DNA from: Candidatus Doudnabacteria bacterium
GTDB lineage: Bacteria; Patescibacteriota; Doudnabacteria; UBA920
Length of the DNA stretch: 51,599 nt
Reading direction: 5' to 3'
Assembly: GCA_023245995.1 (NCBI GenBank)
Contig: JAHFJH010000005.1
Coordinates: 1-51,599 of the forward strand
The translations under genes were made by a program, and so were the position numbers. This document shows, piece after piece, positions 1 through 51,599 of this stretch (its first letter is position 1; each line of letters starts with the position of its first letter). The notes under the pieces were generated by a model. That model was given only the letters and a program-made list of their open reading frames with translations, had not been told where the DNA came from and did not search any database.

Positions 1-250
1 TAGTAGTTCTGTAAATATCTTCAGCTGTTTCTGCGTCTACCAGTATGCCTGTTGCAGCTTGTACGCCAAGACGTATGTTTTGAAGCTGTTCATGATGCAT
101 GTCTTTTATTAAGCCTATTTTTTCAGCTGGTTCAAGTTCGCCTTGTCGATGAATTCTGCTATTTATATCTGCTTGTTTAGCAGATTTGGTAAGGTCTGCT
201 GGTCCGGGTTGCCCACCTGTAATAATTTCGAATGGTTTTTCTGGTTTCAT
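1..250 (-). CDS. hypothetical protein, 3'-truncated by window edge
   Basis: ATG at 250, 10 nt after the stop of the upstream minus-strand gene; reads MKPEKPFEIITGGQPGPADLTKSAKQADINSRIHRQ... open to the window edge. Confidence 0.65.
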   Translation of the reverse strand, partial: MKPEKPFEIITGGQPGPADLTKSAKQADINSRIHRQGELEPAEKIGLIKDMHHEQLQNIRLGVQAATGILVDAETAEDIYRTT

Positions 251-260
251 AAAATTTTGG

Positions 261-1901
261 TTATTTGCGCCTAATGTGTTTTTCGTAGTAGTCCATGGTG
301 GCGTCTACTTTTTTGTGAGGGTTAAATATGTTTAGCGGGTCAAAAATTTTTTTAGTTTGGCGGAACAGTTCCATTATGTCTGGACCAAACATTTTTTCTA
401 AATATGGCCCCCTCACCACTCCGTCGTTGTGTTCTGCGGTAAATGAGCCATGGTACTCCACAATAAGCGCGTACACTTCTGCAGATAGCCTTTCTACCAT
501 GTCTCGTTCGTGTTGTTTGGAGAGGTCCACAAAAGGAATAATATGGAAATTTGCGTCGCCTGCATGGCCTGCAATAGTATACTCAAAACTCGGATAGCGA
601 GCAAAAATGGCGTTTAAGCGGGGCATGAAGCTTGGTAGCTGGTCGGTATGGACAATTATGTCTTCTACAAATGGCGAAGAAATTTTTCCGTGCGCATGTT
701 GGCGAAGCAGGTTAAAACTTTCTCGCCTTACTGTCCAATATTTTTCCGTTTCTTGTTCAGTTTTAGTTATGTGTGTTTCCGCGGAAAAGTTTTTTCGTAT
801 GTCTTCTTCTGCCTCACGTGCTTTTTTTGTCACTTCTGTTTTGTCTTGGCCGGCAAACTCTGCAAGCAAGACAAGTTTTGGCAAGCCACCTCGTAGGCTC
901 ATAAGTGCTTCGGGTAGGAACTGCCACATAAGTTTAAATATGCCCGCACCCATTTTTTTGGCAATGTCTGGCAGGAACCTGAGCGCGAGTTTTAAAGTGT
1001 GATCGTCGTATAGTTCAAAGCTTTGTGGTCGGTGGTTTTTCACTCGCCCAACTATATTGCCCAAGTCTTTGAGGTCTGTAAGAAAAATAACTAGCAGTTC
1101 GCTGTTTGGCTCCACAGGTGCTAAGCGGAATGAAATGTTGGTAATAATTCCCAGAGTTCCCTGTGAACCAACAAAAAGTTTGGTTAAGTCAAAATGTTTG
1201 CCGTCCCAGACTTTCCATAAAAAATAACCAGCAGAGTTTTTGGAGGTAGTTGGTTCGGCTTTTTTTATGGCTTCAAAGTTCGAAGAAATTAAGTGCCAAA
1301 TTTTTTTGTAAGTTTGTCCTTCGAATGTTGGCTCGTTAATTTTTTTTGTAAGTTCTGCTTCGGTTAGTGGCTTTACTGTGTAAAGATTGCCGTCCGAAAG
1401 AATTACGTCTAGGCTTTCTACCCAGTCCACAGTTTGGCCGTAAGCGAGCGACTTTTCTCCCCCTGCGTTATTAGCCACCATACCGCCAACGCCGCAAATC
1501 GACTTGGAGGCAGGGTAACTGGGCATTTCCAAGTTTTGGGCGTGAGTTACTTTTTCTAAGTCTCTATAGTACGCTCCAGGCTCTACTTGTATGGTGTGGC
1601 CTTCTATTTTTCCAATTTGGTTTAAGTGTTTGGTGAAGTCTATAATTATAGACTCGGAAATACTGCCACCTGTCATGTCTGTTCCACCCACGCGCGCAGT
1701 TAAAGACACGTCTTTACCCGCTTGTTTTTCAGTTGTGGTAAAATTTACTAACGCTTTAATGTCTTCCGTGTTTGTTGGTTGCACCACTAGTTCTGGTGTT
1801 GCTTCAAAAATACTTGCGTCGCGACTAAAGTGTTGCCTTGTGACTTCGTCTGAAAGTATTTCACCCTTAAAAGTTTGTTTTAGTTTCTCTACGTCTAACA
1901 T
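261..1901 (-). CDS. FAD-binding oxidoreductase (GlcD/FAD-linked D-lactate dehydrogenase family)
   Basis: ARVGGTDMTGG, GGMVANNAGG and FVGSQGTLGII motifs, plus GHAGDANFH and AEHNDG...FDPLNIFNPHK C-terminal motifs. Confidence 0.9.
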   Translation of the reverse strand: MLDVEKLKQTFKGEILSDEVTRQHFSRDASIFEATPELVVQPTNTEDIKALVNFTTTEKQAGKDVSLTARVGGTDMTGGSISESIIIDFTKHLNQIGKIEGHTIQVEPGAYYRDLEKVTHAQNLEMPSYPASKSICGVGGMVANNAGGEKSLAYGQTVDWVESLDVILSDGNLYTVKPLTEAELTKKINEPTFEGQTYKKIWHLISSNFEAIKKAEPTTSKNSAGYFLWKVWDGKHFDLTKLFVGSQGTLGIITNISFRLAPVEPNSELLVIFLTDLKDLGNIVGRVKNHRPQSFELYDDHTLKLALRFLPDIAKKMGAGIFKLMWQFLPEALMSLRGGLPKLVLLAEFAGQDKTEVTKKAREAEEDIRKNFSAETHITKTEQETEKYWTVRRESFNLLRQHAHGKISSPFVEDIIVHTDQLPSFMPRLNAIFARYPSFEYTIAGHAGDANFHIIPFVDLSKQHERDMVERLSAEVYALIVEYHGSFTAEHNDGVVRGPYLEKMFGPDIMELFRQTKKIFDPLNIFNPHKKVDATMDYYEKHIRRK

Positions 1902-1931
1902 GTATATAGTATAGCAAGTTTTTTAAGTTGA

Positions 1932-1959
1932 TTGACAAAATACAGCTTTAGTTTATAAT
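1932..1959 (+). promoter_or_regulatory. sigma70 promoter
   Basis: Perfect TTGACA (1932-1937) and TATAAT (1954-1959) with a 16-bp spacer; ATG at 1966 lies at the expected transcription start. Confidence 0.8.
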
Positions 1960-1965
1960 CTTTAC

Positions 1966-2046
1966 ATGCAGCAATTAGTAGTTTCCATGTTTTGGCACTA
2001 TAACCTTCTCCACGTTCGTACGGTGGTTGAGTTTGGTGCTGCATAA
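1966..2046 (+). CDS. leader peptide 1 (26 aa, MQQLVVSMFWHYNLLHVRTVVEFGAA), probably leaderless
   Basis: Translated by hand; F-W-H-Y codon cluster; overlaps antiterminator arm 2022-2032. Confidence 0.65.
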   Translation: MQQLVVSMFWHYNLLHVRTVVEFGAA

Positions 2047-2092
2047 ATGTTCCAAATTATACTCAAAGCCACCCTTACAAGCGGTGGTTTTT
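2022..2092 (+). promoter_or_regulatory. attenuator 1 (antiterminator/terminator)
   Basis: Terminator AAAGCCACC (2065-2073)/GGTGGTTTT (2083-2091) plus T-run; GGTGGTTGAGT (2022-2032) is complementary to ACTCAA-AG-CCACC (2061-2073). Confidence 0.7.
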
Positions 2093-2097
2093 ATTTT

Positions 2098-2184
2098 ATG
2101 AACGACATACTTTTACAAGCTATGCATTATTATCTTTGGCTCCTTACTGACCAGTTTGGTGGCTCTTTTGATGTTGGCTTGTGA
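2098..2184 (+). CDS. leader peptide 2 (28 aa, MNDILLQAMHYYLWLLTDQFGGSFDVGL)
   Basis: Starts immediately after terminator 1; H-Y-Y-L-W cluster; overlaps antiterminator arm 2158-2186. Confidence 0.65.
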   Translation: MNDILLQAMHYYLWLLTDQFGGSFDVGL

Positions 2185-2245
2185 GTTTAATTTATATTCA
2201 CTAGGTAACATAAAAACAGCTTCCAAACGGGAAGCTGTTTTATTT
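2158..2245 (+). promoter_or_regulatory. attenuator 2 (antiterminator/terminator)
   Basis: Terminator stem AAAACAGCTTCC (2213-2224)/GGAAGCTGTTTT (2230-2241); GGTGGCTCTTTTGATGTT (2158-2175) can pair with 2207-2224 at 15 of 18 positions. Confidence 0.7.
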
Positions 2246-2290
2246 CGGCCTTTTGGGCCGGTGGCAAACCAATTTTCAGGAGGATTAGGC

Positions 2291-3421
2291 ATGTTTTCAG
2301 TAAGTCCGAAGGTCGATGTTAGTTTGCGCGCCTTACAAGCGCTACACTCGTCTGGGCATTTTGTTGCTCGGTCGTCGCACATTGGTAACCACTACCTTTC
2401 CAACTTGCTTCTGTGGACAGTTGGGCTACCCGCCTTGTTGTTCGACAGGAATTTGTTTCAAAGGGATGTAAATTACCATCCAGGCCACCATATCATTGGG
2501 GGCAAAATAACACCGCTTAATGCTACCAAAGGGCTTGTGCCATTTGGTCGGGATGTGTGTCAGGTTCATTTGGCACCGCTTCGTTCTTTGTTCGCTGGTC
2601 TTTGCCCAACCGAAGCAGAATACTTCTCGGCTCATGCGGACGTGGTGCAGAAGGTCTTTGCGCTTATGGCAAAGCATATGCCTCATGTTTTTGATCGCTA
2701 CTTGTGTGCCTGTGGTGAAGTCTACAAACTGCTCATGAGTGGTAATAATTACGTTGCGGACTGTCCTGCCTGTGGCCGTACTTTACTGCCCTACGACTCC
2801 GTTGCGGAATCGGCCTTTAATTTGGTATTGGGCATAGCAAACGCAGAAAATGGTGGTGGAGGTGCGCAAACGGGTGTGTTGTGGAGCCTGCCGCTTCATT
2901 TGGTGCTTGAGTCTATACTTAACGTACTAGACTCGGGCAAGAATGTTGTTTACCAGCTTTCAGGACCGGACATGATACGCTACACTCGCAACGGTGCTTG
3001 GCTTTCAGAAGTGCGCTGGGTATGGGCCGTCTTGCAAAAACAGGCTCCTGCATACGGCCTTGATTTGCCAGAAGAAATTCATGTGCATGTGGTGCCAACC
3101 GCAGAAATGCGGTTTGGTTACATACAAGGACATGAGGCAGGCCGTTTGGTTGTGGAGGGTTTACTTGGGCTTGAAGCGTACAAGAAGGATCGGACATCGC
3201 CTGCGCGGGCAGATTACTTGGAGCAGGTGCGGACGAACTTAGCAGGCTGGAATGTGTTTTACGACATTCAAGACCCAACGTCCTGGCCTTGCAGTCATCA
3301 CGACTTGGCCCACAACAGACTTACCTTGGTAATACCCGAGGTGGTAATGAACATGAATATGGAAGCTGTGCGAAGGTTGTTCTCTGACTCGCAGAGCAGG
3401 TTGTTTAAATCGCGACATTGA
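2291..3421 (+). CDS. hypothetical protein with HIGN motif and CxC...CxxC knuckle (possible HUP/class I aaRS-like fold)
   Basis: AGGAGG at 2278-2283 before ATG 2291; 376-aa ORF with SSHIGNHY, YLCACG...DCPACG and YQLSGPDMIRY. Confidence 0.7.
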   Translation: MFSVSPKVDVSLRALQALHSSGHFVARSSHIGNHYLSNLLLWTVGLPALLFDRNLFQRDVNYHPGHHIIGGKITPLNATKGLVPFGRDVCQVHLAPLRSLFAGLCPTEAEYFSAHADVVQKVFALMAKHMPHVFDRYLCACGEVYKLLMSGNNYVADCPACGRTLLPYDSVAESAFNLVLGIANAENGGGGAQTGVLWSLPLHLVLESILNVLDSGKNVVYQLSGPDMIRYTRNGAWLSEVRWVWAVLQKQAPAYGLDLPEEIHVHVVPTAEMRFGYIQGHEAGRLVVEGLLGLEAYKKDRTSPARADYLEQVRTNLAGWNVFYDIQDPTSWPCSHHDLAHNRLTLVIPEVVMNMNMEAVRRLFSDSQSRLFKSRH

Positions 3422-3504
3422 CTTGTTGGTGCGCGCGGTTTGTGGGGGTAGTAGTTACTGCCCCCAAATTTCTCACATATGTAGTATTATTATTTAATAA
3501 AGTT

Positions 3505-4491
3505 ATGGAGATTATTATTTCTGAAAAATTAAAGACAGGAGATGAGGTGCGTGTAATTGCTCCGTCTTGCGCTAAGGGTACTTTAAGCTCTTCTGTGATA
3601 GAAGCAGGCGAAGCTGAACTGCGTAGGCTTGGGCTTGTTGTAAGTTGGGGCGAGAATTCTCATATTATAGACAGTTTTGAGTGTGCGCCAATTGCTACGC
3701 GTGTTGCAGATTTGCACGCTGCGTTTTTAGATAAGAATGTAAAAGCAATTTTAGCTGTGCGAGGGGGTTTTTATGCCAATCAGCTTTTAGACTACATAGA
3801 CTGGAATATAATAAAAAACAACCCTAAGGTCTTTTGCGGTTTTTCGGACATTACGGTTTTGCAAAATGCTATGTTAGCTCGGACAGGTCTGGTTAGTTAT
3901 TCGGGTCCAAATTTAAGTTACATAGGTAAGTCCGGAACGCTTGGTTATACTTTAGATTATTTTAAGAAATGTTTGTTTAGCGACGAACCATTTAAGGTGC
4001 AGCCGTCAGACGTCTTTCAAAGTTTTGACTCGCAGGAAGGAATGCAAATAAATAAAAATAGTGGGTGGTATGCCTTGCAGGACGGGGAAGCACTAGGAAC
4101 AATTGTCGGGGGTAACTTATGCACGTTGAACTTACTTCAGGGGACAAAGTATATGCCTTCGTTGCAGAACTCAATTTTGTTTTTAGAAGACGATGTGGAG
4201 TCTAAGTATAGGGATTTTGACAGAAATTTTCAGTCTTTAATTCACTTACCAGAATTTACGGGCGTGAAGGGCATACTTTTTGGACGGTTCCAAGACGGCA
4301 GTAAAATTACTAAAGAAATGTTACAAAGTATGGTGGCTATTCGTCCGGAGTTGCGGCATGTGCCCATACTTGCAAATGTAGACTTTGGTCATACAGAACC
4401 AAAATTAACTTTCCCAATAGGCGGCACTGCACGTTTAGTTGTAAATATTCTAAAACCACAGTTGTCCGGCGTTGAAATACTTACACATTAG
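3505..4491 (+). CDS. LD-carboxypeptidase / MccF-like peptidase S66
   Basis: VIAPS, RGGFYANQLL, GFSDIT (Ser), GGNL, LFLED (Glu) and DFGH (His) motifs; start reassigned to ATG 3505. Confidence 0.92.
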   Translation: MEIIISEKLKTGDEVRVIAPSCAKGTLSSSVIEAGEAELRRLGLVVSWGENSHIIDSFECAPIATRVADLHAAFLDKNVKAILAVRGGFYANQLLDYIDWNIIKNNPKVFCGFSDITVLQNAMLARTGLVSYSGPNLSYIGKSGTLGYTLDYFKKCLFSDEPFKVQPSDVFQSFDSQEGMQINKNSGWYALQDGEALGTIVGGNLCTLNLLQGTKYMPSLQNSILFLEDDVESKYRDFDRNFQSLIHLPEFTGVKGILFGRFQDGSKITKEMLQSMVAIRPELRHVPILANVDFGHTEPKLTFPIGGTARLVVNILKPQLSGVEILTH

Positions 4492-4507
4492 CGTAAGCAT
4501 TCAACAT

Positions 4508-4538
4508 AAAAAATTACCCAAACTTTGGGTAATTTTTT
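4508..4538. terminator. bidirectional intrinsic terminator
   Basis: AAAAAATTACCCAAA-C-TTTGGGTAATTTTTT between convergent genes. Confidence 0.7.
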
Positions 4539-4543
4539 ATAGT

Positions 4544-4843
4544 TTAGTGCGTAGTTGGTGGTTGGAAGTGGCTGGCGAAAGCAGGGGCTATATGGCTATC
4601 TACTTTGTCTGAACTTATGCCGAAGTCGTTATGGTCGTCTTTTAGTTTGTACATCCAGCGGTGCATAGCGTCGCCGTCTATAGTGTTATCGCCATGCCGA
4701 GCCATGCCTCTGGCCTCACCTGTAAGATAGGTAAATTGCTGGTTGTTGATGTGGCCTTCGCGTTTGAGCTCATCTAAGCTTTTTTCAATGTCTGCTAGAG
4801 GCACATGCTTACTGCCGTGCTCTGTAAATAAACTAAAGTCCAT
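4544..4843 (-). CDS. hypothetical protein
   Basis: 99-aa ORF filling the intergenic space and ending at the terminator. Confidence 0.65.
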   Translation of the reverse strand: MDFSLFTEHGSKHVPLADIEKSLDELKREGHINNQQFTYLTGEARGMARHGDNTIDGDAMHRWMYKLKDDHNDFGISSDKVDSHIAPAFASHFQPPTTH

Positions 4844-4978
4844 ATGATTTTATTTAGTAGTTAGTATCTACCCTAAAATTACTACCCACTAGTCTGTTTG
4901 TCAATCCACATTTTAAAACAGTACCCAAGCAATGTAGGTTTGCTATACTATATAAACTGTCATTAAGTGCGCGTAAGT

Positions 4979-5473
4979 ATGCAAAAGAAGAAGATTAATA
5001 AACAAATTATCATTCAGCCAAAACCGTCTAAGTACCGTTTAGTAGCTAAGCGAAGTAGCGCGGGGTTAGGACTTTACACTATAGACCCAATAAAAAAAGA
5101 TGAACAAATAATAGAGTATGGTGGGTACAAACTTACTAACGAAGAAGCGGAGAAGCGGGGTGGCAAATATTTATTTGAAATAATAGAAAGTAACTTTACT
5201 ATAGACGGCACGCCTAGGTGGAACTTGGCGCGGTACGCCAACCACAGTTGCAAGCCAAATGCGGAAGCAGTTTGGTACGGCAAACATGTCTGGATTTGCC
5301 CCAAACGAAACATAAAACCTGGAGAAGAAATTACCTACAACTATGGCCGTGTCTATTTTAAAGACATAATTGGCGGGGAGAAATACTGCAAGTGCCCAAT
5401 ACACCACCCGTCAAAAGGGCACTTGGGTAAGTTGACGGAAAAGGAACTCCGTCGTTATAGCCGGAATTCATAA
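4979..5473 (+). CDS. SET domain protein-lysine methyltransferase
   Basis: GLGLY, IIEYGG, ARYANHSCKPN and GEEITYNYG motifs; post-SET CKC. Confidence 0.92.
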   Translation: MQKKKINKQIIIQPKPSKYRLVAKRSSAGLGLYTIDPIKKDEQIIEYGGYKLTNEEAEKRGGKYLFEIIESNFTIDGTPRWNLARYANHSCKPNAEAVWYGKHVWICPKRNIKPGEEITYNYGRVYFKDIIGGEKYCKCPIHHPSKGHLGKLTEKELRRYSRNS

Positions 5474-5545
5474 TTTTTAATGTCTAAAAAATAAGAGTAT
5501 AATTACCTTAACATTAGATATTAGTTATTAGAAATTTTTAAAACT

Positions 5546-5932
5546 ATGCTTAAAGGATTTAAGGATTTTATTTTACGGGGGAACGTTATAGACCTCGCAG
5601 TTGGTGTGGTAATAGGTGCGGCATTTGGTGCGGTGGTGGAGTCGTTGGTAAAAGATGTTTTAACTCCGCTTATTGGTGCTATTGCTCGCGTGCCAAATTT
5701 TGCTAATTTATCTTTCACTTTAAACGGTAGTAGATTCATGTACGGAGCGTTTATAAACGCCCTGCTTGGGTTTTTGTTGGTAGCTGCCTCTATATACTTT
5801 TTTGTTGTGGTACCAGTTTCTAAACTTGTCCCTAAAAAACAAGAACCAGTAACTACTAAAGACTGCGGAGAATGTTGCAGTTCCATTCCGCTACAAGCTA
5901 AGCGTTGCAAACATTGTGGGCAACCTGTATAG
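5546..5932 (+). CDS. mscL: large-conductance mechanosensitive channel with C-terminal Cys-rich ribbon
   Basis: [24 protein letters not shown] and [11 protein letters not shown] motifs; C-terminal CGECC...CKHCG. Confidence 0.93.
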
Positions 5933-5978
5933 ACAATACGTAATATGTAATCTAAAACATATTGCTCTTTTCCTATAT

Positions 5979-6290
5979 ATGATGAATTTTAGAGAAAGAG
6001 TTATAGAGATTGTGAAAAGCATACCCAAAGGAAAAGTTGCAAGTTACGGGCAAGTGGCGGCCGTTTGTGGTAGCCCAAGGGCAGCAAGAGTCGTGGGCGG
6101 GATTTTGCGTGGCTCTAGTTTAGACTCTTTGCCTTGGTGGCGGGTTATAAATAACAAAGGAGAAATATCTATAAAAGGTAGTTTTGAAGCCACGAAATTT
6201 TTGCAGAAGCAATTGCTTGAGGCAGAGGGAGTGGCTGTATCGGTAAATATGCTTGTAGACATGCGGAAATATAGATTTAATTTCAAATAA
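5979..6290 (+). CDS. alkyltransferase-like protein (MGMT family, ATL type)
   Basis: IPKGKVASYGQVA, PRAARVVG and PWWRVIN (Trp in place of the catalytic Cys). Confidence 0.9.
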   Translation: MMNFRERVIEIVKSIPKGKVASYGQVAAVCGSPRAARVVGGILRGSSLDSLPWWRVINNKGEISIKGSFEATKFLQKQLLEAEGVAVSVNMLVDMRKYRFNFK

Positions 6291-6313
6291 ACTGCGGCAT
6301 AATTTGTAGTACT

Positions 6314-6345
6314 AAAAAATACGTAATAATAATTACGTATTTTTT
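6314..6345. terminator. bidirectional terminator-like hairpin
   Basis: AAAAAATACGTAAT/ATTACGTATTTTTT between convergent genes. Confidence 0.6.
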
Positions 6346-6363
6346 ATAACAGTGAAATGTAAT

Positions 6364-7002
6364 TTAGTTTACCAAGTTAAGTAGGTGAGTGGTATTGTTC
6401 CAGGTAATTAAATTCCAGCCAGAACTTTCACTGTATTCTAAATGGATTATGCCAGTATTATTTACTTTGCAGTGATAAAAGAATTGCCAAAAAACAGACG
6501 GAGTAAGTTGGTCTTGCAGTAGCAGTCTTAGTACAATTAAAACCGTAATTTGTATATGAGATATGCAGACTATATTTTCATTGTTCTGGTGCAACAATAC
6601 GTGCTGCTCTACTTGTTTTGCTCTGCACAATAAGTCGTTAAAAGATTCGTCGTCTGTATACTTCCAGTCAGGACTAGTTTGATTTTCCTTTATAATTTTT
6701 TTAATTTCATGAGCTTTTGGGTGATTATATTCTAAACCCTCTAGCTCTGTAGGTCGTTTAAGCTCTTTGAGGAATTCTATATGTTCAAGTGGAAGTTTTA
6801 ACACTTCTGAAATAATTTCAGCTGTGTGCTTGGCTCTTAGGTGGGGGCTCGTATAGAGTTTGTCTATTTTTATTTGTTTAAAGTATTGTGCAACAGCTCT
6901 TGCCTGCTTAACCCCTATTTCGGACAATGACACGTTCTCGCCTTGATGAAATTGTCTTGAATTACCCTCGGACTCTCCATGGCGTATAAAATATAGGTTC
7001 AT
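6364..7002 (-). CDS. histidine phosphatase family protein
   Basis: LYFIRHGES, TSPHLRAKHTA, ISH and NTGI motifs. Confidence 0.9.
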   Translation of the reverse strand: MNLYFIRHGESEGNSRQFHQGENVSLSEIGVKQARAVAQYFKQIKIDKLYTSPHLRAKHTAEIISEVLKLPLEHIEFLKELKRPTELEGLEYNHPKAHEIKKIIKENQTSPDWKYTDDESFNDLLCRAKQVEQHVLLHQNNENIVCISHIQITVLIVLRLLLQDQLTPSVFWQFFYHCKVNNTGIIHLEYSESSGWNLITWNNTTHLLNLVN

Positions 7003-7436
7003 ATACTACTAAAACTAATATATTACAATATGATTGTACCATTTAAGGGTTAGGTTGTAATTTATTGTATAAACACGTTCATAGTCTATGATTCTTTTGT
7101 TTACTGGACAACTTGGGTTATCTATGCTATAATAACTGTAAGTTACATTCTTCATGCATTGGTAGCCCAAGTGTTTGGGTTTTTTATTTAACAACCAATG
7201 TTTACTCAACTATAAAATAGTTTGGGTACAAGCAGAAGATATCTCTATTTTTATTTAAAAAAGTAGAGCACGCGGTAGAAATAATTATAATCCATTTTTA
7301 AATTTGGGTTGTTGGCACCTTGCCGAACAAATATTTTTTCTTGCCGTCATATTTAAACCAACAAGACACATATACATACAGGTATATGGTTGTGGTTGCA
7401 CACTGCACAGAATGAGGCTAGAAAGAATATAAGTAT

Positions 7437-8747
7437 ATGAATACAGTTACGACAGCTCCAGAGCAAGACTCTGAGGCGCCTAGCAGTTTTGAAGGTCTTG
7501 GTATAGACCCGAAATTTTTAGGCATGCTTAAAAGAGCTGGCTATAGCGAGCCAACACCAATCCAAAAACAATCCTTGCCGGTTACACTGCAAGGTGCAGA
7601 TGTTTTGGGTATTGCCCAAACAGGAACAGGAAAAACCTTAGCCTTCGGTGTACCAATGATACAACGCCTAGTGACCGGTGGTGGGATAGGGCTTGTGGTG
7701 TTGCCAACTCGCGAACTTGCAGTGCAAGTAGAAAGTTCACTACACCGCATTGGTAAAGAAATTGGCCTTAAAACAGCTTTACTTATTGGCGGAGAAGCTA
7801 TGGGTAAACAATTACGCGCGTTAAAGTTTTCACCGCACATTTTAATTGCTACTCCGGGTAGGCTTATAGACCATTTAGAACAAAAAACTGCGCGTCTTAA
7901 CACAGTCAAAGTTTTGGTTTTAGACGAAGCCGACAGAATGTTAGACATGGGTTTTGCTCCACAGTTAAAACGTATATTGCAGGAAGTGCCGGAGGAGCGG
8001 CAGACTATGTTGTTTTCTGCAACTATGCCCGACGCAATTGTAAATATTGCAAAACAATACATGAAGTTGCCGGTGCGCGTGGAAGTTGCAAAGCCTGGAA
8101 CTGCAGCAAGTACCATAGCCCAAGAAGTTGTGTTCGTTCACAGAGCCGACAAGCCTTTAGTGCTAAAAGAGTTGCTTGCAGAAGAGCAGGGGACAGTGTT
8201 GGTATTTACTCGCACAAAGTTTGGAGCAAAAAAAGTTGCAAAACTTGTACGTGACTGGGGTTACACTTCCAACGAGCTTCATTCCAACCGCACACTTGCA
8301 CAGCGCTTAGCTGCTTTGAACGGTTTTAAAAAAGGAATATATAGAGTACTTGTGGCTACAGACATTGCTGCACGCGGTATAGACGCAGCAGGTATTGCGC
8401 TTGTGGTAAATTTTGACTTGCCTATGCAACCGGAAGACTATGTGCACCGGATTGGCCGTACCGGTCGCGCTGGTAAAGCTGGTAAGGCTATTTCCATAGC
8501 GGCTATAGAAGAACGCCGCGACGTCCGCGAAATAGAGCGACTAATAGGTAAAATGTTACCAGTTAAAAAAGTTTCTAGTGTGGCAACTCCGGCAACGCCT
8601 GTGTATGACTCACCAAGAGCTGCGTCTCCTTTTGCTTCTGCGCGGAGCAGACCAGCTTCACGTTTTTCTGGTAGACAAAAAAGTTTCCGACGTCCTAGCC
8701 GTCCCTCTGTCCCTTCCGGTAGTCGCCGTAGCGGCCGCATGAGATAA
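7437..8747 (+). CDS. DEAD-box ATP-dependent RNA helicase
   Basis: PTPIQ, AQTGTGKT, PTRELA, TPGRL, DEAD, SAT, ARGID and HRIGRTGR motifs. Confidence 0.97.
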   Translation: MNTVTTAPEQDSEAPSSFEGLGIDPKFLGMLKRAGYSEPTPIQKQSLPVTLQGADVLGIAQTGTGKTLAFGVPMIQRLVTGGGIGLVVLPTRELAVQVESSLHRIGKEIGLKTALLIGGEAMGKQLRALKFSPHILIATPGRLIDHLEQKTARLNTVKVLVLDEADRMLDMGFAPQLKRILQEVPEERQTMLFSATMPDAIVNIAKQYMKLPVRVEVAKPGTAASTIAQEVVFVHRADKPLVLKELLAEEQGTVLVFTRTKFGAKKVAKLVRDWGYTSNELHSNRTLAQRLAALNGFKKGIYRVLVATDIAARGIDAAGIALVVNFDLPMQPEDYVHRIGRTGRAGKAGKAISIAAIEERRDVREIERLIGKMLPVKKVSSVATPATPVYDSPRAASPFASARSRPASRFSGRQKSFRRPSRPSVPSGSRRSGRMR

Positions 8748-8771
8748 AAATTTACAGTATATATAAAAAAT

Positions 8772-8809
8772 GAGCGGGCAAGTGACGGCACTTTCCCGCT
8801 CTTTATTTT
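8772..8809 (+). terminator. intrinsic terminator
   Basis: GAGCGGG-C-AAGTG/CACTT-T-CCCGCTC followed by TTTATTTT. Confidence 0.65.
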
Positions 8810-8832
8810 ACACGCGTGATGGTTTCGCTTCA

Positions 8833-9894
8833 CTACTGTTGCTCTGGTGGTGGCAGTTTTGTAACCGCCATTAAGTAGGGGCCGGTGCTGTAGCCGGATA
8901 TGACGTCGGTCAAAATAAGTTTTTCGGGGTTGTTAAGATCCCGAGAAAATATTTTTACCGAATTTGGTCTTGCCCCTCTTGGTGCTTGGCTAGCTACTGC
9001 AACCCAGTCTCCAAAGCACGTAATACCGTAGTAGTAGGTGCTTGAGTCCAACTCGCCCTGTGCTACCAGCTCGCCGCTTTGCGCATTAAGAGCCAGTGGG
9101 AAACCAAATCCTTGGAGGGTATATACGAGGGACTTATCCTCATTTATGTCCAAGGTAAATGCACCGCCAAACTGCGGATTTAGTTTGATGACTTTAACCA
9201 CCTTGAAACTTGGTATGTCAACCACAGTGACACCGGGAGCGTATGGCGTTTCATTGGTGACGTACAGATTGTCACCAATTATTGCCATGCCTCTGGCTCC
9301 GGACATGCCTTGTATGGTGTCGGTTTCACCGGTGAGTAAGTTTATTCGATAGAGCAATCCACCTTCTTGGCTACCCGTAACGAATAGGAAGTTTTCGTCT
9401 GCTGACAGCAGGCAAAATTTTATCGCCCATTCAGCCCACCTTCCGAGTTTAACGGGAATAATGCTGGTTGTGCCGTCTACAAGATTGCAGTCGTAGACGA
9501 CATGGTCTATTTTGTCGGTGACAAACATGCGTTTGCCGTTTTTGGTTATGGCAATGCCAAACGGGCTTCCTTTTTCTGCCACGTTGGCAATTTTGGTAGA
9601 GCCTAACCGCTGAAGACTCAGTACATCAAACGCGTCTACATCTCCTTGGTCGTTGTTGTCTGCACAAGCAATGCGGACAACGCCGTTGTTAATTGAAATG
9701 CCATAGGCTTTGCCACCCATGGGAATGCTATTCATTGCAACTACCCGTCCGTTTTGAATGTCAAACACTCCTACCATAGTGCCTTGTTCGTACCCGACGA
9801 AAAGGCGATATGTATTTGGTGTTGTGCTCTGTGCACCCGCCAATTTGGTTTGCGACAGTGCAAAAATTGCGACCATCAAAAAACGTGTAAACAT
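8833..9894 (-). CDS. secreted YVTN/YncE-like beta-propeller protein
   Basis: AAAGGAG SD before ATG 9894; signal peptide MFTRFLMVAIFALSQ; repeats PFGIAIT..GKRMFVTD, ARGMAI..DNLYVTN and GVTVVD. Confidence 0.75.
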   Translation of the reverse strand: MFTRFLMVAIFALSQTKLAGAQSTTPNTYRLFVGYEQGTMVGVFDIQNGRVVAMNSIPMGGKAYGISINNGVVRIACADNNDQGDVDAFDVLSLQRLGSTKIANVAEKGSPFGIAITKNGKRMFVTDKIDHVVYDCNLVDGTTSIIPVKLGRWAEWAIKFCLLSADENFLFVTGSQEGGLLYRINLLTGETDTIQGMSGARGMAIIGDNLYVTNETPYAPGVTVVDIPSFKVVKVIKLNPQFGGAFTLDINEDKSLVYTLQGFGFPLALNAQSGELVAQGELDSSTYYYGITCFGDWVAVASQAPRGARPNSVKIFSRDLNNPEKLILTDVISGYSTGPYLMAVTKLPPPEQQ

Positions 9895-10283
9895 TTGTAG
9901 CTCCTTTGTTGATGTGAATGTGCGGCATGTCTCGCATGTGTGCGAGTAGCATGGTTTTTCAGATATCCCTAACATACTCGTACGCAATACAATAGTCAAC
10001 AGAGGGATGTGATATGCATAACACAAAAGTTAAGACTAAAATTTGTAGGAAGCAAAGTGTTATTGTCCATACCACAAAATGGTGCCATTGTTTGTGGTTT
10101 TGTTTGGTTTAACTTTTTTGCTTCACGCACTAAACGTGCTGGGCGACCACATAACAGCAATTGTCTGGCCGATAATCTTAATAGCTATTGGCCTTCAAAA
10201 GAATTTTGAAATGCGTTGTACATGTTGCAGTAGAATGTAGTTATTTGATGCATAAACATCCTTATTGCGGGGATGTTTTGCTA

Positions 10284-10313
10284 TTGCGTGTTATTGTTTA
10301 GTTTTGCTATAAT
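10284..10313 (+). promoter_or_regulatory. probable promoter of tRNA-Asn
   Basis: TTGCGT, 18 bp, then TATAAT preceded by TG (extended -10), about 30 nt upstream of the tRNA. Confidence 0.55.
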
Positions 10314-10378
10314 AAGACGGTCAATTTATACAAAATTGATGTGTTCGGGAGTAGCTCAGCGGTAGAGCAATCGGCTGT

Positions 10379-10931
10379 CAGGTACACAATTATCTGCAAA
10401 TTTATGGTAGATAAAAGAACCTACAAAGACCGCGCCACATATTTAATTAAGGCCGTGGCTAAAAGGCGTAAATCGCTTAAAGCTCAGGCGTTGGATTATA
10501 AAGGTGGCAAATGCGCTATATGTGGATACGATAAATGCTCTAGTGCTTTAGAGTTCCATCATATAGACCCAAAACAAAAAGATTTTGGCATAGGCGAGAA
10601 AGGCTATACAAGATCTTGGGAGAAGGTGAAGCATGAATTGGATAAATGCATACTCATTTGTTCAAACTGTCACCATGAAGTGCATGCGGGTCAAGTGCAG
10701 CTTCCTTCGGTAACGATGGAATGATAACGAGGTGAATTGACTGGAAGCCGTAATCTGCCAACTGGCGGAACGGTAATCAGCAGCCAAGCTTTGACGAAAG
10801 TCATTGAAGGTTCAGAGACTATCCCTTACGGGAGTACTTCTCTAACACATGTTAGAGCGGGAAGCGCCTCGCATCCTACTTGTTAGGATGATGATATAGT
10901 CCACCCCCAGTAGAAATACTAGGACAATGTG
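10379..10931 (+). mobile_element. group I self-splicing intron (553 nt) at tRNA position 35/36
   Basis: Exon ends in U and intron ends in G; P1 GGCTGT/GCAGCT (10697-10702) with U.G at the splice site; P3 CGAGGTG/CGCCTCG; P AATTGACTGGAA; Q AATCAGCAGCC; R GTTCAGAGACTA (10810-10821); S ATGATATAGTCC (10891-10902); P8 CATCCTA/TAGGATG; P9 with GAAA loop. Confidence 0.93.
10404..10724 (+). CDS. intron-encoded HNH endonuclease (putative homing endonuclease)
   Basis: 106 aa from ATG 10404: CAICGY...LEFHHIDP...CILICSNCHHEVH, a Zn-binding HNH signature. Confidence 0.88.
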   Translation: MVDKRTYKDRATYLIKAVAKRRKSLKAQALDYKGGKCAICGYDKCSSALEFHHIDPKQKDFGIGEKGYTRSWEKVKHELDKCILICSNCHHEVHAGQVQLPSVTME

Positions 10932-10974
10932 TAACCGATGGGTCCTGGGTTCGAATCCCAGCTCCCGAGCCAGC

Positions 10975-11005
10975 AAAAAACCACTAACCTGTTTGGTGGT
11001 TTTTT
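10975..11005 (+). terminator. intrinsic terminator after tRNA
   Basis: AAAAAACCACTAA/TTGGTGGTTTTTT. Confidence 0.75.
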
Positions 11006-11019
11006 GTTATTATTAGCCT

Positions 11020-11727
11020 ATGATTAGAAAAATTTCGGCTAATAGTCGCTACAAAGCTGAACATGACTGGCTTACAACATACCACCTGTTTTCTTTTAGT
11101 ATGTACTTTGACCGCGGCAATATGAATTTTGGTGCACTCAGGGTTTTTAACGACGACTACATACAAGGTGAAAATGGTTTTGGTGCGCACCAACATGACA
11201 ATATGGAAATTGTTACTATTGTCCACGAAGGCCAGCTTACTCATCAAGATAGCATGGGCAACACTGGAACAATTCGCAAGGGTGAAGTTCAATACATGTC
11301 AGCTGGAACAGGGGTAACTCACGCCGAGGTGAATCAGGACAAGGAGCCAATACACTTGTACCAAATTTGGATAATGCCCGATGAACAAAATGTGCAACCT
11401 CAATACGCACAGAAGGATTTTAGTAATATATCATCAAATGCCCTGGTTCCAGTTGCCTCCGGACAAAACCTGCTTGGCGCAATTCCAATCCGCACGAACT
11501 CCACTATTTACCTATGTAAGTTGGATGCAGGACATAGTATAATCCACCGGCTTGAGCATGATCGCGGACTATTTGTGTACATGAAAGAGGGCGATGTGGA
11601 AATTAATGGCACAAAATTCGAAAAGGAAGACCAAGCTAGAATTATGGACCAAGACACTATTTTGATAAAAGCCAATACCGCCACTGAATTTGTTGCTATT
11701 GATGTGCCCATGAAGCTACCAATATAG
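11020..11727 (+). CDS. pirin family protein (YhhW-like)
   Basis: FGALRVFNDD, GFGAHQHDNMEIVT, HQDSMGN and MSAGTGVTHAE motifs. Confidence 0.93.
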   Translation: MIRKISANSRYKAEHDWLTTYHLFSFSMYFDRGNMNFGALRVFNDDYIQGENGFGAHQHDNMEIVTIVHEGQLTHQDSMGNTGTIRKGEVQYMSAGTGVTHAEVNQDKEPIHLYQIWIMPDEQNVQPQYAQKDFSNISSNALVPVASGQNLLGAIPIRTNSTIYLCKLDAGHSIIHRLEHDRGLFVYMKEGDVEINGTKFEKEDQARIMDQDTILIKANTATEFVAIDVPMKLPI

Positions 11728-11753
11728 ATTTAGGAAATTAATTGAATTGAAAT

Positions 11754-12179
11754 ATGGCAACAATAAACCCTTGGATAAACTTTAATGGCAACGCAGAAAA
11801 AGCATTTACCTTTTACAAATCGGTGTTCGGCGGAGAGTTTGGAAGAATTGTACGGTTTAAAGACCTGGCAAGCGCTGAGTTTCCCGTACGCGAAGCAGAA
11901 GCAGAGAAAATAATGCTTATTACATTACCCATTGGTAACGGTAGTGTGCTCATGGCCAACGACGTGCCGGAAGTAATGGGCAAAGTAAATGAACGGGAAA
12001 ACCGAAGCAAAATTTCCGTAAGCGCGGAAAGCAAAGAAGAAGCGGATAAATTATTCACCGGCCTTTCTGTGGGTGGAGAAGTAGAAGGCCCAATGGGCGA
12101 CGGGCCATGGGGTTCCTATGCAGGTATGTTCCGCGACAAATACGGCATTGAGTGGATAATTGAATTTTATTTCCAATAA
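11754..12179 (+). CDS. VOC/PhnB family protein
   Basis: NPWINFNGNAEKAFTFYKSVFGG and PWGSYAGMFRDKYGIEW. Confidence 0.9.
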   Translation: MATINPWINFNGNAEKAFTFYKSVFGGEFGRIVRFKDLASAEFPVREAEAEKIMLITLPIGNGSVLMANDVPEVMGKVNERENRSKISVSAESKEEADKLFTGLSVGGEVEGPMGDGPWGSYAGMFRDKYGIEWIIEFYFQ

Positions 12180-12423
12180 TAGTTTCTTATTCTCCTAGGC
12201 AATGAGGGCAATATAAAATCCCTCCATACTGACAACTTCACCTCACTTTGCAAAATCGCCCATACGATAATTAGCATTGTAGCCAAAATATTTAAAAGAT
12301 TTTTTATAAACTACGCTTTTATAGAACAATAATGATAATTATGTAGTGGCTAAGTTTTCAAGTATGTAGGCTATTAACACGATATTTAAGTCTCGCGCCA
12401 ATAGCCCAGGTTAAGGAGACATG

Positions 12424-12546
12424 TTAACCACTTGGTTGTCTGTGGCCAGACGTCTCACATTTGTTTTCTACAACCCTACAGTCGCAGATCCCTCCAGTCG
12501 TTCCAGGACATTCCCTTGAGCCACAACAATCCGTTCCTTCTGGCAT
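12424..12546 (-). CDS. 40-aa cysteine-rich micro-protein
   Basis: AAAAGGAGG-TCTA-ATG; MPEGTDCCGSRECPGTTGGICDCRVVENKCETSGHRQPSG*. Confidence 0.5.
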   Translation of the reverse strand: MPEGTDCCGSRECPGTTGGICDCRVVENKCETSGHRQPSG

Positions 12547-12651
12547 TAGACCTCCTTTTACCCAAAATGGGCATATAACTATGTTATCATAAAAGCAACT
12601 ATATGATGTAAATGATGTTTTGAATATACGTTTAACAGTTAATCAAATTTT

Positions 12652-13137
12652 ATGGCAGAAATAAAGACAAAGGCTACTAAGGAAAGTGTGGCCAAGTTTA
12701 TTAAGACTATTGAGCCAAAGGAAAAGCAAGTAGACAGTTTAGCTTTGCTCAAACTTTTTACAAAAGTTACCGGAGAGAAGCCGGTTATGTGGGGACCAAG
12801 CATTGTAGGCTTTGGGAAGTACAACTATAAATCTGACAAAAGGAGGCAAGAGGGTGACTGGTTTCATGTAGGGTTTTCTCCTCGCAAGCAAAACTTAACC
12901 CTGTACATTTTGGCTTGGAAGATAGAAGACCCTAAGGAGCTGTCTAAACTCGGAAAGTTTAAACGAGGCGGTGGGTGTTTATACATAAACAAACTTGCCG
13001 ATGTAGACCAGAAGGTTCTGGTAAAATTCATTAAAGAAATATACATTTACCGAAAGAAAATTCACAAAAAGGAAGAGCGGCTGCGTGACGCCCGCCCGCC
13101 AAGCAAGCCGAGTTCGCGAGGCGTTGCGGGCAGGTAA
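12652..13137 (+). CDS. DUF1801 (YdhG-like) protein
   Basis: MWGPSIVGFGKY.Y, VGFSPRKQNLTLY and LGK...G.GCLYINKLADVD motifs. Confidence 0.88.
   Translation: MAEIKTKATKESVAKFIKTIEPKEKQVDSLALLKLFTKVTGEKPVMWGPSIVGFGKYNYKSDKRRQEGDWFHVGFSPRKQNLTLYILAWKIEDPKELSKLGKFKRGGGCLYINKLADVDQKVLVKFIKEIYIYRKKIHKKEERLRDARPPSKPSSRGVAGR
13091..13134. repeat. GC-rich imperfect palindromic element in the 3' end of the DUF1801 gene
   Basis: CCCGCCCGCCAAGC...GCGTTGCGGGCAGG arms in an AT-rich context. Confidence 0.5.
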
Positions 13138-13171
13138 AAGATAAATAATCAATTAATATATGAATGAAAAT

Positions 13172-13795
13172 ATGTCCGCCAGAGGCGGATCCGCCTTTGG
13201 CGGAAGAAAAATAATTGTAATATCAATGGTTACGTTAGATGGGGTAATGCAAGCGCCGGGTGGGCGGAAGGAAGATACAAGTGGTGGGTTTAAGTATGGC
13301 GGGTGGACTGCTTCGTTCAATGACAAAGTTTTTAATAAAGCTATGGCAAACGAATTAAAGCCTGCAGATTATTTGCTTGGCAGAAAAACCTTTGAAATTT
13401 GGGAAAAGTATTGGCCAAAACACGCGGACTTTTGGCCAGGTATAAACAGCGGCACTAAGTACGTAATGAGTAGCACTAGGAAAAGTTCAGATTGGAATAA
13501 ATCTGTATTTATAAAAAATGTGGCAGATATTAAAAAGCTTAAAAAGACAAAGGGCCCAAACATTCAAGTATGGGGGAGTAGCAAGCTTATTCAAACGTTA
13601 CTCAAAAATGACTTAGTAGACGAGCTCAGACTGAAAATTTTCCCCCTAACTCTTGGCAGCGGAAAAAAGTTGTTTGGTGACGGCACAATTCCAGCAGCAC
13701 TTAAGTTAGTAGAGGGTACCATAACGCCTACTGGAATTATTTTAGCCAACTATGAGCGGAGCGGAAAAGTTAAAACAGGGAGCGTTGAAGTTTAA
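13172..13795 (+). CDS. dihydrofolate reductase/RibD C-terminal family protein
   Basis: VTLDGVMQAPGG, LLGRKTFE and WGSSKLIQTLLKNDLVDE...LGSGKKLF; alternative in-frame ATG at 13160. Confidence 0.9.
   Translation: MSARGGSAFGGRKIIVISMVTLDGVMQAPGGRKEDTSGGFKYGGWTASFNDKVFNKAMANELKPADYLLGRKTFEIWEKYWPKHADFWPGINSGTKYVMSSTRKSSDWNKSVFIKNVADIKKLKKTKGPNIQVWGSSKLIQTLLKNDLVDELRLKIFPLTLGSGKKLFGDGTIPAALKLVEGTITPTGIILANYERSGKVKTGSVEV
13175..13204. repeat. 30-bp palindromic element inserted in frame (encodes SARGGSAFGG)
   Basis: TCCGCCAGAGGCGGA-TCCGCCTTTGGCGGA, self-complementary except one G.T pair. Confidence 0.75.
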
Positions 13796-13798
13796 ATT

Positions 13799-14125
13799 AT
13801 GGACAATAAAAAAATATCAACTTCGCCAACTGGTGGAACAGCACATAAGCTCCCGTTGGATTTAAACAAGGCGCTTGCTTTTGATAGAAAGGCATTGGCT
13901 TTATGGGAAGACCTTACACCACTGGCACGTAATGAGTGGATATGTTGGGTGACTTTTGTAAAGAAAGAGGAGACAAGAAAGGACCATGTGAAAAGAGTAG
14001 TGAGCGAACTTAAAGAAGGCATACGCAGGCCATGTTGCTGGATGGGCTGTCCACATCGTACAGACAAACCCATAAGCCATTCGGTACAATGGGTGCTAAA
14101 CAAGCAGACTAAAAAGTTAAAATAA
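13799..14125 (+). CDS. YdeI/OmpD-associated family protein
   Basis: LPLDL.KAL, WEDLTPLARNEWICWV...K.EETR and RRPCCW.GC motifs. Confidence 0.85.
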   Translation: MDNKKISTSPTGGTAHKLPLDLNKALAFDRKALALWEDLTPLARNEWICWVTFVKKEETRKDHVKRVVSELKEGIRRPCCWMGCPHRTDKPISHSVQWVLNKQTKKLK

Positions 14126-14164
14126 TGTGTTGTTATAAGGTCCTGGGATTTAACATAATGAGGT

Positions 14165-14680
14165 ATGAAGAAATTTTGTATTACTTTTGCTGGGGCGGTA
14201 GGGAGTTCTAAGTCACCTATTGCTAATTATTTAAGTGGAAAGCTAAATTTGCCTGTGTTTAATAACGATATTATCCGCACCGAAGTTCAGGAGGACATGG
14301 GTAAATTTGACGAAGTAGAGTATAAAAAACGGAGAAATGAAAGAGCAGAGGCGTTGCTTAAGAGTGGTGTGTCATTTATATACGACGCCAGTGTAGACAG
14401 AGAATGGGATTTACTTAAAAAGTGGTTAATTCGGGAAAAATATAATTGGTTTATTATTAGTTTAGACTTAAGCAAGGACTTGCTTTTGAAACTTTATAAG
14501 ATAAAAGAGTATGCAGATGCACAACAGAGGTTGGAACAACTTTTTCTTGAACATCAAGTTTTTCTTGATAAGTATTCTAAAGAGGTTGGTGTGCATATTA
14601 CTGATGAGCAATTTTACAGTAGGTTGAGCGTTGCATATATAGCGGTCAAAGAGTCAATTACTACTCATGCTAAGCTTTAG
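14165..14680 (+). CDS. P-loop nucleotide kinase-like protein (AAA_33-like)
   Basis: FAGAVGSSKS Walker A variant, NDIIR and IYDAS. Confidence 0.7.
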   Translation: MKKFCITFAGAVGSSKSPIANYLSGKLNLPVFNNDIIRTEVQEDMGKFDEVEYKKRRNERAEALLKSGVSFIYDASVDREWDLLKKWLIREKYNWFIISLDLSKDLLLKLYKIKEYADAQQRLEQLFLEHQVFLDKYSKEVGVHITDEQFYSRLSVAYIAVKESITTHAKL

Positions 14681-14714
14681 TTATAAGCTAGTAATGGCGT
14701 TTAGGTGTAATATA

Positions 14715-14816
14715 TAAGTATATAATTAACAAGTTAAATTTATGTCACATGGTATGCACAAAGAGGGTGGAAGAGCGGTATATGGTCTTGGGTTTATTGG
14801 CGCCGCTATTTATTTT
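14715..14816 (+). repeat. 102-bp direct repeat, copy 1
   Basis: Identical to 15881-15982 except A14774 vs T15940. Confidence 0.95.
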
Positions 14817-14855
14817 TTTGATAAAATAATATATGAATCAAGAAACTCAAAATGA
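14742..14855 (+). pseudogene. truncated duplicate of the small membrane protein gene at 15908
   Basis: First 25 codons match (one substitution), then the frame runs into unrelated sequence and stops at TGA 14853-14855. Confidence 0.7.
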
Positions 14856-15840
14856 AGAAGCAGAAGTTCCAAAAAAGCAGAAGCGTCGTTTTTTAAAGTG
14901 GCTTGGTAGGTTTGTAATATTGGTTATTATTTTTATCTTAGTCGGCGCAGTCTATGAACCTATTGCAGAAAAACGAGACGCGAAAGCTCACCCGCCAACA
15001 GGGCAAATGGTAGACGTAGGCGGGTACAAGTTGCACATTCGTTGTACAGGAGTGGGTGGGCCTACAGTAGTTATTGAGTCCGGCTGGGGTGATTTTTCTT
15101 CCTCTTGGGCTTGGGTACAGCCAGAAGTTGCAAAGACCACTCGTGTTTGTACCTACGACAGGGCGGGTACGGGATGGAGTGAACTTAGTCCAGAACCTAG
15201 AACCGCAAGAGTGTTTGCTCGTGAGCTACACACACTCCTTGGCAAAGCGGGTGAAGCTGGGCCATATGTTTTAGTAGGACACTCACTTGGTGGGTACACA
15301 ATGCGTGTGTATGCTCACGACTACGAAAGCGAAGTTGCAGGGTTGGTTTTGGTAGACGCTCAAGCTTTGCCAACTAAAAATATTGAAAACCCAACGCCCG
15401 CTCCAAAACCGAATAAGAGTTCATTTCCTGCGTGGTTGGCCCGCGTAGGTATGGCGAGGTTGCTTGCCGGTCCACTTGGTGCTATACGCAATTTGCCTGC
15501 AAAAGATAAGTCGGACTATAGGGCTATTGCGGTAACTCCTCGTTATGTTCAAACTTTTTTTGACGAAGGTAGGGGCATGTCCGAAGGCGGTGCTGAAGCA
15601 AGAAGTGTTACCACGCTTGGAGCTTTGCCGTTAATTGTTTTATCCCGAGGTAAAGACCAAGATGCTGCTTGGGCCACTTCGCAGGCAGAATATCTTAAGT
15701 TGTCTACAAATGGTCAGCAGGTTTTTGCAGACAAGAGTGGCCACGAAATTATGATAGAACAGCCAGAAGCCGCTATTTCGTCTATTATAAAAATGGTAGA
15801 GCAGGTTCGTTCAGCTAACCAGAAAAATATCGTTCAGTAA
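14833..15840 (+). CDS. membrane-anchored alpha/beta hydrolase
   Basis: N-terminal TM segment; YDRAGTGWS, GHSLGG nucleophile elbow and SGHEI. Confidence 0.92.
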   Translation: MNQETQNEEAEVPKKQKRRFLKWLGRFVILVIIFILVGAVYEPIAEKRDAKAHPPTGQMVDVGGYKLHIRCTGVGGPTVVIESGWGDFSSSWAWVQPEVAKTTRVCTYDRAGTGWSELSPEPRTARVFARELHTLLGKAGEAGPYVLVGHSLGGYTMRVYAHDYESEVAGLVLVDAQALPTKNIENPTPAPKPNKSSFPAWLARVGMARLLAGPLGAIRNLPAKDKSDYRAIAVTPRYVQTFFDEGRGMSEGGAEARSVTTLGALPLIVLSRGKDQDAAWATSQAEYLKLSTNGQQVFADKSGHEIMIEQPEAAISSIIKMVEQVRSANQKNIVQ

Positions 15841-15880
15841 TTAATATAGAGTAGCAAGCAACGGCTCTAGGAGTAAAATT

Positions 15881-15982
15881 TAAGTATATAATTAACAAGT
15901 TAAATTTATGTCACATGGTATGCACAAAGAGGGTGGAAGTGCGGTATATGGTCTTGGGTTTATTGGCGCCGCTATTTATTTT
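15881..15982 (+). repeat. 102-bp direct repeat, copy 2
   Basis: Matches copy 1 at 14715-14816. Confidence 0.95.
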
Positions 15983-16087
15983 ATTAGCCATGCCGCCAGT
16001 TTTTGGTTGGGTGTGTTAGGTTTTTTAAAGGCCATAGTTTGGCCGGCTATTTTGGTGTATGAGGTCTTGTTAAGGCTATATAAATAA
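15908..16087 (+). CDS. small two-TM membrane protein (59 aa)
   Basis: MSHGMHKEGGSAVYGLGFIGAAIYFISHAASFWLGVLGFLKAIVWPAILVYEVLLRLYK*, below the ORF-track cutoff. Confidence 0.8.
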   Translation: MSHGMHKEGGSAVYGLGFIGAAIYFISHAASFWLGVLGFLKAIVWPAILVYEVLLRLYK

Positions 16088-16144
16088 TATTTTGGGAGCG
16101 AGTGTTCTGGTTTTTTTCAGTAGGGTTATTAAGAGAGATAATAT

Positions 16145-16474
16145 ATGGAACAAGAATTTAAAAAAGAAATTTTGTCTGAAGGCTCTGGGGTGGAAGCTAA
16201 AGCAGGCGACACTGTTGCTGTACACTATACTGGTACTTTGGAAAACGGAAGTAAGTTTGACTCTAGTTTAGACCGTGGCACGCCTTTCCAGTTTCCTCTT
16301 GGCGCTGGTATGGTTATAAAAGGCTGGGACCAAGGTGTTGCTGGTATGAAGGTGGGCGAGAAGGTTAAACTAACTATTCCGGCAAGTATGGGGTATGGGG
16401 AGTACGGACACCCGCCGGTTATTCCCGGAAATGCTACGCTTATTTTTGAAGTTGAACTGTTAAAAATTAATTAA
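16145..16474 (+). CDS. FKBP-type peptidyl-prolyl isomerase
   Basis: [25 protein letters not shown] and [14 protein letters not shown]. Confidence 0.97.
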
Positions 16475-16505
16475 ACGCTAGTTTGTTTGGCAAGATGAAA
16501 TATTT

Positions 16506-16955
16506 ATGTCTGAAACCCTAGAATCTGGCAAAGTGCCGAATGCAGAAGAGTTAGACGAAGACGGCTTAACAGTGGCAGAACGAGAGTTCGCTGTTGGCAT
16601 GTTAAGCGTGGTAGAAAAAATTGTTCCGCCAAGTGAACGCAGGGACAGCGCCAAAGAAGTAGCCGAGCTAGAAGATTTACTTTCGGCATTTGAAGCAGAA
16701 CAGCCTTTGGAGGAGTTACGGTCCATACAGACTCTTACGCAGGAAGAAGCCACTCAGCACCCAACATGGAGAGCTGCCCAAACAGCCATAGCGCCTATTG
16801 TGCGTTTGTTGTATGTTTTAAATGCAGAAACTAATATTGCCACCGAAACATATGAAGCGCTATATGCACGGTATTTACCTTTATCGAAGGCGTTAGGGAT
16901 AATTAGCACAGGCGACACATTAAGGCACGAAAAAATTTATGCAAAAAATAGTTAG
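16506..16955 (+). CDS. hypothetical protein
   Basis: 149-aa acidic helical ORF, co-oriented and overlapping the next gene. Confidence 0.7.
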   Translation: MSETLESGKVPNAEELDEDGLTVAEREFAVGMLSVVEKIVPPSERRDSAKEVAELEDLLSAFEAEQPLEELRSIQTLTQEEATQHPTWRAAQTAIAPIVRLLYVLNAETNIATETYEALYARYLPLSKALGIISTGDTLRHEKIYAKNS

Positions 16956-17820
16956 TCATTTGTGGTTTAACAAAGAAGCTAAAGAAGCGACTGCGCTTTA
17001 CGCATCACTTTTTGAAAATTCTAAAATTGGCAGTGTTACTACCATTCCAAATACGCCAAGTGGCGACTGCGATATAGTAAGTTTTACTTTGGCAGGTCAA
17101 GAGTTTATGGCTATTTCAGCTGGTCCAAATTTTAAACTTAATCCTTCTATTTCTCTCTTTGCGGTGTTTGAGAGTGAGGAGGAAATGGACGCTGTTTGGG
17201 AAAAGCTTGTAGAAAGTGGAAAAGTGCTTATGCCATACCAAACATACCCATGGGCAAAGAAGTATGGTTGGCTTCAAGACAGGTTTGGGCTGTCTTGGCA
17301 GTTGTCTATGAGTGAGAACCATAAACTGGAACAGAAAATTACCCCAATGCTTATGTTTACAGGTGGCGTTGCAGGCAAGACAAAAGAGGCAATTGCTAAG
17401 TATACAAGTATTTTCTCAAACTCTAATATAGATATGACAGTTCCATACGGTGCGGGCGAAGGCGACACCGAAGGGTTTATAAAGCATGCGCGTTTTACTT
17501 TAGCGGGTCAACATTTTATGGCTATGGACAGCTCTGCTCCCCACGGGTTTGGTTTTAACGAAGCAATTTCTTTTATAGTTAACTGTGAGACGCAGGAAGA
17601 AATAGACCATTTTTGGAGAGCACTTTCGGCAGTACCAGAGGCAGAACAGTGTGGCTGGCTAAAAGACGAGTTTGGGGTTTCGTGGCAAATTGTGCCTACT
17701 CTTATGAAAGAGTATATGGGTAGTGGCGACAAAGAAAAAATCGCGCGCGTAACTCAGGCTTTTCTAAAAATGAAAAAATTTAATATAGCAGAGCTTACAA
17801 AAGCTGCGGAATTAGGCTAA
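16939..17820 (+). CDS. tandem VOC/PhnB (3-demethylubiquinone methyltransferase-like) protein
   Basis: Two repeats: KIVSHLWF...YGWLQDRFGLSWQ and KITPMLMF...CGWLKDEFGVSWQ. Confidence 0.9.
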   Translation: MQKIVSHLWFNKEAKEATALYASLFENSKIGSVTTIPNTPSGDCDIVSFTLAGQEFMAISAGPNFKLNPSISLFAVFESEEEMDAVWEKLVESGKVLMPYQTYPWAKKYGWLQDRFGLSWQLSMSENHKLEQKITPMLMFTGGVAGKTKEAIAKYTSIFSNSNIDMTVPYGAGEGDTEGFIKHARFTLAGQHFMAMDSSAPHGFGFNEAISFIVNCETQEEIDHFWRALSAVPEAEQCGWLKDEFGVSWQIVPTLMKEYMGSGDKEKIARVTQAFLKMKKFNIAELTKAAELG

Positions 17821-17869
17821 GCATTAGCAGAGTAGCGAACTTTATAACTTATAATTATTCACAAAATAT

Positions 17870-18271
17870 ATGAACAGAGTTGTACATTTTGAAATACATG
17901 CGGGTAACCAAGACAAGGTGCAAAAGTTTTACGAAGAAGTTTTTGGTTGGAGTTTTCAGGACATGGGCGCACAAATGGGAAATTATAGGCTTATTACTAC
18001 TGGCAAAGACGAAGACGGTGCAAAGTGGCCTGGTATAAATGGTGGCATGAATCCACGTAGGGGAGAGTCACCGCGGGGCGGCGAGCCGGTAAATGCTTTT
18101 GTATGCACAGTTTCAGTAGAAGATATAGATGACATTTTAGAAAAAATAGAAAAAGCCGGCGGTAGTGTGGCGACAGAAAAAATGCAAGTCCCCGGCGTAG
18201 GGTGGCTTGCATACCGTAAAGATCCAGACGGTAATTTGTTCGGGGTTTTACAGCCCGTTGCGACAAATTAA
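17870..18271 (+). CDS. VOC/glyoxalase family protein
   Basis: VVHFEI...FYEEVFGW, GINGG and VPGVGWLAYRKDPDGNLFG. Confidence 0.9.
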   Translation: MNRVVHFEIHAGNQDKVQKFYEEVFGWSFQDMGAQMGNYRLITTGKDEDGAKWPGINGGMNPRRGESPRGGEPVNAFVCTVSVEDIDDILEKIEKAGGSVATEKMQVPGVGWLAYRKDPDGNLFGVLQPVATN

Positions 18272-18325
18272 TATGTACAAGTTCTATAAATTTTAGATGC
18301 AGTAGAGGATAGTCGGGTATATTTT

Positions 18326-18360
18326 AAAAAAAGACAGTACCAAGTTTGGTACTGTCTTTT
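18326..18360. terminator. bidirectional intrinsic terminator
   Basis: AAAAGACAGTACCAA/TTGGTACTGTCTTTT. Confidence 0.75.
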
Positions 18361-18367
18361 GTAACGT

Positions 18368-18883
18368 TTATGGACGATGATAGAGTAATTTTAATTTTAC
18401 AAGCCCGCGGTGTAACTGTACAGAAATAGAATTTTTTGTAAGACCGGTAATAAGCGATATTTCTTGCAGTGAAAGTTCTTGCGAGTAGCGCATGCGCATA
18501 ATTTTGTGGTATTTTTCCGGAAGTTGGCCAATATATAGCATTGCTGCTTTGCCATCTATAATGTTTGGTAAGCGATTAGGGGCAGTATTTGTTGGTTCGT
18601 ATCCTTTTTCTATGAGTGCATCGAGTGAGGAAGTAGTTCGTTTTCGGTATCCGTCTATAATAAGACCATTTAAAACATGATACAAAAATGCTTTCATAAC
18701 TTCTATTTTACCACCCCTAACCAAAAAACTCCACGTTTTTAAGAAAGTGTTTTGCACCAAGTCTTCGCTGGTTGCATGGTTGTTGGTTTTGAAAAACGAC
18801 CGTGCATTTAAACCCTTGGCGTAGTCTCCATGGGCCTTGGTTAATACTTTTTGCATTTGCGTTTCTTGTCTTTGGCTGGTCAT
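18368..18883 (-). CDS. ECF-type RNA polymerase sigma factor
   Basis: EDLVQNTFLKTW and KAFLYHVLNGLIID (region 2); LSLQEISLITG...VQLHRG (region 4). Confidence 0.88.
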   Translation of the reverse strand: MTSQRQETQMQKVLTKAHGDYAKGLNARSFFKTNNHATSEDLVQNTFLKTWSFLVRGGKIEVMKAFLYHVLNGLIIDGYRKRTTSSLDALIEKGYEPTNTAPNRLPNIIDGKAAMLYIGQLPEKYHKIMRMRYSQELSLQEISLITGLTKNSISVQLHRGLVKLKLLYHRP

Positions 18884-19104
18884 ATTGCTGAAGCCGTGTG
18901 TAGGGCCGGTTTATTACATTGGCATTACACGTTATAAAACTTGAAAGTAATTTATCGCTTATGTATGGCATTTATATAAATTTAGCAACCATGCTCTTAT
19001 TACAATAGTGTTGCTTAGCGAGGGTTTTTGCTGACTCAAGCATAGCACCTTTTGCACTTAGATGTTTGTTGTAATGTAATTGTCTGTTTTACGGCTTAGT
19101 GAGT

Positions 19105-19698
19105 ATGGAAACAGACAAACAAGATAAGGATAGAGCAAAATCAAATGCTTCGGTAGACGAACATTTCTTGGAGCATTATTGGGAGCATAGTTGGACTTAC
19201 ATTAAAACAGTGGTAGACGTAGTGCGAGAACCTGTGCTTATTTTAGACAAAAGCCTGCGGGTTATGGCTGCTAATGAGTCTTTTTATAACACTTTTCAAG
19301 TAGAGCCAAAAGATACAGAAAAACAAGTTGTATATGAACTTGGCAACGGCCAATGGAATATTCCTGCCTTACGAAAATTATTAGAAGATATTTTACCTAA
19401 GAATTCTTTTTTCAAAGGTTTTGAAGTCACACATTTGTTTCCTTACATTGGACGCAAAGTCATGATTTTGAATGCAAGACAAATTCATTCCACAAAAGAA
19501 GGAGTAGCTGAGTTGTTTCCACCTATTATTTTACTTGCGATGGAAGACGTAACCGACATGATGACGGTAGCAGAAACATTGGCCAGTCATGCACGAGGGG
19601 TGCAGAATGCTTTTGGCGAGAGAACCAGTAAACTTGAAGCTAAGCTTAACAAGCTTGAAAAAGAAGTTCGTGAGCTAAAAAAGCCTTTGACAAAATAG
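19105..19698 (+). CDS. stand-alone PAS domain protein with coiled-coil tail
   Basis: VVREPVLILDKSLRVMAANESFY..F...YELGNGQWNIP.LR.LLE, as in CheB/CheR-associated PAS domains. Confidence 0.82.
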   Translation: METDKQDKDRAKSNASVDEHFLEHYWEHSWTYIKTVVDVVREPVLILDKSLRVMAANESFYNTFQVEPKDTEKQVVYELGNGQWNIPALRKLLEDILPKNSFFKGFEVTHLFPYIGRKVMILNARQIHSTKEGVAELFPPIILLAMEDVTDMMTVAETLASHARGVQNAFGERTSKLEAKLNKLEKEVRELKKPLTK

Positions 19699-19778
19699 AA
19701 AACACAATGTAATTACTTAGCACTAGTTGCGGCTTATATTGTAGAGACATAAGTGTGAAAAATTATTAATTATATTTT

Positions 19779-20135
19779 ATGGATTCAACAAACTCACCAA
19801 GTACTAAACCGCTATACCACGGAACGCAAGTAGTATGGTATATACTTGGAATTTTAGAAGCTGCGTTGGCATTCCGTTTTTTGTTAAAGTTGCTTGGTGC
19901 AAACGCGGCCGCTGGCTTTACAAGTTTTATATATGGAGTTACTAGTCCTTTTGCAGCGCCGTTCTTACGGGTATTTAGTATAACTAAAGTTGAGGGAAAT
20001 GTTTTTGAATGGACAACAGTCTTGGCAATGATTGTGTATTGGCTTGGTGCGTTGGCAATTGTCAAATTATTTTTTATAAGCAAAACGGTTTCAACCACAG
20101 AGGCAGCAGTGAAGTTGGATAAACAGGACATGTAA
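19779..20135 (+). CDS. YggT-like membrane protein
   Basis: GILEAALAFRFLLKLLGAN...FIYGVTSPFAAPF. Confidence 0.75.
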   Translation: MDSTNSPSTKPLYHGTQVVWYILGILEAALAFRFLLKLLGANAAAGFTSFIYGVTSPFAAPFLRVFSITKVEGNVFEWTTVLAMIVYWLGALAIVKLFFISKTVSTTEAAVKLDKQDM

Positions 20136-20139
20136 CTAT

Positions 20140-20442
20140 ATGATAATTGGATTAATAATTGTTTTTGGAGCGTTTGTTGGCACCATCTGTTATAAGTTTT
20201 TTGGGTCACAGTCTACTCTGGTGTGGAAAATAATATCTGGTATAGCTGGTGTTGTTATAGGCAGTTCTGTAATGGCCGCGGCATACGTATTAAATTTTAT
20301 CAGTCGGCAGGAGGCAATATCTTTTAACTGGTACAGTGTTGCAATGGGGGTAGTTGGAATATGTGTAGTTGTGTATACGGTATTTGTGGGTAAGGCACAA
20401 AATGTTGCTGTATTCCGAGTGGTAAAACGCTCGCATATTTAA
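20140..20442 (+). CDS. small membrane protein (GlsB/YeaQ-like)
   Basis: Three hydrophobic Gly-rich segments. Confidence 0.6.
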   Translation: MIIGLIIVFGAFVGTICYKFFGSQSTLVWKIISGIAGVVIGSSVMAAAYVLNFISRQEAISFNWYSVAMGVVGICVVVYTVFVGKAQNVAVFRVVKRSHI

Positions 20443-20512
20443 ATTGTATATACACTGGTTTTGGCAAAGGAATTATTACAAGTAATAAAAAATATTTAAT
20501 AAAGGAACAAAT

Positions 20513-20653
20513 ATGACAACAGATAATGATGTAGCAGATGCAGATAAAAAAGTAGTGGAGGCGCAGATGGCTAGTGCAGAAGCGCACGAGGCGGCGTCAC
20601 AAGAGCACCACGCTGCGGCCGAAGAAGAGAAAAAAGCTGCAGATTCAGACTAA
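20513..20653 (+). CDS. 46-aa acidic Ala-rich peptide
   Basis: AAAGGA upstream; MTTDNDVADADKKVVEAQMASAEAHEAASQEHHAAAEEEKKAADSD*. Confidence 0.6.
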   Translation: MTTDNDVADADKKVVEAQMASAEAHEAASQEHHAAAEEEKKAADSD

Positions 20654-20702
20654 ATTGCAAAGCCAATTTTATAATTATTTTTTAAATTTTAAAAAAGTGC
20701 TT

Positions 20703-20951
20703 ATGGGCATAATTCTTTGGATAGTGTTTGGGGCTCTGGCTGGTTGGGTTGCTTCGGCTCTTATGAAAAACAACGAAAGTTTGTTTATGAATATTGTCAT
20801 TGGTATTGTGGGTGCAGTGCTGGGTGGCTTTATTATGGGTTTGTTTGGGCAAAGTGGAGTGAATGGGTTTAATATATACAGTTTTGTTGTCGCTATTGTT
20901 GGTGCTGTCGCTCTTATAGCTATTGTGCGAGCCATGCGCCGTACGACTTAA
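20703..20951 (+). CDS. GlsB/YeaQ/YmgE stress-response membrane protein
   Basis: MGIILWIVFGALAGWVAS..M...NIVIGIVGAVLGG...VVAIVGAVAL. Confidence 0.9.
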   Translation: MGIILWIVFGALAGWVASALMKNNESLFMNIVIGIVGAVLGGFIMGLFGQSGVNGFNIYSFVVAIVGAVALIAIVRAMRRTT

Positions 20952-21045
20952 TAGATATGCAAAAATTGCGGTTACAATTAAAGCCATGTGTCCGGCAGAA
21001 ACATCCTTTCTAACTTTATAAAACTTCTTAATTAAATAAAATTCT

Positions 21046-24000
21046 ATGAGACATTTTTTAGCAAAGCTTGCCGTAGTCGCTGTTTTGGCTACACCGCTTG
21101 CAGGGTTGCTGCCACTTGCAGCTTCAGCTGCGGGTCCGGCTCAAGTTAATCTTTTATCGGCCGGTAATTTTTCTCTTCTCTCCAGCGCAGGGATAACAAA
21201 TACAGGTAGTCATTCAACAATTGTGGCCGGTAATGTTGGGGCGAGTCCTATTACCGCCGCTTCTATGAATAGTGTATTTTGTTCAGAAATCACGGGCACC
21301 ATATATGGTGTAGACGCGGCCTATGTTGGTAGTGGTAGCCAAACTTGTTTTGCGGGCAATCCGCCTCTTGCAAACAAAACATTGGTGGACAACGCGGTAG
21401 GCGATATGAATACAGCCTACATCGACGCTGCTGGCAGGACACTTCCAGACGGAATAGATTTATATAGTGGAAATTTGGGTGGGCAAACGCTAACACCCGG
21501 ACTTTATAAATGGAATACCGACGTTACTATTCCCACAAGTGTAATCCTTTCTGGTTCCGCAACTGACGTATGGATATTCCAAATATCTGGAAACTTAAAC
21601 GTTGCTTCTAGTGGCAGTGTACCTACAGGTGTAAAAGTTATACTCTTAGGTGGAGCCAATGCTTCCAATATTTTTTGGCAGGTTGGCGGAAGCATAGGTG
21701 CAACACTAGGCACGTACGCAACGTTTAACGGCAACATACTAAGTGCAAAACAAGTTATTATACAAACCGGAGCAGTTCTTAACGGTAGGGCTTTAGCTCA
21801 AACACAAATTACTTTAGACGCAAATACAATCTCAGTTCCTCCATCTAGTGTGGCTCCTCAAACATGTGCCACTATAAATTTGGCCAGTGGAACAAGTACT
21901 AAAACAGCAGGATTTACAGAAACAACTCAAAACTCTCCTGTAACTGCACTGCTCCCTGCTTCGTATAGTGTTGGAAGTTTGGCGCCAGCCACCGTCACTT
22001 TACCAGTTATACCACCGTGGGTGGACCCAAGTCTAGACGCAAACTTTACAGGTACGGGTGCTTTGTGGACCTCAACTCATGCCACTTGGCCCGGTGGAAG
22101 TGGTAACGTCGAAGGTTTGCCAAGTAGCGACCAGTGGAGACTGTTCGAAGATAATTTTAACCTCCCAGTTGGCGCAACGGTGACTTCTGCTAACCTCTCT
22201 TTTTCTGGCGACAACGCGGTTGACGTATATTTAAACGGAAATACTACCCCTGTAGCTACTACAAACAACACCTATGGGGCGGTACCTGGAGCGTTGCCAC
22301 AGAATTTTGCAAGCAGTTTTAACACTCCATTTGTGCCTGTGATTGGCAACAATGCACTAGATTTTGTTTTAAGAAATTGGGGCGGGGATTACTCTTCTAA
22401 CCCGACTGGTTTGTTGTACAAAGCTACTATAAATTACTGTGTCCCAACTCCTCCCGAAAGTGTACAAGTACATATTTATAAATATATAGACGGAGTACAC
22501 GCAACGAGTTTGCCTGCTAGTGCCAATGGAGCAAGTTTCCCTATGCTCACTTCCTATAGCGACCCAAATGTTGGTGCGGGCACTAACGTACCATTTACAC
22601 TAAATCAAAATGGCTGGACAACCGGCGACCTGCCATATGAAGCATCTACTGGTCCAAGAACTTTAGGGTCTTCTGCAAGTTTTTCCGAAGACACAACAAC
22701 AGCACTTGTTGGTGCCATCTGCACACTTGGCACTAAATATGCTTTAGAGGGTTATAGTGTTGGAACGACATTGGCTGAGGCAGTGGCCAGTCCAGCTACT
22801 GCAAGCTCGCCTAGTTTTTCTTCGCTTGCAACCGATGAGTATGTAATTGTTCGTAATACTTCCTGCCCAGTTACGCCTCCAACATCACTTAAGGTACACA
22901 TATTAAAGTACTTAAATGGGCAAAAAGCAACGCTTGCAACCGCCAATAATTATCAGTTTCCTATGACTGCAACATGGAGCGCCCAAAATATTGGTGCGGG
23001 TAGCGGCAGTTATGTCCTTGGGACTAATTTTGGTGGGGCTGTGGATGTGTATGGTGCAGATACATCTACCATGACAGCACCGGCTAACTATGTTACCGCT
23101 GAAGTAACAGACAACACGAGCCAAGTTGTTGCAATGCCTGAAGCTTGTTTGCCAGGTAAGTATCTTTTAAATGGGTACAGAAGTAGTGCTGTAAGCTTTC
23201 TGGATGCAGTAACTCAACCGCTTCAGTTGGTGTCACCTAGCTTTACCAACTTACTGAGCGACGAATACATAATTGTCGACAATGCGAGTTGTCCTACTAC
23301 CGGAAGTTTAACCGTACAAAAAGACACAATTGGTGGAAATGGCACATTTAGCTTTAACGGAGATGGAGGCGTGGGTGCTTTCCAAATAACGACTACTAGC
23401 AATACTGGTAGCAAGACTTTCACCAACTTAACTCCTGGTACGTATCATATAGTTGAAAGTGTGCAGGCTAAATGGACACAGACAGATACTGAATGCGCAA
23501 GCGTGGTGGTGGTCGCTGGAGCTTCTCCAACTTGTGTTATTACAAATGCCAACAATAAGTTGCTTGGAGAAATTCGCGGAACCAAATACGAGGACCGTGA
23601 CGGTGACGGCAAACTTAAAGACGGAGACCATCATAAACTTTCGGGTTGGACTATTTTCTTAGACACAAACAATAACGGGGTCTTAGATACCGGAGAAATG
23701 TCTACAGTAACAAACAGTCATGGTGAGTATCATTTCTCAGGGCTTATAGCTGGTAGTTACCACGTTCGCGAAGTAGGGCAAACAGGCTGGATGCAAACAT
23801 ATCCAACTAGCGGTAAGTACGACATTATGCTCGCTAGCGGACAGCTTGCTAAGAAAAAAGATTTTGGTAACTTTAAATTCGGAAGTATTTCTGGTATGAA
23901 GTTTAACGACGCAAATGCCAATGGTAAAAAAGACATAATGGAAGTTGGGCTTGCAGGTTGGACAATTAACTTAAAAGGTCCAAATGGTTTTATGGCAACA

Positions 24001-24240
24001 ATGGTTACGGACTTGAACGGGAGTTATACGTTTGAAAACCTTGGTCCAGGAAAGTATATGCTCAGCGAAGTTATGCAAAACACTTGGACGCAGACTATGC
24101 ATCCAAATTGGGTTAAAGTTCAGTCAGGGACAACGTCTATAAACAACAACTTTGGTAACACACAAAAAGTGCTTAATCTAAGGTGGCATGAAAATGACCG
24201 CGATAACGATGAAGACTATAACTTCAGAAAGAGAAATTAA
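21046..24240 (+). CDS. secreted multidomain protein with DUF3494 ice-binding domain and SdrD-B-like repeats
   Basis: Signal peptide; LGGQTLTPGLYKW, WIFQISG.L, ASNIFWQVG..ATLGT..F.GNIL and LNGRALAQTQITLDAN; C-terminal GTKYEDRDGDG...LSGWTIFLD and GMKFNDANANG...GLAGWTI. Confidence 0.88.
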   Translation: MRHFLAKLAVVAVLATPLAGLLPLAASAAGPAQVNLLSAGNFSLLSSAGITNTGSHSTIVAGNVGASPITAASMNSVFCSEITGTIYGVDAAYVGSGSQTCFAGNPPLANKTLVDNAVGDMNTAYIDAAGRTLPDGIDLYSGNLGGQTLTPGLYKWNTDVTIPTSVILSGSATDVWIFQISGNLNVASSGSVPTGVKVILLGGANASNIFWQVGGSIGATLGTYATFNGNILSAKQVIIQTGAVLNGRALAQTQITLDANTISVPPSSVAPQTCATINLASGTSTKTAGFTETTQNSPVTALLPASYSVGSLAPATVTLPVIPPWVDPSLDANFTGTGALWTSTHATWPGGSGNVEGLPSSDQWRLFEDNFNLPVGATVTSANLSFSGDNAVDVYLNGNTTPVATTNNTYGAVPGALPQNFASSFNTPFVPVIGNNALDFVLRNWGGDYSSNPTGLLYKATINYCVPTPPESVQVHIYKYIDGVHATSLPASANGASFPMLTSYSDPNVGAGTNVPFTLNQNGWTTGDLPYEASTGPRTLGSSASFSEDTTTALVGAICTLGTKYALEGYSVGTTLAEAVASPATASSPSFSSLATDEYVIVRNTSCPVTPPTSLKVHILKYLNGQKATLATANNYQFPMTATWSAQNIGAGSGSYVLGTNFGGAVDVYGADTSTMTAPANYVTAEVTDNTSQVVAMPEACLPGKYLLNGYRSSAVSFLDAVTQPLQLVSPSFTNLLSDEYIIVDNASCPTTGSLTVQKDTIGGNGTFSFNGDGGVGAFQITTTSNTGSKTFTNLTPGTYHIVESVQAKWTQTDTECASVVVVAGASPTCVITNANNKLLGEIRGTKYEDRDGDGKLKDGDHHKLSGWTIFLDTNNNGVLDTGEMSTVTNSHGEYHFSGLIAGSYHVREVGQTGWMQTYPTSGKYDIMLASGQLAKKKDFGNFKFGSISGMKFNDANANGKKDIMEVGLAGWTINLKGPNGFMATMVTDLNGSYTFENLGPGKYMLSEVMQNTWTQTMHPNWVKVQSGTTSINNNFGNTQKVLNLRWHENDRDNDEDYNFRKRN

Positions 24241-24295
24241 ATATTGCTTATTAATAAATTAAGATTGTGTAAAAAGCAATCAGTAAAGGGAAAAT

Positions 24296-24388
24296 ATGAG
24301 TAACCAACCACATCCTGGGGTAACCCCCACCACACAGCCACCGGTTAAGCCAGACGAGGCAAAGCCAGAGGCGCATACAAATAAATAG
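24296..24388 (+). CDS. 30-aa Pro-rich peptide
   Basis: AAAGGG upstream; MSNQPHPGVTPTTQPPVKPDEAKPEAHTNK* just before the terminator. Confidence 0.4.
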   Translation: MSNQPHPGVTPTTQPPVKPDEAKPEAHTNK

Positions 24389-24397
24389 GTACAGACG

Positions 24398-24431
24398 AAA
24401 AAAACTTTCGACATACAGTCGAAAGTTTTTT
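24398..24431. terminator. bidirectional intrinsic terminator
   Basis: AAAAAACTTTCGAC/GTCGAAAGTTTTTT. Confidence 0.75.
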
Positions 24432-24461
24432 GTTTGGTGGTTCTAAGTCCAATTGGTGTAG

Positions 24462-25532
24462 CTAGTTGTCTTGGTCAAAGTTTTCTAAATAAGTAGTAAG
24501 TTGCTTGTTTACGCGTATAAAGGTGGCGCGTTTGGAAAATTCTTTTAAGGTTTTAGCACCTATGTACGTGCCGGTACTGCGAAGACTTCCAAATAGGTCT
24601 TGTATAAAGCTTGCTACACTACCTTTGTATGGCATGAGCACATAGCGTCCCTCCGAAGCCCTGTGCGCCTCTTTTTTTCCGTAAAATTCTAGCAACGCTT
24701 TGTTAGAAGACGAGCCAAAGTATTCTTTATATTTTTTACCGTCCTTTTCCACCAATTTACCGGCGCTTTCGTCGAATCCCGAAAACAGTGAGCCGGACAT
24801 GTTAAAGTCTGCACCAGCACAAAACGCCTTAGCAATGCACGAAGGGTATTGTTGCCCGCCGTCGGCTATTACAAGACCGCAACCTTTGGTGTTAGAAATC
24901 CCGTGTGCTGCATCTGCGCACTCAATAACTGCAGAGAGTTGCGGGTAGCCAACGCCAGTCATGCGTCTTGTGGTGCAGGCAGAGCCTGGGCCTATGCCTA
25001 CTTTTACAATATCGGCGCCGGATAAAATAATTTCCTCGGTCATTTCGTTTGTTGCAACATTACCAGCAATTATTATGTGTTCTGGGGCAAGTGCGCGAAT
25101 AAGCTTTATAGTTTCTAAGAATTTTTCTAAGTACCCGTTGGGCACGTCTAGGCATATAAAAGAAAAATTGTTCAGCAGGCCGGCTTCGCTCATGGCCTTG
25201 AGTTGTGTTATGTCCTCGTCCCTCATGCCCAGCGTGTAGACTACAAAGTTTGGGTTGTTAAAAGTTTCAAAAAACTTTTGGTATTCGGCTTGTTTGTAGT
25301 ACTTATGAAATGTGGTTATTATTTTGTGTGGTGCTAACACCCGAGCCATTTCAAAAGTTCCGCAGGTAGCCATGTTGGCAGTCATAATAGGCACACCAGT
25401 CCACTGTTTGGGGGAGTGGTAAAAGCGAAAAGTACGCTCAAGTACGACCTCTTTTCTTGAAGTAAGAGTACTTCGTTTTGGCCGTAGTAGTACGTCTGCG
25501 TAGTCTAGTTTTATATCTTCTTCTATTCTCAT
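24462..25532 (-). CDS. guaC: GMP reductase (type 1)
   Basis: [38 protein letters not shown] and [19 protein letters not shown]. Confidence 0.95.
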
Positions 25533-25632
25533 GCCTACACTGTAACGGATTTATGCTTTTGCATCAATATAATAGAGTAGGTCTAGTTTTATTTTTAAAT
25601 AGTACTATACTAAAAGTGAAAGGGATAAACAT

Positions 25633-26184
25633 ATGAAAATAATACAAAATGCAGAAAGTTTGCAAGTGCCATTTATGCGTTTTTTATTTCAGGATAGGCG
25701 CACGGCGTTCTTGTGGCTCCTAGTAAGGCTCTACGTAGGGTATGAGTGGCTTATTGCCGGTTGGGAAAAAGTACATAGTCCTTTATGGAGCGGGTCTGGT
25801 GCTGGTGGGGCCGTGAAGGGTTTTGTAATGGGCGCACTACAAAAGACGTCTGGTGCTCATCCAGATGTGCAGAGTTGGTACGCTTGGTTCTTACAGCACG
25901 CTGTCTTGCCACACGCACTCTTGTTTTCGCATTTAGTGGCGTATGGAGAGTTGCTTGTTGGGATTGGTCTTATTGTAGGTTTGTTTACAGGTGTTGCTGC
26001 TTTTTTTGGTGCGTTTATGAATGTGAATTATTTACTGGCTGGCACTGTTAGCCTAAACCCACAGCTTTTGATATTGCAAATTTTTCTTTTGTGGGCATGG
26101 CGTGTAGCTGGATGGTTCGGCTTGGATGGAGTTGTTCTGGGCAGGTTTTTTAAACATAACTCTGGGGCTACATTGTTTCATTAG
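25633..26184 (+). CDS. DoxX family membrane protein
   Basis: RLYVGYEWL.AGWEK and GELLVGIGLIVGLFT..AAFFG.FMN.NYLLAG. Confidence 0.88.
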   Translation: MKIIQNAESLQVPFMRFLFQDRRTAFLWLLVRLYVGYEWLIAGWEKVHSPLWSGSGAGGAVKGFVMGALQKTSGAHPDVQSWYAWFLQHAVLPHALLFSHLVAYGELLVGIGLIVGLFTGVAAFFGAFMNVNYLLAGTVSLNPQLLILQIFLLWAWRVAGWFGLDGVVLGRFFKHNSGATLFH

Positions 26185-26228
26185 TTTGTAATGTGGGAGC
26201 TTGTGTAATTATAAACAATACACTGCAT

Positions 26229-26756
26229 ATGAATATACATCCTTTATTTGTTCATTTTCCGGTTGCTTTACTTAGCACTTATGCCGTGTTTGAACTTCTG
26301 CGGTTTAAAAAAATTACAAGCCAAAATTACTGGTTTTATGTAAAAGCAGTTCTGGTCATTGCCGGCACTCTTGGGGCTTGCGTTGCGTACTTGGCGGGAG
26401 ATGAGGCTAAGCACCTTATTCTACAAAAGCATGCAGACTTAAAATCGCTCATTGCTTTGCACGAGAATTGGGCTTTGGTAACACTAATAATTTTTGCTAT
26501 TATCGCTTCCAGCTACACTGTTGTTTGGTTGAAACAGTATAAAATTGGTTGGCTTTCTAAAGACAATTTTTTTGGCAGGTCATGGAAGTTAAAGATTATG
26601 GTTGCAGGCTTCATCCTTAACTCATCAATTGTTCTTATACTTGCGTTTGTAGGCCTTGTGGCTTTAACTATAACCGGCGCGCTCGGTGGAAGCATTATTT
26701 ATGGACACTCGGGCGACCCGTTCACCGCGTTCGTATATAGTATATTTTTTAGGTAA
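26229..26756 (+). CDS. DUF2231-like membrane protein
   Basis: HPLFVHFPVAL, HE.WA and TGALGGSIIYG. Confidence 0.8.
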   Translation: MNIHPLFVHFPVALLSTYAVFELLRFKKITSQNYWFYVKAVLVIAGTLGACVAYLAGDEAKHLILQKHADLKSLIALHENWALVTLIIFAIIASSYTVVWLKQYKIGWLSKDNFFGRSWKLKIMVAGFILNSSIVLILAFVGLVALTITGALGGSIIYGHSGDPFTAFVYSIFFR

Positions 26757-26778
26757 GTTGTAAAATTGTCCACTTTTG

Positions 26779-28899
26779 CTATTTAGCTCCAGAAACTTTA
26801 TATAGTGAGCTGTTACCAACACTGAACACTACTTTTCCAAGTTCGGCAAATTTTTGTTCGTTTAAGTTTTTGTATGTGGTGCGTTCTAGTTGCCCTATAT
26901 ACACATATTCAATATGGTATTGCTCTAGTAGCTGAAGCGCTTCTAGCGCATTGTTTGTTTCATAGAGTGTTCTCGTGTCGCCACTAACTTTACTTACCGC
27001 ACCCCATCCAGTTTCCACTTGCTCTCCGGGCTTTGCGTGAAGCGCGTTTTTGCCTTGGAAACGCCATGTCCATTCATGCGTACTCCAGCCCATTGGCGTG
27101 CTGTTGCCAGTGTAAGTGACCATGCGTGAAAAAGTTGTGTAGCTGTCACCAACGGCCTCGGCAATTACAGTACGGTTTGGTATATGTGTGTTTATATACT
27201 GCACTGTTGCGTAGTCTTCTGGTGTTTGCTCCTGCATCCAATGTGCTGCGTTTAGAGTTTTGGGCTCGTGGCTTGAAAGATAAAATTGCGCAATGGCGGC
27301 ATATGGGTACACGAGTCCTGCGCTAAGCGTTACTGCAACAAGTGTGTATACAAATGCAGTTGTCATGCGCGATGTTTGCCCTTTATATGTAAGTACACGA
27401 CCGAGTCCTGCTGAAAAAAGAATACAAAGCATGCTCCATGCGTGGTAGCCAAATTTAAAAGTAGTGTTGGCTCTAAAATACGGTGGGTTGGCAACGCTAT
27501 ATATATCTCTTATAAAAAATAATTCAACGCCTATAATAATACCAAAAGATAGCAAAAAAAGAATAAGTAGGTATGCATGCTCGTGTAGGTTTTTTCTATA
27601 ACGGTATAGAGCAAAACCACTGCCAAGTAAAAGCACCCCCCACATACCTATTTCTGCTTTTATGGGGGTTGGCCACTGAATGTTTGTGAGTGTGTGTTGT
27701 TTTACGTAGTCGGGGACAAATCCAAGTCCAAGTACGGGATTTTGAAAGCTTCTAAGCGCAGGCCAAAGTAGTACCCATGTGAATATAAGAACTAAAAACC
27801 CGAACTGAAGCCAGTGTTTAAGAGTAACTATTTTTGTATCTTTTGGTTCGTTTTGCCAAGCGCGTAGTAGTTTATAAAGTAGAGTAAGCCCTACTAGGCA
27901 GGAGAGTGAAATTAGGTCCCATGCGTTTATCATACCGCTTGTTGCCAGAGACAAGCCCAAGACCGGTGCAAGCCATAGTCGCGGTTTATCGTTTTCCATA
28001 ATAGCATATATAAGCAGTAAGCCGAGTAGAAAAAACGGTAGAGCTAAGAGGTGTGCGTGCAAGTCGCCTACTGTAAAGCTGTAGGAGGGGATTTCGTTTA
28101 TTATGTACGATGGGCTGTAAAGTCTGGTTGAAGATGCGTAAGAGCAGGTTGTGATTGGGTGAAAGAAGGAAGTCCTTAGAGCACAGTTGGCAAAAAATAG
28201 GGTACCACAAGTTGTAAGCAGTACTGCGCCGACTACGGCCATTTTTTTAGATTTAGACAGTGCGTATATTAAACTACCGGAAAGTAGGAGGCTTTGGCTG
28301 TAAATAAGTCCGAGCGCAAAGTTGTAGGTAAGGGTTACGGGCAAACGGGCAAGGTTACTGAGCAGGCTCATAAGGTATGAACCGTAATAATAGTAGTTTA
28401 CCGTGTGGCCAGCATACCATGGGTCTATAAATGGGAAATAGTTTGTTTTGCTAGCAGCCGAAAGCATGGCCATGTCCATAAATCTTTCGGTGCCGTTTGC
28501 TCCCGCATTGTGACTACGTAGCACTAGGTAAAGAGTAAAAGCTAGCAGGCCTAAAGCTTCAAGCAAAAGAGCTTGTTGCCAAAATGGTCTTCCAATTTCT
28601 TTTTTCTTTATATTTTCTGATGTGCTTTTTGCTTTTATTATGTAACTTATAAAAATGCCAGCAATAAATAATCCAGTAAATAAAACAAAAATGAGTGCGT
28701 GTGACTGGTAGTTAAGAATTCGTGCAGAAGCCAAGAGCCAGATAAAATAACCAAATACTACCAAGCCTAGTGCTTTTGCAATTGTGTAACTAAGTAAGTT
28801 GTTACTAAATATTTGTTTGCTAATTGGAAAACCAATAAAAGCAAGGCATGTAGTGACTAAGTAAAACAAAATCCCTAAGAGTAATTCTGAAAATAACAT
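26779..28899 (-). CDS. DUF2298 (YYY) membrane protein, probable GT-C fold
   Basis: ERFMD, DPWYAG..VNYYYYG, INEIP.YSF..GDLHAH and NTTFKF.Y..W. Confidence 0.85.
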   Translation of the reverse strand: MLFSELLLGILFYLVTTCLAFIGFPISKQIFSNNLLSYTIAKALGLVVFGYFIWLLASARILNYQSHALIFVLFTGLFIAGIFISYIIKAKSTSENIKKKEIGRPFWQQALLLEALGLLAFTLYLVLRSHNAGANGTERFMDMAMLSAASKTNYFPFIDPWYAGHTVNYYYYGSYLMSLLSNLARLPVTLTYNFALGLIYSQSLLLSGSLIYALSKSKKMAVVGAVLLTTCGTLFFANCALRTSFFHPITTCSYASSTRLYSPSYIINEIPSYSFTVGDLHAHLLALPFFLLGLLLIYAIMENDKPRLWLAPVLGLSLATSGMINAWDLISLSCLVGLTLLYKLLRAWQNEPKDTKIVTLKHWLQFGFLVLIFTWVLLWPALRSFQNPVLGLGFVPDYVKQHTLTNIQWPTPIKAEIGMWGVLLLGSGFALYRYRKNLHEHAYLLILFLLSFGIIIGVELFFIRDIYSVANPPYFRANTTFKFGYHAWSMLCILFSAGLGRVLTYKGQTSRMTTAFVYTLVAVTLSAGLVYPYAAIAQFYLSSHEPKTLNAAHWMQEQTPEDYATVQYINTHIPNRTVIAEAVGDSYTTFSRMVTYTGNSTPMGWSTHEWTWRFQGKNALHAKPGEQVETGWGAVSKVSGDTRTLYETNNALEALQLLEQYHIEYVYIGQLERTTYKNLNEQKFAELGKVVFSVGNSSLYKVSGAK

Positions 28900-29149
28900 A
28901 TATAATGCTGTAAATTTTTTTGTTTATGTAAGAATAGTATATCATGATCTGTGCTAGGATTTTGATTTTACTAATATGCAAGCAGTCCATAATTGCCATA
29001 AGTGTGTTTGCTAGATTTGCTCTTATTTGCGACCTTTTTTGTATAAGTATAGTTTGTTGCATAAAGCATATTTCATTTATATATGTTTAGGTGTATAACG
29101 TATATAGAGGGTTTTAGTAGCCAATTTTGGCTGTAAATTTTTATAAAAA

Positions 29150-29713
29150 ATGAACGAACTAGAAGCTCACAACTTACACGAACACACTATACGCAGTAGT
29201 ATTACCGTGCTGTTATTTCGTGGCGCGGTGGCATGGCTGTTGTTTGCTGTGTTGTCTTATGGTGTTGACGAGTTACCAATTGTGCTTCAGATGTTAGTAG
29301 ATAGAGGCACAGAGTTTTCGTTCTTTACTGTAGAGGATGCCATACAAGGCCTTGCGCTTATGCATTTTGTTTTGAATATTTTGTATGGGGGTTTGTTGCT
29401 GTATGTAGTGTTGTCATGGATTTTTGAGTACTATATTATTCGTCCAGACGCAATTGTAGTAAGACAAGGGATTTTGTTTAGTCACGAACATTTGTACCAA
29501 ATGGAAGACATAAAAAGCATAGAGGTGCACGAAAGTTTTTGGGGAAAGTTATTTATGTTCGGGACTATAGAGTTTTTTGCGCATAGAGCGCAACAGAAGG
29601 TGTTTCTTCGCTCTATAGAAAATCCACACTCAGTGGCCGCGCACATTCATGAAATGCATCCTGCTCCAGAAACTGTAGAGCTTACAAGCGCGCGTATTGG
29701 TAAAGGTAAATAG
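29150..29713 (+). CDS. membrane protein with bacterial PH domain
   Basis: Two TM segments, then YII...IVVRQGILF...IKSIEV.ESFWGKLF.FGTI. Confidence 0.8.
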   Translation: MNELEAHNLHEHTIRSSITVLLFRGAVAWLLFAVLSYGVDELPIVLQMLVDRGTEFSFFTVEDAIQGLALMHFVLNILYGGLLLYVVLSWIFEYYIIRPDAIVVRQGILFSHEHLYQMEDIKSIEVHESFWGKLFMFGTIEFFAHRAQQKVFLRSIENPHSVAAHIHEMHPAPETVELTSARIGKGK

Positions 29714-29773
29714 TTAAATAATTTACAAGTAAACCGACAAGGCTTGCTCAGGCTTTGTCACGAAAGGAATTTT

Positions 29774-30031
29774 ATGCCAGAAGAGACAACGCATGAACAA
29801 AAGGAAGAGTTTAAAGTGCATGGTGACGACATAGTAAAGAAAATAAAAGAAATAATTAAGGCCGGCAATGCTCGGCGTATAATTTTGAAGAATGAGAAAG
29901 GTGAGGTGCTAATGGAAATTCCATTGACCTTTGCTGTAGTGGGCACGGTTTTTGCACCCATTTTGGCTGCTGTGGGTGCATTGGCTGCTCTGGTTTCAGA
30001 GTGCAGTATAACGGTAGTAAGAAAGGAGTAA
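29774..30031 (+). CDS. DUF4342 family protein
   Basis: EEFKV.GD.IVKKIKEII.AGN.RRII.K...EIPLT; AAGGA SD before ATG 29774. Confidence 0.85.
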   Translation: MPEETTHEQKEEFKVHGDDIVKKIKEIIKAGNARRIILKNEKGEVLMEIPLTFAVVGTVFAPILAAVGALAALVSECSITVVRKE

Positions 30032-30032
30032 T

Positions 30033-30257
30033 ATGCATTTTGTATATAGAGATTATCCATTTATAACATTTTATAGTCCTGGTTTGAGGGCGTTTGTAGT
30101 CTTTGCGCTTTTGTGGACGCTAATATGGAAAGGTATTGCACTATGGAAGGCAGGGAGGAATGGCCATTTGTCGTGGTTTGTTGCTTTGTTTTTGCTGAAT
30201 ACGCTTGGAATACTAGATATTGTGTACATTGTTTGGTTTGCTAAAAAGAAAGTTTAG
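30033..30257 (+). CDS. DUF5652-like small membrane protein
   Basis: LWTLIWKGIALWKAGRN...WFVAL..LNTLGIL.I.YI. Confidence 0.8.
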   Translation: MHFVYRDYPFITFYSPGLRAFVVFALLWTLIWKGIALWKAGRNGHLSWFVALFLLNTLGILDIVYIVWFAKKKV

Positions 30258-30259
30258 CA

Positions 30260-30736
30260 ATGAAAAAGCTACTTGTTGTACAAACAGTCGTATTGTTGTT
30301 TGGCGCGGTATTTGCTTGGCAAAGCGTCACGAAGAATTTTATTCGGTTTTACCATATAGAGGGGACTATATTCAAAGTAACAAATTGCAGTATTCCTAAC
30401 CCTATAACTGAAGCCTGTTTTTATGGCGCGGTTGCATTTGTTGTTGCATTTCTTTTATCTCTTGTGATTATTAGGACACAGGAACACCGCTATTTGGCCA
30501 GACAGAAATATTTGCTTTGGTTTTTGTGTGCCGGTACAGTTTTTGCTTGGTTTAATGTAAGCAAAGAATTTATCGCATTCTATAGCGCTCATGGTAAAGT
30601 GGTGCTGGGTGGTTCTGCTACGCCCATTACAAGTCCGTTTTACACACCTTGCTTTACGGGGGCAATGATATTTTTACTTTCTGCTTTTGTTGCTTATATT
30701 CTTTTCGTCTATGGCCGTAAGGGTGTATTGAAGTAG
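30260..30736 (+). CDS. four-TM membrane protein with internal duplication
   Basis: FAWQSV..NFIRFY...PITEACFYGA and FAWFNV..EFIAFY...PFYTPCFTGA. Confidence 0.7.
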   Translation: MKKLLVVQTVVLLFGAVFAWQSVTKNFIRFYHIEGTIFKVTNCSIPNPITEACFYGAVAFVVAFLLSLVIIRTQEHRYLARQKYLLWFLCAGTVFAWFNVSKEFIAFYSAHGKVVLGGSATPITSPFYTPCFTGAMIFLLSAFVAYILFVYGRKGVLK

Positions 30737-30801
30737 TCTTTTTACGTCCAGTCGCATATTCTATATAAGATAATATTTATTGATTAAGTTAACAAAAACA
30801 G

Positions 30802-30833
30802 AAAACCCCTCGTATGTATATGCGAGGGGTTTT
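30802..30833. terminator. bidirectional intrinsic terminator
   Basis: AAAACCCCTCGTAT/ATGCGAGGGGTTTT. Confidence 0.75.
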
Positions 30834-30870
30834 GGTTTACTCATACAAGTTTTAAATTATGAAGGGTTAT

Positions 30871-31311
30871 TTAGAACCACGTGCCATGGCCAAGCGTGCC
30901 ACGATGACCGCCACCGAGCTTGCCATTTTTCATTTGAGTTTGCATAAATTGCAGTCTTTGGTCGGCCTGTGCTTGGGTTATAACCCCGCTGGTAACTAAG
31001 GCTTGTAAATGGTCTTTGGCTTGTTGCACATGCATGCTTTGCATTTTCGTCTTTAATTGTTCTTCTGAAATGCCTTTCTCTTTTGCTAAGTCTTGTAAGC
31101 TTTGCCCTTTTGCCCAAGACGCCTTAACATCCTCTACACTTATTCCTAAAATGTCTGCCTGTTTTTGGAACATTGTGCTTTGAGCAGTTGCTATTTCTTG
31201 TGGGTTGGCGGAGCTACCCATCATGCCAAAACCATGTGCGCTCGCAGTGCCCGCAACCAGCGCTAAAGCCAAAACTGGCAAGAGCGCATAACCTATGTAT
31301 CTTTTTTTCAT
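30871..31311 (-). CDS. secreted helical hypothetical protein
   Basis: Signal peptide MKKRYIGYALLPVLALALVAGTASA; ADILGIS...GQSL.DLAKEKGIS and LV..GVITQAQAD. Confidence 0.8.
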   Translation of the reverse strand: MKKRYIGYALLPVLALALVAGTASAHGFGMMGSSANPQEIATAQSTMFQKQADILGISVEDVKASWAKGQSLQDLAKEKGISEEQLKTKMQSMHVQQAKDHLQALVTSGVITQAQADQRLQFMQTQMKNGKLGGGHRGTLGHGTWF

Positions 31312-31431
31312 AAAATATAAATTAATAATAGTGTGTAGCAAAGATCGGCCGATCATGCCTTGCAATGTATATTACCTATTGTGGACATAATTATTTCACA
31401 AATAAAAAACCTCGTCAGTAAGGCGAAGTTT

Positions 31432-32184
31432 TTATTCCGTAATATTATATCTTAGGGTGTGTATGTCGTGCTCTATCCATGGGGGCGCTTCTGGAAGCTC
31501 TTGTACGCCGACTGCTTGTATATTTTCGTTTATTCTAGAGCCGAACACCATAACTAAGTCGTTTATAGTGACGTCTTGGTCGTTTACAATTGTTTCTGGA
31601 GTAAGTGTTACCACAAATGTTTCGTGGCGGTGGCCTTCTAGGGTAAATCCAGTTGCAGTTTTAGTTTTTATAAGTCCAATAACGGCGTTGCGCATGGGAG
31701 GAAACGAGTGCACGCGGTACAGAGCGCCCGCAAAAGGTAGCTTGCCCATTGTCGCTTGCCTATAGGCTTCTTCATGCAAGTGAGTTTTGTCTACTAGAAA
31801 TCCACTTACACATACAAGCAAAGTTAAACCGGCAACCGAGACAACCAGAGGGCGCTTATAAGCAAAGGAGTATTGGCGTACTAAGATTTCTACAATAGTT
31901 AAAAATACCAAAGCAAGCAGGACAAATATCCACGGCAGTGAACGCAGTAGCTCTTCGACTCCGGCAAGTCCGAATGTGGGAGCATAGAGCGCACCGTTTT
32001 GTCTTAGCATGAACACAGTAAAACTTACTACATATACTAGAGCAAGGGCTGTTAGTACTGCGCCGACAATAACCAAAGCTGTGCGCAACAAAAAGTGCCA
32101 TTTTGGCTTCATAATTATTGAGTGGCTCTGTATGCTTGCGAGCACGGAATCTTTTATGGAATTGTTAGGCGTTTCTGGGTGCAT
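31432..32184 (-). CDS. membrane protein, probable anti-sigma partner
   Basis: Overlaps the end of the ECF sigma gene; three TM segments and a soluble C-terminus. Confidence 0.65.
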   Translation of the reverse strand: MHPETPNNSIKDSVLASIQSHSIIMKPKWHFLLRTALVIVGAVLTALALVYVVSFTVFMLRQNGALYAPTFGLAGVEELLRSLPWIFVLLALVFLTIVEILVRQYSFAYKRPLVVSVAGLTLLVCVSGFLVDKTHLHEEAYRQATMGKLPFAGALYRVHSFPPMRNAVIGLIKTKTATGFTLEGHRHETFVVTLTPETIVNDQDVTINDLVMVFGSRINENIQAVGVQELPEAPPWIEHDIHTLRYNITE

Positions 32185-32755
32185 AGGATTTTTCTAAATG
32201 TATATAGGCTTTTCTAAGTAGTTGTTTACCGCGATTTATTCGCACACCAACGGTAGAGGTTGGTATGTGCATTATTTCAGCTATGGTTTGGTAGTCCATG
32301 TCTTCGTAAAAGTAAAGTACTAAAGGTTCTCTGTATTTTGGGTCAAGCTTTTCAAGACAGGAGTCGAGAATGTCTTTTAACTCTGCTTTTTGTATGTCGT
32401 CGTCGGTGCGTGTTGGCTCTACTGGATGGGGGAATAGTGTATCGGGGTCAAAAAACGGGATTGGCTCCTTACCTTTCTTTTTTATTGCATTTATAAACTC
32501 GTTATGGGCAATGCGATATATCCATGCAGAAAAAGAGCGCGCGGTATCAAAACTTTGTAGGTTGGCATAGGCTTTTAGGAAAACATCTTGCACAACATCT
32601 TCGGCCTCAGTATAGCCAAATAAGAATCTGCGAGCGTAACGTTTTAGTGGTTGCTCGAAGCGTTCTACAAGTATGCCAAAAGCTTCTGCTTTGCCATTTT
32701 GCGCTTCTTGGGCAATTGCCTCGTCTGTTTTTTTTAGGCTTTCCATATCTTTCAT
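32165..32755 (-). CDS. ECF RNA polymerase sigma factor
   Basis: AEDVVQDVFLKAY.NL.SFD..RSFSAWIYRIAHN and MDYQTIAEIMHIPTSTVGVRINRG. Confidence 0.93.
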   Translation of the reverse strand: MKDMESLKKTDEAIAQEAQNGKAEAFGILVERFEQPLKRYARRFLFGYTEAEDVVQDVFLKAYANLQSFDTARSFSAWIYRIAHNEFINAIKKKGKEPIPFFDPDTLFPHPVEPTRTDDDIQKAELKDILDSCLEKLDPKYREPLVLYFYEDMDYQTIAEIMHIPTSTVGVRINRGKQLLRKAYIHLEKSYAPRNA

Positions 32756-32901
32756 ATAATACAACAAATTCCGACATTTATTACAATCTTTTGAAATTTA
32801 TAAAAAATAAGCATATTTATAACATATTCTCGCTTGTGTGCTAAAATATAATATATATCAAAGCAATCCGAAACAAATACAATACGTAGCAGCTTTTTAG
32901 C

Positions 32902-34776
32902 ATGCAACAAACACATAAAATTTTTGGTAGCGTACAAGCTTGGTTTAACCAAACACCAAAGCGTGGTTTGGTATTTGGTTTTACGCTTATAGAGTTGGTG
33001 GTGGGTGTTGCAGTTATGACTATTTTGCTTGCTGGTGTGCTAGGTGCGACAAGTAGCATAGTACGGTCTGCTAAGGTGGCGCGAGAAAAAACTATATTGA
33101 ATAGCTTGGTTTCCGCAGATTTAGAAATAGTAAGAAATTTACCCTATAGCCAAATTGGTACAGTCAACGGCAATCCAACGGGCGCTTTGGCCGATGCGAG
33201 CAATCCGAAAAGTATTACTTCGGAAGGCAGAAGTTACCAAATTTACTACGAAGTCACTTACTTGGATGACCCTGCCGATGGCACGGTTCTTTCTAGCCCA
33301 GCTGACACTGCACCGAATGATTACAAACAGGTAAAGATGTTTGTTCGGGAAGTGGCGAGTGGCAAAGTAACAAGCATTTTAACTAATTTTTCTCCAAAGG
33401 GGTTGGAGGGCTTGGTAAATGCAGGGGCCTTGGTTATAACAGTCTTTGATGCTGCAGGCCAACCCGTTCCAAATGCTTCTGTGCACATAGAGAATTTGGC
33501 TATTAACCCTGACATAGTATTGGACAGAACTACTGACTCTAGTGGTAGGTGGATAGAAGTAGGCTTGCCAGTTTGGGTTAACGGTTACCACATTGTTGCT
33601 ACGAAGACTGGTTATTCCACAGATCAGACGTATCCAATTACCGCTCAAAATCCAAATCCTATAAAACCAGACTCGACTATAGCGAATGGCACTGTTACGC
33701 AAGTGAGTTTTGCTATAGACCTGCTTTCTAATTTAACTATTAAAACAGTAAACCAGTTTTGCCAGTCAATAAGCGGTGTAGGAATAAACGTGCGCGGTGC
33801 AAAAACTATTGGCACAAGTCCAGCAGTCTATAAATTCGACAACAATTATACATCAAGTGGCGGTCAGGTACAGCTTTCAAATATTGAATGGGATACTTAC
33901 ACACCTGTCTTGCAAGCAGGAGAGCCTTACACTATATATGGAACTTCTCCAGCACAGCAAGTAACAGTACTACCGAACACAACACAGACTTTTACTTTCG
34001 TTTTGGGTGCTGCGACGACCAACAGTTTGCGCGTTATAGTTAAAGACGCGGCTACTGGTGCGCCTATTGAAGGGGCTGCTGTGCATTTGCAAAAGGGCGG
34101 AAGCGTTCCACAGGACTACTATGCTACAACCGGTGGCAGTGTTTGGTCGCAGGCAGACTGGTCCGGTGGTTCCGGACAAACTTCGTGGCTTCCCCAGCCA
34201 CCTAACAGAGTAGACAAATATGCAAGTGATGATGGCAACATAGATAGCAATAGCGCGCCCACAGGCATGCGTCTTAGGAAGACGAGCGGAAAGTATGCGC
34301 TTTCTGGCATGGCAGAGTCATCTACTTTTGACACCGGTACTGGCGCAAGCAATTTTACCACCATTACTTGGGAGCCTACGTCACAAAATCCTGCTACTAC
34401 GTTAAAATTTCAAATTGCAACTTCTAACGACCCAGCGCATACATGGGTTAACGCCGACTTTAAGGGTCCAGACGGTACAAGCGGGTCTTATTACACAGTT
34501 TCTGGTACCACAATTAATAGCGTACACGACAACAACCAGTACATGCGCTATAGGGTGTACGAGTCTACTACAGATGATAAAAAAACTCCTGTTCTTACTA
34601 GCTTACTTGTTAACTATGTTTCTGGGTGTTTTACTCCTGGGCAGGTGGAGTTTCCTGGTCTGACTTCAGGAAATAATTACGACATGGACATCTCGATTGT
34701 TGGTTACCAGACTTATACTGAGAATAATTTTCAAATAAATGGGAATATTGTTAAAGAAATTTTAATGAGCCCGTAG
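32902..34776 (+). CDS. large prepilin-type protein with carboxypeptidase-regulatory-like (Ig) domains
   Basis: G|FTLIELVV type IV pilin cleavage motif; VFDAAGQPVPNASV and VKDAATGAPIEGAAV repeats. Confidence 0.85.
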   Translation: MQQTHKIFGSVQAWFNQTPKRGLVFGFTLIELVVGVAVMTILLAGVLGATSSIVRSAKVAREKTILNSLVSADLEIVRNLPYSQIGTVNGNPTGALADASNPKSITSEGRSYQIYYEVTYLDDPADGTVLSSPADTAPNDYKQVKMFVREVASGKVTSILTNFSPKGLEGLVNAGALVITVFDAAGQPVPNASVHIENLAINPDIVLDRTTDSSGRWIEVGLPVWVNGYHIVATKTGYSTDQTYPITAQNPNPIKPDSTIANGTVTQVSFAIDLLSNLTIKTVNQFCQSISGVGINVRGAKTIGTSPAVYKFDNNYTSSGGQVQLSNIEWDTYTPVLQAGEPYTIYGTSPAQQVTVLPNTTQTFTFVLGAATTNSLRVIVKDAATGAPIEGAAVHLQKGGSVPQDYYATTGGSVWSQADWSGGSGQTSWLPQPPNRVDKYASDDGNIDSNSAPTGMRLRKTSGKYALSGMAESSTFDTGTGASNFTTITWEPTSQNPATTLKFQIATSNDPAHTWVNADFKGPDGTSGSYYTVSGTTINSVHDNNQYMRYRVYESTTDDKKTPVLTSLLVNYVSGCFTPGQVEFPGLTSGNNYDMDISIVGYQTYTENNFQINGNIVKEILMSP

Positions 34777-34795
34777 TAGGTGTAATTTTAGATTT

Positions 34796-35425
34796 ATGAT
34801 TTCAGATTTCAGAATTAAGGTTCAAGGATTCACGCTTATAGAGTTGATTATTTCTATTGCGGGGTTTGTCATAATTATGCTTGGTATAGTGGCAGTGATT
34901 TCCAACACTTTTAGCGTGAATAGACAACAGGGAACACTAATTTCAGACCAAGACCAAGCACGGAAAGTTGCGTTTACAGCCATGACCGAACTGCGCAATA
35001 GTGTTGCTTCCAATGTTGGCGCCTATCCTATAGTAGACGCCTCCGCACAACAACTGACTTTTTACTCAGACATAGACGGCGGACTAGACGTTGAGCGCGT
35101 ACGTTATTTTTTGCAAAATGGTGAACTAAAAAAAGGAGTGGTTAAGCCAACCGGCAACCCGCTAACTTATAATTTTGCAAGTGAAACAGTTACCAGTGTA
35201 CAAAAGAATATTGCCAATGGAGCAAATCCACTTTTTTACTATTACGATGGTAGCTATACCGGAGTAACCGATACTTTTATAGCCCAGCCGGTGAACGTTA
35301 CTGCCGTACGTCTTGTAAAAGTTAGTTTAGACATTTCTAACAAAGCCGGAGTAGCAAATACAAATAAATATACAGTCACCGCTATTGGGACTATAAGAAG
35401 TTTAAAAACAAATTTGGGTAACTAG
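34796..35425 (+). CDS. type IV minor pilin (PilW/PulJ-like)
   Basis: QG|FTLIELIISI, ELRN and LFYYYD. Confidence 0.85.
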   Translation: MISDFRIKVQGFTLIELIISIAGFVIIMLGIVAVISNTFSVNRQQGTLISDQDQARKVAFTAMTELRNSVASNVGAYPIVDASAQQLTFYSDIDGGLDVERVRYFLQNGELKKGVVKPTGNPLTYNFASETVTSVQKNIANGANPLFYYYDGSYTGVTDTFIAQPVNVTAVRLVKVSLDISNKAGVANTNKYTVTAIGTIRSLKTNLGN

Positions 35426-35427
35426 AG

Positions 35428-35506
35428 AAATTTCAGATTTAAGATTGCAGAATGTAGATTAATATGCTTTGCCAATCTGAACTCTTAAATCTGCAATCTG
35501 AAATTT
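35428..35506. repeat. heptad-periodic inverted repeat filling the intergenic spacer
   Basis: AAATTTCAGATT...AATCTGAAATTT; arms built from TTCAGAT TTAAGAT TGCAGAA TGTAGAT and AATCTGA ACTCTTA AATCTGC AATCTGA. Confidence 0.75.
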
Positions 35507-35521
35507 ATAATATATACGCAT

Positions 35522-36970
35522 ATGGATAATGCTATTAGCGTCAAGAGTATCCGACTCGCAAAAAATAAACATCAAGGGAGCATACTTATTTTTGAAGTAG
35601 TGGCGATTTTTATTACGTCTTTAGTTTTGCTTTCACTACTTGGGTATGCAAGCCAACAACTGCGTCTTGTTCGCTCTTCTGCTAACAAAGAATTGGCTTT
35701 CCATATTGCCGAAGCAGGTGCAAATTACTATGAATGGCACTTGGCGCACTTTGCTTCCGATTATGCCAACGGTACTGGCCAGACTGGTTGTAACCCTTGC
35801 GGACCTTATGTAACAGATTTCCGTGATACTGACGTGAATACGATTTTAGGACAGTATAGTTTGCTTATTACTCCACCACCGGTGGGCTCTACTGTTGTAA
35901 CTATCCAGTCCACTGGTTGGACAACCCAGGAGCCAAAAATAAAACGCACGGTAACGGTTCGGTATGGAGTACCGTCCTTAGCTAAGTATTCACTGCTTAC
36001 AAATACAGACATTTGGGTAGGGAATACTGAAACTGTAAGTGGAGAAATGCATGCCAACGGCGGTATTCGGTTTGACGGTACGGGCAACGCACCAATTTCT
36101 TCTGCTAAGTCCAACTATCCGCCGCCGCCAGCTTCAAACACCGGCTATTTGTGCCAATGGTACCATGGTTGTGGGCCTACTCAAAAACCTGGAATTTGGG
36201 GAGCTGCACCTGCTAGCACGCAAGCCTTTTGGCAAATAGGAGTTCCGACCATAGATTTTTCTAGCATGACCTCAGATCTTGCTACCATGAAAACAGATGC
36301 TCAGGCTTCGGGAATTTATTTACCGCCGTCAAGCGCTCAAGGTTACTCTTTAGTGTTTAACGCAAACGCCACCGTAAGCGTTTATAAGGTTACAAGTTTG
36401 CTTGCGCATCCTAGTGGTCAAGATGTAAATGGTGCCTCGCACAGCGAAGATTTAGATTATAACGCGCGGGCTTTGCAGTTCAACCAAGCTTTGCCAACAA
36501 ATGGCATTATATATGTGGAGGACAGGACTTGGGTAGAGGGAACTGTGGCGGGACGTGTTATGGTGGCAGCGGCAAAGCTGCCTTACAACGCTGCTACTGC
36601 ACCGAGTATACTTATCCCAAACAATATTTTATATACAGCAAAAGACGGTAGTGCAAGTTTGGGTTTGTTAGCTCAACAAGATGTGTTAATTACATATTCT
36701 TCGCCTAACGATTTGGAAATAGACGCAGCAATGGTGGCACAAAATGGCAGTACTGAGCGGTACTATTTTCCCGGGAACATTAAAAATACCATAACTATAT
36801 ATGGTGCTGTGGCCAGTTTTGGTGTGTGGACGTGGAACTGGAATAGCCCAGTAAATTCCGGATATGTAAACACCGTAACGGTTTATGATGGTAACCTGCT
36901 ATATGCTCCACCGCCTAAGTTTCCACTCTCTAGTGCTGGCTACCAGCAAATAAGTTGGGATAGTAATTAA
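35522..36970 (+). CDS. PilX/PulK-like minor pilin
   Basis: QG|SILIF hydrophobic N-terminus, AFHIAEAG, GEMHANG and YDGNLLY.PPP.FP. Confidence 0.8.
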   Translation: MDNAISVKSIRLAKNKHQGSILIFEVVAIFITSLVLLSLLGYASQQLRLVRSSANKELAFHIAEAGANYYEWHLAHFASDYANGTGQTGCNPCGPYVTDFRDTDVNTILGQYSLLITPPPVGSTVVTIQSTGWTTQEPKIKRTVTVRYGVPSLAKYSLLTNTDIWVGNTETVSGEMHANGGIRFDGTGNAPISSAKSNYPPPPASNTGYLCQWYHGCGPTQKPGIWGAAPASTQAFWQIGVPTIDFSSMTSDLATMKTDAQASGIYLPPSSAQGYSLVFNANATVSVYKVTSLLAHPSGQDVNGASHSEDLDYNARALQFNQALPTNGIIYVEDRTWVEGTVAGRVMVAAAKLPYNAATAPSILIPNNILYTAKDGSASLGLLAQQDVLITYSSPNDLEIDAAMVAQNGSTERYYFPGNIKNTITIYGAVASFGVWTWNWNSPVNSGYVNTVTVYDGNLLYAPPPKFPLSSAGYQQISWDSN

Positions 36971-36984
36971 AAGTAGAATTTAGA

Positions 36985-37389
36985 ATGCAGAACCAAAATA
37001 TTTCATTTAGGCCTTATAAGTTGAGAGTTTCCTATATGCTTAAAATATTGTTTATAGTGTTCATTTTTTTCTATGCATCTATGCCTGTGCAGGCGATAAC
37101 GTGGTACGACAGATTGCCTGCGAGTGGGGAACATACACCAAAAGCCGGGGCAGATGTTGGGCAACCAAATTATTCTGGAAATATAAATTTCAATGAATCC
37201 ACCCAACAAGACACAGGCGCAGGTTTAGCCAATAACGGTGTAGCAGAAAAAAATGAAAAGACTACTACATTGGTAAATAAAGGTGCCACAAATACCAGTG
37301 GTAGACTGGTTGCATGGTTGTTGGTTATTATTAGTTTGGCCATAATTATTGTACTGTTTTGGTCTATTCGTTCTAGTCGAAAATTGTAA
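36985..37389 (+). CDS. hypothetical protein with signal peptide and C-terminal TM anchor
   Basis: Hydrophobic N- and C-termini; true start may be ATG 37036. Confidence 0.65.
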   Translation: MQNQNISFRPYKLRVSYMLKILFIVFIFFYASMPVQAITWYDRLPASGEHTPKAGADVGQPNYSGNINFNESTQQDTGAGLANNGVAEKNEKTTTLVNKGATNTSGRLVAWLLVIISLAIIIVLFWSIRSSRKL

Positions 37390-37422
37390 TCTTATACCGA
37401 GTTAGTTCTTGGGTAAACACAT

Positions 37423-38703
37423 ATGATATTTAAAAATTTTGAGCAACTTGCCACCAGTCCAGAGAGAAAACAAGCCTTGTTAATAGCAGAAAGTGGGCTT
37501 GCGGCCATTACTACAAAAACTGTTATACAAAAGTCTGTGCAGTACAACCCGAAAACGGATGTAGTAACTGTAGAAGGCACGGACTACGCTTTGCCGAAAG
37601 CAGGGAAACTGGTCCTAGTTGGATTTGGCAAGGCCTCTTTTGAAGCAGCAACTAGTTTGTACGCACTGCTAGGGAGTCGCATTGCTTGTGGTTTTGTACT
37701 GGACTTGAAAGGCGGAAGTATTGGCAATCTTACTTGCACTATTGGATCGCATCCGTACCCAACGGTAGTAAATGTAGAGGCTACGAAAGAGATTGTTACT
37801 ATGCTTGGTACATTAGAAGAACAAGATACAGTTTTATGTGTAGTAAGCGGTGGGGGTAGTAGCCTGCTTTGTTACCCATACGAGCAAAGTTGTGAAATGC
37901 AGACCAATATTGTGGGAACGCTCATGCATAAAGGTGCAACTATAGAAGAGTTAAATACGGTTCGTAAACACATAAGTCGAGTAAAAGGCGGGCAACTTGC
38001 AGAGGCGGCTTACCCTGCGCGAATAATAAATTTAATTTTTTCAGATGTGCCCAGCGAAGACCCGAGTATGGTCGCTAGTGGGCCAACTTTGTTTGATCCG
38101 ACTACCGTAGACATGGCAGCAGCAGTGCTACAAAAGTACAATGTGCTGGAGAGTTGCAGTTTACCTCACTGTAGGCTAACAGAAACGCCGAAAGATAAAA
38201 AATATTTTGAAAAAGTCACCAGTCATGTGGTGGTTTCGGCCCACAAGGCCATAGTAGCCATGAAAGAGAAGGCGGAAGATTTGGGTTTTAGTGTAAGAGT
38301 TTATAAGGAAGGCTACAGCGGGCAGGCGCGTGAACTTGCTCGTGAATTTTCAACAGCGGTTTCAGCAGGAGAGTGCCTACTTGCTTCTGGGGAAAGTATG
38401 GTTACTATTAAGCATGAAGGCAAAGGTGGAAGAAATTTAGAAATGGCGTTGGCAAGCTTGCCATACCTAAGGTCAGACCAAGTATACTTAGCACTCGACA
38501 CAGACGGTTTTGACAATACTGACTTCGCAGGGGCTATTGTAGATAACGAAACTAGTAAAAAGGCCAGTGTTCTTGGCCTTGATCCAGTTCAAGAGCTGGA
38601 AAATAATAGTAGTTATAATTTTTTTGAAGGCGTTGGTGACTACTTAAGTACAGGCTTAACTGGTGCCAACGTGTCGGATATAGTAGTAACTTTACGACAA
38701 TAG
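37423..38703 (+). CDS. glycerate 2-kinase family (DUF4147/MOFRL)
   Basis: GFGKA, VSGGGSSL, ELNTVRKHISRVKGG.LA, SDV, ASGPT, GGRN.E and TGLTGANV.D. Confidence 0.93.
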   Translation: MIFKNFEQLATSPERKQALLIAESGLAAITTKTVIQKSVQYNPKTDVVTVEGTDYALPKAGKLVLVGFGKASFEAATSLYALLGSRIACGFVLDLKGGSIGNLTCTIGSHPYPTVVNVEATKEIVTMLGTLEEQDTVLCVVSGGGSSLLCYPYEQSCEMQTNIVGTLMHKGATIEELNTVRKHISRVKGGQLAEAAYPARIINLIFSDVPSEDPSMVASGPTLFDPTTVDMAAAVLQKYNVLESCSLPHCRLTETPKDKKYFEKVTSHVVVSAHKAIVAMKEKAEDLGFSVRVYKEGYSGQARELAREFSTAVSAGECLLASGESMVTIKHEGKGGRNLEMALASLPYLRSDQVYLALDTDGFDNTDFAGAIVDNETSKKASVLGLDPVQELENNSSYNFFEGVGDYLSTGLTGANVSDIVVTLRQ

Positions 38704-38717
38704 TTTATAATAAATAT

Positions 38718-38774
38718 ATGTCTAGTAGAACTTCTTTACAAGTCTTCTATTGGCATGATTGTCAAACACAATGA
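38718..38774 (+). CDS. possible leader peptide (MSSRTSLQVFYWHDCQTQ)
   Basis: ATG 6 nt after TATAAT (38706-38711); F-Y-W-H cluster; overlaps one arm of an inverted repeat. Confidence 0.4.
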   Translation: MSSRTSLQVFYWHDCQTQ

Positions 38775-38888
38775 TTTTTATTTAGTTTATACGTAGTTAA
38801 CCACTGGCTGTTGTTTGAAGACTGGAAGCCATGTGTAAAGAAGTCTTACTGGGTATGTCCAGTATAGCTTTAGAAATCTTGACTTAGT

Positions 38889-39890
38889 ATGCATATTTTA
38901 TTTTGTGAAGTTGAAGAGTGGATGAAAGACTATTTTACAAGTAGGCTTTCTGGTTTTGAGTTGGAGTTTACCGAAAGCAAAATGCAGGACGTGGCGGCTG
39001 GCAGTAGTGCCGAAATTGTCTCTATTTTTGTAAATTCCCGCGTAGACGTAGAGTTGTTAAAAAATTTCCCTAACTTAAAGTTGCTGGCTACTCGTAGCAC
39101 GGGTTTTGACCATATAGACAATGACGCCTGCAAAAAAAAGAATATTACGGTTTGCAATGTCCCAAGTTACGGCGAGCATACGGTAGCCGAGTTTACCTTT
39201 GCTCTTCTTTTGGCTTTGTCCCGTAAAATTTATCCAGCACTTTCACGTGTACACCAGCAGGGCACATTCCATACCGAAGGCCTAAAAGGTTTTGATTTAT
39301 TTGGCAAAACTATAGGTGTTATAGGTACGGGTAGGATTGGTTGTCATGTTATAGACATTGCTAACGGTTTTGGTATGCAAGTGTTGGCTTACGATCCATA
39401 TCCTAAAAAAGAAATGGAACAAACATGCCACATGAAGTACGTGTCTTTGGAAGAGTTACTTAGTAAGTCAGATGTCATTACAATACATACGCCATATATG
39501 CCTAGCACACACCATTTGTTAAATAGCACAAATATGCGCAGTATAAAAAAAGGTGCAGTGCTCATAAATACCGCTCGGGGAGCAATTGTAGACACAATGG
39601 CGCTTGTTGAGTCGTTGTCTAGCGGGGTGTTATCTGGCGCCGCCCTAGATGTTTTAGAAGAAGAAGGGCATGTAGGCGAAGAGTGGCAATTTATGCACGC
39701 CAACCACCCGAAGCTTGCACAAATGGAAGCTTTGCTCGCCGACCATCAGTTGCTTTCTCTACCAAATGTTCTCATAACCCCGCATAATGCTTTTAACACT
39801 CAAGAGGCTATGGAGCGGATATTGGAAGTTACAATAGAAAATATTATGCATTTCCAAGACGGTACTCCGCAAAACTTGATAAAAGCATAA
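38889..39890 (+). CDS. NAD-dependent D-2-hydroxyacid (D-lactate-like) dehydrogenase
   Basis: TRSTGFDHID, GVIGTGRIG, INTARG, ALDVLE.E and ITPHNAFNT. Confidence 0.93.
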   Translation: MHILFCEVEEWMKDYFTSRLSGFELEFTESKMQDVAAGSSAEIVSIFVNSRVDVELLKNFPNLKLLATRSTGFDHIDNDACKKKNITVCNVPSYGEHTVAEFTFALLLALSRKIYPALSRVHQQGTFHTEGLKGFDLFGKTIGVIGTGRIGCHVIDIANGFGMQVLAYDPYPKKEMEQTCHMKYVSLEELLSKSDVITIHTPYMPSTHHLLNSTNMRSIKKGAVLINTARGAIVDTMALVESLSSGVLSGAALDVLEEEGHVGEEWQFMHANHPKLAQMEALLADHQLLSLPNVLITPHNAFNTQEAMERILEVTIENIMHFQDGTPQNLIKA

Positions 39891-39958
39891 AATAATTTTT
39901 TGTAATGCAAAGCATGCATAAAAGCAACATGCTTTGCATTTTTTGTTATACTACAGCT

Positions 39959-41614
39959 ATGCGAGGAAGTTTTAAGGTGAGTAATACATTTTTGGCTGTA
40001 ACTCTCGTGGTGGCAGCTTTGGTGCTATATATGTTTTCGTTCCAAAACCAAATGTTTTGGGACGATGACGATTTTATTTTGCACAATACTTATGTGCAGG
40101 ACTACCATTATATTCCCAAGTTGTTTAGTGAGAATGTAATTGCGGGCAGTAATTTAGTTTCTAACTATTGGCGGCCGGTGTTATTGCTGGTTTTTTCTGC
40201 AGAGTGGCATGCGTGGCATGCGTGGGTGCCGGGTTGGCACGCGGTTAATGCGGTTTTTCATGCAGCTAACGCAGTGTTGTTGTTTTTTATATTGTTGAAG
40301 CTTTTACATACATTATCGCCCTCGCGTTTTATAAGCAGTCGCTGGTTGGCTTTTGTAATTGCGCTTTTTTTTGTTGTGCATCCATTGCAAGTTGAAGCAG
40401 TCGCTTATGTTAACTCTCTTGGTGACTCGCTGTCGGTGTTTTTTATGTTTTTAGGCTTGTTGTTTTTCCAAGAGTTTTTACATAAGCCACAAAAGTCCCG
40501 TAATGCTTACTTGCTATTTTTAGCTTCTGTTTTGTGCTATCCACTCGCGCTTATGAGCAAAGAGACTGCAATAATTATGCCTGCTCTTGTAGCACTATTG
40601 TACTTATATAGCGGGTTCTCTTTTACAGTAAAGGGGTTTATAAAAGCAGTTTGGCCTTATGTAGTCGTTGCTCTTACATATTTAGCGTTGCGTGCTACTA
40701 TACTGAATTTTAAGAATAGTTTTAACCTGTATGATCAGGCAAATGTTTTTAGTAGCAGTATGTGGGTGCGTGGGCTAACTTTTTGTAAAATAATAGTTGC
40801 ATATGTAAAATTAATTTTTTGGCCGTCCCATCTACATATGGAGCGCAGTATGGAGTATGCGACTTCTATGTTGGACTGGCAGGTTCTGCTTGGAGTTTTG
40901 TTAGTTTTTGGGTTGCTTGCAGTGGCGTATCGCACAAGGGTCAAAGTTCCCATAATTAGTTTTGGTGTTCTTTGGTTTTTTATTTCGCTTGCTCCAACTT
41001 CAAATATTTTAGTGCCAATAAATGGCTTACTCTACGAGCATTGGTTATACGTGCCTATTATTGGAGCTTTAATAGCGTTAATGGCTTGCTTATTTTGGTT
41101 TTTAGAGCAAGGTTCAAAATGGTTGCAGGTAGTAACAAGCATACTGCTTGTACTAATTATTTTTGCATTGTCCACTCGAGCAGTACTGCGCATGGGTGAT
41201 TGGGCAAATCCTGTAACTTTTTATGAACAGACTATAAAGTACGCGCCACAAAGTTATCGTATAGTGAATAACTTGGCTATGTCGCTCGCAAATGAAGGGC
41301 AGTTACAAGAGTCGATTGTTTATTATAAGCAGGCAATACAGTTAGACGCTACAAATCCTGTGGCGTACTATAATTTAGGCAATACCTATGTTGGCTTGGG
41401 GAACGTTATAGAGAGCGTGGGATATTACCGTAAAGCCTTGGAAGCAGATCCAAAGTTTTTATTTGCTTATGGGAGATTAATTAACGGCTACGCAAGCCTT
41501 GGGCAGTACGATAAGGCGTTGGCCACGCTAGACCAATATATAGAGCAGGTTGGTGCTTCAAGCGAATTAGAAGTAGTGCGTAAGCAGTTACTAGTAAAAC
41601 AACATGCGCAGTAA
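39959..41614 (+). CDS. TMTC-like GT-C membrane protein with C-terminal TPR repeats
   Basis: FWDDD, YWRP, VHPLQVEAVAY, LMSKETAI, EHWLY.P and TPR AYYNLGN.Y. Confidence 0.85.
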   Translation: MRGSFKVSNTFLAVTLVVAALVLYMFSFQNQMFWDDDDFILHNTYVQDYHYIPKLFSENVIAGSNLVSNYWRPVLLLVFSAEWHAWHAWVPGWHAVNAVFHAANAVLLFFILLKLLHTLSPSRFISSRWLAFVIALFFVVHPLQVEAVAYVNSLGDSLSVFFMFLGLLFFQEFLHKPQKSRNAYLLFLASVLCYPLALMSKETAIIMPALVALLYLYSGFSFTVKGFIKAVWPYVVVALTYLALRATILNFKNSFNLYDQANVFSSSMWVRGLTFCKIIVAYVKLIFWPSHLHMERSMEYATSMLDWQVLLGVLLVFGLLAVAYRTRVKVPIISFGVLWFFISLAPTSNILVPINGLLYEHWLYVPIIGALIALMACLFWFLEQGSKWLQVVTSILLVLIIFALSTRAVLRMGDWANPVTFYEQTIKYAPQSYRIVNNLAMSLANEGQLQESIVYYKQAIQLDATNPVAYYNLGNTYVGLGNVIESVGYYRKALEADPKFLFAYGRLINGYASLGQYDKALATLDQYIEQVGASSELEVVRKQLLVKQHAQ

Positions 41615-43181
41615 TTTTTTTATTCCATATTTTAAGTTTGCTGTTTTTTTAGCGCTAATTTTGTTTTTAGCTTTTTTGTTGGCTCAGAAAATAAATTTTG
41701 CAACAGCAGATTTGGGCAGGCATATAAAAAACGGCGAGTTATTGTGGCAAAGTTTTGGCCATGGGTTTTGGCAGAATAGTGTATTGCGCGAAAATACATA
41801 TTCTTACACCAACCCTAGCTTTTCTGTGTTAAATCACCATTGGGGGAGCGGTATATTGTTTTATTTAATTTTTAATTTATTTGGATTTTCTGGCCTTTCG
41901 GTGTTTTATATTTTTCTGTTGCTTTCTGCGTTTAGCTTATTCTTTTTTGTTTCAGTTAAGGTTAGTGGCTGGCGGGCGACTGTGTTAGGTGGTTTGTTAG
42001 TAATTCCACTTATAGCTTATAGGAACGAAGTACGGCCAGAAGGTTTTACTTACTTATTTAGTGCATCATATGTGTTTTTACTATTCGTCTTTACAAACAA
42101 TACTAAAACAAAACTCATTTGGCTATTACCGCTTATACAAGTTCTGTGGGTAAACACGCATATTTATTTTATATTAGGACCGGCTATTATTTGTGCTTTT
42201 TTGCTTCCTCTATTTTTACAGAAAAGCAATTTTGCAATTAAGCTTTTACCTGTATTTGTGGCGACTGTGTTAGCGAGCTTGTTTAGTCCTTTTGGCATAA
42301 AGGGTGTGTTGTACCCTTTTACTATTTTTTCTAACTACGGCTACAGAGTGCTGGAAAACCAAACCGTTTGGTTTTTAGAGCGTTTGCATGTATCTGGGCC
42401 AGCTTATGTTTGGTTTTTGCCTTGCCTTGCTTTAGCTATAATTTGTTTTGCATGGACGGTTTTTTCTCTACTGAGGTTTTGGCATACACAAAAGGCACAG
42501 TTTTTGTACTGGGCTGTATGTCTTGCGCTCGGTGGTACTTTTATGGGTTTGTTCGCAGTGCGTAATTTTGCTTTGTTTGGTTTGTTTAGCTTGCCTTTAT
42601 TTTCTCAAATGTTTAAGCGTTTGTTTACCAATAAGCATGAATGGTTGCGCTCTTTACCTGTATACGTGTCGCTTTTGCTTGTGTTATTAGCCGCACAATT
42701 TTTTATATTTTATAAAGCAGAGGCGGAGAAAAATTTTACCCGCGGGTTTGGTCCTTTGCTTGGCGTTATGGGTGCAGCGGAATTTATAAAGTCGAATCAA
42801 ATTACAGGGCCAATTTTTAACAATTACGACTTGGGCGGGTATTTAGTGTACGCACTTTACCCAGACCAAAAAGTGTTTGTAGATAATAGGCCCGAGGGTT
42901 ATCCGAAAGAATTCTTTTCTGAGACCTACATACCAATGCAAGAGCAAGAAGCTATTTGGCAGCAAGAGCTCAGAAAATATTCAATAAACGCCATAGTCTT
43001 TTACTACCATGATGCAACTCCGTGGGCACAAACTTTTCTTAAGCAACGTATTCAAGACCCTTCGTGGGTTCCTATTTTTGCAGATCAGTATATAATAATT
43101 TTGGTGAATAAGAGCAATAGTATAAATGATGTACTGGTGCAAAAGTACCAACTGCCCAGCTCTATGTTTAGAATGCAGTAA
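41604..43181 (+). CDS. polytopic membrane protein, probable GT-C glycosyltransferase
   Basis: DLGRHIKNG, RPE.F, LWVNTH and IFN.YD.GGYL...KVFVD.R. Confidence 0.75.
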   Translation: MRSNFFIPYFKFAVFLALILFLAFLLAQKINFATADLGRHIKNGELLWQSFGHGFWQNSVLRENTYSYTNPSFSVLNHHWGSGILFYLIFNLFGFSGLSVFYIFLLLSAFSLFFFVSVKVSGWRATVLGGLLVIPLIAYRNEVRPEGFTYLFSASYVFLLFVFTNNTKTKLIWLLPLIQVLWVNTHIYFILGPAIICAFLLPLFLQKSNFAIKLLPVFVATVLASLFSPFGIKGVLYPFTIFSNYGYRVLENQTVWFLERLHVSGPAYVWFLPCLALAIICFAWTVFSLLRFWHTQKAQFLYWAVCLALGGTFMGLFAVRNFALFGLFSLPLFSQMFKRLFTNKHEWLRSLPVYVSLLLVLLAAQFFIFYKAEAEKNFTRGFGPLLGVMGAAEFIKSNQITGPIFNNYDLGGYLVYALYPDQKVFVDNRPEGYPKEFFSETYIPMQEQEAIWQQELRKYSINAIVFYYHDATPWAQTFLKQRIQDPSWVPIFADQYIIILVNKSNSINDVLVQKYQLPSSMFRMQ

Positions 43182-43891
43182 TGAAGCTAACTGTTATAAT
43201 TCCCGTATTTAATGAACAGGCTACCGTAAAAGAGTTGCTGTACCGCGTGTGTACTGCAAATACTTTGACGTGGGAAAAAGAAGTAATTGTGGTAAATGAC
43301 GGTTCTACAGATGACACAGCAAAAATATTGGAGCAAGCAGGCTCGGATTATGTTTTTAAAATCATACGTCACCGAGATAATTTAGGAAAGGGCGCAGCCG
43401 TACGTAGTGGATTAGGTGTTGCTACAGGAGATGTGGTTTTAATTCAAGATGCAGACTTAGAGTACGATCCTAGCGAGTACGTAACTTTATTAAATGCTTT
43501 AGAACCGAATGTGGACGCAGTTTTTGGTTCGCGCATGCAGAAAGGTGTGCAAGGAGGTTACTGGCACTATATTTTAGGTGCGAAGTTTTTAAATGGGTTT
43601 ATAAATTTTTTGTTTTGGACTAAACTTACAGACGTGTATACATGCTATAAGCTAATTCGTACAAATATTTTACGTTCTCTTGCCTTGTCTTCGAACGGTT
43701 TTGAGCTGGAGTCGGAGCTGGTTTCTAAATTATTGGCTCGGAAGGCTTGCATACAAGAGGTGTCCATTTCCTATGCTCCGCGTACCTTTAAGGATGGCAA
43801 AAAGATTCGCGGAATAGATGCTATAAAAGGTGTCTTAACGGCCTTAGAAATATGGATTAGGCTAAAAATATTTTCTAAAAACTCCATGTAA
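43181..43891 (+). CDS. glycosyltransferase family 2 (DPM synthase-like)
   Basis: VIIPVFNE, VNDGSTD, N.GKGAA, IQDADLEYDP and F.LE.E. Confidence 0.93.
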   Translation: MKLTVIIPVFNEQATVKELLYRVCTANTLTWEKEVIVVNDGSTDDTAKILEQAGSDYVFKIIRHRDNLGKGAAVRSGLGVATGDVVLIQDADLEYDPSEYVTLLNALEPNVDAVFGSRMQKGVQGGYWHYILGAKFLNGFINFLFWTKLTDVYTCYKLIRTNILRSLALSSNGFELESELVSKLLARKACIQEVSISYAPRTFKDGKKIRGIDAIKGVLTALEIWIRLKIFSKNSM

Positions 43892-43936
43892 CTATTTACG
43901 TACAGAAAATAGGGTTACTATGATATACTTAAAGCT

Positions 43937-44473
43937 ATGAAACAAACAGTCGTACTACTTTTAATTTCTTTAGTTGGTGTAGCCTTACCGAAATTGGTTA
44001 CTGCCAATTCGACTGCAGATAAAGGCCTGCCCATTACCACTCAGTCTGTACATTTGTCTGTGGTCACCGAGCAGTATGCGCCAAATATTGGAGTCAGTAG
44101 CGTTATGCCGAATTGCGGTAGTGGTGAGTTTGGTGGCGAACGAGTAGCCGAGTGGCTGTCCCAGTGGTCGTGTGGAACTTTGGCGCTTTCACTTGCGCCC
44201 ACAGCAACAACAGAACCAATGGTGTCTGTTCAAAATATACACACACCAAACATTGTCGTAGTGCGTACGCAAGAAATTATAGCGCCAAACAATGTTGCTA
44301 AAAATTCCAGTGAACAGCCCTTAAAGTTTGCTGCTTTTTTCCGCAATAATGAAGATTTTACTTTTCATGAGGTTAACAGCCAAGAGTTTTATATAGATTT
44401 TACTATGCAGACTTCTTTGTCGCATAGTGACGCAAAGCGCTATTTTGAAGTGCTGTACGCACTTTTATGTTGA
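43937..44473 (+). CDS. hypothetical secreted protein
   Basis: Signal-peptide-like N-terminus; 178 aa. Confidence 0.55.
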   Translation: MKQTVVLLLISLVGVALPKLVTANSTADKGLPITTQSVHLSVVTEQYAPNIGVSSVMPNCGSGEFGGERVAEWLSQWSCGTLALSLAPTATTEPMVSVQNIHTPNIVVVRTQEIIAPNNVAKNSSEQPLKFAAFFRNNEDFTFHEVNSQEFYIDFTMQTSLSHSDAKRYFEVLYALLC

Positions 44474-44526
44474 TGCTTGACTTTGTTTGTTGAATATAAA
44501 AAAAGTATTAATTTAAATTATATTAT

Positions 44527-45147
44527 ATGAGTGAAGAAATAAGAGTTAGCAGACCAATGAATCCTTCTATGCGTGCTGAAACAACTCCACCGGAGTACCA
44601 GCACCATGGTCGTGGCAGTAAATTACCTTGGATTATATTAGTCGTAATAGTTGCAGTTATTATAGTAGTCGCTGTGTTGTTTAGAGATAAATGGGGTGGC
44701 AGTAAAACAAGTGCTACCATGAAGGCTTCGGACTATCAGGCCGTATTCTTAACAAATGGTCAGGTATATTTTGGAAAAATTTCAGGTACTCGGGATTCCT
44801 ATGTTACTTTGAAAGATATTTTCTACTTACAAGTTCAAAACCCACCTATTCAGGGTTCACAGCAACAGCAACAGGCTCAAGCTCAACAACAGCCACAGGT
44901 ATCTTTGGTTAAGCTAGGCCAAGAACTTCATGGACCAGTAGATGAAATGCATATTAACAAAGATCAAATTCTCTTCTACGAAGACATGAAGGCCGACGGA
45001 AAAGTAGCACAGGCTATAAAGGAATATAAAGCCAATCCAAACGCAGGCCAGCAACAACAAGCTCCAGCTGCAAATGGCGGACAGCAACAGGCTCCCTCAG
45101 CACCAGTAGCAACTCCAGCTCCAAAGGCTAGCCCAGCAGGACAATAG
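44527..45147 (+). CDS. conserved hypothetical membrane-anchored protein
   Basis: Single TM, then YQAVFLTNGQVYFG...L.DIFYLQ...LVKLG.ELHGP.D.M.IN...ILF.E. Confidence 0.85.
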   Translation: MSEEIRVSRPMNPSMRAETTPPEYQHHGRGSKLPWIILVVIVAVIIVVAVLFRDKWGGSKTSATMKASDYQAVFLTNGQVYFGKISGTRDSYVTLKDIFYLQVQNPPIQGSQQQQQAQAQQQPQVSLVKLGQELHGPVDEMHINKDQILFYEDMKADGKVAQAIKEYKANPNAGQQQQAPAANGGQQQAPSAPVATPAPKASPAGQ

Positions 45148-45148
45148 T

Positions 45149-45187
45149 TAGAGACTAGAGATTGGAGACTAGAAACTAGTTTCTAGT
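45149..45187. repeat. heptad array ending in a perfect 20-bp palindrome
   Basis: TAGAGAC TAGAGAT TGGAGAC TAGAAAC; ACTAGAAACTAGTTTCTAGT (45168-45187). Confidence 0.6.
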
Positions 45188-45191
45188 AGAT

Positions 45192-45227
45192 AAAAAAACT
45201 ACCCCGCCGTGGCGAGGTAGTTTTTTT
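45192..45227. terminator. bidirectional intrinsic terminator
   Basis: AAAAAAACTACC-C-CGCC/GGCG-A-GGTAGTTTTTTT. Confidence 0.75.
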
Positions 45228-45246
45228 AAAATGTAAGATTAAAGTG

Positions 45247-45591
45247 TTACGCGAGAGCTTTTACAAAAGCGTCAAAGCTTTCCGGTGCTTGTATTGCTAG
45301 TTCGGAGAGCATTTTACGGTTTATAAGAATACCACTGGTTTTTAACTTGCCTGCGAACTTACTCCAAGTGGTGCCGTTTTCGCGAAGTGCTGCGTTGGTT
45401 CGTTGTAACCATAGAGCACGTTGATCGCGTTTGCGGTTTCGGCGGTCGCGGTAGCTGTATGTATCTGCATGCAGTAAAGCTTCGCGTGCTGCTACAAAGT
45501 TTGTAGAACGGCGATTGTCGAAACCTTTAGTGCGTTTAAGTAAATTTTTTCTGCGCTTGTGGGCGGCCACGCCGCGTTTTACTCGTGTCAT
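45247..45591 (-). CDS. rplT: 50S ribosomal protein L20
   Basis: MTRVKRGV, YSYRDRR.RKRD.RALW..R.NAA and INRKMLSELA. Confidence 0.98.
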   Translation of the reverse strand: MTRVKRGVAAHKRRKNLLKRTKGFDNRRSTNFVAAREALLHADTYSYRDRRNRKRDQRALWLQRTNAALRENGTTWSKFAGKLKTSGILINRKMLSELAIQAPESFDAFVKALA

Positions 45592-45594
45592 AAA

Positions 45595-45672
45595 AGTAGC
45601 TTCTAGCTGCTAGGTACTAGGTGCTAGTCTGGAATTAACCTAGAAGCTAGCAGCTTGAACCTATAAGCTATT
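45595..45672. repeat. 78-bp heptad hairpin repeat, copy 1 (rpmI-rplT spacer)
   Basis: Matches 45870-45948 with one indel and two substitutions. Confidence 0.92.
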
Positions 45673-45865
45673 ATTTGTAAGGAATTAAGAGCTTAAGTTT
45701 ATCGTGTGTCTTATGTAAGGTTTGGTCACGACGTTTATTCTTTGTGGTTTTACCGGTTTCGCGAGAGTTAAAATGGTCTTGGCCCATAGTTCTGTGGCGT
45801 AGTTTTCCGGTTTTGGTTAGGCGAAGTCGTTTTGACGCGCCTTTGTGAGTCTTTACTTTCGGCAT
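45671..45865 (-). CDS. rpmI: 50S ribosomal protein L35
   Basis: MPKVKTHKGASKR.RLTKTGK; located between infC and rplT. Confidence 0.97.
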   Translation of the reverse strand: MPKVKTHKGASKRLRLTKTGKLRHRTMGQDHFNSRETGKTTKNKRRDQTLHKTHDKLKLLIPYK

Positions 45866-45869
45866 ATAT

Positions 45870-45948
45870 AGTAGCTTCTAGCTGCTAGGTACTAGGGTGC
45901 TAGTCTGGAATTAACCTAGAAGCTAGCAGCTTAAACCTAAAAGCTATT
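45870..45948. repeat. 79-bp heptad hairpin repeat, copy 2 (infC-rpmI spacer)
   Basis: Matches copy 1 at 45595-45672. Confidence 0.92.
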
Positions 45949-45952
45949 TAAA

Positions 45953-46459
45953 TTATTTACTGGGGGCTAAGGTCATACCCATTGTGTTGCCCATGCGTTT
46001 AATGGGAACTTCTATTCTGCTTGGAACAGTAATTTTACTATGAAAGTTTTTTACTTGTTTTTCTGCAATGTCCAAAAAGGCTTGTTCTCTGCCTTTCATG
46101 CGAAGTTCTACTCGCACAAGGTCTCCATCTTCTAGAAAACCGTCGGCTTGTTTGGCCTTGGTGTCTAGGTCGTGTTCTGAAATGCGAACACTTAAGCGTA
46201 TGGTTTTGACTTCAACTTTCTTGGCTTTTTTCTTCTGTAGTTGTTCAGCTTTCTTTTGCTGATACCGGAACTTGGCGTAGTCTATAAGCTTTGCTACTGG
46301 AGGATTGGCGTTAGGAGATACTTCTACTAAGTCCAAACCATGTTCCGTGGCAAGTTTTAAAGCCTCAGAAAGACTATAGACGCCAACTTGTTCGCCGTCT
46401 TCGTTGACCAAACGCACTTCTCGCGCTTGGATTTGATGGTTAATTCTGGTTTTTTGCAT
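45953..46459 (-). CDS. infC: translation initiation factor IF-3
   Basis: RINHQI.AREVRLV, LDLVEVSPNA.PPVAKLIDY.KFRY and HDLDTK. Confidence 0.98.
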   Translation of the reverse strand: MQKTRINHQIQAREVRLVNEDGEQVGVYSLSEALKLATEHGLDLVEVSPNANPPVAKLIDYAKFRYQQKKAEQLQKKKAKKVEVKTIRLSVRISEHDLDTKAKQADGFLEDGDLVRVELRMKGREQAFLDIAEKQVKNFHSKITVPSRIEVPIKRMGNTMGMTLAPSK

Positions 46460-46690
46460 CTATTAGATTATTTTTCTTCCATAATTATAAGGTTTTGCGC
46501 ATTTTTTGTCAAAAAGAATTTATTATTGTGACTAGTATTGACTTATAGGCCATATTCGTGGTTTAATATGCATAAGTTAAGTCAAAGACAAGGCTTCACT
46601 TTTTGCTCAAAAGTTTGGGCAAAATTCTGGCTAAAGCACTGCCGACAGCAGTGCCTAGCCAAACAAACATGTAGTTTCGTGGAGGAACTT

Positions 46691-47836
46691 ATGAAACTTT
46701 TGATACCGAACACGCAAAATGCGGACGCGGTTTTACAGCTACGTTGGTGTCTAACCTCAAAGGACAGGCGAGACATAGTTGGGAACAAAGTAGAGGAACC
46801 GCACATCTTAATTGTGGTGGCGAGGAAACAGAAGGATAGGCGTTATGTTAAGCCTGAGAAAGGTAAGGCGGAAAAGGTGGTCTACAACTACACCGAAGTG
46901 AGTCGCCATCTAACGCCTTTAACCGACGCAGCGGTGTATCAGGTATTTGAGGCACCTGGGGAATACGTCATCTTTGCCTGCATTGTTGGCGACGCTGACA
47001 CAGAGGTGGAGTGGTTGCGAAAGCGCTACTTGGGCGCAGATCGCCAGCAGCTAGTGACTGAGACGGGTGATTTTACGCCGAAGTGGCCATTTAGTTCGCA
47101 GACTCAAGTTGAAGTAGTCGTTGGGCCGGAGTTTTTTGCACCGCCCCCGCCAGCATGGGAAAAAAGCTACTTTGAATTTTGGCCACTGTTCCAGAGACGG
47201 GCGGTGGACCAGTGTAGCTGGCGTCGTCGTCGCATGTTCGCTTACTCGTTCATGCCTGTCTTTCTCCTTGTGTGGTGGGCGGTGGCGGTCGCTGCCGGTT
47301 TGGTAGCCTACCTCGTTGGCTTCACGCAAGGCAGGTACAACATGAACTTCCAAGCGGTGTGGCGAATCTACACCTACGACTTCCGCGCCATTTGGCGGAA
47401 CACACACTTTACCAACGCTTGGTTCTTCGAAGACAGAGGCGGCAAGGAGCACCTGCACAGGTTGCTCATACACCCGTGGCTGCTTGGCGCGCTCATGATT
47501 ATTGCCCGAATCACTTTTGGGCGGTGGGCGACGTGGCGGGAGTTTTTGCTTCGCTTCGTGTTTTTATACGGGATTGTGCTGGTAATTGTCGGATTGTGTT
47601 TTGTTGGGTACTTAGTGCACTTGGTGTACAGGAAGTACTTTCCATTACCCGATGAAGCCAAGCTCAAGGCCGAGCAAGCGCGGCTGGCTCGAACCAAACT
47701 ACAGGCGCTGGAGGCGGAGCTTTCTGCCCTCTCTTGTGGGTTGGTGGACGAAAACACGCCGATTCCCATTTTCAAGTTCCGCCTTCGGTATCAACAGTTA
47801 AAAGCACAATATTGCAAGCCCTTCAGTAAGGGCTAG
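46691..47836 (+). CDS. hypothetical membrane protein
   Basis: GGAGG SD before ATG 46691; three TM segments and a coiled C-terminus; followed by a terminator. Confidence 0.75.
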   Translation: MKLLIPNTQNADAVLQLRWCLTSKDRRDIVGNKVEEPHILIVVARKQKDRRYVKPEKGKAEKVVYNYTEVSRHLTPLTDAAVYQVFEAPGEYVIFACIVGDADTEVEWLRKRYLGADRQQLVTETGDFTPKWPFSSQTQVEVVVGPEFFAPPPPAWEKSYFEFWPLFQRRAVDQCSWRRRRMFAYSFMPVFLLVWWAVAVAAGLVAYLVGFTQGRYNMNFQAVWRIYTYDFRAIWRNTHFTNAWFFEDRGGKEHLHRLLIHPWLLGALMIIARITFGRWATWREFLLRFVFLYGIVLVIVGLCFVGYLVHLVYRKYFPLPDEAKLKAEQARLARTKLQALEAELSALSCGLVDENTPIPIFKFRLRYQQLKAQYCKPFSKG

Positions 47837-47853
47837 CTACGAGTGCCATTTCC

Positions 47854-47888
47854 AAAGTGGTGGACGACGTCAGTTGTCTGCCACTTTT
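47854..47888 (+). terminator. intrinsic terminator
   Basis: AAAGTGGTGGACGAC-GTCA-GTTGTCTGCCACTTTT. Confidence 0.7.
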
Positions 47889-48135
47889 GCATTTATTGGT
47901 AAGTAATATTTTTTCGCATAGGTGGAGTGTTGATGCAAGTCTATTTTTCTGTTATAGTATGCAACGTTGCTCAAGTGGCACAAAATATTCTAAATGGAGG
48001 AAATATTAGGTTTAGGGTTCATGAATGCAGGTGCTTTGGTGTAAACATTGTACCGAAGTACCTGCATTCAGAGCCGAGCGAGCGCATGGCCTCACAAGTT
48101 TGCAGGAAGATACACAATTTGACTTAGGAGCGAAT

Positions 48136-49047
48136 ATGACATTCAGTTCGAAACGTCTGCTGTTAGTTTTTGCGTTGTTGGTTAGTGTTGCGATTGGCGC
48201 ATTCGCGCAAGAAACCGACGTACAGGCGCAGACAAACATGGTGGCTGTTAACGGGTCATTCCAGTACCGTGCGGGTAAAGGAATTTCTCCCGGCACAATT
48301 GTGGTGCTGTACTCCAAGTTTTTACGCAACAAGGCGGCAGTCGGCGCGACTTCCGTTCCGTTGCCAATAGAGCTTGGCGACACCGGCACAAGAGTTACGG
48401 TGGAAGATTTGCCCGTTGGCCTCTTCTATGTTGGCGACGCAAGTAATGGACAAGTCAACGTTTTTTTCCCACCTCGTACCGAGTGGGCGGGGAAGTCGGT
48501 AGAAGTGAAACTCTGGCAGAAGAACACTGCTGGCGCGCTTGAAGCGGTTGATAGCACGTTTGTGGCCGTAGAGAAGTTCACTCCGGGTGTTGTGACAGCA
48601 AACTCTGCCGGAAGCGGAGTCCCTACCGGACTGTTTTTGAACATTTTTCTTACCGGTGCGCAGGTGTACGCGGGCATGGCAGTTTACATGCCAAACGGCA
48701 CCGCAGTGCCAGCGATTTTTGACCTCTACGGCAACGGCAATATAAAACAATACGCCGTTGTCACGTTAACTGGTGGAATGTTCCTGCCGGAAAACGGACT
48801 GCAAGGTTTGAAGGTGAAAATTGCTGGACGGGCAAACTTGGCTAAACTCGTTTTTTTGGGTTCGTTCGGGTTTATTGGCGCCCAACAGGGCAACATAGAC
48901 CTTAACGGGCCTGCGATCATCAATGAAGGCTTGGCGCAAAAGCAGTTGCTGGACTGCACACTGGAGGACGAATTTGGCAACGTGTTAAGTCGGTTCCAAC
49001 TTCGGTTCAACACAGTGCCGGTGGCAGCGGCCGACCCTGGCCAATAA
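48136..49047 (+). CDS. secreted protein resembling the TIGR03437 (Solibacter C-terminal) domain
   Basis: AGGAG SD; signal peptide ending AFA; VNGSF...ISPGTIVVLY, PLPIELG, LFYV...QVN and PGVVTANSAGSG. Confidence 0.65.
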   Translation: MTFSSKRLLLVFALLVSVAIGAFAQETDVQAQTNMVAVNGSFQYRAGKGISPGTIVVLYSKFLRNKAAVGATSVPLPIELGDTGTRVTVEDLPVGLFYVGDASNGQVNVFFPPRTEWAGKSVEVKLWQKNTAGALEAVDSTFVAVEKFTPGVVTANSAGSGVPTGLFLNIFLTGAQVYAGMAVYMPNGTAVPAIFDLYGNGNIKQYAVVTLTGGMFLPENGLQGLKVKIAGRANLAKLVFLGSFGFIGAQQGNIDLNGPAIINEGLAQKQLLDCTLEDEFGNVLSRFQLRFNTVPVAAADPGQ

Positions 49048-49076
49048 CTAAAGCTTCGGCTGAAACCTAAAACAAC

Positions 49077-49120
49077 GGAGGCGACACTTTGCGAAAGTTT
49101 ACAAAGTGCCGCCTCCTTTT
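49077..49120 (+). terminator. intrinsic terminator
   Basis: GGAGGCG-A-CACTTTG/CAAAGTG-C-CGCCTCC-TTTT. Confidence 0.7.
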
Positions 49121-49224
49121 CCGTTCATATATATTTATTAGATTTTTTTTGGCTACACATAAGCGAGTTTGGTCAACTATATTGTATAATGCATATAGAA
49201 CTGTATAACTTTTATTTTTTTAGT

Positions 49225-50268
49225 ATGGCTTTAGTAGAAGGCGGAATGGAACATTTGCAACACGACGCACAGGCGGAAGTTTTGGAGTCGCCAAAACACG
49301 AACGCGCGCAGGTTCCCCATAGAGAGCGTCATGGTTTGTCGGGCGCGGGTGAACGGCGCAGGGGCGAGACGGTTCAACTTGTGCCGGGGGTTATAAGTGT
49401 AGAAACATTTGCACCGCCAACTACGCAAGAGTTGGACGAGGAGGACAAAACCACACAGCGAGCAAAGCTTGATTTGGCAAGCTTTCAAGAAGAAAAAAGG
49501 CGTGTAGATGCCAGCTTCCAAGCAGAATGGGGAGATGTAATAGGTAACAGGCTGTACATGGACGACGCTGGTAGAGCGGTGCCGCGTGAGCAGTTAACCG
49601 AAACAGAACAAGTAAGGCTTGGTTTGCTTCGTCCGGTATTTGAAAAAAAGTTACTCGGACTAAAAACTAAGTTTAAAGGCTATGAAGACGCTTTGGTTGT
49701 GTCCGAAGAAAGAAGGCAGGCGTTTGAAATGGCAGACAAAGAGTATAAGGCAATCGCACTAGCACTAAATAACAAAATAGCTACAAGCCTTGGAGAAATT
49801 AGGCGACAGGAGGAGAAAAGGGAGTTTCGGCGTACTCTTGTTCCGGAGTTTTACTCTGCAGACCGCCAAGCGAATAGGCAAGAGTTGGTAACAGAATTCC
49901 AAACTTATTTTGGCGGGCAGTTGCAATTTGCAAAAGACGAAGTGGTAGCAGTTAAGGGTGACGGTGGTTCATACTTAAGAGAAGACGGTAACGGGCTTGT
50001 GTACGGCTTTGGCATGACAGAAGCAGACAGGGCTTTGGTGCAATCTAGTTCTGCTAATGGTGTTGGTGGGGGGCCAGCTCGCCAAATACAAAACTTTCAG
50101 CTACCATGGACGCGCAGAAATGCAGACGGTAGTGAAACTCGTTTTTTGTATGTGCATAAAGGACGGCTCTCACAAACAAATTACGGCCCACAGAGTATGA
50201 CCACGCCAAAACTTAAAGCCCGCGTCACCCTAAAAAACGGAATCGTAATAACCAAAGAACTTCTGTAA
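49225..50268 (+). CDS. hypothetical protein
   Basis: ~347-aa charged, coiled-coil-rich ORF; start codon uncertain. Confidence 0.7.
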   Translation: MALVEGGMEHLQHDAQAEVLESPKHERAQVPHRERHGLSGAGERRRGETVQLVPGVISVETFAPPTTQELDEEDKTTQRAKLDLASFQEEKRRVDASFQAEWGDVIGNRLYMDDAGRAVPREQLTETEQVRLGLLRPVFEKKLLGLKTKFKGYEDALVVSEERRQAFEMADKEYKAIALALNNKIATSLGEIRRQEEKREFRRTLVPEFYSADRQANRQELVTEFQTYFGGQLQFAKDEVVAVKGDGGSYLREDGNGLVYGFGMTEADRALVQSSSANGVGGGPARQIQNFQLPWTRRNADGSETRFLYVHKGRLSQTNYGPQSMTTPKLKARVTLKNGIVITKELL

Positions 50269-50310
50269 GTATGTGAACACCAGAAAGTTATTGATATTCT
50301 AGTGTGTAAT

Positions 50311-50336
50311 AAAAAACACCCACATGGGTGTTTTTT
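50311..50336. terminator. bidirectional terminator
   Basis: AAAAAACACCCA-CA-TGGGTGTTTTTT, abutting the tRNA 3' fragment. Confidence 0.75.
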
Positions 50337-50354
50337 GGTGGAGCAGATCGGGAT
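50336..50354 (-). mobile_element. tRNA-Ala-like 3' fragment, probable att site of an integrated element
   Basis: Minus strand ATCCCGATCTGCTCCACCA corresponds to tRNA positions 58-76 with U70, A73 and CCA; no TTCG or remaining tRNA upstream. Confidence 0.65.
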
Positions 50355-50637
50355 GCGTGGCAAGCTTTAGAGCACCTTTTGTATTACTAAGGATAATCCT
50401 TGAAAGGAGTCTTTTTAAACAAAAACAAGCCGACTATATCAGCTTGTTTTTGGTGGACATCATCTCAAAAAACTTGGAACCAATCAGGGAGTATGTATTG
50501 CGCTGGTATCCAGTTCTTTCAGAAACCTAAGAAGATAGCACGCTGAGGGAGGGGTAAGGCAAGGGTTAGGTACCAGCTTTTCCAAAATTTCATAGATTAC
50601 TACAATGATAAATATAAGATAAACTATTTAGTAATAA

Positions 50638-51599
50638 TTAGGCTTCGCCATTAGTATTTTCTTCTGCGGCAATATCTCCGGTTTGATCTGGCTTAGATGA
50701 GGTTTCGTCCTTTGTTTCGCTTTCTTCATCCTCTTCATTGTCAGTGATATCCTTATTCGCTGGCGCAAAATCTAGCCTGCCTTTAAAATCAGGATAAAGT
50801 TCATCCACTGTTAGCAATATTTTATTAACTATTTCTACCATGTCATTGGTTGCGCTGCCCATCACCGGTAGATCAAAACTTGGAATCCTATGAAGTCTAT
50901 GCAGAGGGTTTAAACATTTTTGATATTGAGATTCTCTAACGGCCGCCCAGTTAGCATGCACGAACCCAGAGGTATAAGTAAAAAACTTATCGTATAAAGG
51001 TTTTTCCCCAACAATCTCCGCGATTTTACGAAGATCAAGGTTATCCCAATGCCCTAGGTTAATAGGTACAAATTCTACCCACTTATCTTCGTTTGCTATA
51101 GCTTCAATATCTTCCGGTTTTAATGAAGAAGTTTGAAAATTATTTTCTTCAAATTTTCTATAAACCAAGTTCGCTTGGCCATTCCCATACATGCGATATT
51201 CGTCCCAAATTGTTGGTTCCGTTTTTGACTTTTCTGCTAAATAAGCCAATGTCAAATAAGTCTCTAATAGAGTCCTTAGCATTGATCGGGCGTTGACGGA
51301 AACTCCTGACCGATAAAAATTATTTTCTATAAAATTACCCAGCCCATATAGTGCTAAGCCAAATACAGCCTCATGCTTTGCGTCGATAGCAGAAGTTACA
51401 CTGGTCGTTAAACAATGTGTGACTAAGTCATGCCGCAAATTTTTAGTCGTATCGAAGTAAAATGGTCGTGTATGCTTAAGCTCAGTTTCAAATTCTCTAT
51501 AACGTCCCTCTAATCCAGGAGGAATAGAGCTGCTGGGGATACACATAGTTTTATCAAAGCATTCTTTCCAAAAAAGGGGAGGGAAAGTCTCCGGCTTTC
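50638..51599 (-). CDS. DUF5677-like protein, 5'-truncated by window edge
   Basis: Frame stays open to the edge (KPETFPPLFWKECFDKTMCIP...); RTLLETY.TLAYL, DLRKIAE and YTSGFVHANW. Confidence 0.65.
   Translation of the reverse strand, partial: KPETFPPLFWKECFDKTMCIPSSSIPPGLEGRYREFETELKHTRPFYFDTTKNLRHDLVTHCLTTSVTSAIDAKHEAVFGLALYGLGNFIENNFYRSGVSVNARSMLRTLLETYLTLAYLAEKSKTEPTIWDEYRMYGNGQANLVYRKFEENNFQTSSLKPEDIEAIANEDKWVEFVPINLGHWDNLDLRKIAEIVGEKPLYDKFFTYTSGFVHANWAAVRESQYQKCLNPLHRLHRIPSFDLPVMGSATNDMVEIVNKILLTVDELYPDFKGRLDFAPANKDITDNEEDEESETKDETSSKPDQTGDIAAEENTNGEA

What the first reader, a model, noticed from the sequence alone, without database searches (positions are those of the whole stretch)
1932..2291. 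Two tandem ribosome-mediated attenuators with Trp/His/Tyr-codon leader peptides
Seen: a perfect TTGACA/TATAAT promoter with an ATG at the expected +1, so probably leaderless. Leader 1 (26 aa, F-W-H-Y at codons 9-12) has its distal part, 2022-2032, complementary to the 5' arm of terminator 1. Leader 2 follows at once (28 aa, H-Y-Y-L-W at codons 10-14), and its distal part, 2158-2186, is complementary to 2196-2224, which includes the 5' arm of terminator 2. In both units the aromatic codons lie about 20-30 nt upstream of the antiterminator arm and the stop lies at or beyond it. Known: this is the geometry of trp/his/phe attenuators, where stalling frees the antiterminator. Inference: two sequence-unrelated attenuators in series act as an AND gate or steepened sensor of aromatic/His aminoacyl-tRNA shortage. 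They control a gene that is not a recognisable biosynthetic enzyme, in a lineage thought to lack amino-acid biosynthesis, so they may sense host nutrient supply.
Basis: partly seen in the sequence, partly recalled or inferred. Interest (0 to 1): 0.85.

Follow-up and report, generated by a model that had tools for sequence, protein, structure and literature searches.

The report
Tandem aromatic-codon attenuators before synthetase-like gene
Two short leader peptides rich in tryptophan and other aromatic codons, each followed by a transcription stop signal, probably switch on an unknown synthetase-like enzyme when a tiny groundwater bacterium runs short of these amino acids.

Summary
Window 1932-2290 holds a 12-of-12 promoter whose -10 box lies 6 nt before an ATG. 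It is followed by two units, each a short ORF plus an intrinsic terminator (T1 2065-2091, T2 2214-2240).

In a ribosome-masking fold model each terminator gives way to an antiterminator only when the A site sits on the aromatic codons: codons 7-12 in unit 1 and 11-15 in unit 2. Nine of 12 homologous units from eight loci behave this way, against 15 of 300 shuffles.

Every unit has a Trp codon. Thirty of the 45 codons just before the predicted switch point encode Trp, Tyr, Phe or His.

The same genome has a leaderless His-codon leader with a terminator before hisS, which behaves the same way in the model.

The controlled gene (2291-3421) has a class-I aminoacyl-tRNA-synthetase-like fold with an HIGN motif and no Pfam family. 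It is always followed by a peptidase for L,D bonds.

Best reading: ribosome-mediated attenuation that senses Trp-centred aromatic aminoacyl-tRNA supply, doubled in series. No expression data exist. This is a new variant of a known mechanism, in a lineage where my searches found no report of it.

The parts
1932..1959 (+). Sigma-70-type promoter: -35 TTGACA 1932-1937, 16-nt spacer, -10 TATAAT 1954-1959. The expected start is at or next to A1966, giving a leaderless mRNA.
   Evidence: 12 of 12. A TTGACA-type -35 and a -10 box lie 6-10 nt before the leader ATG in G001, G002, L011, L012, G011, G093 and G095, and 14 nt before it in L009 (read).
1966..2046 (+). uORF1, 26 codons plus TAA. The aromatic cluster F-W-H-Y is at 1990-2001, with the Trp codon at 1993-1995.
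   Evidence: In the model the read-through window is A-site codons 7-12.
2005..2031 (+). Anti-antiterminator hairpin of unit 1 (2005-2007/2029-2031 and 2010-2015/2020-2026). It ties up the 5' strand of antiterminator 1 when no ribosome is present.
   Evidence: MFE without a ribosome. P(terminator) without a ribosome is 0.92.
2010..2087 (+). Antiterminator 1: imperfect helix 2010-2039 with 2049-2087. It overlaps both arms of terminator 1.
   Evidence: it is the MFE when the A site is at codons 9-12 and is lost from codon 13 on.
2065..2097 (+). Terminator 1: stem-loop 2065-2091 (-11.5 kcal/mol) with a U-rich tail to 2097.
2098..2184 (+). uORF2, 28 codons plus TGA. The cluster H-Y-Y-L-W is at 2125-2139, with Trp at 2137-2139. 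There is no Shine-Dalgarno sequence, and the ATG follows the U tract of terminator 1. The same frame is open back to ATG 2047, which directly follows the TAA of uORF1 (45-aa ORF 2047-2184).
   Evidence: It is homologous to the single leader of G001 and G002. The read-through window is A-site codons 11-15.
2138..2164 (+). Anti-antiterminator hairpin of unit 2 (2138-2143/2158-2164 and 2146-2148/2153-2155).
   Evidence: A site at codon 10. P(terminator) without a ribosome is 0.92.
2151..2231 (+). Antiterminator 2: 30-bp imperfect helix 2151-2186 with 2196-2231. It takes in the 5' arm and loop of terminator 2.
2214..2245 (+). Terminator 2: stem-loop 2214-2240 (-15.5 kcal/mol) plus a U-rich tail. 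It is nearly invariant in G001 and G002.
2245..2261 (+). Third small G+C hairpin between terminator 2 and the ribosome-binding site. A hairpin is present at this place, with a different sequence, in G002, G011, G093 and G095. Its role is unknown.
2278..3421 (+). Shine-Dalgarno AGGAGG 2278-2283 and gene X 2291-3421 (376 aa). X has a class-I aaRS-like Rossmann fold, an invariant H-x-G-N motif (HIGN in the window's protein), a Cys-rich insertion, and no Pfam or NCBIfam family.
3505..4491 (+). Peptidase S66 (LD-carboxypeptidase family) gene, the conserved downstream partner of X. A hairpin with A and T runs on either side follows at about 4508-4540.
   Evidence: An S66 gene follows X in G001, G002, G020, G011, G093 and G095.

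Best explanation
Window 1932-2290 is the leader of an operon (gene X, probably with the S66 peptidase gene). It is controlled by two ribosome-mediated transcription attenuators in series.

Transcription starts at or next to the ATG of uORF1. In each unit the RNA can form either a terminator or a longer antiterminator helix that uses the terminator's 5' arm. A small upstream hairpin keeps the antiterminator strand occupied when nothing is translated.

A ribosome that runs through the uORF covers the antiterminator strand, or lets the upstream hairpin re-form, so the terminator forms and transcription stops. A ribosome held on the aromatic codons breaks the upstream hairpin but leaves the antiterminator strand free, so RNA polymerase reads on. 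These codons are F-W-H-Y in unit 1 and Y-Y-L-W in unit 2. Trp is the only one present in all relatives.

Short supply of charged tRNA-Trp, and probably also tRNA-Tyr, -Phe and -His, therefore turns the operon on. Because both terminators must be passed, read-through is the product of two similar decisions. That gives low leak and a steeper response.

Shown by computation: the ORFs, terminators and alternative helices, their conservation, and the position of the aromatic codons relative to the switch point.

Inferred: translation of the uORFs, how a ribosome is loaded on uORF2, the signal itself, and the function of X.
For: Anatomy.

Conservation:
- G001 and G002 (same genus) have the same divergent FAD-oxidase gene, promoter, one leader homologous to uORF2, terminator, small hairpin, ribosome-binding site and X.
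- BLASTN recovers only 2131-2287 (77-79% identity) and the -35 region, while the X proteins are 58-60% identical.
- Loci of X homologs at 27-33% identity (L009, L010/L011, L012) and of more distant family members (G020, G011, G093, G095) each have a promoter, a near-leaderless uORF of 26-37 codons, a terminator and then the gene.
- G020 also has two units in tandem.
- One further, more distant match (L022, G172, a 519-aa protein) had no evident leader.

Trp codon: 12 of 12 units have at least one Trp codon. The background for ATG ORFs of 24-40 codons in this genome is 0.417 (n = 2307). Trp is 4.1 times, His 2.6 times and Phe 2.1 times the long-ORF frequency.

Folding with the RNA 3' of a ribosome footprint (A site -15 to +12):
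- In 9 of 12 units P(terminator) is at most 0.5 with the A site on a Trp codon or, in one unit (L011), on the codon after it. It rises to at least 0.75 for good 1-5 codons later.
- Taking one unit per lineage, 6 of 7 have the Trp within 3 codons of the switch (my estimate P = 4.6e-4).
- 30 of the 45 codons in the five positions before the switch are Trp, Tyr, Phe or His, against 34 of 212 elsewhere in the same leaders and 11% in long ORFs.
- Switch-like profiles occur in 9 of 12 real units and in 15 of 300 shuffles.
- Without a ribosome both window units favour the terminator (0.92).

The order of aromatic residues differs between loci while the composition is kept. That fits codon sensing rather than a peptide motif.

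Same-genome parallel: hisS (PF13393, E 2.3e-41) has a TTGACT/17/TATAAT promoter 7 nt before a 16-codon uORF with 4 His in its last 7 codons, followed by a terminator. P(terminator) is 0.0-0.2 with the A site at codons 9-12 and 0.7-0.9 from codon 13.

Compensatory changes: the terminator stems of G011 and G093 differ by paired changes, and the two G020 terminators have different stem sequences.

Auxotrophy: no TrpA, chorismate-binding or histidinol-dehydrogenase family was found in G000.
Against: - There are no RNA data: no transcript ends, no evidence that either uORF is translated, and no response to amino acids (one search listed no RNA holder).
- uORF2 of the window, and the second uORF of G020, have no Shine-Dalgarno sequence and no promoter of their own, so how they are translated is unexplained. 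If uORF2 is not translated the model predicts permanent termination.
- Three of 12 units (G002, L012, G020 unit 1) keep the terminator at equilibrium for every ribosome position. For them only the kinetic measure, the 5' arm pre-paired upstream, supports switching.
- A simple duplex test of the upstream RNA against the terminator 5' arm alone was not better than shuffles in 9 of 12 units. This includes window unit 2 (p 0.40) and unit 1 (p 0.09).
- There is one Trp codon per window leader, not a run of one codon as in the classical trp, his and phe leaders.
- The footprint limits and equilibrium folding are modelling assumptions.
- The [FYH]-near-Trp motif and the 5-codon window were defined after looking at the data.
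- The units are related by descent, so counts across them overstate independence.
- Rfam has no match above threshold (Phe_leader 26 bits, cut-off 55).
- The tool's own terminator scan did not flag T1 or T2.
Confidence: 0.75

Rival explanations
1. The leaders are arrest peptides. The nascent aromatic segment stalls the ribosome by itself or together with a small molecule or a ribosome-targeting antibiotic, as with TnaC, ErmCL or the BmrB and MsrD leaders. The operon would then respond to a drug or free ligand rather than to tRNA charging. The RNA switch would be the same and only the cause of the stall would differ.
For: - There is only one Trp codon in most leaders, with conserved aromatic neighbours.
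- Ribosome-mediated attenuation that senses antibiotics is known (titles and abstracts: PMC4191407, 10.1101/2021.11.29.470318).
- X next to an S66 peptidase could be read as a resistance pair (inference).
Against: - The order and spacing of the aromatic residues are not conserved between loci. Only composition and distance to the antiterminator are kept.
- hisS in the same genome uses a plain His-codon leader.
- A stall at the stop codon, as for TnaC (recalled), gives the terminator in the model (P = 0.9-1.0 at the stop in 12 of 12 units).
Confidence: 0.1
2. The short ORFs encode functional small peptides, for example precursor peptides processed by X and the peptidase, or small membrane proteins. 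On this view the hairpins are ordinary partial terminators that set the ratio of peptide to enzyme mRNA, as after lantibiotic precursor genes (recalled).
For: - The peptide C-terminal part is conserved among the window, G001 and G002, and among G093 and G095.
- There are two copies in tandem in two lineages.
- X is an uncharacterised ligase-like enzyme next to a peptidase.
Against: - The conserved parts are conserved at the nucleotide level, third positions included, and coincide with the antiterminator strands.
- Peptide sequences are not alignable across the wider family, while the RNA logic and the aromatic cluster are kept.
- The switch behaviour is far above shuffles.
- No transporter or protease typical of peptide-product clusters is seen next to the genes examined.
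Confidence: 0.06
3. The region is an RNA-only element: a riboswitch-like or protein-binding leader, or one or two small RNA genes ending at T1 and T2. The ORFs would be incidental.
For: - Strong structure (z = -3.33).
- Transcripts terminated at attenuators can act as small RNAs elsewhere (abstract of PMC6614838).
Against: - An ATG 6-14 nt after the -10 box opens a frame of 26-37 codons that ends before the terminator in all 12 units.
- The Trp and aromatic enrichment is not expected for an untranslated RNA.
- No Rfam family matches.
- No conserved aptamer-like core is shared between the subfamilies.
Confidence: 0.05

Closest known systems
Classical leader-peptide attenuators of amino-acid operons (trp, his, pheA of enterobacteria; general description in the abstract of PMC1183508; details recalled)
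   Same: A short translated leader with regulatory codons, mutually exclusive anti-antiterminator, antiterminator and terminator helices, and termination both when the leader is fully translated and when it is not translated.
   Different: - It controls an aaRS-like gene of unknown function in an organism where no Trp or His synthesis gene family was found.
- The sensor is one Trp codon in a mixed Trp/Tyr/Phe/His cluster, not a run of one codon.
- The mRNA is leaderless.
- There are two units in series.
- There is no sequence or Rfam relationship (Phe_leader 26 bits against cut-off 55).
Attenuators before aminoacyl-tRNA synthetase genes: pheST in gamma-proteobacteria and trpS/leuS in Streptomyces (PMC1262725, passages read); His leader before a hisS paralog and hisZ in bacilli (PMC2965389, passages read); the inducible, indolmycin-resistant TrpRS1 of Streptomyces coelicolor (table entry in PMC9437257; its attenuation by Trp codons is recalled, and that paper was not held)
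   Same: [quoted passage not shown] An auxiliary enzyme is induced when charging falls. The hisS leader of this same genome is a plain example.
   Different: - X is not a recognisable synthetase. It has no Pfam or NCBIfam hit, no conserved KMSKS-like motif, and hhalign probability of 1% or less against the genome's own TrpRS and TyrRS.
- The canonical trpS of this genome has no attenuator.
- The lineage is different. PMC2965389 stated in 2010 that leader-peptide systems were known only in Proteobacteria and Actinobacteria.
Tandem attenuators of the Salmonella mgtCBR leader (PMC3641672, abstract read)
   Same: Two short ORFs in one leader, each governing its own stem-loop choice, control transcription into the coding region.
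   Different: mgtM and mgtP sense different signals (ATP and proline-charged tRNA), which act additively. Here both units carry the same type of codons and each has a full intrinsic terminator, so the expected effect is multiplicative on one signal.
Leaderless polycysteine uORF attenuators of mycobacteria (10.1101/834739; title and start of abstract seen)
   Same: A leaderless short ORF as first cistron whose codon content matches the amino acid sensed.
   Different: The amino acid and phylum differ. I did not read how that system acts on downstream genes, so the mechanism cannot be compared beyond the listing.

Membership tests
Ribosome-mediated (leader-peptide) transcription attenuator | A short ORF lies between the promoter and the structural gene, and is conserved as an ORF. 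| tested here: met
   uORF1 is 1966-2046 and uORF2 is 2098-2184. ATG-started ORFs of 26-37 codons lie at the same place in all 12 units of 8 loci. Translation itself was not shown.
Ribosome-mediated (leader-peptide) transcription attenuator | There is a cluster of regulatory codons for the sensed amino acid(s). | tested here: met
   A Trp codon is present in 12 of 12 units. 30 of 45 codons before the switch are Trp, Tyr, Phe or His. It is not a run of one codon.
Ribosome-mediated (leader-peptide) transcription attenuator | An intrinsic terminator lies between the leader ORF and the gene. | tested here: met
   T1 is 2065-2091 and T2 is 2214-2240, each with a U-rich tail. Terminators are present in all 12 units. 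The tool's simple scan did not list them.
Ribosome-mediated (leader-peptide) transcription attenuator | An antiterminator excludes the terminator, and it forms when the ribosome is on the regulatory codons but not when it is at the stop. | tested here: met
   Searches show this for both window units. The behaviour is switch-like in 9 of 12 units against 15 of 300 shuffles. Three units show it only in the kinetic measure.
Ribosome-mediated (leader-peptide) transcription attenuator | Read-through rises when the cognate aminoacyl-tRNA is scarce. | not testable with these tools
   No RNA run holds the stretch. This needs a reporter or transcript-end experiment.
Rfam Phe_leader (RF01859) | The score reaches the family's gathering threshold. 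| tested here: not met
   26.0 bits at 2152-2244 against a cut-off of 55. The match rests on the hairpin and terminator shape.
T-box leader | There is a match to the T-box covariance model. | tested here: not met
   No T-box row appears among the 7 matches up to E = 10 in 1500-3000.
Class I aminoacyl-tRNA synthetase (for gene X) | A Rossmann-type catalytic fold of class I synthetases. | tested here: met
   The AF2 model has pLDDT 87.6. VIA-align gives BshC 4wbd_A Z 9.7 (rmsd 4.5, 250 aligned), class I LysRS 1irx_B Z 8.4 (4.6, 234), then GlnRS, ArgRS and GluRS at Z 5-6.6. The best Foldseek hit is 1irx_B at E 0.022, which is weak.
Class I aminoacyl-tRNA synthetase (for gene X) | The HIGH signature motif. 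| tested here: met
   H30, G32 and N33 are invariant in 21 family sequences. They form H-x-G-N (HIGN in the window's protein), a variant like that of the genome's own TrpRS.
Class I aminoacyl-tRNA synthetase (for gene X) | The KMSKS signature motif. | tested here: not met
   No conserved Lys-containing motif appears among the invariant or near-invariant columns of A3. An R-F pair after V-P-T is invariant only in the closer set A2.
Class I aminoacyl-tRNA synthetase (for gene X) | Sequence-model membership (Pfam or NCBIfam synthetase families) or profile similarity to TrpRS or TyrRS. | tested here: not met
   0 Pfam and 0 NCBIfam families for X. Nine other family members had no Pfam family; nine tested against NCBIfam gave only two chance-level rows (E 0.08-0.09, far below cut-off). 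hhalign probability is 0.2% against the genome's own TrpRS and 1.0% against TyrRS. No PDB sequence match was found.

The most novel reading that the evidence does not exclude
The leader codons reveal the substrate of an unknown enzyme family. X would be a Trp- or aromatic-amino-acid-specific, synthetase-like enzyme: an auxiliary tRNA-charging enzyme or an amino-acid ligase. Together with peptidases for L,D bonds (S66, or M19 plus a racemase) it would form a starvation-induced module. Through it, tiny auxotrophic bacteria would recover aromatic amino acids from peptides containing D-amino acids, such as cell-wall-type peptides of a host. Alternatively the module would counter a host-made TrpRS inhibitor. 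The doubled attenuator would keep it tightly off until tRNA charging really falls.
Probability: 0.2. Interest if true: 0.85.

Novelty: new variant of a known kind. Interest (0 to 1): 0.62.

Why it matters
Leader-peptide attenuation is textbook biology, but it is known from few phyla. A 2010 survey knew it only from Proteobacteria and Actinobacteria and added bacilli (PMC2965389).

My searches found no paper joining 'Saccharibacteria' with 'transcription attenuation', or 'Patescibacteria' with 'leader peptide' and 'terminator'. These cover the held library only. A looser search on 'Saccharibacteria', 'leader peptide' and 'attenuator' (any two of three) had no Saccharibacteria mention among its 10 top rows.

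Here the mechanism appears at two loci of one 0.95-Mb genome with no Trp or His synthesis gene families found. That shows these reduced bacteria monitor tRNA charging directly.

It also gives a testable handle on an unnamed enzyme family. That family has 427 clusters at 50% identity, no Pfam family, and is always next to an L,D-peptidase. The codons in its leader suggest which amino acids matter for it.

The repeated, independent doubling of the attenuator, in the window and in G020, is a natural example of serial same-signal attenuators.

Tried and rejected
Known RNA families. Rfam at E up to 10 over 1500-3000 gave 7 sub-threshold rows and nothing above any cut-off. ARAGORN found 0 tRNA or tmRNA genes in the window.

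Simple terminator scan. It listed only 3382-3396 in 1500-4000, not T1 or T2. I therefore used my own hairpin-plus-T-run search.

First masking model. It allowed base pairs to span the ribosome. This gave artefacts, with helices enclosing the ribosome. I replaced it by folding only the RNA 3' of the ribosome.

Duplex test of upstream RNA against the terminator 5' arm alone. It was significant only for L009, L011 and L012 (p 0.003-0.023). It was not significant for window unit 2 (0.40), G001, both G020 units, G011, G093 or G095, and was marginal for unit 1 (0.09) and G002 (0.07). The antiterminators use more than the 5' arm, so this test was too narrow.

A longer X protein. The 416-419-aa proteins in the database have an N-terminal extension that is the terminator hairpin read as protein. 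The extension is not open in G001, so I rejected it.

Precursor-peptide idea (a Gly-Gly motif in uORF2). I ranked it low, for the reasons given under rivals.

Naming X. None of these named it:
- Pfam, NCBIfam, a PDB sequence search and the ESM Atlas (best score 0.77).
- hhalign against the genome's own TrpRS and TyrRS.
- A scan of viral contigs, which found no relative.

Wasted search. The class-level genome search repeated the order-level one, with the same 146 genomes.

Expression. No RNA holder is listed for 1900-3500.

Read laying. It placed one contig of run X2 on 2144-2500 and nothing from X1 or X3. This neither supports nor questions the two-unit arrangement.

Weak DNA matches in G018 and G022 (24-36 nt, E about 5e-4) were not followed up. 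They are probably chance.

As a result the genomic context of most of the 427 family representatives could not be examined. Supplements of papers were not opened.

Papers. A DOI guessed from memory for the paper on attenuation of trpRS1 was not held, so that point is marked as recalled. A search for thrZ tandem T-boxes found no paper, so I do not use that parallel.


Full report
**What is there**

The window is contig C25 of a 0.95-Mb, 96%-complete genome (G000). Relatives of the same genus carry record titles naming Candidatus Saccharibacteria and Candidatus Doudnabacteria. The stretch is held by groundwater metagenome runs.

An FAD-linked oxidase gene (261-1901, minus strand) faces away from a 389-nt spacer. 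After the spacer come gene X (2291-3421, 376 aa) and a Peptidase S66 gene (3505-4491).

The spacer holds, in order:
- A 12-of-12 promoter, TTGACA 1932-1937 and TATAAT 1954-1959. ATG 1966 lies 6 nt after the -10 box.
- uORF1 (26 codons) with F-W-H-Y at codons 9-12.
- A terminator hairpin at 2065-2091 with a U-rich tail.
- uORF2 (2098-2184, 28 codons) with H-Y-Y-L-W at codons 10-14.
- A strong terminator at 2214-2240.
- A small G+C hairpin at 2245-2261.
- AGGAGG at 2278-2283, then the ATG of X.

The leader as a whole folds better than all 100 shuffles (z = -3.33). No Rfam family reaches its threshold. The best row is Phe_leader at 26 bits against a cut-off of 55.

**Relatives**

DNA search in 40 relatives found real matches only in two genomes of the same genus (G001, G002). 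The matches cover only 2131-2287 (77-79% identity) and the -35 region.

Both relatives have the same gene order and a TTGACA promoter 6-7 nt before an ATG. They have one leader homologous to uORF2, the same terminator, a small hairpin, the ribosome-binding site and X. The window therefore has about 132 nt extra, which is unit 1.

Unit 1 aligns weakly with the relatives' leader. It shares a 9-mer with unit 2 at the equivalent place. It is probably an old duplicate, but this is not proven.

X is rare. There are 7 proteins at E of 1e-3 or better in the 5.8-billion-protein index. It was found in 7 of 146 genomes of the order and in 3 of 401 sampled genomes of the phylum. A profile finds 427 clusters at 50% identity.

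Four metagenome contigs with X homologs at 27-32% identity (tblastn) were examined, along with four genomes of the same taxonomic family with more distant members. Each shows:
- a TTGACA- or TTGACG-type promoter,
- an ATG 6-14 nt after the -10 box,
- a uORF of 26-37 codons,
- a terminator, a ribosome-binding site and the gene.

One of them (G020) also has two units in tandem. Its two uORFs share their second half but have different terminator stems. One further, more distant match (L022 in G172, a 519-aa protein) had no evident leader.

**The codons**

All 12 units contain Trp. In this genome 41.7% of 2307 random ATG ORFs of 24-40 codons do.

Across the leaders, Trp is 4.1 times, His 2.6 times, Phe 2.1 times, Cys 3.8 times and Tyr 1.0 times the frequency in long ORFs.

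The order of the aromatic residues differs from locus to locus. Their composition and place are kept.

**The switch**

I folded only the RNA 3' of a ribosome footprint (A site -15 to +12) for every A-site position.

In window unit 1, P(terminator) is 0.0-0.4 for A-site codons 7-12 (S, M, F, W, H, Y) and 0.8-0.9 elsewhere. In unit 2 it is 0.2-0.6 for codons 11-15 (Y, Y, L, W, L) and 0.8-1.0 from codon 16 on.

The structures behind this are as follows:
- Antiterminator 1 is 2010-2039/2049-2087.
- Antiterminator 2 is 2151-2186/2196-2231.
- Each is held in check by a small upstream hairpin, 2005-2031 and 2138-2164 respectively.

Without a ribosome both units favour the terminator (0.92).

Across the 12 units, 9 show such a switch. 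The last Trp codon before the switch lies 1-5 codons ahead of it. With one unit per lineage, 6 of 7 have it within 3 codons (my estimate P = 4.6e-4).

Thirty of the 45 codons in the five positions before the switch are Trp, Tyr, Phe or His. Elsewhere in the same leaders the figure is 34 of 212.

Dinucleotide shuffles of the upstream part give a switch-like profile in 15 of 300 cases, against 9 of 12 real units.

Three units (G002, L012, G020 unit 1) stay terminated at equilibrium. In them the terminator's 5' arm is pre-paired upstream with probability 0.6-0.9 until 4-5 codons after the Trp. This would allow a kinetic switch.

A narrower test, a duplex with the 5' arm only, was not significant for most units.

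**A parallel in the same genome**

A scan of G000 looked for a short ORF, then a terminator, then a gene with a ribosome-binding site. It gave 15 rows at 7 loci among 296 terminator-like sites. It recovered the window locus and found hisS.

hisS has a TTGACT/17/TATAAT promoter 7 nt before a 16-codon uORF with 4 His in its last 7 codons, followed by a terminator. In the same model P(terminator) is 0.0-0.2 with the A site at codons 9-12 and 0.7-0.9 from codon 13 on.

So this organism appears to use leaderless leader-peptide attenuation with cognate codons for a synthetase gene. The canonical trpS is leaderless with no attenuator.

**The regulated genes**

X has no Pfam or NCBIfam family.

Its AF2 model (pLDDT 87.6) matches class-I synthetase-type folds. 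These are BshC at Z 9.7, class I LysRS at Z 8.4, then GlnRS, ArgRS and GluRS at Z 5-6.6, and TyrRS and TrpRS at about Z 5. The Foldseek matches are weak (best E 0.022).

H-x-G-N is invariant in 21 family members, and no KMSKS-like motif is conserved. There is no profile similarity to the genome's own TrpRS or TyrRS.

X is followed by an S66 LD-carboxypeptidase-family gene in the seven genomes of the window's order that carry it. In the three distant loci it is followed by a Peptidase M19 dipeptidase plus an Asp/Glu-type racemase.

No TrpA, chorismate-binding or histidinol-dehydrogenase family was found in G000.

**Reading**

The best explanation is ribosome-mediated attenuation that senses slow decoding of a Trp-centred aromatic codon cluster. 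In this genome it is doubled in series, so that read-through is the product of two like decisions.

Open points:
- How a ribosome gets onto uORF2, which has no Shine-Dalgarno sequence. One possibility is re-initiation. The TAA of uORF1 (2044-2046) is followed at once by ATG 2047, in the same frame as both uORF1 and uORF2. Another is direct initiation in the U-rich stretch. The second uORF of G020 also starts right after a U tract.
- Whether Trp alone or all four aromatic residues count.
- What X does.
- Whether the S66 gene is co-transcribed in the window. There is an 83-nt gap with a weak hairpin. The two genes overlap in G020.

All the evidence is computational.

**Comparison with known systems**

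Attenuators before synthetase genes are known for pheST, Streptomyces trpS and leuS, and a hisS paralog in bacilli (PMC1262725; PMC2965389). Tandem attenuators are known in Salmonella mgtCBR, with two different signals (PMC3641672). Leaderless uORF attenuators are known in mycobacteria (10.1101/834739, listing).

The following are new here:
- the lineage,
- the mixed aromatic sensor with a single invariant Trp,
- the repeated same-signal doubling,
- the target, an unnamed synthetase-like family paired with L,D-peptidases.

I rate it a new variant of a known kind.

Noticed in passing
G000 contig C47, locus L030 1435-1625 (minus strand): hisS (HisRS) is preceded by a TTGACT/17/TATAAT promoter 7 nt before a 16-codon leaderless uORF. 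The uORF has 4 His in its last 7 codons and is followed by a terminator. In the ribosome-masking model the terminator is lost only with the A site at codons 9-12.
   Followed up: yes
window 2291-4491; L009, L011, L012, L014, L015, L016, L017, L021, L028: Gene X and its relatives are always followed by a peptidase acting on bonds to D-amino acids. In the window's order this is Peptidase S66. In three distant metagenome loci it is Peptidase M19 plus an Asp/Glu-type racemase. This looks like a conserved functional module of unknown role.
   Followed up: partly
window 2044-2049: The TAA stop of uORF1 is directly followed by ATG 2047, in the same frame as uORF1 and uORF2. Apart from that one stop, the frame 1966-2184 is open. 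This is a possible re-initiation route through terminator 1 into uORF2.
   Followed up: partly
window 2171-2290: Database gene calls for X and two homologs (416-419 aa) start inside uORF2 and read terminator 2 as protein. This frame is closed in G001, so the extension is a calling artefact.
   Followed up: yes
G000 contig C22, locus L031 (minus strand, upstream of 208-804): A GNAT acetyltransferase gene is preceded by a TTGACT/17/TATAAT promoter 7 nt before a 36-codon ORF, a strong terminator (-17.8 kcal/mol) and a GGAGGA ribosome-binding site. It is another candidate leader-peptide attenuator with no obvious codon bias.
   Followed up: partly
G000 contigs C41 (locus L032), C3, C10, C51: The genome scan gave further rows of short ORF, terminator and gene. 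Some look like ends of upstream genes with their terminators. They were not examined.
   Followed up: no
window 2245-2261; equivalent places in L002, L003, L016, L017, L028: A small hairpin lies between the last terminator and the ribosome-binding site at several loci, with differing sequence. In the window its 5' half (2249-2255) could alternatively pair with the Shine-Dalgarno region (2277-2283).
   Followed up: no
L019 1440-1500 (G000 contig C40): The canonical trpS appears leaderless, with TATAAT 6 nt before its ATG. This matches the spacing at uORF1 and suggests that leaderless mRNAs are common in this genome.
   Followed up: partly
window 4508-4540: A perfect hairpin with an A run before it and a T run after it lies between the convergent S66 gene and the minus-strand ORF 4544-4843. 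It looks like a bidirectional terminator.
   Followed up: no

Follow-up and report, generated by a model that had tools for sequence, protein, structure and literature searches.

An IA-like group I intron with an HNH endonuclease gene within the anticodon of a tRNA-Asn(GUU) gene from Candidatus Doudnabacteria: a comparative sequence analysis

Introduction

Group I introns of subgroup IA are defined by extra pairings, P7.1/P7.2, between the 5' strand of P7 and P3', a definition which is said to go back to Michel and Westhof in 1990. In subgroup IC3 the core is compact and pairings between P7 and P3' are absent. The classical bacterial tRNA introns, i.e., those in tRNA-Leu(UAA) ('3Ug'), fMet ('2Ug'), Ile(CAU) ('5Ug') and Arg(CCU) ('5Ug'), all belong to IC3 (Williams, 2020; bioRxiv, 10.1101/2020.01.27.920355). 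This survey assigned 5292 tRNA group I introns to 21 settings, 17 of them new. Settings are named by counting the loop nucleotides before the slash, e.g., Leu CUU/a..g/AAAA is '3Ug'. The same four classical settings had been named in the original prediction on the present locus, a reading made from the DNA letters without database searches.

A second set of comparable introns resides in the phage T4 genes nrdD, td and nrdB. Like the intron described here appears to be, these are mobile introns with endonuclease genes of their own, and the nrdB enzyme, I-TevIII, is annotated as a member of the H-N-H family, to be compared with the HNH open reading frame (ORF) of our intron. Unlike the tRNA gene considered here, the T4 hosts are protein-coding phage genes, and I-TevI and I-TevII are GIY-YIG enzymes; beyond the core the T4 introns have no sequence similarity to ours.

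In the CPR/Patescibacteria, the host phylum of the present intron, structural RNA genes are rich in introns with homing endonucleases, as reported for 16S and 23S rRNA (Brown et al., 2015; Tsurumaki et al., 2024; as cited in PMC11809585 and PMC12641178). As to tRNAs, a brief remark in PMC8172020 states that group I introns occur in some of those of the CPR, and PMC5733544 deals with different, short cyanobacterial inserts. The original prediction mentioned a recent report of 35/36 Asn introns in Patescibacteria; a 2025 preprint fits this by its title. Our literature search returned no paper text describing a tRNA-Asn group I intron. 'Asn', '4Ug' and 'HNH' are absent from the running text of Williams (2020), in which the settings are listed in Table 1, Fig. 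3 and the supplements.

By the nomenclature of Williams (2020) the intron presented here, CUGU/c..g/UAA, is 'Asn.4Ug', with U at position -1 and G at omega. It is like the classical tRNA introns in its location in the anticodon loop after a U, in a short P1 formed from loop nucleotides and in its sporadic occurrence among relatives. It is unlike them in its host, tRNA-Asn, in the site, 35/36, in the P7.1/P7.2 insert and in the HNH gene in loop L1. We consider it very probable that the single tRNA-Asn(GUU) gene of this genome is interrupted between U35 and U36 by a 553-nt, IA-like intron with an HNH gene, with splicing and homing as the predicted mechanism.

The interrupted tRNA-Asn gene

The window, i.e., the whole stretch of DNA analysed, comprises 51,599 nt from Candidatus Doudnabacteria; all features are given on its forward (+) strand. 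The assembly has 0.95 Mb (949 kb) in 54 contigs and is 96% complete. ARAGORN in default mode reports 0 tRNA genes in the whole 51.6-kb window, the kind of miss by standard tRNA finders that the original prediction had anticipated. The two predicted tRNA halves, 553 nt apart, are indeed present. The 5' exon (10345-10378) spans tRNA nt 1-35, ends in G34 U35 and equals the 5' half of three intronless genes in related genomes (L014, L017, L020). The 3' exon (10932-10972) spans nt 36-76, i.e., U36, the anticodon stem, the variable loop, the T arm, the acceptor strand, G73 and CCA. U10378 before the 5' splice site and G10931 at the intron end were likewise seen as predicted. When the exons are joined at 10378|10932 ARAGORN calls a cloverleaf of tRNA-Asn(gtt) of 75 nt with G73 and an encoded CCA. 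The joined exons are orthologous and identical to the uninterrupted genes L014, L017 and L020, on which RF00005 scores 72.5 bits. The rest of the genome holds 43 tRNA genes for 19 amino acids, including Thr UGU, CGU and GGU. A second tRNA-Asn, for which the original prediction had suggested to look, is not among these 43 genes of the 96% complete genome.

According to the original prediction a canonical cloverleaf arises only by joining CUGU|UAA. This join stands; the word 'only' does not. The window intron ends in GUG, and for this reason a second formal join is possible at 10376|10930, which produces a tRNA-Thr(UGU) split after U33. This is precisely what ARAGORN reports for the window gene when introns are allowed (-i). 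The Thr join also yields a perfect cloverleaf, with a U before the 5' site and a G before the 3' site, and many homologous loci are labelled Thr(tgt) by ARAGORN -i as well. As two formal joins exist, comparative data are needed to choose the junction.

We used BLAST with 10330-10990 against 61 related genomes; 44 matched and 20 loci were examined. Among these loci, introns of 209-601 nt sit at the identical site CGGCTGT|...G|TAACCG in 13 genomes, our own included. Four more order-level relatives have an HNH-intron at the same site, and in a fifth (G044) the ribozyme and exon 2 are present in the part that was fetched. Of the 61 genomes searched, 17 (own included) are verified carriers and one is a partial carrier; 14 are verified as intronless. 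The RF00028 gathering score was reached by 15 of the 19 relatives' loci.

Several lines of comparison speak against the Thr join. The intronless alleles L014, L017 and L020, with 0 mismatches to both window exons, read CTGTTAA and not CTTGTAA. All 75 split tRNAs around homologues of the HNH gene (see below) have the single reading CTGT|...G|TAA in which the anticodon stem pairs, and in 38 of the 75 the intron lacks a terminal GTG, which renders a Thr join impossible. The guide sequence of the ribozyme, GCAGC, pairs with CUGU and not with a sequence ending at U33, and P9.0 uses the GU immediately before G10931. Further, the genome already possesses a tRNA-Thr(UGU). All three of its tRNA-Thr have U73 and acceptor stems unrelated to that of the window tRNA, which has G73 as discriminator. 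In Escherichia coli G73 is an identity element of tRNA-Asn. A tRNA-Thr(UGU) identity, to which we assign practically no probability, is ruled out by these comparative data. Judged by the intronless alleles with identical exons, the 85 homologous introns, the P1 and P9.0 covariation and the lack of another tRNA-Asn, the junction is settled as Asn 35/36. The sequence comparisons thus support that 10345-10972 is a tRNA-Asn(GUU) gene split inside the anticodon by a group I intron.

The ribozyme core

The group I intron of 553 nt extends from the first base after U35 to the omega-G (10379-10931), boundaries which are given by RF00028, the intronless alleles, P1 and P9.0. The covariance model RF00028, a check proposed with the original prediction, covers 10697-10923 over its full length (model positions 1-253) with 71.7 bits (E = 2.5e-16), above its gathering score of 50. 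No other RF00028 match exists in the 949-kb assembly. In contrast to the CPR rRNA introns cited above, this solitary intron targets a tRNA.

The predicted elements P3, P7, P8 and P9 and the U.G pair of P1 could all be located by RF00028 and by an alignment of 85 distinct cores, each extending from the guide sequence to exon 2. The 5' strand of P1, GGCUGU (10373-10378), consists of tRNA nt 30-35. It pairs with the internal guide sequence GCAGCU (10697-10702), the 3' strand of P1, which lies directly 5' of P2; G10697 forms the wobble with U35, i.e., U10378. P2 (10702-10722) is a hairpin with a GUAA loop, in which six of six pairs show compensatory changes and 99.4% of the cells are paired. The following segment (10728-10811) contains the 5' strand of P3 (10728-10732) and the P4-P5-P6 domain (10739-10811), both placed by RF00028 and the alignment. 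The 5' strand of P7, GACUA (10817-10821), pairs with 10897-10901. Segment 10865-10901 holds the 3' strand of P3 (10867-10871), P8 (10872-10890), J8/7 and the 3' strand of P7 (10897-10901). The 3' end of the intron (10903-10931) is formed by P9.0 (AC 10903-10904 with GU 10929-10930), the P9 hairpin (10907-10922) and the omega-G 10931.

The guide GCAGC (10697-10701) is invariant in 85 of 85 cores and pairs in all 85 with C32, U33, G34 and U35, the last as U35.G wobble. The anticodon loop is fixed and, therefore, these four loop pairs of P1 cannot covary. The pair beside the wobble, i.e., intron +1 with guide -1, is formed in 80 of 85 sequences (AU 32, GC 31, GU 13, UA 4); 1000 shuffles averaged 60 and never exceeded 68. 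The window is among the five sequences in which this pair is not formed, with a C:U mismatch in its place. Sequences with A or C at nt 31 retain the guide GCAGC as well; 19 of 85 are unpaired there. With just 4-6 pairs P1 closes a loop of 318 nt. A P10 is unsupported: pairing of exon 2 +1 with the guide is restricted to 8 of the 85 sequences.

The RNAalifold consensus contains P2, P3, P4, P5, P6/6a, P8, P9.0 and P9, with compensatory changes in 34 of 40 pairs. For the pairing statistics P7 and P7.1 were added, giving 48 pairs and 4036 cells. Of these cells 93.9% are paired compared to 69.1% in shuffles; 0 of 500 shuffles reached as high a value. When the partners are slid by 1-3 columns, pairing falls to 30-45%. 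Changes on both sides of a pair are present in 39 of the 48. The P7 pairs are invariant in the 85 sequences save one pair with 4 compensatory changes. The omega-G 10931 is invariant (85/85). P9.0 is paired in 98.2% of the cells and covaries (AU/GC/CG/UA), which fixes the omega-G at 10931. In the window copy 36 of the 40 consensus pairs are canonical and the 4 non-canonical ones are located in peripheral helices. By these sequence measures the ribozyme copy of the window looks intact.

Between RF00028 positions 148 and 149 the window has an insert of 41 nt. It accommodates the two extra hairpins of the original prediction, P7.1 (TCCC-TTAC-GGGA, 10822-10833) and P7.2 (CTCTAAC/GTTAGAG, 10840-10857), between the 5' strand of P7 and P3'; together they occupy 10822-10857 and, by folding and by comparison with T4, are of the kind typical of subgroup IA. 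An insert of at least 25 nt is present in 77 of 85 cores and absent in 8. It folds as two hairpins in 46 of the 85, as one long hairpin in 30 and as three hairpins in 1. All five folds printed for the one-hairpin form are from Acidobacteriota or Acetothermia loci. At least three core types share the site, i.e., with P7.1/P7.2, with one long hairpin and without insert.

As a control we examined three T4 introns (nrdD, td, nrdB) which bear the note 'group 1A intron' in AF158101.6. They have inserts of 29-39 nt at RF00028 148/149, the same place as in the window, and the motif GACUA-UCCC..GGGA-GUA-hairpin-GAA is common to the window, nrdD and td. Alignment by blastn of the window core against 50,697 phage records gave only matches of 22-26% coverage, none of them to T4. 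Insert position and motif favour the IA assignment suggested in the original prediction, and the presence of a P7-P3' insert sets the intron apart from IC3. The P7.1/P7.2 hairpins and the T4 comparison thus support a core which is IA-like.

The HNH gene and its distribution

An intact ORF of 106 aa plus stop, which the original prediction did not mention, is contained in loop L1 (10404-10724). It lies downstream of the 5' splice site, and with its final 28 nt it reaches across the guide and P2; the HNH ORF of several Acidobacteriota loci extends farther, into P3-P5. The protein matches PHROG 2255, 'HNH endonuclease', with E = 2.9e-31, and Pfam PF01844 (HNH) with 21.4 bits, exactly its cut-off (E = 2.8e-4). 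NCBIfam gave nothing meaningful for this protein, and a PDB sequence search gave weak matches only, the best with E = 0.014. Three intact ORFs, those of L002, L003 and L007, share 64-66% identity with the window ORF, and the columns of the catalytic and zinc-binding residues (C37, C40, H52, H53, C86, N88, C89, H90 and H94) do not vary in the alignment of these four proteins. By profile matches and homologues the ORF is an HNH endonuclease, putatively of the homing type. The fMet intron of Synechocystis reportedly encodes a different kind of nuclease.

In L008, a relative, the HNH ORF is frameshifted, and 8 of 13 introns lack an ORF of the 106-aa size. Read from the sequences, these intact, frameshifted and missing ORFs represent the usual life cycle of homing-endonuclease genes.

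The alignment of the four intact HNH proteins was used to scan one genome per species, 185,579 species in total. The scan gave 596 pattern hits, of which tblastn confirmed 442; the best 80 of these were retained. Among these best 80 of 442 loci, 75 are located inside a split tRNA-Asn; the remaining 5 are 2 free-standing genes and 3 loci without a tRNA call. In L090 and L093 the free-standing HNH gene is situated 17-20 nt upstream of an uninterrupted tRNA-Asn. The titles of the best 80 loci name Acidobacteriota (about 22), many Patescibacteria lineages, Omnitrophota, Elusimicrobia and others, labels which may be unreliable for metagenome-assembled genomes. On this genome survey the HNH-intron at tRNA-Asn 35/36 occurs across many phyla. 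Novelty is low, and the doubt about it voiced in the original prediction was appropriate.

Predicted expression and splicing

A possible extended -10 element, TGnTATAAT, picked out by eye as a candidate only, is located at 10305-10313, 31 nt upstream of the tRNA. Downstream, a terminator-like hairpin followed by a U run spans 10972-11008 (MFE -18.3 kcal/mol). Neither element was called by simple promoter and terminator scans. The candidate -10 and the U-run hairpin possibly frame a monocistronic unit. The neighbouring genes are ordinary chromosomal genes, i.e., those for an FAD oxidase, a DEAD-box helicase, a pirin and a glyoxalase.

The following sequence of events would be expected. A precursor would be transcribed from 10345 up to the hairpin at about 11008. 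The guide GCAGCU (10697-10702) would then form P1 with tRNA nt 30-35, placing U35 in the wobble with G10697, and an external guanosine bound in P7 would attack after U35. Subsequently the omega-G 10931, set by P9.0, would enter the guanosine site and the exons would be ligated to the loop CUGUUAA. By analogy with other intron-encoded HNH enzymes, the protein would cut intronless tRNA-Asn genes and drive homing. Self-splicing, endonuclease activity and cut site of the window element are all inferred.

Of 21 sequencing runs listed, 4 were compared with the window. The best DNA run has an RNA counterpart from the same sample; the latter had 0 contigs matching the window. A wastewater RNA run and a groundwater DNA run each contain the joined form 10378>10932 in 2 contigs; one of the two RNA contigs measures 6267 nt. 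The joined form is present in DNA as well as in RNA; therefore, it stems from intronless relatives and is uninformative with respect to splicing, and we rejected these contigs as evidence for it. The groundwater DNA run also has a 613-nt contig identical to 10349-10961. This contig carries the intron, thus the intron-bearing form is real DNA.

One may ask whether the gene is dead, i.e., whether a decayed intron no longer splices and asparagine codons are decoded by a tRNA-Asn copy in the unassembled approximately 4% of the genome. The assembly is in 54 contigs and 96% complete and splicing is predicted from sequence, which leaves room for this view, and the C:U mismatch beside the wobble together with the 4 non-canonical peripheral pairs could be taken in its favour. 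Against it, the window copy has the consensus base at all 71 core columns which are conserved to at least 90%, and the HNH ORF is intact, whereas decay looks like the frameshifted ORF of L008. Moreover, the remaining 43 tRNAs, which serve the other 19 amino acids, do not include a tRNA-Asn. We regard a decayed intron as very improbable.

Probable mobility and exon co-conversion

Six genomes of the same genus have an intronless tRNA-Asn(GTT) with the first 24 and last 17 nt equal to those of the window. The 12 differences from the window are in the anticodon arm, variable loop and T loop, all within nt 25-58. The anticodon arm of the window tRNA is of a type which recurs in the family outside this genus, in genes with the intron and in genes lacking it. 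Two further genomes of the genus, G001 and G005, had no tRNA-Asn match in BLAST with 10330-10990.

A maximum-likelihood tree was calculated for the adjacent DEAD-box helicase with 29 rows; the fragmented G004 was left out. The genus is monophyletic (100/100). Our own genome, G000, is nested therein as (G000,(G008,(G005,G003))) with a support of 100/95, and the sister clade is (G002,G007,G001,G006) with 96/94. The other arm type occurs on both sides of the G000 branch, i.e., in G002, G006 and G007 on one side and in G003 and G008 on the other. The region 10302-10368 is 77-80% identical to the upstream region of the intronless tRNA-Asn in G002 and G007, and on the downstream side 10941-11004 shares 80% identity with G004. 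By alignment, the immediate flanks of the window tRNA are orthologous to the loci of the same genus. From the nested position in the helicase tree, the orthologous flanks and the other arm type on both sides it follows that the arm of the window is probably derived. The simplest reading of these sequences, with one gene tree at hand, is homing of the intron into a resident gene, in the course of which the anticodon arm already there was replaced by co-conversion of adjoining exon sequence.

The intron may instead splice and be immobile here, inherited vertically, with the other arm type a product of ordinary divergence. Among the sequences sampled, HNH proteins reach no more than 64-69% identity and cores 76-78%, so that a recent donor is not at hand, and the tree is that of a single gene. 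Under vertical descent, however, an identical set of 12 changes would have to have occurred twice, once to either side of the G000 branch. Vertical descent is also at odds with the orthologous flanks, with the patchy presence among the 61 genomes (17 carriers and one partial versus 14 intronless) and with the coexistence of intron-bearing and intronless forms in one DNA run. Thus, we consider an immobile intron unlikely and prefer homing with co-conversion.

More tentatively, the data may be combined into a larger picture: an intron-HNH unit targeting CUGUUAA that is actively spreading throughout the bacteria, has brought a foreign arm type into the present species, replacing no fewer than 10 nt of its 5' exon and 9-27 nt of its 3' exon, and homogenises tRNA-Asn. 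In this picture the free-standing HNH copies of L090 and L093 would be ancestral, and the nuclease would later have moved into L1 of ORF-less introns. As a whole we hold this combination to be possible, though somewhat doubtful. If true, asparagine codons of the species are read by a tRNA whose anticodon arm is of foreign type, and tRNA-Asn is being homogenised across genera through homing.

Conclusion

The window intron is a well-preserved further instance of a common element which adds detail and no new principle. Default tRNA finders miss the tRNA-Asn here, and allowing for introns leads to the wrong label, tRNA-Thr; therefore, annotations and claims of a 'missing tRNA' in Patescibacteria and other phyla can be wrong. 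For the organism an essential single-copy tRNA would depend on a ribozyme for its maturation. For the intron family the locus would constitute a clean natural case, from uncultured bacteria, in which the homing of an intron was accompanied by co-conversion of exon sequence.

Divergent intron cores at one site

The position between nucleotides 35 and 36 of tRNA-Asn is occupied by at least three structurally distinct group I intron cores, as is evident from the alignment of 85 cores from guide sequence to exon 2. Between the 5' strand of P7 and P3' these cores carry the two hairpins P7.1 and P7.2, a single long hairpin, or no insert. The divergent cores are those of loci L010, L097, L058, L066, L076, L077, L080 and L081 and about 30 of Acidobacteriota type; in L010 and L097 P3-P6 differ as well.

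The tRNA-Asn locus in the own lineage and in relatives

Six genomes of the same genus (G002, G003, G004, G006, G007 and G008; loci L102-L108) possess an intronless tRNA-Asn. Compared with window 10369-10955 these genes show 12 differences, all within nt 25-58, i.e., in the anticodon arm, the variable loop and the T loop, while gene ends and flanks are kept. Together with the helicase tree, this pattern looks like exon co-conversion upon intron entry in the own lineage.

A 397-aa ORF (8833-10026, minus strand), for which a Pfam search gave no match, lies between the helicase gene and tRNA-Asn. Because these two genes are separated by only about 250-830 nt in same-genus genomes, the ORF appears to have been inserted in the own lineage. 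Elsewhere in the window, 21046-24240 encodes a 1064-aa protein, a predicted large surface protein within a very small genome. Its N-terminal domain is ice-binding-like (PF11999, E 1.3e-57), and it also contains repeats of the SdrD B-like/prealbumin-fold type. On another contig ARAGORN called a tRNA-Ile with a TAT anticodon (C30:8268-8344), an isoacceptor uncommon among bacteria.

In two related genomes tRNA-Asn exons are located at contig ends (G021, C15:3-37 and C20:11563-11611; G014, C1:50-90). Assemblies may break at this locus, perhaps caused by co-occurring intron-bearing and intronless forms.

The HNH gene within and outside of introns

In L022-L035 and similar introns, from records titled Pyrinomonadaceae/Blastocatellia, the HNH frame extends beyond guide sequence and P2 into P3-P5, i.e., coding sequence and catalytic RNA overlap by about 60-100 nt. 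The same gene as that of the intron-borne nuclease is free-standing at L090:1501-1889 and L093:1501-1893, where 17-20 nt separate its end from a downstream tRNA-Asn(GTT) gene that is uninterrupted, and a ribozyme is absent. Possibly, these copies represent a precursor or an alternative lifestyle of the intron-borne nuclease.
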